A DNA stretch of 46,526 bases, filler included, from Jimgerdemannia flammicorona (Eukaryota), in assembly GCA_003990765.1 (NCBI GenBank). It is 2 parts of 2 records of this genome, joined end to end, with 100 filler letters (N's around TTAATTAATTAA, not from the genome) between each part and the next. Parts side by side here need not be neighbours in the genome. Positions count along the whole stretch, not along the records: positions 1 to 23,214 come from RBNJ01001138.1; 1 more part is not named here. One strand, given 5' to 3'. Within the stretch, counting starts at the first letter, position 1. Each line of letters begins with the position of its first letter. Positions 1-46,526 of this stretch are shown here, in pieces. A program made the position numbers and the translations under genes. Below the pieces are notes generated by a model, which ran no database searches, was not told where the DNA came from, and worked only from the letters and a program-made list of their open reading frames with translations.

Positions 1-1961
1 AAAAAAAAAAAAAAAAAAAAATGCTTCGACCGTGCGTGGGTTTGTGCGAGCCATTCAGATGAATGTAGGATACCGTGTGTCTGCGGCACGAATTTATTTT
101 TGTTTCTTGGGTTTGTTTTCCGCGCACTGTTTACGATGATCTTTGTTTGTCGTGTTTCCAAAAGTCCTGTGCGTGATGCCCAAACCATCCATGCATGCTA
201 TTCATAGCAAGAAAATGCGAGCAATGAGAAACGAGCTGAATCAACATTAGTAATTGGATTTTGAAACCGCATCTGTGTGTATATCCCATGTAGATCTTCG
301 TCATTCTGTTTACATGAAGGATAAAGATCGCCCCTTCCCAGATACCAGGCGAGTTAAACCGTAGTCGGCCGTGCGTCGTCGGACCTTCTATTTTCCGCCA
401 CACATCAAATTCATCCCGTAAACATTGGTTCTGCATTGAGGAAAGCACCGTCGAGTCCAATGACGAGTTTCAAAAAGAAACGATTCCTCATGCATTAGCG
501 TGCATCGGAACCTTCCATTTTGCCTTAGTAAAAGTTTATATATATACAATACTCGTGCCGTAAACGCGGTTTCTGAATCGAGCGAGTCAAACGACTCGTC
601 GGATGAGAGAGGGGGTGGTCGGATGAGAGAGGGGGTGATCTGTTGACCTTTGTGTGCATCGGAACGGTTCGTTCGGGAAACGGTCGACAAATTCGCGTCG
701 CAAACACGGTCTCTGTACCGGTCACTGCATGATCGTGAACGAAGAAAGGGTGACCATGATGACAGGGCGAGAGGGATCGCCAGAAGCTTCTGTTTGAGTT
801 ACTCAGAGGGCCGAAGAATGCCGTAATGTTACGTTACTTTACGGGGATTCGGAACCACGCTTGAAATCGGCTTCGGTCTCAACATTACCCAGCATCTGGA
901 AATAGTTTTTTCATGACCTCAATACACACGCACACCCCCGTTCCCCCGTTGGTGTGTGTAATCGATGGCGTTTGCGCCCGCAGGATGTTTGACGCACATA
1001 ATTATTCTTTTTTTTTTTTTGTCTAAAGTAATTGGGGGCGCCCTTTGACACTAGCGCCCGACAATCAAAATGACTCTTTTCCTTCTACAATCAAATATCG
1101 TAGGCATATTAATGCTAATACCGCTTTGGACCGATTTGGAGGAGCCGTATATGCCAGATGGCGTGACGTCACGTGGAGGGCGGTTGGTGGGCTTGCATCC
1201 CGGTTGTCCGAGGGCGGAGATCAGATCGTTTCGATCGTTCAGGAATCGGAATGGGCGTTCTTGCGATTCCGTCTGATTGCCTAATTTGATTGCCAGCCTC
1301 TGTGTTTGAACCCCCGCGCGCGCCAATGGGCTGGCCGTACGTATAGTGCATGTCGTTACTTTGGATGCCCGGCGCACGCTTCCTCAAGATGGGGGTAGCT
1401 GAGGTTTGGCCGTACCGTCCCGCAGGTTTTCATGCTTTTGTTGCTTGAAGAATGGCCTCGATCGAGCTGTGCCTGAGTGTTTTATCATTCGAATTTGCTG
1501 ATAATGATAAACTCTGTTGAGTCCCCTAATATTTGAAACCGCCTTGTCAATCAGTCCCCAACGATAAAGTACGTCATGCTCCATTACTGAGATCAAAGAA
1601 AAACCTTAGATATGCCGCACGTTGAAATAATGCTTTTGTGTCGGCAAACCAGCATGTAGAGAGACAATCTCGTTGCCGTCAAGCATCGAGAGCTTTCATG
1701 AACTTTTGGAGGAGCGCTTTCGTCACTGGCAAAAAATAAAATAAAATAAATATAAATATAAATATAAACGTGCAATTTACAAATTGATAAACCCTTTTTC
1801 CGTTCTTCAATCACTTGAATCTTTTCGGCATCAGATTGTCCATGAGCCAAACGAAAGCTATACATCAAATGATTTATGAAATCTTTGAGCTTGCTTCAGC
1901 CCGCCGAGAGAGAGAGAAAGAAAGTGGACAATCGCCTAGCGATAGAAGCGTGGTAAGAACG

Positions 1962-1967
1962 TATAAA
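1962..1967 (+). promoter_or_regulatory. Putative TATA box of the secreted repeat-protein gene
   Basis: TATAAA about 115 bp upstream of ATG 2079, followed by a CA-rich 5'UTR typical of highly expressed fungal genes. Confidence 0.5.
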
Positions 1968-2078
1968 GTGTGGTAGACCGACTCGCCAAATACCTCATCC
2001 CAGAACACAACTACCAAAGCAATTCAACGCAACACAACAACCCATCCTCAAAACCCCCAACCCACACCAACCACAATC

Positions 2079-2843
2079 ATGTCTTTCACCATCGTCCTCG
2101 CCGCCGCCGCCCTCATCGCTCTCTCCACCGCCAACCCCTTCAGCCCCCGCCAGCAACAACAGCAAATGCCTTTAGCTGAACAACCTTCCATGGACCAGAC
2201 GGGCAATCTCGATCAATCGCTCCTCCGGGAGCAACAACCTATGACGGGAGGGTCCCCGTTCGGCCAAGGGTTCCCGTTTGGCGGACAGGCGTTCCCTTTC
2301 GGGGGGCAGCAGATCGGTGGCGGGCTCCCGGCCTACAACCTCGGCGGGCAGCACATCGCGGACGAGGCAAAACCCTACCTCGCGGAGACGGGCAATGTCC
2401 ACCCGGCGAGCGGAATCCGGGTCAATAACCTCAATGGCGTCGTCGTCAATATTCCTGTTGCGCCCACTGGCACCGAGGAGGGTGCTCTGCCCACTGGCAC
2501 CGAGGGTGCTCTGCCCACTGGCACCGAGGGTGCTCCGCCTACTGGCACCGAGGGTGCTCCGCCCACTGGCACCGAGGGTGCTCCGCCCACTGGCACCGAG
2601 GAAGGTGCTCTGCCCACTGGCACCGAGGAAGGTGCTCTGCCCACTGGCACCGAGGAAGGTACTCTGCCCACTGGCACCGAGGAAGGTGCTCTGCCCACTG
2701 ACACCGAGGTGGGCGCTCAGCCTACCGGCATTGCTCAACCTACGGGCACTGAGATGGGTGCTCAACCTACCGGCATCGAGGCTGGGCCTGGCGCGGGTGG
2801 TGCTGCTTTGAGTGACACCAAGATTGCCTCTCCTTCTGCCTAA
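2079..2843 (+). CDS. Secreted protein (254 aa) with a Gly/Phe-rich segment and ~13 PTGTE(E)GA(L/P) repeats; probable O-glycosylated cell-wall or spore-surface protein
   Basis: Intronless ORF; hydrophobic signal peptide MSFTIVLAAAALIALSTA-NP; good Kozak context (caatcATG); Thr/Pro/Glu repeat tail. Confidence 0.85.
   Translation: MSFTIVLAAAALIALSTANPFSPRQQQQQMPLAEQPSMDQTGNLDQSLLREQQPMTGGSPFGQGFPFGGQAFPFGGQQIGGGLPAYNLGGQHIADEAKPYLAETGNVHPASGIRVNNLNGVVVNIPVAPTGTEEGALPTGTEGALPTGTEGAPPTGTEGAPPTGTEGAPPTGTEEGALPTGTEEGALPTGTEEGTLPTGTEEGALPTDTEVGAQPTGIAQPTGTEMGAQPTGIEAGPGAGGAALSDTKIASPSA
2463..2784 (+). repeat. Coding minisatellite with 24/27-bp units (CCCACTGGCACCGAG[GAA]GGTGCTCTG)
   Basis: Directly visible tandem units, degenerating towards the 3' end. 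Confidence 0.95.
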
Positions 2844-3317
2844 TGACATCGCGTCCGAACTATACTTTGGCAGGAGCGAATCGCATGCATATATGCAGAT
2901 GTGGATGCTGAATTAGATTGGCTCAAAGTAAACATATTCTTCGTTCTTATATTCTATTAGATACTCGTGTATAATCATAGCTAATAAACCACAAAATATC
3001 AAACGGAGAACTGGTAGTTTTTGATGAACGCTGAAGCCTTTGTCAGATCAGGGCAACGAAACAAAGTCATCCACTCGAAAATTGCAAAAATTGCATTCAT
3101 ACAGACGAAAATGTCGACTAATTAAAGCATGGCCTTATAAGTGTCGATAATGTATTTTTTTTTAATGGCGTAAGTCTCTGGGGTGAGTAGAGCGACCTCA
3201 CCGATTCCAGGAGGATGGAATCCTGCGAAAGAACTTATTTCAACCACCAATTCTGTGGCTTAGGGCTGCAGGACAACAAAAATTGCTTCTGACTCGTAGA
3301 ACGGAGAGCAGATCAGA

Positions 3318-5941
3318 ATGCATCTGGCAAGGAGACTCTCGCAGTCAAAATATACCATTCTACGACCCTCGCTGCTGTTGACAACCTCAAATGCCACACA
3401 ACCCCCCCGCATGTCCCCACGATTCCTTCTGGCTGGTAAGTAATACGCGAACCTCCACGCAACACGCGTGCATCGTCGCGTCCTCTGACTCCCCCCCCCC
3501 GCCATTCCCCACAAAGTCCCTACACGTTCCTCCGCCTCCACAGCCATAGCCACCGCCTCCACCACCACCGCGTCCGACACCACCACTGCGTCCAATACCA
3601 CCGCCGCGTCCAACACCACCGCCGCGTCCAACACCACCGCCGCGTCACCCACCAAGCCTCGGTTCACACCCTTCCCTTTCGTCCGGGATACGTACCCGGC
3701 GGACCCGCTGACGGGCTATAACCGGGAGCTCGACGCCCTCGTTTCCGGCAAGCACTTCGGCTCGGCCCATACCATCGATCAGGTGCTGCGGGTATGCGTG
3801 CGGATGAGTGAAAACATGGTGTGGCCCGACCTGACGACGTACAACCTTTTGCTGAAAACGTACGCCTACTTCGGCAAGGCCGACGAGGCTTTTCAAATTA
3901 TCACGGAGATGGAAAACGCTGAGAAGAAGAAGAGGCAAGTCAAGCCCGACACCCTGTCGTACAACTTGCTGCTCTTGGTACGTGTTCGATTGTTTCCTCT
4001 TCATCCCTCTCGATCGCGTTGACCCGTCCTTCATCTCATCCCAGCCCGCCTAACAAACGACCTCACTATCCCCTCCAACTTCAGGCCTGCGTCGTTCAGT
4101 GCAACACCCTAAAGCAACACCTTGCCCTCGAGAAGATGCATGCTGCTGATCTGCAGCCGAACGCAATGACCTACCAGCACCTTATCAGGGGGATGTGCAT
4201 GAACGGGGAGCTGGAGCGTGCGTTGGATACGCTGCGCGACCTGCGCGACCAGGGGACCATCCAGCCCACGCTGCTCTCATACGACGCCCTGCTACGGGCC
4301 TGCATCGACGTCCACGAGAGCCAGTTGGCGTTCGAACTGCTCAGGGAGGCTGAGATGTATCATAGGGGCGCCGGCGGGTTCCCGAAAATGTATCTAGAGG
4401 TCATGAGGGTGTGCGCAGAGGATGGGCTGGTAGGTTTTTGCTCGGATTAGTTGGTTTGAGGATGTAAATGTTTTGTTGTCTGCTTTCTGTTTGTGGATAC
4501 TCAGGTGCGGCGCTCCATGCAAAGCATGCATACATGTACTCAGCCTTCTCAATTCCACTCCCTCCCTCACAAACGCCAGTACGAACCCGTCCGCTACTGC
4601 TGGACCAAGATCTTCCAAGAGCTTCACTGGTGTCCCGACCAAGGCCTCTGCCTGCTAGTCCTCAACGTAGCAGGCGACAATGCCGACCCTAGACTCGCAT
4701 CTGAGGTGATCCAACATATTGGCAACCATGGATACCGGTACTCTGAACCGCACTTCGCCTCCCTCCTCCAAGCCTTTGCCGCCATCAAAGACCTCAAGAG
4801 CGCCTTCTCAATCCTCGACATCATGCGCACGTTCGGCGTCCTCCCAGAAAAAGAAACTGCCTCTCCGATCCACTTCGCCATCCGCGACGACATCATCGCG
4901 ATCGACAATGCCTACTACGCCCTTGAGGAGCTTCGTCGCGACGGCAAACCCGTCGACGTCATTGCGCTCAACGTCATCATACACTCCTGCGCCGTCGCTG
5001 GAGACCTTGGCCGCGCGCTTGCCACGTTCCGCGAGGCCGACGCGCTCGGAGTGACTCCCGACGTGGACACATACAATGCCGTGCTGGGAGCGTGCGTGCG
5101 GGCGCGAAATCGTGCGGCGGGGGATGAGCTTGTGAAGGAGATGCGTGCTGCGAATGTGAAACCAAATGTGATGACCTATTCGCGGATGATTATGCTGTGT
5201 TGTACGCAGAAGGATTATGATGACGCGTTTAAGTTCCTCGAGGAGGTGAAGGGGTACGGGATTGTACCGCTGGAAGGTTGTTATGTGACGCTAGTGAAGA
5301 AGCTGGCGAGGGAGAGGGACCCACGCGTGCATATTGCGTTGGAGGAAATGGAAACGTTCGGATATAAGGTTGAAAAGGGATTGAGGGAGTTTGTGCAGTC
5401 CGGAGGGGTTAACGAGTATGAAGTGCCCAAGGGGGCAGATGGATATGGCGGAATGGAGGTGAGTATGGAGGTAGAGGCGCAGACGATGGGTCCCGAGCTG
5501 CAGTCGAGAGAGAGGGGGGATGATGAGAAGTTGAATGGCGGAGGGGTAGAAAGGAGGAAGTGGGATGGCGATCGCGGGGGCGGGGGACAGCGAGGTGCGT
5601 GGCAGCAACGGAAGGAGCCGCAGGGCAATTGGTCGCCGCAGCTCGATTGGCTGCGAGAGCAAGGTTCGGGCAATCGGAGGGAGCGGAGTCGTGACCCAGT
5701 GAGACGAGAGCAGGGGGATAGGCCAGTGCGTAGGGAGCGGGACCGCGATGAGGCAGGTGGCCAGCGACACAAAGGAGACTGGAAGGAGTGGAGTCGCTAC
5801 CCTGAGTGGATGGAGCAAGACGAGCCGCCGCCGCGCAAGGAGCCCTTGGATAGGAAGAGATACGGGAAGCAGAGCGAGGGTGCGCGGGATGCCGGAGAGA
5901 CTAGACTACGGGTGTCGCGGGATCGGTACGCGGACAAATGA
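3318..5941 (+). CDS. Pentatricopeptide-repeat (PPR) protein, probably mitochondrial. Exons approx. 3318-3435, 3517 (or 3544)-3977, 4085-4429, 4580-5941
   Basis: Multiple PPR motifs (PDLTTYNLLLKTYA, PDTLSYNLLL, PNAMTYQHLIRGMC, PDVDTYNAVLGACV, PNVMTYSRMIMLCC). Donors GTAAGT 3436, GTACGT 3978 and GTAGGT 4430 with in-frame AG acceptors. Arg/Ser/Leu-rich N-terminus without acidic residues (MHLARRLSQSKYTILRPSLLL) resembles a mitochondrial presequence. Confidence 0.88.
3561..3650 (+). repeat. 18-bp coding repeat (TTAASN-like, ~4-5 copies) in PPR exon 2
   Basis: ACCACCGCCGCGTCCAAC units. Confidence 0.8.
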
Positions 5942-6432
5942 GCAAGAATGAGACGTTGTGAAGAAAAACCCATTGTAGTGCCGGAAAATAGAGATACGTT
6001 AGTGTAAAGTGAAAATAATAGACTGGATCTCACTTTTGAAAGTAAGGTTGATACTGATATGAGCAGGCTAAAATATAATTTCCTGGTTCCCTTCGTTCTC
6101 TAAAATCTAGTACACGTACTCCCACATGTCTCGTCGTTGTCCGCCCCGATTTGATTTTTTTTTTTTTAAAAAAAAAAAAAAAATATTTGTCCCCACTCGC
6201 ATGTAATCAAAAATATATTCATCAGATTATTTGTATTGACATTTCATAGTGTAATATATATATCGTGTGTTTGCTATCTTCATTTGAGCTTTAGCTATTA
6301 AAAATTGTATTTACATGATTTATATTTTAAAAAATATTATCATTAGATCATTCTATCTAAAATACAATATATATGTATATTTGATTCCATTTACTCGCAC
6401 TTTGTCTAATGTGTAAAGAGTAAAGAACAATG

Positions 6433-6506
6433 CGCCGTCGTCGAGCGGGCCGAAGCACCGCCGTCGAGCGGGTCGAAGCACCGCCGTCGAGCGGGTCGAA
6501 GCACCG
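6433..6506. repeat. 23-bp GC-rich tandem repeat, 3 copies
   Basis: CCGTCGAGCGGGTCGAAGCACCG units head-to-tail. Confidence 0.9.
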
Positions 6507-6549
6507 AGATCTGCGGGAAATTGGGGTCTCGCATTCATTCCGGTTATTG

Positions 6550-7120
6550 TATCCATTGAGTTTGGTGAAATGGCTAGGATAGGGAGACGGTTTCAGAAGA
6601 GGTAGGTACTCGACAAAATCAAGCAAATACGTGGTTGGCTTGTGATGCTGTGTCTGAGATCGAATTCTCCAGCAGTCCTGGATTCTAGACGAGGAAACGC
6701 TGGTCAGGCGGCAGCCCGAGGCATTCTCGAAAGATGCGTGCTCGAGGTATAGATTCGCCCCCAAAAAGGGGGGGTGTGGAACGTCTTGTACGGGTTCTCA
6801 ATGAAGAGGGCGTCTTTAATGTCGAGATCTCCGTCTTAGAAATTCAGCTTGAAGGCTTTTCGGGAGTCGAGGTGGACGTAGGGGAAGTGCGGTTGACCGT
6901 CATGGGGTTCCAGGCAGAGGACACAGTTCACCGAGGTTTGTCTTGAAGAGGCTTGAACGGAAGGTTTTAGAATAAGAAACATACCAATAGAGTTCCACCG
7001 CACACCACGAATGTGAGGCCCCGTGCGGTTACGACAAACATATTCAATGTTCGCCGGAAATCTAAGTTCCGCAAAGTTCAAAAACGTGCTTTGGTGGTAT
7101 TGTTTGTTTTGCAATGCTGC

Positions 7121-7159
<39 letters not shown>

Positions 7160-8050
7160 CTTAAGAAACACTCCCGGGTCCCGGTCCCAATTTGTTAGGC
7201 GCCCGACCCGACAACCCACCCCATGGTCAGAATCCAATACCATGGCAGGGGGGAAAAAGACGCCAATTTATAAATAGCGTTTTGGCGCTAGAATCTGTCG
7301 GTATCCCAAAAAGCAAATAGAAACCGGTTCTTCAGCCTTTATATTACAGCGGCGACGAGACCGTCCCCCCAATCTGCATCGGGGATTCAACGACGTTGAT
7401 AATTGTGTGATTGTGTTCAGGGAAAGCACCGGATAGCATTTCTCGCATGGTATCCTTAAACAACACATGCAGGGGCCGAAAATAATGGCAATTAGAATTC
7501 CTGGTGCATCGGTGGTTCCGCAAAAAGGCAAGTGCGATAGTGTCAATGTCATTGTCATCAACGCTAGTTCCATCAAGCCATGCATGCAGGCTCACCAATT
7601 CAGACTCCCAGCGTCCATCTACCGTTTCCCTTTAGATTCCCTGTCATCACGCTTTCGCTTCCCGTCCCCCCTCCTGCAGATAGCTCAGGAACTTTTCCGT
7701 GTTCAAGCGGCCGAGTGTGCAGATTCTGGTGAAATGTTTTATCTGCTTCAACATCTTGTGAATCCTGTAGCCTTGTCGCTTGCTGAAAATGAGAGATGGG
7801 AGAAATGGGAGCTTAAGTAGGCAAAATACAATACTTTGCTGAGAATATTTGCCAGACGATACGGACAAGGTTTTGAAAACAAGGGCGCTTTCTAGACGGC
7901 CTTCGTGATTCCAGAGTTGGTAGAGTTGGTGTACCATATCCTGGATTACCATTTCCGGAAACCATAATTGGACTATAAGTATCAATGGAGTATTTAGATA
8001 CTCTTGCAGAACAAAATGAGGCACGTTGCCGCGTTTGACGATGGATATCT
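6550..8050 (-). pseudogene. Possible degenerate multi-exon gene of unknown product
   Basis: Coding-like minus-strand stretches (e.g. VNCVLCLEPHDGQPHFPYVHLDSRKAFKLNF*DGDLDIKDALFIENPYKTFH) broken by stops; intron-like acceptor ATTTGCAG near 8050. No recognisable domain. Confidence 0.25.
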
Positions 8051-9033
8051 GCAAATAAATAAATAAATAAATAAATAATAATATATATTTTTTTCTTTTT
8101 TTTTTTTTTTTTTTTTTAAAAAAAAAGCACCGTGGTGAGTGCTGGGTAAGCGACAATAACAGTATTGGTACTTTGTCGTAACGATAGAAGACAACACGTA
8201 AACTACAGTGAAAATCCATTCACGGGTCGAATTTCTCCAAATGTGATTTATTTTGCCAATTCTAAGCGTTAAACTAGCTCGTTTGTTTTTCGTTTAGTTC
8301 AGCATAGCCTTCTCCATCGTACCAGAATGTAGTTCGAGGCGCAAAGTAGCAAATGTCCACTGCGTTTTTTTTTTTTTTTACTCTTGATTGCCTGGCGTAA
8401 TCATCGACGTCAAATAAACCTCGTCGGCACACAGTCTGGTAGAGCAAGGTGAGGCCAGATGGCTGGTATTGTTGACATCGTTTGTTGTGTGAATTGAATT
8501 GTAAAAAGGATATTGTTGTAATTACTTCTGATCCAATTCAACGCGTCAGTGACGTCACCCGAATCGGGTGTGGTGACTATTTTGGAGGACTATTTTGGAG
8601 ACGTGGTTCTTTCGCGTTTCAATCACAACAAACAACACCACTCATCGTCCTATCTACTTTGCCAACGACAAAGCTCAGAAAAGAGTATTACGATAGCCCA
8701 CACATCACTGACGCGTCGTGAAAGAGTCTCGTAGCCAATTAACAAAGTCAACAGCGAGGCACAATAGTCGAATATGCCAAACGACACAGAACCGGAGAAA
8801 TCGGTGAGTTGAACACTCGAATGCCACCACTCAAATGCCGTACACTACATCGAGTCTTAGGACCCCCAGCGATCTTGCAACCGTCGTTCACTCTCCATTT
8901 TAACTTTCAGATCCCCCCCAAACCGGCCCTACGGCCCCCATCAACGTTGTCCACATACACATCCTCTTCCCTTCCAACGCTAACTTCCCGCCTCCCAACA
9001 CCCAACATCCGCTCCGCCACACCAAGCACCGAA

Positions 9034-12000
9034 ATGCCCCCCCCTCAACCCTCCCGACTGGCCCGCCCAACGTCCAGCTCCTCCGGCACGACCAAACGGC
9101 CAGAATCTCAAGGTGACCCGCCGGCGCCACCACCCTCGGGCCTCAAACGCCCCGCTTCGCGCGAGCTCGTCCGTGAGACAGGCCCACCTCCTACCTTCGG
9201 CCTCTGCGCTTCCTCGTCGAGCTCGATCCCCGCCACAACCCACTACGATCACGATCTAGTCGATCTGCGCGCCGCCCTTGCGCGTACCGAACACGACCGC
9301 GACGACCTGCGGCGGACGGTAGCCGAAGAGCAGCACGCGGCGCGCATGGCTCGGGAGGAGGCCGAGTCGCACCGTGGCGCCACCGACGTTCTGAAGCTCA
9401 AGCTGGGGACGGCGCAGCGCGATTTCGAAGAGGTGAAGAAAGAGTGCAAGGCCATACTGGAGCAGCAAGAACGCGAGATGGCGCGGAAGCTGGCAGCGAT
9501 TGCGGAGAGGGACGAGCACGAGCGCGAGAGACTCGTCATGGAGGAGGTGTGGAAGGCGCAGGACGTGTGGCAACAGAAGTTGGATGAAGAGGTCAAGAGG
9601 AGGGAGGGCGTCGAAAACAAGTGCAAGGATCTTGAGATCGAGGTGGAGGCTGCAGATAGGGTCGCCGTAGCCATGCAGCAGAGACTCGCGGAGTTAGCGG
9701 CGCAGGTGAAGGGGCTGGAGACAGCAAACGAGAGTCTGGAGAAAGAGAAGAAGATTACAGAGACTACGGCGAAGGAGACAGAGAGGTCGTTGTATGGGGC
9801 GGATGCGTTGGTGAGCGAATTGAGAAGTGAGATACAGCGCAAGGATAGCTCCATATGCGAACTGAAGACACGCCTGACAGAATCCGAGCAAGCACGACGA
9901 GACACAGATGCGCAGCTTCAACAAGCCAAGCTCGTCACCGAAAAAATGTCGTCCCAAAACGCGGAAGAGCTCGCGCGGATGAGGGACCACCACTGGGCTC
10001 TCGAGCGCGACCTCGCCCAGTCTAGCGACCTCGCCGAGTTTTCCGCGAACGAGGCCACCTGTCTGCGTGAACAAGTCACCACGCTAACGGCCCAGCTCGA
10101 CGCCGAGCTCACGAGGCGTACGTGCGTCGAGGAGGTGCAGGCACAGTGTGGCGAAGCCCGTGCCACGGCTGCCGTGCTCGAGGAAACCGTCGCCACGCTG
10201 CGGCGAGAGCTGGAGCAGGCCGGTCAGAATACTCGGCAGGCAGACGGGAACCATACCGCGTGGATGGAGAATCTGGAGAGAGAGCAATCATGCAATAAGG
10301 AGATGGAGAAGCAGCTCGAGCAACACGACGAGACCATGCGGCATCACGAAGCCGAACTGGTGCGCGTCTCAGCCATTTGCAACGTCCAGGAGGACACGAT
10401 CAGAAAGCTGAACGAGAACGCCAGCGCGCTGCAGGGCAAGAAGGCCGAGCTGGAGCGCGCGATCGAGGATGCCATGCACCAGATCGCCTCGTACAAGGAA
10501 GATATGGCGAGATTGCACTCCGACGCCCAAAACACCGAACAAGCGTCGGCCGAGGCGGAACGGTTCCAAGGCGAGATTCACGCGCGCGACGCGGCGATCG
10601 GCGAACTAAACATGAACATAGCAGTGTTGCAAGACGAGCTAGGGGCCGCGCGCGCGAGCATCGACGAGCAGGACGATAGAATCGTTGCCCATGGCGAGGA
10701 TATTGTACGGCTCGAGGCGATGCTTAGGGCCGCGGATGAGAAGGCTGCCGAGCTCGGTGTTCAGGCGCAGAAGATGGCGGTCGAGGAAACAGAAATGCGC
10801 GAAGAGATTGTGACGATGCGGGAGCGATTCACGGAAGCGGACAAAATGGTCTCCGAGTTGAGCGGACGGGTCGTGGGGTTGCAGGCGGCATTGGATGCGA
10901 AGACGGCTGAGGTTGAGGGCATGGTCGGGCAACGGGAGCATGCGGTGGAGGAAGTCAGCAAGCTGAAGGAAGAACTGGCTACCGTGATGGAGTTGAGGGA
11001 TATCGCGGTGAAAAAGTACGAGGAAGAAACCGCCCCTAACGACAGGGCCGCGCAAGCCGCGCAGGGCAAGGTGGATGAACTATCTGCGCAGATTTCGATG
11101 CTGGAGACCGGCACCAAGGAGAAGGCGTCAGAGATCCAGCAGCTCCGACAGCAAGTCTCCGCTGCCCAGAGTACGATCAATGAACTCAACGAGCAGGTGT
11201 CGAACCTGCAGGACGACCTGGGCGCCAACATGTCACAGGCAGACACGGCAGACCAGCTGCGGCAAACTGAGGTCGAGGAGCTGCGGCGCGCCCGGAAGGA
11301 GCTATTGGCATCCGTGACGCAGTGCGAGGACGCCATGCGCGGGTACCGTGAGGAGATTGCGAGGCTGGAAGGCGAAGTACGCGCGAAGGAAGAGATTGTT
11401 CAAAGCCTGGTGGAGCGGGTCGGGTCGTTGGAGGCCGAGAAGGGGCCGACGGAGGAGATCGTGAGACAGTTGAGGTGGCAGGTGGAGAATGCTAATGCGG
11501 TTGTTGAGGATCTGAGGAGCAAGGTTTTGAAGTTGCAGAGTGAGGCTCAAGAACAATCGGGTCATGTTAACGCGTTGATTGAGAGAGACGAAGAAAATAG
11601 GGAGACGATCGACGCTCTGAAGGCAGCGAAACAGGAGCTTAGTGTTCTCGTGGAGCAGAAGGAGCAAGGGATACAACAACAAAAGAGGATCATCGACAGC
11701 ATGAAAACAGACATGCAAAAGCGCGAGGAGATCGCGGTGGAGTTTGAACAGCGCCTCGCGTCATTGCAGGACGAGATAGCCATCAAGGAGGAAGAACACG
11801 GGGCGATCCGCGCCCTGCTTGGCGATCCAGGCATGTCGATGGCGGAAGTTGCCGGCCGGATCGCGGAGACGAAAGCGCAACTCGAGCAGCAAACCTTCCG
11901 CGTCAACGGACTACTGTGCGAACAGGAGGCTGTCCTCGTCCGCGCGCAGGCCGCCCAGGCCGAGACCGCCGCTGAGGTCGAAAGGAAGGAGGAGACAGTT

Positions 12001-15000
12001 CGTCAGTGCGAGGCAGAGCTCGAGCGCGTCCGGGGCGAGCTAGGGAATGCCGAACACGCCGCGGAAGACCTCGTTGAACAGGTGCGGGTGTTGAAGGGTC
12101 AAGTTGCGGTAGCCGAGGAGCGGCAGAAGGAAATCCAGGTGCAGGCGGATGGCGTAGACGAGAGAGTAAGAGTGATGGGTGCACGCGGGCCGGAAGACGA
12201 GGAGGCGTTGACGAGATTGCAGGAGGTGGAGAGAGTGAAGGCGAATTTGGAGGCAGTTATCGCGGAAAAGGAGGCGACGTTGGAACGGTTGAGGGCGGAG
12301 TCAAGTGAGGCGAAGGAGTCGCATGCAGCGATATTGGATGAGTTTAGATCGAGATATGAGGAAGTTCTTCGGACCAATAACGATCTGACTTTGGGCATCG
12401 AACAAGAACGATCTACGGTCGAGTCGCAGCAGTCGAGGCTTGCACAATTGGAGGAAGAGAATACCGGTCAGAAGGAGTCGGTTGATATCTTGTCGGAATC
12501 CTTGGAAGATCTAGAGAACACATTGGCACAACGGGATCGGGATTTGGCGGCGATGAAGCAGAAGATGGATGAACTTGATGGAACGGTCGTTCGGCTTGAA
12601 AGCGAATTGGCATTGGAGAGCACGAGGGCGGCGGACTTGATGGAGAGAGACACGGCTACCCCAGTCCTAGAGATGCAGAGAACCAAGCTCGAAGAACTCG
12701 AAAACTTGTTGATGGCCAAGGTACTCGAAGAGGATGGGTACAAGGCGAAGATTGCCAGCATGGAAGTGACCATGTCTGCGTTGCGTGATGAGATCGAGCA
12801 GATGGGTGTGACGACAATGACCCGGGGGCTTGAGACCGAGCTGCGTGAAGCGACAGAGAAGCTGCGCCTAACCGAACAAATGTACATGGAGAGCGAAAGC
12901 AAAATCAAGGAACTTGAGCAAGAGCTTGGTTCATCCCGGATCGTCGTTACTGAATTGGAATGTAAATGGAGTCAAGCGAAACAGAGCGTCGCTGATATCG
13001 AGGTCGCGTTCTCCGAGGCGTGTGGCAGAGTACAACAGGCTGAAGAAATTATGGCCAAGAACGGAGAAGAGAAGAACGCCCTTATTGCAACAATGGGCGA
13101 TCTCGAGTCGGTGAAGCAGGAGCTGGATTGTTTGTTGGAGACAGAACGGCAACGTCACGTTTCCCGCGATGCCGAGCTAGATAATCTGATGAGGGAGATC
13201 GACAATCAACAGGTTATCATTCAACGCCAAGCTACGAACCTCAGAACCCTCTGCTTCGAATTCGACGAGAAGGCGGCGCTGTTGGACGTTGACTCTCGGA
13301 AGGACAAAGAAGTAATCGAGAACCTCCGTCGTGATCTCGCGGAAGAGCAAAGCAAGTCCAAACAACTCGAGCAGACCGTCGAGGCCAAGAATAAGATGAT
13401 TAAACATCTTGAACTGGACACAAAGGATTACGAGATCACTGTGAAGGAGACAAACGCCACGCTTGCCAAGTTGCGCAACGAAGTGAAAGCCAAGAACGAA
13501 TTGATTGACGAATTGACGGTCAAGGAGGGAGAAAACGCGTCCGAGGCTGCAAAGCAGGTGCAGGAGTTGACGGCTCAATTCGAGACTATCAGGGCCGAGA
13601 ACGCGCATATGCGGGAATTTGCCGATGCAAAAATGGCAGAGATCAAGGTGTTAGCTGCCGAGATGGACGCCTTGCGGAGCCACAAGGATTATCACGATCG
13701 CCGGGTGACCGAATACGATCGGACGGTGCAGAGTCTCAGGGACGAGGTCGAGCGGTTGCGCAGCAAACAATTGGCGCCTGCCGTGGATGAGAGCACGGTG
13801 TGTCGGGTGCGGGAATTGGAGCAATTGGTGGGAAAACAGATGGATGAAATCGTGGGGCTTCGGGCGAGGATGGCGGATGCGGATGAGGCGAAGCGAGATA
13901 TGGAGAGGGAGGTGGCTCGGCTTGAGAAATTGGTGCAGGAGCGCGAGAAGGAGAATGCGGAACTGAACATGAAACTGTCGGAGGTTGAAAGGGTCATCGC
14001 TGCCAAGAAGGCCGAGGTTGACGAGATGAAGGTTGCGATCGACGAATTAAAGCTTGACAGGCAGGATTTGCAGGCAAAGCTTGACGCCGCGGAGAGATCT
14101 GTTAAGAAGCTGGATGCCACCAATGTCGAGCTTGACGCGACGGTCGAGAAATTGCAAGGCTCGTTGAAGGTCAAGACGTCTGAATTGGCCGATCTTAAGG
14201 AGAATCTATCGGTCGACACAGCCAAGAAACTCACGAACGCCCACGAGGAGATCGCCTCCCGACAAACGAAGCTTCGTACTCAAGCCAGCAGCGTCGGTGG
14301 TAAGCAAAAGGAGACTCAACGCGCAGTGGAAACTCTGGAACGCACTGTCAACAATCTGCGAAACAGCGTGCAGCTCAAGGAGACTCAGATTGCCAAATTC
14401 GAGGAGGACGTAAGCGGCCATCTAGAGGCACTTGAAGAACGCGCCAAGACCATTGCGCAATTGGAGGACAAGATCGCTGAGCTTACAGAGATGACCACAA
14501 AGTTGGAAGAAACCTTGCAAAACAACGCGACAGATCAAGAGCACACTGACGACAAGTATATGACAGTGCTGAAAGAGAATCGGAAGCTCAAGGATAAGAT
14601 GGAGTTGTACAAGAAGCAGAACAAAGCGTTGCAGGTCAAACTTCAGGAAGTGCAAGAAAAGCTTTTGTCGGTGCCGGCGTCGTCAGCAGCAGGTCCCGTA
14701 CAGGAAGTCGCTCATCGAGACGGGGTCATTACCGCTTCGCCTAGGGAGCCGAGCGAAGACGACAGGCTGTCGGCTGAATCAACGTCTACATCCGCGAAGT
14801 CAAATGCGCGCAAACGCCCGCTGAGCACCAGCGTCGGCGATTCCGACAGCGACTCGAACAAGCGGCGGATGACCGACAAGACGACACGCGCAACTCCAGC
14901 ACCAAGGCAGACGAGAAGCGCCGCGAACGCGACCGTTGCCGAAGATGGTATCAATTTCGAGATGCGGCGGACTAGGCGCAGTGGTCTGAAGGACGCACCG

Positions 15001-15366
15001 ACGGCCAAAACCGTCGAGTTGGTCATGGAAAAGAAGTTCCCTTCCGATGTCGTTGAGCTTGCGACGGCGGTTGGTTCTCCGTTGCAAGAGGTGACGAACA
15101 TTCGTGGCCCAACCAGCCCTGCGCAGGATAGGAAGAAGGGCACGCAGAAAAAAGATGCCATGGTGCCGACGACGGGAGAGTTGGTCACAGCGGGTGGTGC
15201 GATTAGGAAGATGGGTAGACGGTTGACGGTAGCATTGGGGCCCATGAGGGAGGTGGTGGAGCCCATGAGGGAGGCGGTGGAGCCCATGAGGGAGGCGGTG
15301 GAGCCGAATCAGGGGGACAGGAGCCAGCGGGAGCCGGAGCAGGAAAATCAGTGTGCCCAGCAGTGA
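9034..15366 (+). CDS. Giant intronless coiled-coil protein (~2110 aa from ATG 9034; the open frame extends to 8809) with a disordered tail, NLS and C-terminal CaaX box (CAQQ)
   Basis: 6.3-kb uninterrupted ORF with continuous E/K/Q/L/R heptads. Pro/Ser-rich head; tail with RKRPLS...NKRR, S/T-P sites and terminal ENQCAQQ*. Confidence 0.92.
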   Translation: MPPPQPSRLARPTSSSSGTTKRPESQGDPPAPPPSGLKRPASRELVRETGPPPTFGLCASSSSSIPATTHYDHDLVDLRAALARTEHDRDDLRRTVAEEQHAARMAREEAESHRGATDVLKLKLGTAQRDFEEVKKECKAILEQQEREMARKLAAIAERDEHERERLVMEEVWKAQDVWQQKLDEEVKRREGVENKCKDLEIEVEAADRVAVAMQQRLAELAAQVKGLETANESLEKEKKITETTAKETERSLYGADALVSELRSEIQRKDSSICELKTRLTESEQARRDTDAQLQQAKLVTEKMSSQNAEELARMRDHHWALERDLAQSSDLAEFSANEATCLREQVTTLTAQLDAELTRRTCVEEVQAQCGEARATAAVLEETVATLRRELEQAGQNTRQADGNHTAWMENLEREQSCNKEMEKQLEQHDETMRHHEAELVRVSAICNVQEDTIRKLNENASALQGKKAELERAIEDAMHQIASYKEDMARLHSDAQNTEQASAEAERFQGEIHARDAAIGELNMNIAVLQDELGAARASIDEQDDRIVAHGEDIVRLEAMLRAADEKAAELGVQAQKMAVEETEMREEIVTMRERFTEADKMVSELSGRVVGLQAALDAKTAEVEGMVGQREHAVEEVSKLKEELATVMELRDIAVKKYEEETAPNDRAAQAAQGKVDELSAQISMLETGTKEKASEIQQLRQQVSAAQSTINELNEQVSNLQDDLGANMSQADTADQLRQTEVEELRRARKELLASVTQCEDAMRGYREEIARLEGEVRAKEEIVQSLVERVGSLEAEKGPTEEIVRQLRWQVENANAVVEDLRSKVLKLQSEAQEQSGHVNALIERDEENRETIDALKAAKQELSVLVEQKEQGIQQQKRIIDSMKTDMQKREEIAVEFEQRLASLQDEIAIKEEEHGAIRALLGDPGMSMAEVAGRIAETKAQLEQQTFRVNGLLCEQEAVLVRAQAAQAETAAEVERKEETVRQCEAELERVRGELGNAEHAAEDLVEQVRVLKGQVAVAEERQKEIQVQADGVDERVRVMGARGPEDEEALTRLQEVERVKANLEAVIAEKEATLERLRAESSEAKESHAAILDEFRSRYEEVLRTNNDLTLGIEQERSTVESQQSRLAQLEEENTGQKESVDILSESLEDLENTLAQRDRDLAAMKQKMDELDGTVVRLESELALESTRAADLMERDTATPVLEMQRTKLEELENLLMAKVLEEDGYKAKIASMEVTMSALRDEIEQMGVTTMTRGLETELREATEKLRLTEQMYMESESKIKELEQELGSSRIVVTELECKWSQAKQSVADIEVAFSEACGRVQQAEEIMAKNGEEKNALIATMGDLESVKQELDCLLETERQRHVSRDAELDNLMREIDNQQVIIQRQATNLRTLCFEFDEKAALLDVDSRKDKEVIENLRRDLAEEQSKSKQLEQTVEAKNKMIKHLELDTKDYEITVKETNATLAKLRNEVKAKNELIDELTVKEGENASEAAKQVQELTAQFETIRAENAHMREFADAKMAEIKVLAAEMDALRSHKDYHDRRVTEYDRTVQSLRDEVERLRSKQLAPAVDESTVCRVRELEQLVGKQMDEIVGLRARMADADEAKRDMEREVARLEKLVQEREKENAELNMKLSEVERVIAAKKAEVDEMKVAIDELKLDRQDLQAKLDAAERSVKKLDATNVELDATVEKLQGSLKVKTSELADLKENLSVDTAKKLTNAHEEIASRQTKLRTQASSVGGKQKETQRAVETLERTVNNLRNSVQLKETQIAKFEEDVSGHLEALEERAKTIAQLEDKIAELTEMTTKLEETLQNNATDQEHTDDKYMTVLKENRKLKDKMELYKKQNKALQVKLQEVQEKLLSVPASSAAGPVQEVAHRDGVITASPREPSEDDRLSAESTSTSAKSNARKRPLSTSVGDSDSDSNKRRMTDKTTRATPAPRQTRSAANATVAEDGINFEMRRTRRSGLKDAPTAKTVELVMEKKFPSDVVELATAVGSPLQEVTNIRGPTSPAQDRKKGTQKKDAMVPTTGELVTAGGAIRKMGRRLTVALGPMREVVEPMREAVEPMREAVEPNQGDRSQREPEQENQCAQQ
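15241..15303 (+). repeat. 21-bp coding repeat (PMREAVE, 3 copies) just before the CaaX tail
   Basis: CCCATGAGGGAGG(T/C)GGTGGAG x3. Confidence 0.9.
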
Positions 15367-15863
15367 TGTCGGTATAAGGTTGGATGGAGAACACATTATT
15401 GTTTTCCGGGGGCTCGTGTTCCCCTCAGTGAAGGGCTGCTTTTCTATTTTTTTTTTTTTTGTTTGTGTTCAAAGTTGATAATGTTGGGAGAAACATCCTT
15501 CGCGTGACATCACTAAACAGATGTCACGATATCCAAATCGGGTATTGATGCGCGCTATTCCCCATACGTATAATTGTGTCTGAACTGGTCTTTATATAAA
15601 TGTTTGGGACTTTTGTCTGGGCTATGCGCGAGGTTCGCGATCGGCTAGGGGTGAGCTAGTTTCACTCAAGAGTCCCAATACATTGATATGCTGTAATGTA
15701 ATGTCAACACAATGATATAATAACGCGCACAATGATATATATACATGCCATTCTGATGGCGAATAAAATGAGTCAGAACATGCTCGTGGCGAGAATCTCG
15801 AATAAAATAAATAAAAGGGAGGGCCGCTTTGTTCATCCTCGCGCCCAACTGGTGCGATCGTCG

Positions 15864-17606
15864 TCATGTTCTCGAGGACGTCGAGGTCGACGCGTCCGGC
15901 ACCATCGACAACGTCGCAAACTCACCACTCTGCGCCGCCTCCACCTCCACTGCATTCCCGGCCCCCACCGCCAACTCCTGCGCCGCACTCTCCGTACTCG
16001 CCTCTTCCGCCACCACGGTACCTTCATCATCCATCTGCGCCGTCACGCCATCACCATCAATCTGGACCACGACATCGTGTGGCCCCGAATCAACATCTGG
16101 AATACCGGCTTCAAGCAGCTCGGTCGGGACGTCGGCATCAGACTTCTCGGGATCACGAAGCTCAGGGGGTAGGCAGTCGAATTTACAGATCGGGCAGAGG
16201 GCCGTTTCAGTCAGGAGCCAGGGGTCTGCAGAGAAAGAAGGCGAGAAAATGAGTGAATAAGTACGGCGAGAGGTTCGGGGAATGCCTCCTAAAGTTTAAA
16301 CTGCGAGTGGAAAACACAGACAAACTCTCCAATACACACTCACCCACACACTCCCTACAAAACCCGTGCTGACACGGTAAAATTCTGACTGTCTCCTCGT
16401 CCCCAATCTTCCACGTCTGCGCATCGGCCAGCTCCTCGAGGCAGATGGCGCACTCCGAGTTCTTGCACACGCCCGGCTCGTAGCGCACCACGCGGAACGT
16501 CGCGAGCACCTCAGCGGGGATCAGCGGGGTGCCGCGGCGGAGGATCGCCACGGGCGCGGGCGGCGGGTGTGCTGGGAAATTGGACCGGATGCGGCGCCAT
16601 TTGTATAAGATGAAGCCTAGAGGGAGGGGAGGGCGGGAAAGGAGGGAGATGAGCCGAACATATAAAGGTGGAAAATTCTCCTATAAGTATTCGCACACCA
16701 CTCCATGCCTATTCACTCACCCACCAAAGAGGCCCCTCCAAAAATGATAACCCACGGCCACCCCTTTTGAAAACCAAACACAGTCGCCTGCTCCGTAGTC
16801 AAATGGGTCTGAACATTCACGATCTCCAATCTCACAAACTCCCTCACCCCCTCCGGAGCCACCGCATCCCTCCTCTGCACGACATCGGTCAACAATATGG
16901 CACCATACACTCCCAGAACGAATATAGTGGGCACAAATCCCTTCGCCGAGGCCGACACGCCGTCCGGTATGTCGTTGTCAGCGTACTTCGTCGTGTTGAC
17001 GTCGTCCCCGGAATAGGACGGCGTGGTCTGGTTGACGTTGTTCCGAATCACGGCCCCCACTAGCGTAAGGCCGAGCGAAGCGCTGGTGTCAAGGGCGTTC
17101 ACGAGTTTTGTGTGCCACGTACAGAGGCCACCGTGTTTGATCAGGGCGATGATCGGGGTCGAGGTAAGAGCGCGGGGAAGCGGGAGAGAGAGTAAGTTGA
17201 AGGTCATGAAGGGGAGGGTTGTGGCATTACAAGAGAGGTCGAAATCGAGGAGGATGCCCTTGAGGGGAGAGAGGGGGGAGAGGGTGAAAATATTGATTTT
17301 TTTTCTTTTTTCATGTCGATCGTCACCTTCCGGAAAAAAAAAAAAGTTCTCTTGACTACCTACACGCACTAACGCATTATTCGAGTCGTTAGGCACTACG
17401 TTGACGATCCAGTCGTTGTATTTTTTCATGGGGATTGCGGGATTCTCATTGTCGAGGAAGCTCCCGTTGCCCTTGGCCGGGTCATAGATCACTCGTCGCT
17501 GAAAGAAGTACGTTGCGCCTGGACAGCAGTACGCGCCCACTCGGGAGGCAGGGATCAGGCACAAGGCCGCGAACAAGCGCCACATGCGACGGCGAGGGGT
17601 GACCAT
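15864..17606 (-). CDS. PA-TM-RING E3 ubiquitin ligase (RNF13/RNF130/RMR-like), paralogue A. Exons approx. 17606-17370, 17258-16721, 16616-16344, 16225-15864
   Basis: Signal peptide; PA domain (IALIKHGGLCTWHTKLVNA...VGAVIRNN...VPTIFV); TM segment (WPWVIIFGGASLVGFILY); basic stop-transfer; spliced RING CAICLEEL...[27 protein letters not shown]; three GT-AG introns keep the frame. Confidence 0.88.
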
Positions 17607-18063
17607 GATGATGGTGTCGGTGCGAGTGGCCCGACGGGCAGTTCATGGACGCGTCGAAGAAAGAAGAAAAAAAAGGCGACGTCAATTCCCTGTGGTTTCT
17701 ACGGCCGCCTCGGTGTGGGGCCCGATAACGAACCAGGATCGGAGCATCTTATCGCCTGCGCCACCAAGGACAAGAGGAATCTTCTGTCACATCCGACTGT
17801 CATCCCCTCCCTATTAGGCAGTATGTTTACCACAATGAGCATCGGAATGGCTAAGGATGGATGAACATTTACAAGGAATGATGGATGTGGCAGCCCTCTG
17901 GATATTGTACACCCTGTCCCTGGACGGGAGAGGTATAATGCATTACAAAGGAAATATGTGCAATGTTTCTCGGTGCGTTCATGCGGAAATAATGACGAAA
18001 AGCAAAAAAGATTTCAGGCGTTGGCACCATCAAAAAACCAAGACAACCCCACTCAAGACAACG

Positions 18064-19900
18064 CTATTGTATGGTCTCCTTTGCGACAACGCGCTCTTCC
18101 TCCTTACCCTGCTCACTCGCCTCCCCCTTCCTCTCCTCCAGCATACTCCGCCTCTCCCTCTCCCTCGCCTCGACGTCCAACCTGCCGACCTGCTCCCATA
18201 TTACGCCCGTGTCGGGCTTGCTCGTCAGTGCTGCCAACTCGATGATAGCTACACCCTCGTCCGCGCCCGACGTGGTGGTAGACGTAGGCTCCAACACGAC
18301 GCCCTCCTCCCCCGCGGCCGACGGTTTGGGGGGTGAACAATCGAATTTGCAGATCGGGCACTGCGCGATTTTGGTTGAGAGCCATGGGTCTTTTGGGGTG
18401 AAGAAGATATTAGCAGGGGATTCAGAAATAAAAACAAAATAAAATAAAAAATCTTTCAAATCTCGCAAACCATAGTCGAAAAAACATAACCCACCGATAC
18501 ACTCAACGCAGAATCCATGCCCGCAAGGTAGAACACGCACGGTGCTTTCTCCTTCGATAAAGTCGTCGAGGCAGATGGCACAGGACTGGTTCTTGGTGGC
18601 TTCGACGTCGTACAAGCGGACGATAAAGGTGTCGAGAACGTCCTTGGGCAACATGCAGAGGTTGCGGGCCTGAATGCGGCGGCGCCGTATGAGACGCCGG
18701 ATGTAGCGGCGATGCAGGCGGAAGATGAGGGTGGCTGTTGGGTGGAGGAGTTGGGGATATGAGTTTGCGATGAGAAGGAAAAATTCGTGGGAAAGACCTT
18801 CTATGCGGGATATCGAGGACGACCGAATTTGTGAATGGCGAAATAGTAGATACATTACCCAACAGCATTGTTATCCCCGCCATCACAATCCCGGGCACCC
18901 AGTTCTTGAGGAACGACATCCAGAACCCGCCCGTGTTAGCCGCCGCGCTACTATTGAACATCCTGATCCTGACAAAATCTCTGCTCCCGGGCCTCCAATA
19001 CACGGACCCATTGAAAGCCAAATTGTGCAACGCCAGCCCAAGCGAGTTCCCGATGAACACGGTAGGGACCCAGTAGAAGTTTTGTGCGTTTCCCAAAGCG
19101 GCGATCGAGGAGTCGATGTCGTTGTCCGGATAGATGCTGATGTTCCAAGCGTTAGAAGACAGGACGCGGCTGGTGATGGACAGGTCCGTCTGGTTGTCGT
19201 ACAGAATCACACCGGTGAGGATTAGGCCCGCAAACGAGGCCGTCATTTTCGCGCTCTCTATCTTGGTGGTGAACGTGCAGTCACCGCCGCGTTGGATGAG
19301 CGCGATGATTGGCGAAGTCTGAATGATTGACAACGTCGTGTTATCAAGGTTGTTGTCGGTAAGGAAAGCCGTGGATGGAGTGAACGCGCAGGAAGTGTTG
19401 AAATGGAGGAGGAGGCCCTGTGGATTAGGGGGAAGGGGGGAGCTTGGAGGGTTAGATCGCGAGCTCTTTTGGAGGACGTCAGAGGCTTTTTTTGACGCAT
19501 GTAAACACAAGCGCGCGCCTCGCACTGCAATAAAAAGTTTGCGCTCCCATCAACCCAATACGAGTTCAAATACTGTAGGACCACGAACCTTCAATCCCAC
19601 GCCCCCCATGTACTGCTCGTTCGGCACGACGTTGATGATCTTGTCGTCCGTGAATGCATAACTCCCAGCGAGGGTGTCGATCTGATCAATGACAGGGTCC
19701 GCATTCTCAGGCTCCTCGGGGTTCAGGTTGATGAAGACGAACTCCTGGAACATGGTGGCGCCGTTATTTGCACAACAATCAGCCTTCACGGTGGAAGGAA
19801 CGGAAGCGAGTACGAGCAGCACGAGCCACGCACACAGACATATTGACAGACGCGACGGGTGTGAGGCGTGACGGTTCGGCATCAATGGGTATGTGTACAT
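18064..19900 (-). CDS. PA-TM-RING E3 ubiquitin ligase, paralogue B. Exons approx. 19900 (or 19882)-19589, 19417-18859, 18734-18495, 18389-18064
   Basis: Signal peptide (LSICLCAWLVLLVLASVPSTVKA); PA domain (IALIQRGGDCTFTTKIESA...GVILYDN...VPTVFIG); TM segment; RING CAICLDDFIEGESTVRVLPCGHGFCVECIDPWLSTKIAQCPICK; introns at the same positions and phases as paralogue A. Confidence 0.9.
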
Positions 19901-20182
19901 GTGTGCTCCTTTGTAGCGATGCGGTGGAGGTGTTTTGAGAGTGCGGAGTGGCGCATGGAGGGGGGAGGCTTTCATGGCTGCGGATTAGTAAATCAGTGAG
20001 CGTTAAAGACGGGTTTGGAAGTCGTCTGACAAGGCAACCAATCACATTACCAGTACACAAATCACCTACATTCACAGCAGCAGCCATGTCATTCTCTCCC
20101 CTTGTCCCCGCCCGGATTTCTTGCCCGAGGCGACGTTCCCAGCACTTCTTCCACAAGAGTCAGAGTTTTCCCCTTCGGGCCT

Positions 20183-20229
20183 GACCTACGACAGGGACCT
20201 ACGACAGGGACCTACGCCAGGGACCTACC
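20183..20229. repeat. 13-bp tandem repeat (GACCTACGACAGG, ~3.5 copies) upstream of RING paralogue B
   Basis: Directly visible. Confidence 0.85.
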
Positions 20230-21439
20230 ATGCATCATCACATATATCTATTGTAAAAATTACCTTAATATACTAACTACGCTCATTTTGTAACCTATCT
20301 GCGCAATTCGCACAGTAACCGCGCTAACCCATAGTAAGCGAATAATCCATCCATCCTCGCCGTATGCCTCGCTTTGGATGATTGATCGGGGAAGAAAAGG
20401 GCCCGTTCCAAATTGAGCCTAGCCTCGTGCCAAAAATCTGACACGTAACTTATATACTCAGTCTGCATCCCATCACGGTCAGTCTCCCGAGTTTGCACCA
20501 TCGCATCGTACGACACACACACCAGCCAAGGTCACTGGCCCGCGGGTCAGTTAACATCCTAGGCCCTTTTTAGCGTTTGGGTAGGTCACGCTCCAGACCT
20601 CCATCTTCTATATAGAAAAAAAAGAAAAAAAAAAATGACGACAGCCGCACTGTAAACCTCCAGGACTGCTACCTAATGCATCTCATGGTCCCATGGGAAG
20701 TGTTTCAATTGATGGTTGCCTCATCTCCTGATCAATAATAACAGATGCTCCATGTCAAAATTATCGGTCCACACATATGTATAGCACTGACCATCCCCTT
20801 AATACCTATCGTAAAATGACTCGTAAAGCCCCCCGAATGCATTTCAACCGACGAGATCTGCGGTTTTCTGTGTGGCTTTGAACCGTTCGTTCCGGCGAAA
20901 GCCACCCTACCTCAGTGGCAATGCAGGTCTATTAAGACGGACCTGCGTCATGGGGATTGCGGCTGGATATTGTTGGCCATCATTTTACTTACATGTCAAG
21001 CCAGCCGTAACGGACTACTACCCAACGAATGCCCAATGAGAAAGTTGGAGGAAATTACGCACACAGAGACAGCAGACAGCACAGGCCAGCCGAGCGGTCG
21101 CACCAAGGTCTGTGCGGAAGTGTTCATTCAGTTCAATCGGTCCCAGTGCGCTGCTCCTCGTGGTTACAAGGAAATCTCGTGTTTATAGGGAATCTTTTAA
21201 TCTTCAAATCACGCCATCATTTTCGGTCTTCAAAATCATACAAGACTCCGCCTAAAAAAAACAAAAAACAAACACTATAATTTAAGCGTTGTTTCTGGGA
21301 TTGAAACCCTCTCAAATAGCCAATCATTCCTAGCACTGCATCATTGTATCGTTGAGAAATAAAAGGAAACCTTTTCCGTAGCGACATGCGCATGAATCTC
21401 AAATTTTCCATCCTCGAAGTTACAGCTCAAATGAACATG

Positions 21440-22200
21440 CCAGCTGCGCAAAACCCCACCCAACGATATTCACCCTGGCAACGTTGTCTTCAAGGATACA
21501 ATAGACGAAGCCGTCCTCGTCGACCTCGGACTCAGCCGGTCCATTCAGGTCCTCCATGATGAAAACAAAATCTACGGCCGACTCGAGCACCTCCCACCTG
21601 AGATCGCCTAGGGGCAAGCAAGCCACATACAGCAGCGTCGGATATGACTACTTTGGCAAAGTCTGGCAGACGGTCACCCCGCGGTACGCGGTCCGTGTTT
21701 GTCCCGCCCGAATACAGAAGGACAGAAGGAGGTTATTCCGGAAACTCCCAAGGTATCTGGGTTTCAATCGGCTGAAATAGCTAGTTAGAGTTTTTTGTTT
21801 TTTGTTTTATTTTTGACATAGGCCAATTAAAACAGATGCTTGCACGCCGTCGTCATCAAGGAACAGCGGACGGCTCATAAACCGCGTAGAATGAACAGCT
21901 CTATCGGATATGACTCGGGAGGGGTCGGTACATATTGGTAAGTGTGGTCGGGGGCCAAGATGTGGATTGGGTGCTGGATTTTTGACGCTCGCCGCAGCTG
22001 CTTATCTGACTCTGGAGGATTGGGCATTAGTATGGTACGAACGTGGGCACGGACACGAGGAACGCGCAGTGCATGAGATGAGCCAATGCTAAGGGACGGA
22101 GGTCGTAGTGTGTGGGTGCGATCAGGGGTGCCGACCATTTGGGGAACATAATTACGAGGTGACTGCTGATCTGGGAAATTCGTTCGGGCATGGTACCGAT
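21440..22200 (+). pseudogene. Degenerate TKL-like protein kinase fragment(s)
   Basis: A frame missing from the ORF track (from ~21462) reads NDIHPGNVVFKDTIDEAVLVDLGLSRSIQVLHDENKIYGRLEHLPPEIA*, i.e. catalytic loop, DLG and APE-like motif. Frameshifted subdomain IX remnants follow, and LLIWEIRSGMVP occurs at ~22163-22198. Confidence 0.75.
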
Positions 22201-22312
22201 CACTCTCGGTTGCTTTTTTGACTCTCGGTTGCTTTTTTGATGCCAAGTATTGTGCGTGCAAAAACATTGACACATCCCCCCCACAAACAAGGACTCTCGC
22301 CCCCCCGTCCGC

Positions 22313-22410
22313 CCCAAGGACGGAGGAACATTCTTCCCTCCCCTCCTCCCAAGGACGGAGGAACATTCCCTCAAGGACGAAGGAACATCTCCCCCTTTGG
22401 AACATTCCCC
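22313..22410. repeat. Imperfect repeats of CCAAGGACGGAGGAACATTC (3-4 copies)
   Basis: Directly visible; a separate 19-bp duplication ACTCTCGGTTGCTTTTTTG lies at 22202-22239. Confidence 0.75.
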
Positions 22411-22876
22411 TACGCTCCTCCACTCTGACACATCCATATCCGGAGCACGCTGCGCCGTTGCAGTCACCTGGAGGTCCCCCTCCACCTACCGGTACCTTCC
22501 ATACCTGGGACCCGATGGGATGTCAACCAAGCGTTGCTGGCACAACCCCCAACATGCTTCTTCCGAGAATTCCCGCTGCATCACAAGCTACCAACATCGC
22601 CACCACCGCAACCTTCGGTTCCGCCTACTTGACGGGTCGCACTCGCCACAGTATCTTCCCCATTCTTCACCGCGAAGCAGCTTCTCGGCACCTGGAACAT
22701 TCCTCGTTAGAGAGCAATCACTCCAGACGTCGAACCCGCCGCAATCGCCGTTGCCCGTAAACAGTTACTACCTCCGCCATTATCGCCACGATACCTTTCT
22801 CGCCTTCTGCGTCATAAGTCAATCAATCTCTCGACTTTGATAAACACGCAACGACGTTCCGTCGCCAAAATTGACT

Positions 22877-23214
22877 ATGTCCACCTTGCCATTGGGTGAC
22901 GCCGACAGGCTGATGGCGGCCAAGTGTCTCTACGAAACGAGCAGCTCGCTCCGTTGGCAGGACCTACGGAGCACGCAGGACAACAAGCAGAACTTTCCTT
23001 ACGATAAGGAGCTCAAACGACACTTGGAGGCCCTGAACGTGTCAGTACTTGCCGATCGGCTCGTGTGGGTGCCATTCTCCAGGTTTGAGAACGTAAAGAG
23101 GCTCGGGAGGGGCGGCTTTGCGATGGTAAGTAGGGGATGGGATTGTGTGTTCGACGCTTGAGCCTCTTCGGTGATGTTGCGTCACTCATTTATTTACACC
23201 TCCAGGTTTTTTTT
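22877..23214 (+). CDS. 5' part of a TKL-like protein kinase gene, cut off by the assembly gap
   Basis: RLVWVPFSRFENVKRLGRGGFAM-V is the pre-kinase W-x-P-F motif plus the Gly-rich loop; intron GTAAGT 23126 to CCAG 23205. Confidence 0.75.
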
Positions 23215-23314
23215 NNNNNNNNNNNNNNNNNNNNNNNNNNNNNNNNNNNNNNNNNNNNTTAATTAATTAANNNNNNNNNNNNNNNNNNNNNNNNNNNNNN
23301 NNNNNNNNNNNNNN
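23215..23314. other. Artificial scaffold/contig-joining spacer
   Basis: 44 N + TTAATTAATTAA (stop codons in all six frames) + 44 N = exactly 100 bp. Confidence 0.97.
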
Positions 23315-25290
23315 ACATACCACCCTCAAGGAAATGGACAGACAGAGAGAACCAACAAGACCCTCAAGAACATCCTAGCAAAGATCTCAGAGACATATGA
23401 GAATTGGGATAACTATCTCCCAACTGCCCTCTCCATTCTATAAGACATACAGTCACAGAGCACACATTTTACTCCAAGAGAGCTACTCTTCAGAGAAAAA
23501 GATTCTAATGGAACCTCAGCCACAAATCTAGACCTAACTTGGAGATGGGTTGATGCAGAAATCCAGAGACTATACCAAATCAGGAAGAAGGCTGAAGATT
23601 ACATCACCAAGTTACAAGCACTGATAAGGAAGAATGCAGAAAAGAATCACAAGGCCCTAGAACCCATCCAAATTGGAGAAAAGGTTTTACTGTATCAAAA
23701 TATGGTAGAAGTCTCATGGTCATGAAAACTAGAGCCCAAATGGGAAGGACCCTTCTATGTGCAAGATATCAAGGGAACTACCTTCTGGCTTAGAAAAATC
23801 TCAGGGACCATACTGCCTACCACAGTACATAGGAACAGACTCAAGAAGTACCATGAACCTATACAAGAGAAGCAAAATGTGATGACCACCCATGAGGTTC
23901 TAGTCCATGAATCATAATAGCATGTCCTATAACCAGCAGGCTATCTGTCTGGACCATTCTCTAAGGGATATGGTACTGGCAACTACTCATCCATGAGACT
24001 TTCGCAGTCAGAGAAGTTCAAACCATCAACTGATTGATCAAGATCAGAATCAGGCCCTTACTCTATATAAAGGGAGTGACCCTTCACCATTATGCCAAAA
24101 TACAAAGGGAAGATGCCAGCCCATAAACACCAGTTTTCAACCCCTTGCCAGAGGTTATGGGATCAGCAAATTTTTCAGAACTGGACCAATGAATAAGGAT
24201 GCTCAGGAAGATTCTTATTCAGGAGAAAGATGTAACGGTGACCCCAGAATGATGACATCAGCACAGGAGATAGCCTTTCCTTACAAGCCACTAGATCAGA
24301 GCACAAGAAGATCATACAGCATATGAGATGAGCAATGATGACCAACTATGAGTCATTGTGACCACAGCATGAGCATCCTGAAGAATATAAAAGAAGGATC
24401 AAGGAACTGCAGTAACAGCAACCAACAAGAACCACCAATCCCAAAATAGCTCAAAGACTTACCACAAACAAAATTCCTACTGCCTACCAAACCTCAAGGT
24501 CAAGAAATCACCAAGGTATCTTGATTGAGAAAAGGATATTTCAAGACATCAGAAGAGCCATGAGGACCTGCTCAAGAAGGACTCCTAGCATCAACCTAGA
24601 TACTGCAGACCCTTATCACTTTATCCTCTACCGCCACAAAATGGAAACAAGGATCACCATTGCTACTGAATACCTCCAAATGTGGCAGGAGTATGAAATA
24701 GGAAACCTCCTCTGCCGGGAGTTCCCACAGGCCAGCACTCAAGAGCTACAAGATGTCACTCTCATAGATATATGTAAAACAAGGACAGCTAGGAAGATCC
24801 ATCAGATCTTCAGACATGCACCATAGTCGATCCCCAACTTAGAGTATGTTAGAGTCTCAGATTTCAGAGACCTATCATCCCACCATATCAATACACTAGA
24901 AGCCAGGGTGGCTACAGAAGTCCAGTCCACTATCACCCTCAATAGCGAAGAAGTAGAAGACTTCTGGCACCCTATCCTCCAGGACAACCCAGATCAATTC
25001 CTGTAAGGATTGATCTCAGTATTCTAAGGCTCAAGCATCCAGGTTAGATCTCTCCAAGACCCCACATTTGTTCCTTATTTTGTGGAAGAGAATCTCATAG
25101 ACTGGAGAGCTCCAGACCTTGTCCCCGATTTCCCCGCCACAGCCAAATGTGATGACGTCATCGATGACATCATTGATGACATCATCCTGTGCAACATTGA
25201 AGCATGCAAAAATGACAAATTCGTAGATCTCATCTCCTTCAGTAATGATGATGATGAAGCCCCCATAATCCTGAACTTTCTGCTCTAAGT
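23315..25290 (+). mobile_element. Ty3/Gypsy LTR retrotransposon 3' part: integrase C-terminal half (23315-~23915) plus extra downstream ORF (~23922-25288), decayed
   Basis: TYHPQGNGQTERTNKTLKNILAK...WDNYLP (integrase core) and IGEKVLLY...KLEPKWEGPFYV...VHRNRLKKY (GPY/F module); near-total CpG depletion. Confidence 0.9.
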
Positions 25291-25294
25291 TCTT

Positions 25295-25735
25295 TGTTAC
25301 ACTGAATAATACCAGTACTGGTATTCTCATATAACACTGGATAATGCCAGCACCAGTATTCTGAGGTGATGTGAAATTATTCCAGTACTGGTATTTTGAT
25401 TTAACACTAAATAATGCCAGCCCTGGAACTTAGTAGTTTTAGTTATTGGAATTTATATTTAGCTTTATATCTTAGCAACCATTGAATTATATTTTGTATA
25501 AATACCTCTCTTATTTCCTTTGAAATAAAGTCAGTCTTCTCAGTGCAATATATACACTTCCTTGCAAGCAATCTAAGAGATAACAAGACAGTTAAAGATA
25601 AGAAGTTTGAGGACTATAAGACCTTAGGAAGGCACTCCAATAAGAACTTGCTTATAACAAACTTGAGTTAGTCTAAGAGATATACCTTGAAGAGAATCTG
25701 GCATATTTGAAGGACTCAGCAACCACTATGTGACA
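25295..25735 (+). repeat. Probable LTR (~440 bp)
   Basis: Termini TGTTACAC...ATGTGACA (imperfect inverted TG..CA); internal TATAAATA (~25497) and AATAAA (~25524); directly follows the Gypsy 3' region. No clear polypurine tract. Confidence 0.45.
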
Positions 25736-26299
25736 CTATGTATAAATACTTGAGGAGATTCTAATAGTATACTTTTTAAGAGTAAAAATTGTAATCACAA
25801 AAAAACAGATAGTACATTCTACTAATATGATAAAAACTTATTTTTTTATATACATATATAGAGATTAATAATATATCTATTACTACTTCTCAATATTTAA
25901 AAATAAGAGTAATAAATCAACTATTAAGTATAATTATTATAACTATATCTATTAAGAATATAATATATATAATATAATATATAAACTATTTAAATAAATA
26001 AATAAAATAAAAACTCAAAATTTTAATAAAATTACTAATTTTTTAAATTATATCTCTAAGATCAAGAAGATATTAACTTGTAATTAAGAGTTAGTTTAAT
26101 TTAATCAATTTTAATAAAATTTAATTTAATTTAAAGTTTAATTTAAATATAATATTTTAGTTTTATATTATATCTTTTTCTTATTATTTTTAATAATTCT
26201 ATAAGTTTTTAGTATATTCTGAATATCTAAATCTCTTTATTTAATATAAAATTATAGCTAGAATACTTTTAATTATTTCTTAATATTAAATATATTATC

Positions 26300-29200
26300 T
26301 TACTTAAGCTAATTATTATAACATATTGGCAGAAATGTGGTAGATTTCTTTATCTTAAATACTTGATCCTCTTTGACTCTTCAGAGTTCTCAGATATAGA
26401 GGTGAGTAAGTTTGAAATATATCTATCTATAGACTTATTAGTTTTTTGTCTTTTTGCTTGAACTATTTTGATCTGAGGTTTATTTACTCTAAATATTAGA
26501 AATATTTAATATAAGTTTGCTAGCTATATAGTAGCTTAGTTAAGACTTCTGTAAGTTATTTTATATATAATTAAGAGATTAGTATAGCTATAAAATTTAT
26601 ATATCTGAGAGATCTATATATCTAAGAGATCAGGTGGCTGCTAAACTACAATGCTATACTATATTTAGAATCAGATTCAGATATTATAATTAAATGTCTA
26701 TTCTCTGATAATTATTTCTAATTCAGATCAATTATTATAACTTTCTCCTGAATAAGTAATTTTATCTCTAAATTATCTTATTCAAACTTCTATATTCTGA
26801 ACAATTGTATATTTTTATACTATAATCTACTCAATTATATTCTCTCAGTAATATCTTTTTATCTATCAGAAATCTCCTGAGACTACTTCTCAGAAATAGA
26901 CCAGGGCTTGTTTATTATTCTTAAATAGTTTATGGACTCTCTTGACTATATTAATCTAGATATAGAATATCTGACACTCTATGATCTATTCTTCTTTGAT
27001 CATACCCTTTTTATTTAGTAATTTCTCTAACTTGAAGTACTCTTGAAAACTTAGTATAATATTTATAGTCTCTAAAGTGTGAAATTTATAATAGGTGAGT
27101 CTGTATGATATTTTAGATACTATTAAAGAATTTCTCTATAACTGATAGCTTAGTAAAATAATATTGTCTTTCTATAACTCACTGGGTAGTACTTGTAATC
27201 TTGAGGACTAAAGCAGTACTTCATTAATTAGCCATAATACTTCTTGAGTTAGTTTCAGTAGATAGTGATAAAGATGATTGTGCTTGATAGTTTTTATAGC
27301 CAAAAGGTAGTTTCTTTTATATTTTATACAATATAAGATCCTTTTTACTTAGGCTCCAGTTTTTAGCTAATGAAGCTTCTACTATATTCTGATATACTAA
27401 GACTTTGTCTCCTATCTTAATAATCTTCAGAAGCTTATAGATCTTCTCTATATTATTTTATTATAATATCTATATCTTGATTATATAATCTTCAGTCTTC
27501 TTCCTTATTTGGTATAATCTCTATATATATATATCCCAACATCTATACCTTTCTATACTATATCTCTATTAGATAATAAGGTTCCTTAAGAACTTTCTTC
27601 TCTGAATAGCAATTCTTAAGAGATTAAATAGATACTTTATAATTATATATCTCAGAGAGCAGATAATACTATTAGCAGATAGTGTTCTCAATTTTCATAG
27701 TTATTATAGATCTTGGTAATAATATTTTTAAGTTCTTTTAGTCTGTTTATTTCTCTATAAATGATAAGCTATAATTTAAATATACTAAATCTTATACTTC
27801 TTATATAGAACCTCAAAGAGCTGATTTATAAATTATATTTCTTCATCTATTGTTACTTACTTTGGAGTCTTGAATTGGTAGATAATTTCTCTGTAGAAAA
27901 AATTAGTAATTGACTGTATATTGACTTCTTTGAGAAATCCTACTTCTGTCAATTTTATAAAGAGATCTATTATGATAATAATATATTAGTTACTAGTTAA
28001 ATCAAAGGTAGTGAGTCAATTATATCTATTATAATGTAGATAAATGATACTGATTTTATATCTACTAATTCTGATATCTGATTTTACTGATCTTATTTCT
28101 ATTTCTAGTATTTATTATAGATCTTGACAAATTGTCTAATATCTTCCTCTATTCTAGATCACTATATTATTCTTCTAGCTTTGTCATAAATATTTGTTCC
28201 TCCTATATAGCTGAGTTTATATACTAATTTCATTGCTTGTTTCTTCTTATACTCTAGTATGACTAATAGTTTTTCTTTCTTTAGTATTTCTCTATTAGTT
28301 TCAAATTATTTCTAGCTTTTATTGATAATTATTTATTTTTATTCTTCTAGATATTGAGATATCTTTTACTCTTCCAGATAGATGATAATTCTATAGTAAA
28401 GTTTCTTATTCATTTTGGTTTACTGGTTATGAGTTCTTTGAGATATCCATGAGAGTATATCTATATTGATATTGGTTTTTTCTGGACAGTACATGATGAT
28501 TGCATTATAGGCTAGCAGTTTTATAATCTATCTAATAAATATTTCTTTAAGTTGACTAGTAGTCAATAATCAGATAAAGACTGAATAATTAGTTAGTATA
28601 GTAAAGTATCTTCTGATAAGATAATAGTGAAACCTTTCTATAACCCAGATAACTTAGCTTGTAGAATTTATATTCTCTTTCTCCTCTATAGGTTCTTTAG
28701 CTAAGATATACAATTACATATTTGACCTTATTCTTCTTTTATATAAGGATAGCTTCTAGTCTAATTGAGCTTATATCTATCTGCAAGATGAACTCTTAAA
28801 ACTAGTCAGATCTTCTCAAGATAAGTATTTGGGTCAAACAGATCTTGAGATATTCAAATACTTATTATTACCTATCAGTCCATTGGAATTCAGTATCTTT
28901 TTTAAATAATTTATAGATAAAGCTTATAATGTTGAAGAATCTTTTAATAAACCTCTTGTAATAGATATCAAGTCTTATAAAGGCTTGAGCTTCAGTAACT
29001 ATAGTGGGTCTTAGATAGACTTCAAGTACTTAAATCTTAATAGAGTCTATATAGATTCTATTTCAATTGATGATATATCTCAGATAAGAGATCTTAATTA
29101 TACTGACTTATACTTCTTTAGCTTGATAAATAGGCCATGATCTCTCAGTTTTAAAGAGATTCAGTAAATATAATTCAGATATTTCTTGACTATCTTCTAG

Positions 29201-30460
29201 TAAATATATTATCTATATAGACTATTATCTATTTTTCTATATCTTTTTGAAAGATCTTATTTATTATTCTTTGGAAACTTACTGGAGTATTATATATTCT
29301 AAATAATATTCACAGATAGATATAGGTTCTATCTAGGATAATGAAGATTGACTTTTCTCTAGTAAGACTGATTTGATAGAATTCTGAGTATAAATCCAAG
29401 ATAGTATTATTGTATTTTATCTTCTAGTATTATCAGGATATTACTGATGAGGGGTAGTAGTTGGTAATTCTTTTTGGTGACTTCTTTTAGATTTCTATAG
29501 TCTGTCCAGAGCCTTGGAGTAAATTCTCCTAACTTGCTTTCTTTTTTTGAGGCTAGTACAATTGGTGAAGACTAGGGGCTGATGGTCTTCTTAATAATAC
29601 TGACTTCTTTTATCTGCTTGATTTCCTTCCTGAGCCATTCATAATATGCTAGTGAGATTGGTCTTATTTTTTAGTAGATTGGCTTAGTGTCTTCTATATC
29701 TATATCATAATAGTAATATAGTATCTTTCTTTTAATATTCTTAAAATTAGCAGCAAGGATATTCTCAAATTTATGCAATAGCTTTTTGAGTTCCTTTTTG
29801 AATGAAAATTCATTTTCTATAGTATAGCTATGCTTGTCTATGATTTTCACCTTTTTATAGTCTAATTTAATGATCTTGGTACTGATGAAAACTCCTCTTT
29901 CTGTAGATCCAAATCCTCTTCTTTCTCTTTCTATTTCCTCTAACTTCTTGACTTTCAAAATCTTGGATTATACATAGTATCAGAAAGATCAGTATTTATG
30001 CAAATTAATTCTTTTTCTTAACTGTAAATAGAATTATAGAGTTGTAATTCCTAGTGATAAATAAGATTTCTATAATATAATTAAAATTGATGACTCCTCC
30101 TTCAATCAAAATTTCACTCTTCTAGACTGCTTCTTGTCTTAAGTACTTTAATATAGTCCTTGGGAATAGTTATTTCTAGTCCAGTTATAAGTAGAGTTAT
30201 TGTCTGAGGTTTGAGAATTATCTCCTTAACTATAGTAATATCTATTTCTACTTATTTTCTGACTTGTATTCTGGTAGAACTATATCAAGATGAATACTCT
30301 GAATCTTGACCTTGATTTTCTCTTCATCATCACTATTCTCTAGAAGAGCTGGTAGTTCATTCTCTTGGTCTTTCTTTTCTTGCTACTTCTGCCTTCTTTT
30401 CTTCTCTTTATAATAAATTTTATAGATCTTAGTAGTACTTATCTATTGTAATGATACTTT
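26300..30460 (-). mobile_element. Heavily mutated Ty3/Gypsy pol (dUTPase-RT-RNase H-integrase) plus extra ORF, related to 23315-25290 and inverted
   Basis: Minus-strand remnants: SPIVLASKK..PRLWTDYRNL, NTPVSFQRIIN and VYIDNI (YxDD) for RT; KIGDKVLVYQNIVEAS..KLEPK*KGSYIV for the integrase tail; many stops; very AT-rich. Confidence 0.88.
29905..30290 (-). pseudogene. Retrotransposon-borne dUTPase domain upstream of RT
   Basis: Across frameshifts: EIDITIVKEIILKPQTITLLITGLEITIPKDYIKVLKTRSSL (motifs 1-2), ILIEGGVINFNY (motif 3, GVID.DY), LEEIERERRGFGST (motif 5). Confidence 0.82.
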
Positions 30461-30479
30461 CAAAACTAGTGACATCAGA

Positions 30480-31595
30480 ATACAGAAGACTGCCCAGACT
30501 TTACAAGTCACCAGTTATCAATTATGACTCAACTATAACTTATCTTATCTATAAGATAATCTATATCTGAACTTATAATGACTCATGATGACCCCAGTAG
30601 TATACTACTCTAAATCAGATAACTCTACTCTCTAAATCAAAGAAGAAGATCCTTAAGATACATATAAAAGAAGCAATAAAAAGAAAATTCATCAAATAGA
30701 AGACTTATCATGAAAACAAAATGCATACCATTTGCCAAACAGTAAGATCAAGGAGCCATCTAGGCTCATTAGTTTAAGAATAAATATTCACTAATATCAA
30801 GAAGACTACATATGAGGTTATATATAAGAAAGACCTTAAGCCTGAATCACTACACAAGAGATCTCTATCACTATACTCTCAACTGCTATGAAATAGAGAC
30901 AAGAATCACTACTACTACTGAGTGTCTTTAGATATGACAAGAATATGAAAAAAGACATTACCTTTACTAAGAATTCTCACAAGCCAGCTCTCTAGAAATT
31001 ACAGATACTACTTGTATAGATAGATATGAATAGAAATTGTCATCAGATATTTAGGCATATACCCTGGGTCATTCTCAATCTGAAATATGTCAAAGTCTCT
31101 GATATTTAAGAACTGACAAGCTGCTATATAGATCATCTTAAAGAAATAGTTACAGAAGAAGCCCAATTTACCATTACAGTTAAGAGTGATGAGGTTTAAG
31201 ACCTTTGGAACCCTATCCTAGAGGACAATCCAGACCAATTCATTCATAGTTTAATTGTAATATTTCAAGGCTCTTCCTTGCTTCCCTCAGAATTCTACAG
31301 ATGTTCCCTACTTTATGACATAACTATTGACTGGAGACCTCAAGAGCAGAATGACTACATGCCCTTTGATGACATCATCAGCAATGACATCACCTCCCAA
31401 AACAACTTAGAGAATAATGGTGACCCACTTATTTTGCTGGAAGACAACATCAACAATTTCCTAGGGGAGCCTGCAGGCTTCCTTTCCTCACCCCCAGAGC
31501 CCCCCACTGACTTCAGCACAATTGTGGAGGATGCAGAAAATAATTTGGCCAGACCCCCTGAAGAGAAGGAGGATGAGGATGACATAATCCCCTGA
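30480..31595 (+). mobile_element. Third copy of the Gypsy extra ORF (3' fragment)
   Basis: HQIFRHIPWVILNLKYVKVSD...DLWNPILEDNPDQFI aligns with HQIFRHAP*SIPNLEYVRVSD...DFWHPILQDNPDQFL at 24800-25000. Confidence 0.8.
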
Positions 31596-31596
31596 A

Positions 31597-34500
31597 CAAG
31601 TACGTTACCGCGGTCAACAATGCCAACAATGCAAGCAGCGCCACCAGCAAATTATGCCATTATCATCCGGATTCTTCCAGTTTCTGACGACCAACAGCGA
31701 TCCCAACCAAGTTCAGATCCCAACCATCACCAATGCAAGCAGCAATCTAGTACGCGACCCAGTAGCCGATGAATATGGACACCAGTGCAATCGATGGCCC
31801 TCTCCCGAAATACGCCCACCACCAAACGACGTCAAGTAACACGAGTAGCAGTGGTATCAACCATGGACCCATGGATTTCTCCGCCCTAATCGGAGTCATC
31901 GCGCAGAGTATGCAGCAAATGAACCAACTCTCGCATCAGATCGCTAATTCCCTCGGCAACATCAGTAATGGCCCGCAAAAGGAAGTTAAGAACATCACCG
32001 CAAATGACAACTCTGCACTTTCAGTGGTAATGGAGCCGAGTTCCAGACATATTTCTCGACCGTCGAAACCGCGATCACAGCCAAGACCTGCAAGGGTTCC
32101 AGTGCCGCTAAAGGACCAAGATTCAACGCGTCCGAAAATATCATCGCCTATGGTTCTTCGCTCGATAAGTTTGTCGTCAAAAGCAAAGCCATCGTAAATG
32201 CCACCGCCTCCAGATTCACAGGAAATGTCGAGCTGATGGCCAGCAAGGGGCTCAGGGAAATGCTCGAAGAATGTTTCTGGTCGTCCCAGTTCATCAGCGA
32301 AGCCTTTGCAAAAGTCCGATCAATGAAATACGTACCCAGTACATAGTCAAATGAAGAATTCGTGGCGGTACTCGAAGGGTACATGATTACAATCGGAATG
32401 GGATACGCCCATGGGAATGCAGCTAGAAATCGATTCCACAGGCAATACTTGTTGGATATGCTCCCTGAGCAACCAGCCATGATCATAAAAGCCGAACAAG
32501 TCCCGGCTTCATGTATTCCAACGCAAGGAAAACAGCGATGGCTGTTTCAATTGTACCTTAGGGTAGGTCCATCGTATAATGCAAGCATATTCGAATAAGC
32601 AGAACAGCTCAGATTCCAACAGGCTTTCGGAGGCACAAGTATCAGACTCAAGGGAAATAGCAACAACAACGACTACACGCACACCGACAACACATCAGCT
32701 AAACGAAGAAGAAATACGAGACCACAACGAACGGCTCGATGATTTCAGTCCCGAAAATTGGGTACAAACGGCATCATGGAACAGCGACCCAGCTTCAGCG
32801 ATCACATACACAGCTAGACAATCGCGGAAGCTGTAGCACTTGCTACAATTGTGGAAAACTAGGTCATTTCGCCGGAGAATGCCGCAGCCCGGACCAACAA
32901 AATAATAATGAGCTCATGCAACGAAATGGACCATGATGTTCAGTTCGCGTAGATGAAGTACCGGTCAGCGACCTCGACAATTAATGTCATGTTGAACGCG
33001 CAAAGTACGATTATAAACTGGTGTCCAGTTGAACACGACGCCTGGTACCATCCGCGCGCCTTACAAATTCTTCAGTGCACCAACGGCGAGTGCCCACATC
33101 AGCACGCAATGGGGGTCGCAGCCTTACCACCACTGAAACGTCGAGAAAGGGCCCAGAAGGCACTAGCAGGGTATCGGCGCGCAGGTGGCCAAGCTTGGAA
33201 TAGGAACAAGAAGCAAGGATATAGCAGAAACAACGGCAGCAGCAACAACATTGACTCCGGCATAGGAAGCAACTTGAATTTAAGTCAAAAGGGACCCGGA
33301 GAATTTCAGTGGCCTGGAGACTGGGTCACAGCGCAGAAACGAGAGCAAACCTGTCAGGGACTGACCCTCCAGGACCTCCAACAAGACCCGAAGCCGTCAA
33401 AACCGACAAATATCGAAGAGATGACCTTTGATAACCTCGCAAAGTAGAGTATGCAAATGCAATAGCAACTCCTCCAAGGCACCACGCCAGAGAAAGGCAA
33501 AACTACCAGAACTGATACCAGTACAAGGGCAATGAGGGATTTAATCCAGACCAGTCAAACGGTATGTCAGTCGACATCTCGGCTCTCGGAAGTCGTGGTT
33601 TCCACCAAGCACCCCCACAGCTCAGCGCGAGTGCAGCAGGTGCCCCAACAATCAACATTCAAGGATAACAACCCACAGGAACAGGCCCGTTCATGCGAGC
33701 ATACAATGAACAATTCTCGGTGGAATAGTTAACACGATCATTGTTCTTCCAAGTAGGAAACGCCACGAACCGGAGGACCATTCTAGGAAAAAAGCCGGAA
33801 GCGCCGAGAACGAACCCGGACCCGAATCCGCCCACAATGGAAAGATCCAATAGGACACACGAACTATCAAGGAACGGAACGAACAAGCCCGATGACAATG
33901 ACGCGCGGCGCCGGTAGAACGACAATGGCAAACAAAGAGCAACGTTACCGAAACCCTTAATTTCGACCACTGGACACCACTGAAGTATTGCAAGGCTAAT
34001 CAAAGAATATGGTCACCTCACGACATTGGACCTGATCAACAAACGAGCAGAATACCAGAAGAGGAATGCAGCAGGAAGATACGACCAGTTGATAAAAAAT
34101 CTGGGACGAATGATAATGGCGTTCCACGAAGCCAGTAAAACCAGATCAACAAGCAACACCAACACCAACAACTCAGCCACGACAACACGATCAGCAGCCA
34201 CCGAATCCACGTCCCTCGTACCTACCCACGCAGGCAGTTCCAGGGAAAGTCCGGACGAATGGGCGCTGTATGTCAAATATTTTTGTCGAAAGGATTTATT
34301 GACATACACATCCATAAATGTCGCATGTCTGTTCAATTACATCTTCGGAGAAACAGACGCACTGTACCTTCTCGAAGGCATCCCTAATGTCATCAGACAC
34401 ACCCCCAGACAAGGAGACCCCGGAACAATCTGGCTACCCTGTCCAAGCCGCCTTCGAAGAGATCACGATCTTTATTCAAGGAGTCAGGGAAATCGATATA

Positions 34501-35320
34501 GGGCCAGTGTTTCTACTCCTGGAAGTCAACGAAGCCAATTTGCCGCATATTCAGGACAACAACACGGTGCTGTCGCGCGGACTAGCAGAAATGGAGCATA
34601 GAAAGGCCACGATCAACTTCGACAAGAAGGAAATAAGGTTCCCGATAAAAATGAAAAGGTCCGCTACGTGTCAGATCTCGACGATGAGGGAATCGTTCAA
34701 GTCGTTACTACAAAACTCGAAAGAAACGGTTAAAACCACGGCCTACGCGGCTATCGTTACCCTCGTCATGACACAAGACCCAGACCCAATTATCACACCG
34801 GAAGCTTTCTTCGTGCTCTTCAAGGAACTTCCTGAAGAACCCGAGTTCCCCGAAAACTTATGGAAATGACGACGCGCCTTCTACTGAGAAGGACAGCCCT
34901 GGAAATTCATCAAGGGTTACGAGCACAGAGTGCACGTCACAGACGAGGCGTCAGTAGTCTGTAAACCAGAAAGAAATCTGACAAGGAAGCCATGGCGATC
35001 CAGGCGCATCTGGACAAACTCGAAAAACTCAGAGTCATTGAGAAGGCACCAATAGGATAAACGAGCTCGTTGTCACAGATGAAGGATTCGAAGAAGAAAT
35101 TGAACGAATGGTCGGCCTACAGGGATTGTCGGAAAGCCAACTACACGTAGTATTCACCGGACACGGAGATATGGGAGAAATCAAGGCCAAGCCAACAACA
35201 ACGCAAGCAGCGCCACCAGCAGTAGTGGTCAACAAGTGCCTGTGCAAATTACGCCATCATCGTCCGGATTCTTCCAGTTGCTGACGACCAACAGCAATCC
35301 CAACCAAGTTCAGACCCATA
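31597..35320 (+). mobile_element. Gag-bearing retroelement relic (gag, CCHC knuckle, possible protease remnant) bounded by ~110-bp imperfect direct repeats
   Basis: CYNCGKLGHFAGEC at 32841-32882; fragmented gag-like ORFs 31769-32600; ATINFDKKEIRF (~34605) resembles a retropepsin C-terminus; direct repeats at ~31625-31722 and ~35195-35320. Confidence 0.7.
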
Positions 35321-36011
35321 AAGCGATCGTTGATGGGAGGCCTTATAAAATCGGTTTGGACGAAAGCATGACTGTCACAAATCTGCGGGAGAGGGCTATT
35401 GTGGTGTGCGACAGAGGGAGCACTTCATGCTGCAATGAGTGTAAAAAAAAAAAAGAGTTCGTTGATAGTATTTGAGGAAGACCTAGTAGCAGATAGAACT
35501 GGCTCAGTGACATTTGGATAAGGCTCTTGGAGGACGATTGACAGCAGAGAAACTATTAAACCCCTGTCTCGCTTTTAACCTATACCATCAGGTGGAGCCT
35601 TATTCATCCTGGAGTAAAGAATTAAATAAAATAAATAAAATGCTAATGATGTCACACCAAGACTATGTTTGGGAAACGACATGGCTGGTGCGGATATGTT
35701 GTCTAACTATAATAGGTGTTCTGTCGGATTTTAGCCATATATAGGCGGCCACTTTTTTAGTATGACTAAAAATAAAAGTGGTCATATCAAGATGAGATCG
35801 AGCATCACAAATTTATCCGATTCCTGGGATTCCTCTAATTATTCTAATTGTGGTTAGCAATGACGATCAAACGCACACGATAACATCACAGCACGTCGAA
35901 AACATCGACGTCGACATTCGCTTAAATACCCTGCTTCGTAATCCTTTGGTTTGCCTTGTCAGCTTTCGTACACTAAATTTGTTTTGACTCGTCAATCGCT
36001 CACTCCGTAAA

Positions 36012-36862
36012 ATGCTCGCTCCATCGCATATCTCCAAGACAGTCTTGCCCGATGACGAAGACGGGCTTGGCTCGATTTGGATAACTGAGGCGACGGTTCC
36101 GGATCTCAATGAATGGTCGGTGGAAGCGAGAGCTGCATTACTTTCGCAGGAGGTATGTAATAAATTACCTCCAGTATTCCCTTTTCAATGCTTCAATGTA
36201 GCGAGACCCCATGCAGCCCGCCGTCTATGTATTATGTTTCAAAGGGCGAAATCGCGCCTGCGAGAGAGCGCGAAAGGTTAATCCTCGCAGATGAGACCGT
36301 TCTATTTAGGATACAGTTTAACATGAGAGAAAAGAAACTCAAGAGTAGCGTATAGCTGCTGTGCATTTTCAAGAGGAAGTCCGTACAAAAAATTAAAAAA
36401 AAAAACGCACGAGGAAAATAAATGGGTCATGATACATAATTTCACTCAGCTTACCTTAAAAATTTTGCCCCTCGAACTGACCAGAACCATATCGCAGTTC
36501 CACCACTCTCTGCCGTTTTGTCCCGCCCTGAAGAGATCCTCACTTTCCTCGCATTCGAGCAACCGCCGGGTTCCAATGTCGACCCCCTCTTGACTACCAA
36601 TGCCACCTACTTGGATCCGGATCTCCAAGGCTACTTCGCCTCGGCCGACTTCGCCCGGTTGGAGCACGAACTCAATGGACACGGCATGCTTGAATTTGAC
36701 GCTGAAGTTCGTAATCTCTGGTCGTTGCCCAACAATGAAGGATGGATCACTACAGCCAAGCTCGCCGCCGTAGCCTTGCTGGACGTCGTTGTCGGCGGGT
36801 TATTGAGCGTCCGTGAGTCATTGGTGACGAACTATATGCCGCATGACGATACTGCGGGATAA
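36012..36862 (+). CDS. Possible small spliced hypothetical gene
   Basis: ATG 36012 frame ends at a GTATGT donor (~36152); coding-like GC-richer segment ~36500-36862 followed by AATAAA. No recognisable domain. Confidence 0.3.
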
Positions 36863-39659
36863 CGAATTCGCCGAGCCGGTTGATTACGTTCGAAATCGTT
36901 TGGGATCGTGCATACGATTGTTATAATGTGTCAATTCTTGTAATAAATCACATGCAACAATCCCAACAGAAAATTTTTCTTCACATATGATACGCCCACA
37001 GCTGATTTAACACTCGCGCTTATACCTTCGCGAACATTTGCATTTTAAAAATTTCCGTGAATACTTTCACTGTTATACATGACAACGTAAACAACTCCTA
37101 AACAATTCGACTCCACGCGCCGGTGCCGTACGAGGAACAAGCACACGTTCATAGTGCGCCTTCGCCTTACAGGTGGTTTCGGCGTGTGAAACTATCGACG
37201 TCTTGACATTAGTAATGGTCGCCGGGACGGATATTCCTTTCAAAAAGATGGAGATGCCGTTCTGGTGCAACATGCCCTGATACCAATTCGACTGATTTCG
37301 ACTTTCAAGTCCCTCTGTTTAATGGATCACGCCCATATGACTCACGTAGCCACCATGGCTAGCCTTTAGGGGGTTTAGTTTTATATTTTTTTTAAAAAAA
37401 AAAAGAAAAAAAAGAAAAGAAAAAACAAAAAAGAAAAAGAAAAAGAAAAAGAAAAAAGAAAAAGCTTTATGAAGTGAGGCGGTGATTGGCACTTGCACTA
37501 CAGAGTATAGCGAAGAATCCCGCGAAAACATGCTTCAAAACAAACGTATTGAGCATCGATAACATGAAAAGTTACATTTTGTAACGCTCTGCATCTCCGT
37601 TAACCAACCTTTGAGGTAGCATTATCAATACATTGTCACACTCAAGGCGTACGTGCCCAGAAAATGCAGATTCTGTGACGGAAACTTAAGTGCTGTGAAC
37701 TGTTCTGTGAACAAATCCACGGTCGGACATATGCGCCGTGGCGCGCATGCTATTCCGTATGTCCGAGCAGTCGACGGAGATAACCTTTCCGTATATCCTT
37801 CCTCCTTTATAGTTAGCCAAATTGTACGGACCCGTAGAGGCCGTAAAGACCCTACGAGAAATAACTATAAATCGCTGTGCATCCTTACCGACAGCTCTGA
37901 CATACACATGATAAGTGGTTTATTGAGGAATATTGCAGCAATCCGGATATCGACGACGTGTGGCAGTGAATCAGTTCGCCGTAGACTAACTCAACAGGGA
38001 TAGATGTATGTAGGGAGGTGGGAAGGTGCGAAACATGATGTTGCTAATTACTATGTTGCAAACCAAACGAAGTAATCGAGTCGAGGAGTATGGGCGGTTA
38101 CACAAGATTTGACTCGTACCTCCAAGGGCCGAGTTTTAGGATTCAATAAAAGCCATTGAAAGTAAAATATATGCCCGATATCACTTTCCTTTGATAGATA
38201 ACAAGTTCCGCGAGAATTTCCTTTCGCCGGGGTTAGATATTTTTGCATTCATTATTTTTATCTATTTAATAGTCGCATCTATTCACTCACACAACCATCC
38301 TAATATTGGCTTTCTCAAACGTTTTTGTGTTCATCCTTCACCGGTCCTCCGAAAAACTGGTACATGTATACTTCGGAATTAAATCTATAAGGGCTTAAAC
38401 ATGACCTCTCCACAAATATCGATCGTCTTTTTTGGTTGAAGGGGAGAATAATTTATATTTGATTTCTTGTGGGTGTCCGAAACCGTTGCCTCTCGATGGC
38501 GTTACCACCAAATAGCGAGTCGTTGGTGGTGAATAACTTGCCGTGCGAGTAGCAGATTCGTCGGATTCTCTGAGTAGAGTCTATGTCCATCCGTTGTCGC
38601 GGGTTGTCATTGATATTGATTGTTTATATACCGATTGTGAATAAGCTGGGTGTTCTGTGCTATTAAATATTACTTTCACACTCATCATTTTTTTTTTTTT
38701 TTAATAAACATACGGAGCGAATAAAGCGATGTCAACGACCTCGATGCTCGGATGTGCTGTTATGTAGTAATGATACAATTGAACTTGCGCCAACTCCCGA
38801 TACCGTTGCGGTTTTTTCCTCAATTCGCGTCGTAGTAGATACCCGTCTTTCGCGAAGGCAAAAAGTTCAATAAATTTAACGGGTTAGTGTGTGCTACGTA
38901 CTCTTATATTGAGTCAATTTCAGGCGCAGTCGGGTAAAGATCTGAGATTTACAGAATGCTTTTTGGATAGAATTCGACTTAAAATTTTGATTAAGTGCAT
39001 TATCAAGGCAATCGCCAAGACTGAAAGGTATTTAGTGTAGCATGTTTGGTTGTTATTTGAAGTTGATATTCCCTTTTTTCATGCCAACGGTGTGCTTTAG
39101 CTATAGATGATAATTTGATATCTGTGACACGAACAAATTTCACACTTTGGTGCTAGCGTGAGAACGTGATTTTTAAAAAAAAAAAAGTCGAGCGCTGTGG
39201 ATGGATATTACAAAGAAATCTATAACTGAGCCGTGTCAAGAATGCACAGATTACATTCACTCATATTTTAACTACTGAATTGATTTGTACGATGATATGC
39301 GTGTCAGCGACGAGGATGTTTGATGAGCAGAATGAATAGTTATTGGGAAGAGAATTTTATAGTATCTAAGGACGAAAAGGAACAAGACAAGGCAAGATGA
39401 AACGAACCCATGCATGGCAAAATGAAAAGATGCAATGCCTTACAAAATGATAAGGCAAGAAAAAGGAGCAACATAAGGCGGGACAAAGAGGATAAAGAGG
39501 ACAAAGAGCAATTGGCCGTCATCTCGAATCGTTCGAGTGATTATTTACAATGAAAGATGCATTACTAAACCCATAAAAATTTTGATGTGAACGAGAAGCT
39601 TGTTCGGGTGGTTATGACAACTGAGTCGCGTTGTTGCAACTGTGGATCCCATTGCTTGG

Positions 39660-39716
<57 letters not shown>

Positions 39717-40815
39717 GAACACCTGACCTTTTCGAGAGATCTGGCGGCTATTGGTTGATGTGGTCAAGATTCAATGAAACGTAAATCGAACCCAGGTTAT
39801 GCCAATTAAGCCAGATGGCGGAACTCGTCCACCTGCAAACTCGAGGAACGTCTAATAATTTCAAAATTGACACTTTCCAACCTGTATTGAATTTATACCA
39901 TTACCCATTCTTCGGAAGGATAATCATTTCCCGTAGGGATAAAGATTGACACAGAAAAATTTAGACTACACCGCTCTTACGCAATTATTATTTTTTTTTT
40001 TTGACGTGCCATTAACAATGAGGTAATTGAGATCATACTCACCCACACATCTACACTGGTACATCCTCTACCGCGACCAATAATTATTCCCTTACAGCTG
40101 TCTCGTCATCCGCTAAAATGGTTAGAATACCCAAATCTCCCACGGGTGGCTATATTAACCGAGGGATAAATGCACATGCAAGTACACCGTTGACGCTGTG
40201 GCCAACCGTTGACATTGAATATTCTGTTAAAAAATTTCGATTTATCTCCATAATACCGATGCACCGAAAAAACGTATACTGAATAACGTAAAATGCTTAA
40301 TCCCAAGATTTAAATGCTGAAGCATCCGTCATTGGCATTCACGAAGGCGGAATAAACAGATATTATTAGCTTATCCACTTCCAACCTGTCTTTTGGAGCT
40401 GGTTTAATTTACGGATGCAAGGTTAGCGGTGGGTCTGGCGGAATGAGATAAGAGCTTGTGGCCCGATGAAGATATGCTTGTGGTTCGGAGCCGGCAGTCT
40501 TTGAAAATGTAACTGGTGTTTTTGGAATATAATAAACATTAAAAGCACGGAAAGCGGGCTGCGAAGGAGCAGTGAAAATGTCAGTTAGTACATCAAAGGA
40601 TATTGCTGGAAACCAATCGTAAGACATATTCTGATAGAAATGGATGCACGAATTCGGTTATCCACTTGGGGTGTGATTTGTTACTACATCGAATTTATGG
40701 TTTCGCTTTCTTATATACTTGACACACAAACATGCCATCAACGTACATATATACAAACGGGTCTGCTCGATGATGCAACCCTGGCATATTTACACGGCTA
40801 ATCCTACACATCGAT

Positions 40816-41630
40816 CTAAACGACATTGACAAGGCACTTAGCCGCGGCATAGTCGCAGCAGGCGTCTTTGTTAGCACAATATGCGATGTCGCAATCCTCA
40901 CATATATTGGCTGCCACATGTTTGCAGTTCTCATATGCCACGTTATCACAAAACTGATCGGCATTGTTGAAAGCGGTGCTGGAGTTTACCACGCAGGAGC
41001 CAGGTGCCGTAGTCATAGAGGTAGCCGGCGCCATAGCCGTAGCAGTCGTATGGAGCGCAAGCACCGTAGCTGTAGGAATAGCCACCACCGCGCTTGACCT
41101 TCTTGTTGATGGCGTTGAAGCAGTTGAGCTTGCTATCCTTGGAGCATGCGTCGTTGTTGGCGCAGTAGGAGGCATCGCAATCCTTGCAAATTTCGTAGGC
41201 TTCGTGTTCACAGTTTTTGTGCGCCACATAGCTGCAGTATTGGTCGGTATTATTTCACGCCGCATTGGAGCCCACCACGCACAAGTCGTAGGGGCCACAG
41301 GTTCCACAGGCGCCGAAGCCATATGGGTAGCCGGCGCCATAGCCGTAGCAGTCGTATGGAGCGCAAGCGCCGTAGCTGTAGGGATAGCCACCACCGCGCT
41401 TTATCTTGTTGATGACGTTGAAATAGCTGAGCTTGTTATCTTGGAGCATGTGTCGTTATTGGCGCAGTAGGCGGTATCACAGTCCTTACAATGTTGCAGG
41501 CTACGTGTTCACAGTTTTCGTACGCCACGTTGTTCAGCGTTGTTGCACGCTATGTCATAGTTTACCGCACAAGCGCCGTATGGGTAGCCATAGGCGCCGA
41601 ATCCTTCGTAGGTGTAACAAAGTGTCCTTT
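40816..41630 (-). pseudogene. Cys/Tyr/Gly-rich tandem-repeat precursor (3 units of ~85-105 aa separated by KR), disrupted
   Basis: Units read KR-GGGY(P/S)YSYGACAPYDCYGYGAGY...NN.DQ.C..VA..NC.H.A..IC.DCD..YCAN.D.C...FN.INK; about 4 frameshifts and one in-frame TGA (41255-41257); 5' end abuts the Gypsy RT at ~41686. Confidence 0.8.
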
Positions 41631-41685
41631 GCGTAAAATACGAAGATGTGAACCGTAAAATGTAAATGTGAAATGAAGCGGATGG

Positions 41686-43800
41686 CCCTATACTTATTGT
41701 ACCCAAAAAAGAAAGATGGAGACTCTATATAGATTACAGAAAGCTCAACTCAGTGATAGAAAAAGATGCTTATCTTTTGCCCAGAATTGATGATCTCCTA
41801 GACTAACTACAGAATACCAGATACTTCAGCAGTATAGATCTTTTTACAGGATTTCATGAGATCTCTATGGACTCTGAAGAAATTCAAAAAACAGTCTTCC
41901 TTGCTCTAGGAAAACCGTTTAAATACCTCTGAATACTCTTTGGACTCTGCAATACACTCCCAATCTTCCAAAGGATGATGAACACAGTTTATGCCTCTAC
42001 TGATCAACTATTGCCTGATTGTCTATATGGATAATTCCAACATTTATTTGGCAAATTTTAAAGAACATTTATAATATCTAAAAGAGTTCTTTCAACTCAT
42101 TCAAAAGAACTACTTGAGACTCAATACTAAGAAATACTACTTTGGAAAACAGAAACTTAAATTTCTTAGATTTGCAGTCTCTAAAGAAAACTGAGAAGAT
42201 AAACAACTGGTCAGTACTTAAGACCCCAAAGGAAGTACTATTCTTCCTAATACTAGTATCTTATTATAGGAGATTTATTAAGAACTTTATCCAAATTACT
42301 ATACTAATTCAAACTCTTCTTAAGAAAGAAGTACTATATAAATGAAAAGAACTATATAAACTTACCTTTAAAGAATTCAAGCACTATATAACTATAGTAC
42401 CAGTTTTTATATAACCCAACTTATAGAAGCTATTCATCTTATATACAAATATCTTCAAAGATAATCTTAGAGTAGTCTTAGCCCAAGAAGGATCTGATCA
42501 GTAGTACTATATAATAACTTATATAAGCAGAGCTATTAATAAGCAGCAAGCCAACTATAGCAGCACCAAATTGAAATATTTTATAATTATATAGACAGTC
42601 ATTCTATTTAAGTATTATTTTATCACTCTGATAACTGACTATACTACTCTCAAATAGCTATTCAACTATAAGGAATCTATCAGAATTCTTGTCTACTAGA
42701 TCCTAATTCTACAAGATTACAAAATTACTATTATTTACAAAGCAGAGAAAGTTTATAACAATATTGATATATATTTCTATCAAAACTAATGAATTATAAG
42801 AAGAGTGTGTCTCAGAACTATACTTTAAAGAAAGTTTTCATGATTATCAAAGAGCAAGAGGATCTCATCTAATAAGAACATTAGAAGGCCTATCAAGGAT
42901 AGATTAATATAGAAGAAAAGCTATAAAAAATATACTAATACTAGTTCTATCTTTGAATATAAGTCAGAGATATATATAAGAGATATAATATCTATCAGAA
43001 GTATTAAGAAAAGAAGAATTATTAAGCATTGCTATAACTAATTATATATATCACCTATCTACATCTTCTAAAGACAGAAAGTAGATATTATTAGATACTT
43101 ATAGTTATATAAAGAAGAAATAAATATATTTTAGTATTCATAGAATATCTGACTAAATGATCAGAAGTCTTCTCTATTATATATATATAAATCTTCAGAA
43201 GAACTTACCTCTGACTGAGGTACAAAATTTATTAATAAGTTAATTATAATTTATATATAAATTTACAAGAGCTATCTGAAATAAACTATATCATACTATC
43301 CTCAAACTGACAGAATGACAGAGTGAATAAACCAGACTATCAAGAATAGACTTATCTAAGTTAACTCTACTAATTGAAACCTCTGCTTACCTGAGATCTT
43401 ATGGAATATTTAAACACTCCTGTAATCTTTACTAAATAAAAGTCATTCAAAATGATATTTACTAAAAAAGCCAGAACTGCTAACTATGAAACCCTTAGAG
43501 AACTCCTAAAAAAGACAGAAATAATTACAAAATCAAGCCTGAGCTCAGATAATTAAGGCTTAAGAAAAGTAGAAGAAATATTATAACCAAAAGTAAAAAG
43601 ATCAGAAGATCAAAATTAGTAATCAAGTTAAGTATAAACAAAACTAATTTTGCTACTAAATTGGAACTCAAATAGAAAGGAATTTATCTTATATATAATA
43701 TCAGAGAAACTAGTATCTATATAAGAAATACAGATAGATAAACCTTGAAAATACTAGTATATATCAATTATTTTAAGATATATCTACCATAAGTATAATA
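41686..43800 (+). mobile_element. Decayed Ty3/Gypsy pol (RT-RNase H-integrase), 5'-truncated
   Basis: [70 protein letters not shown] (42021), FL.LVSYYRRFIKNF, integrase YYPQTDRMTE (~43290). Confidence 0.92.
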
Positions 43801-43950
43801 AATCAGAGAATTGACCAGTATCTCTAGACTCTTGTCCTCAGCTCTCTTCACAGTTTCAAGAAGCTTAAGAAAACTATATTCAATAAATTCAGATATATTA
43901 GAAGAATCTCACTATTATATAATATTTACTATAGGTCTATCAATTATAGG

Positions 43951-44553
43951 TAGTGCTCCAAACAAGTTGATTAAAATGAGATTCAAATTCTATCCAGATC
44001 AACTCAGATAAGATTTGAATCCCATCTGAATCAATTCAAACCAACTATTGTTTTGATTTCCAAATTAGACAATTAAATATTTACATCAATAACTCAATGA
44101 ATAATCATCCAATTTTGATAATCTTAATATCATTTGAAAGCTCTTAATAAGGTCTTTCTAATGATACCAAGAAAATTAAAATCAGATTATGCATTGCTGA
44201 GATATTAAAGAAAATGGTCTTTTGACATAATTTCCAAAATTAACAAGTTAAATAATTTCTGAAATCAGCAAGTCAGATATTTTCCTTAATAACTCAATAA
44301 TGTATAATCCTATTTCAATGATCTTGGTATCATTAGAAAGACCTTATTAAGGATATTCAAATGACTCTAAGATCATCAAATTTAGATAATTATTCATCAA
44401 GTTATTGATATAAACATTTAATTGTCTAATTTGGAAATTAAAACAATAGTTAATCCAGATGAGATTTGAATTCTATTTGAGTTGATCTGGATGAGATTTA
44501 ATCAAAATCAATCTGAATCTAATCTAGATTAAATTGACTTATTAAGAGTACTA
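43951..44553. mobile_element. Non-autonomous hAT-like foldback element (MITE), ~600 bp
   Basis: Termini TAGTGCT / AGTACTA; long inverted arms (CTTAATAAGGTCTTTCTAATGATACCAAG at 44143 is the exact reverse complement of 44323-44351); 8-bp TSD ATTATAGG (43943-43950) / ATTACAGG (44554-44561). Confidence 0.85.
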
Positions 44554-45349
44554 ATTACAGGTCTACTATATAATTAGAGAATCTTTCAATATTAGAGCAA
44601 GTCTATATATTTAAGAAACTCTACTAATCTGACTCAAAGAAATAATACTATAGCTAATAAGCTCTATATAATATATAAAAGAAACCCTCCAGCCCTCACT
44701 CAGACTTAATTAAATCTAGGAGATATATGATAAATAAGTGAAATTATCTATTAGTTTATCATCAATAGTATTGAAATACTATTCTTTAGAGAGAAAGAAG
44801 AGTCTCTTAAATAGAGTAATCCAGATATAGAAGGAGATAATAGTATAGATATAGATACTGAGAATATCTATAGATATTGAAATATGTAATAACTAAAGAA
44901 TAGTCTAAGAACAGACTATCTTTTAGTGAGAGCTGATATAATGAGCAAACATTATAGTATAGCCAGATGATATATATATAAATAGAATATATACTTAGCA
45001 TAGTTATCTCACATAGTTACTCTTTATACTATTAATAATATAAATAACCTAATATACTAAATTAGAATAAATATATTTATACTCTAAAATACTATTCATA
45101 TTCTGGAATACTATTTCTACTCATAAACAGTAGATTATATATTTCTAAATTAGTATTACTATATATTCTATAATTATTCAGATAGTAATCAGATAGCAAC
45201 TATACTTATATAAAATATCCCAAAGATTTAAATGAATAAACCTTAGTCTGAAAAGTTCAAAAAGTAAAAGTCAATTATCTGGTACACTTAGGAGAAGAAC
45301 ACCTATCAATGAGCTAATATTAAGAAGTTATAAGCTTTCTTTTCTACCA

Positions 45350-46500
45350 GACCCTTTCTCTGCTACCTTACTGATCACAATAGTTTGGTAGGCAACCTTC
45401 TGAGTCCTCTATCCATGTTTATTACCCCCTCTACCTCAGGTTGGTTTGCTGTACCTATTGCAGGGCAGTGGGAGGGAGGCAATGGTGATGAGTTGCCTCT
45501 TTATTGGTGTCAGATTGATGTCTTCTCCACTTTTTCACAGTTTTTGGTGCCTTCAGCTATATCTAGAGTGCATCTGTTTTGGTGCAGTGCCTCCTTCCTT
45601 TTTCTATTGCCAACAAGGTATTGTCTCAGTGTATCTTAGACTATATAGAGAGTCGGCTGACCTTGGGCATCAAGTGCTCAGTGTAGGTTACCTGCAGGTC
45701 CTTGGTACCTGTAGTGGAGCTCTCTGGCTTTGGCAAGCTTCCCAGCAAGTATAGTTCTGATGTAGGTGACTGCTTTTTGGATGTTGTTGGGATGGGAGGG
45801 GAGATGGCCATCACAGATAGGAGAAAGGGTAATAATAGTGAACCAGTAGAGTGCCAGACTGGGGACAGTTATCAGGACTGGGGCAGGTACTGCTTTGGTG
45901 GACCTTTTGATTGGTGTGGCATGGTTAGGTGATAGGTATCACTCTTGGCTTCTTTTGGTGAGTTGGCAGGTTGGGCCCCAGTTATCAGGAGGGGTTGAGG
46001 GGTCTGAGGCTACCCATTTCAGGTATCTTGGCTGCCAAGAGCTGACATAGCAATGTGATTGAGGCCTATAGGCTTGAGTAGTGGGGTATTGGGGTCTTCT
46101 CTCATCTTATGTGTAAGTCCTTTACTCACCTCGACTGGGAGAACCAGGCCCTACCTACTATATTGTACTTTGATGAGAGTTTTTCTTTGCCTGTCATTCT
46201 CTTTGGGGTGGCAGGGGCTATTCTATTCAGCTTGGGCATGACCTTGTACATATATTAGGTTCTTGGGCATACACTTTCAGTTGTTGGTGTATGGTTGGGT
46301 TTCCTCTGGTGGTAGGGAGAGTATGGTGTACAGAATGAGGTGCAGGCCACCATAGGTCCTGCTGCACCTGGCATGGTCAAGCTGCTGGACAATAGCTAGC
46401 CTAGGTTAATGGGAGGGCAGTGCTTGATGGGTGGTGGGGGAGGGTTTTGGCCTATATAGTCTAGGTTCTCTTCTAATAAAAATCCACAGGATATTGAGTC
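45350..46500. mobile_element. CpG-depleted repeat relic, probably retroelement-derived (minus-strand gag-like?)
   Basis: Moderate GC content but almost no CpG, like the other TE relics; no intact motif recognised. Confidence 0.4.
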
Positions 46501-46526
46501 CATTAAAAAAAAAAAAAAAAAAAAAA

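Follow-up and report, generated by a model that had tools for sequence, protein, structure and literature searches.

A motorless giant coiled-coil protein ending in CAQQ in the fungus Jimgerdemannia flammicorona, a possible CENP-F-like scaffold

Several long coiled-coil proteins resemble, in their layout, the 2110-aa protein described here. CENP-F (Holozoa; PF10481, PF10473, PF10490) shares with it a very long motorless coiled coil, a basic disordered tail, a C-terminal non-canonical farnesyl motif (human ENCKVQ, Salpingoeca PECNNQ) and the co-occurrence with Spindly and CENP-E. Comparative work confines CENP-F to animals and to unicellular organisms related to them (PMC5579357). Dataset EV1 of that study contains 12 CENP-F sequences, none of them fungal, and every one starts with MSW. 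CENP-F binds the Bub1 kinase domain and localises to kinetochores (PMC6028960). The kinesin-7 CENP-E of Obazoa also has a long rod and a tail ending in C-x-Q-Q, and Spindly (SPDL1) combines a coiled coil and a disordered tail with a [QE]CxQQ end. Among nuclear-envelope and pore proteins, lamins, Dictyostelium NE81 and Drosophila kugelkern have the same order of rod, NLS and CaaX box, and Tpr, Mlp1 and Mlp2 have a rod of ~1800 aa followed by a disordered, NLS-bearing tail. Tpr proteins are not known to carry a CaaX box. Whether a corona exists has hardly been examined in fungi (PMC10630089), and fungi have been described as a kingdom that has no IF proteins (PMC3258179).

The fungus considered here, Jimgerdemannia flammicorona, is an early-diverging root fungus. 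The window analysed is a stretch of 46,526 nucleotides of its DNA, in which an uninterrupted reading frame at 9034-15366 encodes 2110 aa and closes with EPEQENQCAQQ (Table 1). The ORF is real and transcribed. The NCBI model RUP43294.1 matches it at 99%, and RUS33509.1 matches it at 100% outside two in-frame "introns" (~13312-13524 and ~13705-14169) that are present only in the model. These introns are unsupported, since an RNA-type contig of run X1 is unspliced over 12950-13800 and one of run X2 within 13895-14188. Runs X1 and X2 were taken to be RNA by guess, as both splice the intron of a neighbouring gene at 16225-16344; X3 is a metatranscriptome. A joint at 10673-10891 in X1 was not accepted as a splice because it ends in CG..CA. 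Splicing to a different C-terminus was not seen in these contigs, one of which runs unspliced through the CAQQ stop. The frame is already open from 8743, and an in-frame ATG at 8821, the start used by RUP43294.1, would yield a protein of 2181 aa. The additional segment is possibly 5' UTR, given its lower GC3 and a pyrimidine at −3; RNA-type contigs of the three runs gave no cover over 7500-8402.

Table 1. Features of the locus, in positions of the window.
Feature	Coordinates	Strand	Evidence
RNA-type contig cover, gapped	8549..15433	+	runs X1, X2, X3
Possible alternative start, adding 71 aa in frame at the N-terminus	8821..9033	+	lower GC3, pyrimidine at −3
Single-exon ORF, motorless giant coiled-coil protein	9034..15366	+	translation; RUS33509.1, RUP43294.1
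Pro/Ser-rich head, aa 1-69	9034..9240	+	composition
Acidic heptad coiled-coil rod, aa 70-1878, ~270 nm if continuous	9241..14667	+	
Rod block most conserved with the paralogue (63% identity); degraded copies on other contigs have it too	13024..14100	+	
Disordered tail, ~230 aa	14668..15363	+	AlphaFold, composition
Bipartite-NLS-like RKRPLS...NKRR, 14-aa spacer	14809..14868	+	pattern
SPLQEVTN, D-box-like without Arg	15076..15099	+	pattern; identical in paralogue
21-bp tandem repeat x3.3 (PMREAVE)	15236..15305	+	
CAQQ and stop, non-canonical (Ydj1-type) farnesylation motif	15352..15366	+	sequence, RNA-type contig

Between aa ~70 and 1880, almost every 140-aa window shows a strong heptad period of ~3.5, which disappears further on. 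In an AlphaFold model of the last 610 aa, made from the single sequence with no alignment, long helices reach aa 1878 and are followed by coil with pLDDT<50, with two short terminal helices, no strands and no globular or Ig fold. Residues 1920-2065 of the tail are basic, with 29 K/R versus 16 D/E. The Pro/Ser head and the disordered tail proposed in the first-pass annotation are present; of the ~1900 aa of coiled coil without a motor or globular domain that it had described, the lack of such domains holds, and the rod is shorter (~1810 aa). No kinesin Pfam match was found in the protein, and none of the 49 genome matches to PF00225 lies on its contig (C1138). No Pfam family reached its cut-off, either with the whole protein (0 of 4) or with seven overlapping pieces, and no hydrophobic or transmembrane anchor was found in the 2110-aa sequence. 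A PDB sequence search with the tail gave five matches with E of 0.1-0.2, all to one PI3K coiled coil.

Farnesylation of the Q-ended box, as first suggested, is plausible, and CAQQ would be a credible farnesyl acceptor. Arabidopsis J3 ends in CAQQ and is farnesylated in vivo (PMC5769771). In a yeast Ydj1 screen, the EF of CAQQ is 1.51, compared with 1.61 for CASQ of Ydj1 itself, 1.68 for CPQQ, 0.13 for SASQ and 0.4-0.5 for canonical cleaved motifs (PMC10320760). The box scores HM 4.78 against a cut-off of 3, with Cys at −4 and an accepted aaX, which makes it a candidate substrate. The C-terminal Cys would be farnesylated, probably without aaX cleavage, as in Ydj1 and Spindly. The last five residues, QCAQQ, are identical to the end of the fungus's own Ydj1-type Hsp40, and therefore the motif does not specify a corona. 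The pattern [EQ]C-x-QQ-stop, with an x codon not starting with A, has 36 matches in the genome, three of which end recognisable genes: the 2110-aa protein, Spindly and the Ydj1-type Hsp40. A C-terminal DNA pattern searched across the genome gave 234 matches versus 26 in the control, mostly from one repeated element (100 of the 234 were listed and 46 loci read). With the protein's own composition, a C-terminal [EQ]CxQQ is expected by chance at ~8e-6 per protein end, and CxxQ at ~6e-4.

The remaining motifs of the first-pass annotation are all present as described and are unequal in meaning. The SPLQEVTN type of motif occurs in 0.1% of tail shuffles, and its conservation suggests cell-cycle control. 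The bipartite basic pattern arises in 11% of shuffles and is partly retained in the paralogue and in degraded copies. KEN occurs three times (aa 1639, 1722 and 1847; P=0.02), always inside predicted helices, and the four S/T-P sites of the tail are at chance level (P=0.40), none of them fitting S/T-P-x-K/R; both kinds of site contribute little. The first S/T-P, counted from the 9034 start, lies at aa 1209, with none before the rod.

Corona machinery is encoded elsewhere in the genome. A canonical Spindly (contig G000:C3305), ending in ECHQQ and carrying both the CC1 box and the Spindly motif, agrees motif by motif with chytrid Spindly; it was retrieved by the C-terminal pattern, and an exact Spindly-motif DNA pattern had no match in the genome. 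A kinesin-7 CENP-E with a motor (C5223) ends in ECNQQ. A 2302-aa kinesin frame (C263) was rejected as CENP-E, being kinesin-4-like. As to the ROD-Zwilch-ZW10 complement proposed as a check, ROD is encoded, and a Zwilch search of the genome was empty and uninformative on absence. Since the genome holds both Spindly and CENP-E as separate genes, the 2110-aa protein is neither. Its QCxQQ end is that of vertebrate Spindly, yet the probability that it is the fungus's Spindly is close to nil: the CC1 box and Spindly motif are absent from the protein and its paralogue, it is more than twice as long, and it has no similarity to the canonical gene, which refutes this identity. It is also highly improbable that the protein is a motorless duplicate of the CENP-E stalk and tail. 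The C-terminal pattern is the same, and according to one proposal CENP-F itself is a paralogue of CENP-E (PMC6028960), but the best phmmer score against the CENP-E locus (14.6 bits, aa 1500-1880) is close to those of heptad-shuffle controls, which reach 11.6, the six remaining segments of the seven score 2-8 bits, as controls do, and CENP-E is multi-exonic with its own repeat, unlike the single-exon gene studied here.

Membership in CENP-F, one of the identities considered at first, is not supported, since the N-terminal domain is absent. MSW..EEWK is absent by regular expression at both starts, PF10481 (CENP-F_N) is not among the protein's Pfam matches, and its search of the genome gave none, which is uninformative on absence. 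PF10490 has no match at E<=5 in the Pfam pieces, and the protein is ~1000 aa shorter than human CENP-F, with no detectable homology to it. CENP-F_leu_zip (PF10473) is the top Pfam match in two of seven pieces, at 24 and 26.8 bits versus a cut-off of 34.5, and an ESM Atlas search with the tail lists a CENP-F C-terminal cluster (rank 10, 0.86). As the Atlas recognition values (1659, 1582) are below the useful level, its matches are leads only, and the Atlas and Pfam similarities are at the generic coiled-coil level. Tails of unicellular CENP-E and CENP-F in Dataset EV1 of PMC5579357, including CENP-E of Monosiga, Capsaspora and Thecamonas, resemble this tail by eye: basic/PLS clusters and L-x-[DE]-I-x-N-like motifs are followed by an acidic-polar run and C-x-[QNP]-Q.

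From this layout and company we infer, with a probability of roughly 0.43, that the protein is a farnesylated motorless nuclear or mitotic scaffold that works like CENP-F and fills a third slot beside Spindly and CENP-E. It would form a dimeric coiled coil of ~270 nm with a farnesylated C-terminal Cys, and nuclear import would depend on its basic tail. During mitosis, the last coiled-coil segment, together with the farnesylated tail, could dock on the outer kinetochore or on a fibrous corona made up of ROD, Spindly and CENP-E, possibly after earlier docking on the nuclear envelope. The long rod may serve as a spacer or adaptor to microtubules, and SPLQEVTN may mark the protein for APC/C turnover. 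Such a protein, CENP-F-like in its working rather than an established CENP-F, would either have arisen independently or be an orthologue that has lost the N-terminal domain and is too diverged to be recognised. With Spindly and CENP-E as separate genes, plus ROD, the animal-like triad would be complete. We tentatively, and with some doubt, extend this to Endogonales, which might run an animal-like fibrous corona with three farnesylated rods; CENP-F would then be opisthokont-ancestral, with its N-terminal microtubule-binding domain lost in fungi, or the third rod would have been invented independently. A fungus with ROD, a CxQQ-Spindly, a CxQQ-CENP-E and a third giant CxQQ rod would open both the question of a fungal corona and that of CENP-F's origin to testing. 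The observation behind the first-pass annotation is confirmed, and its overall interpretation is partly supported.

The protein appears to be a species-restricted orphan in our searches. Length-limited word-index searches returned only J. flammicorona sequences with the tail region (2 of 7632 candidates) and, with part of the candidates scored, with the paralogue core (3 of 7996) and the rod's first 420 aa (2 of 8000). A full HMMER scan with the tail gave two matches, again only from J. flammicorona, and in metagenome scans none of the 590 and none of the 297 pattern stretches were confirmed. Neither this protein nor a CENP-F from a fungus is the subject of any paper found in the literature covered, which mostly excludes subscription papers.

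A rather unlikely alternative is a lipid-anchored farnesylated scaffold of the inner nuclear envelope or pore basket, analogous to lamin, kugelkern or Tpr and without a kinetochore role. It agrees with the succession of rod, basic NLS-like cluster and CaaX box in lamins and NE81 (PMC3258179). However, lamin membership, also raised initially, is not supported: the rod is ~5x that of NE81 (370 aa; IF rods of this kind have about 350-370 aa), Filament PF00038 scores 12.2 versus 40, no LTD Pfam match or (in the single-sequence model) Ig/LTD fold is present, no CDK site precedes the rod, and the box is polar rather than aliphatic of the CLIM type. For a Tpr analogue, an Mlp1 cluster is among those that the Atlas gives for the whole protein (rank 13, 0.89, 139/256 features; a lead only), and weak matches are seen to TPR_MLP1_2 (PF07926; 19.1 versus a cut-off of 36) and Nucleoprot-TPR (PF25481; 17.9 versus 27). 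PF25785 is not listed in the Pfam pieces. No separate Tpr gene was located; the genome search with Nucleoprot-TPR was empty and uninformative on absence, the Tpr searches did not return this locus, and a PF07926 match on contig C1582 was rejected as a DUF7801 protein. Homologue searches with a Tpr orthologue should have retrieved relatives, and no fungal relatives appeared. A location along the nuclear envelope would make the protein a farnesylated counterpart of the lamina within a kingdom described as devoid of IF proteins.

A long acidic rod followed by a basic tail is a frequent design among tethers. The protein could act outside the nucleus as a long farnesylated tether or adaptor, at the spindle pole body, the Golgi or in organelle transport, with a tail that binds microtubules or membranes instead of importin, as the frequency of the NLS pattern in shuffles would allow. 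Weak matches to HMMR_N, ADIP, Fez1 and ATG16 point the same way. We consider this decidedly unlikely, as GRIP, GRAB, PACT, CM1, PH and the Uso1 head are absent at E<=5 in all pieces (for GRIP, GRAB, PACT and the Uso1 head, from complete lists in the terminal pieces), the dynein-adaptor motifs are missing, and the conserved SPLQEVTN suggests a cell-cycle role. A clear golgin, Mlp1 or Uso1 orthologue is not indicated, their Pfam domains being below cut-off or absent.

The paralogue model RUP30865.1 is 40% identical and is the only intact-looking copy. It retains the NLS-like and SPLQEVTN motifs and ends in RRISEN, without a CaaX box, about where the PMREAVE repeat begins in the 2110-aa protein. 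A CaaX box is likewise missing from two copies shortened to 497 and 628 aa and from the fragments that lie on 14 contigs. These copies, together with pN/pS of ~0.55 (25 non-synonymous and 13 synonymous among the 38 variants listed inside the ORF from three runs), would fit a fast-evolving lineage-specific coiled-coil family in which CAQQ is incidental, for example by read-through past a stop still used by the paralogue. This is very unlikely given a chance rate of [EQ]CxQQ of about 1e-5 per C-terminus and an end equal to that of the Ydj1-type gene; moreover, many copies carry premature stops, so loss of the CaaX box in duplicates is the simpler direction. A transposon-borne origin of the copies was considered; by-eye inspection recognised no transposase ORF beside them. 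PA-RING genes lie downstream of the 2110-aa ORF, and the gene upstream of it, on the plus strand, encodes a PPR protein.

The frame at window positions 9034-15366 (+) is a stop-free translation of 2110 aa ending in ...REPEQENQCAQQ*; it is open from 8743, with an in-frame ATG at 8821. It lies on contig C1138 of the J. flammicorona assembly (G000), which supplies positions 1-23214, the other window positions being off C1138. Two NCBI models from this species, RUS33509.1 and RUP43294.1, match the protein, and both end in CAQQ. Contigs of three sequencing runs (X1, X2 and the metatranscriptome X3) were placed on 7500-16500; X1 and X2 were taken as RNA by guess, and they splice an intron of the neighbouring gene and leave 7500-8402 empty. 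RNA-type contigs cover the gene from 8549 to 15433, gaps included. An X3 contig (15273-15433; one differing letter, its place not listed) crosses the CAQQ stop unspliced, and no splice joint was found near the 3' end among the contigs of the three runs. Two in-frame "introns" of RUS33509.1 are not supported, since run contigs read through both. Loose ends of X1 contigs match the paralogue RUP30865.1; relatives of the gene are therefore transcribed too. The gene is constrained but fast-evolving, with pN/pS of about 0.55 among the variants listed in the runs (38 rows, 15 further rows not shown). Of the neighbouring genes, the nearer RING-type ligase-like one has good RNA-contig cover and a spliced intron at 16225-16344. 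The window also encodes a secreted-looking protein (1977-2843, +) with a signal peptide, GGxPF and tandem PTGTEG repeats and no Pfam match, and, off C1138, a Cys-rich frame with repeated CDYAAAKC-like units (40816-41470, minus strand).

Features located in the window and in G000 (C, contigs; L, stretches taken from them)
Feature	Location	Strand	Remark
Pentatricopeptide-repeat gene, intron-containing	window 3489-5941	+	upstream of the CAQQ gene
Two tandem PA-domain, transmembrane, RING-type ligase-like genes	window 15864-19984	-	
Spindly, 913-aa frame	C3305:2484-5225 (L072:1485-4226)	+	found via [EQ]CxQQ-stop pattern
CENP-E, motor-bearing, many exons	C5223 about 11400 to 2725 (L087, L095)	-	
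ROD/KNTC1 C-terminal region	C4182:4940-5720 (L002)	-	Rod_C 53 bits vs cut-off 24
Ydj1/DNAJA-type Hsp40	C21437 (L125)	-	ends GMQCAQQ
Copies of the CAQQ gene family	C1319, C28876, C1101, C1633, C4901, C8381, C3578, C5519, C13642, C22, C19104, C12561, C6969, C7161		

The gene is expressed, and its product is a rod about 270 nm long that lacks a motor, carries a basic, disordered tail and ends in a credible farnesyl motif. Heptad periodicity extends from about aa 70 to 1880; AlphaFold, run on the single sequence of the last 610 aa, predicts long helices up to aa 1878, with disorder beyond. No Pfam family reached cut-off in the whole protein or in seven pieces of it. The motifs of the first-pass annotation fared unevenly. 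The bipartite NLS-like pattern carries moderate weight, as 11% of tail shuffles give it, and the four tail S/T-P sites, read as CDK-type, are at chance level. The degron-like SPLQEVTN is rare (0.1% of tail shuffles) and recurs unchanged in the paralogue, but it is without the Arg that the D-box consensus includes; the three KEN sequences are a little more frequent than chance predicts (P=0.02), but all of them lie inside helices.

At this protein's composition, an [EQ]CxQQ end would arise by chance with a probability of about 8e-6. In Arabidopsis J3 the CAQQ box is farnesylated, according to the available part of PMC5769771. In the accessible yeast Ydj1-CXXX screen data (PMC10320760), CAQQ scores EF 1.51 and HM 4.78, against 1.61 for CASQ, 1.68 for Spindly's CPQQ and 0.13 for SASQ; canonical cleaved motifs score 0.4-0.5, which by analogy makes an end that is farnesylated but left uncleaved more likely. 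The Hsp40 on C21437 shares the last five residues. The proposal that the terminal CAQQ directs farnesylation is thus credible, judged from sequence, and an incidental CaaX appears distinctly improbable.

G000 was searched for [EQ]CxQQ-stop. The 234 matches are mostly one repeated element containing CAATGTAGACAACAATRA, on many contigs (L028-L057), with a frame of only about 10 codons ahead. A narrowed pattern, which leaves out x codons that begin with A and may miss short last exons, gave 36 matches, three of which end recognisable genes (the window gene, Spindly and the Hsp40). The Spindly frame contains a CC1 box (AAEIGQKLL) and a Spindly motif (LFSEVEDKR), terminates in KQLYVKRQNVRPNECHQQ (ECHQQ), and by eye matches Spizellomyces Spindly in the available part of Dataset EV1 (PMC5579357). 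The accessible Spindly set of that paper has chytrid, blastoclad and Coemansia members and no Mucoromycota entry; Endogonales may therefore have retained what Mucor and Mortierella lost. A CaaX in chytrid Spindly is already known from the available text of PMC4436830. Of 49 kinesin matches in G000, none is on C1138. C5223 carries a CENP-E-type kinesin-7 signature; the exons after it encode coiled coil, and the probable last one ends in EKEAAECNQQ*, the exon chain being drawn by eye without RNA confirmation. The stalk of this CENP-E has a repeated RIERGDY-like unit. A KipA-type kinesin-7 is on C4013, and a kinesin-4-like gene on C263 (8830-1227, minus strand; L074) has a final open frame of 1977 aa, with a long coiled coil and a Pro-rich tail, and terminates in KSKFMCF, where Cys is at -2. 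Of the suggested ROD-Zwilch-ZW10 complex, ROD was recovered; a Zwilch search of G000 gave no match, from which absence does not follow. G000 thus encodes ROD, Spindly and a CaaX-bearing CENP-E. Neither a CC1 box nor a Spindly motif occurs in the window protein, whose scores against the Spindly and CENP-E loci are at the level of controls; it is therefore a long rod with a CxQQ end that comes third beside those two. Its identification as Spindly is practically dismissed, and a motorless CENP-E copy is very improbable.

CENP-F membership also fails. All 12 CENP-F sequences in the accessible part of Dataset EV1 (PMC5579357) start with MSW; they come from animals, Salpingoeca and Capsaspora, none from fungi. 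The MSW motif is absent from the window protein whichever start is used, and a PF10481 search of G000 gave no match. PF10473, the top Pfam match in two of seven pieces (below cut-off), and a CENP-F C-terminal cluster at 0.86 in the ESM Atlas are weak leads that may point to CENP-F. The whole-protein Atlas search gave Mlp1 at 0.89; Tpr domains are far below cut-off, consistent with no clear Mlp1-type orthology, and G000's own Tpr gene was not located in the searches run. A long coiled-coil DUF7801 protein on C1582 (L096) has a sub-threshold TPR_MLP1_2 match. Another kind of tether seems quite unlikely. Compared with lamin/NE81, as available from PMC3258179, the rod is five times longer, IF or Ig signal and a CDK site ahead of the rod are lacking, and the CaaX is polar; membership of the lamin family is not supported, and an envelope scaffold is somewhat unlikely. 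We favour, at a probability of roughly 0.43, a CENP-F-like role: the protein would be imported into the nucleus and dock by its farnesylated end at corona or envelope, the rod would act as a spacer, and turnover would occur in mitosis.

The protein is a real, undescribed orphan with a layout of a known kind. Neither it nor a fungal CENP-F was described in the literature searched, of partial coverage; the available part of a Mucor kinetochore preprint (10.1101/706580) records CENP-A and CENP-C for Endogonales and says nothing of Spindly, CENP-E or CENP-F. No homologues outside J. flammicorona were found in protein homologue searches and metagenome scans. The paralogue (1518 aa) is 40% identical over 1374 columns and keeps the central rod block, basic clusters and SPLQEVTN; it ends in RRISEN, the CaaX having been either lost there or gained in the window gene. 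All 14 other G000 contigs fetched from the hit lists match one or both proteins (tblastn, E<1e-3). Most copies carry stops or internal deletions, none reaches the 3' end, and frames of 497 and 628 aa are kept in two. An insertion of about 8.6 kb, which has repeated ends and contains a dUTPase-like frame, interrupts the copy on C1319.
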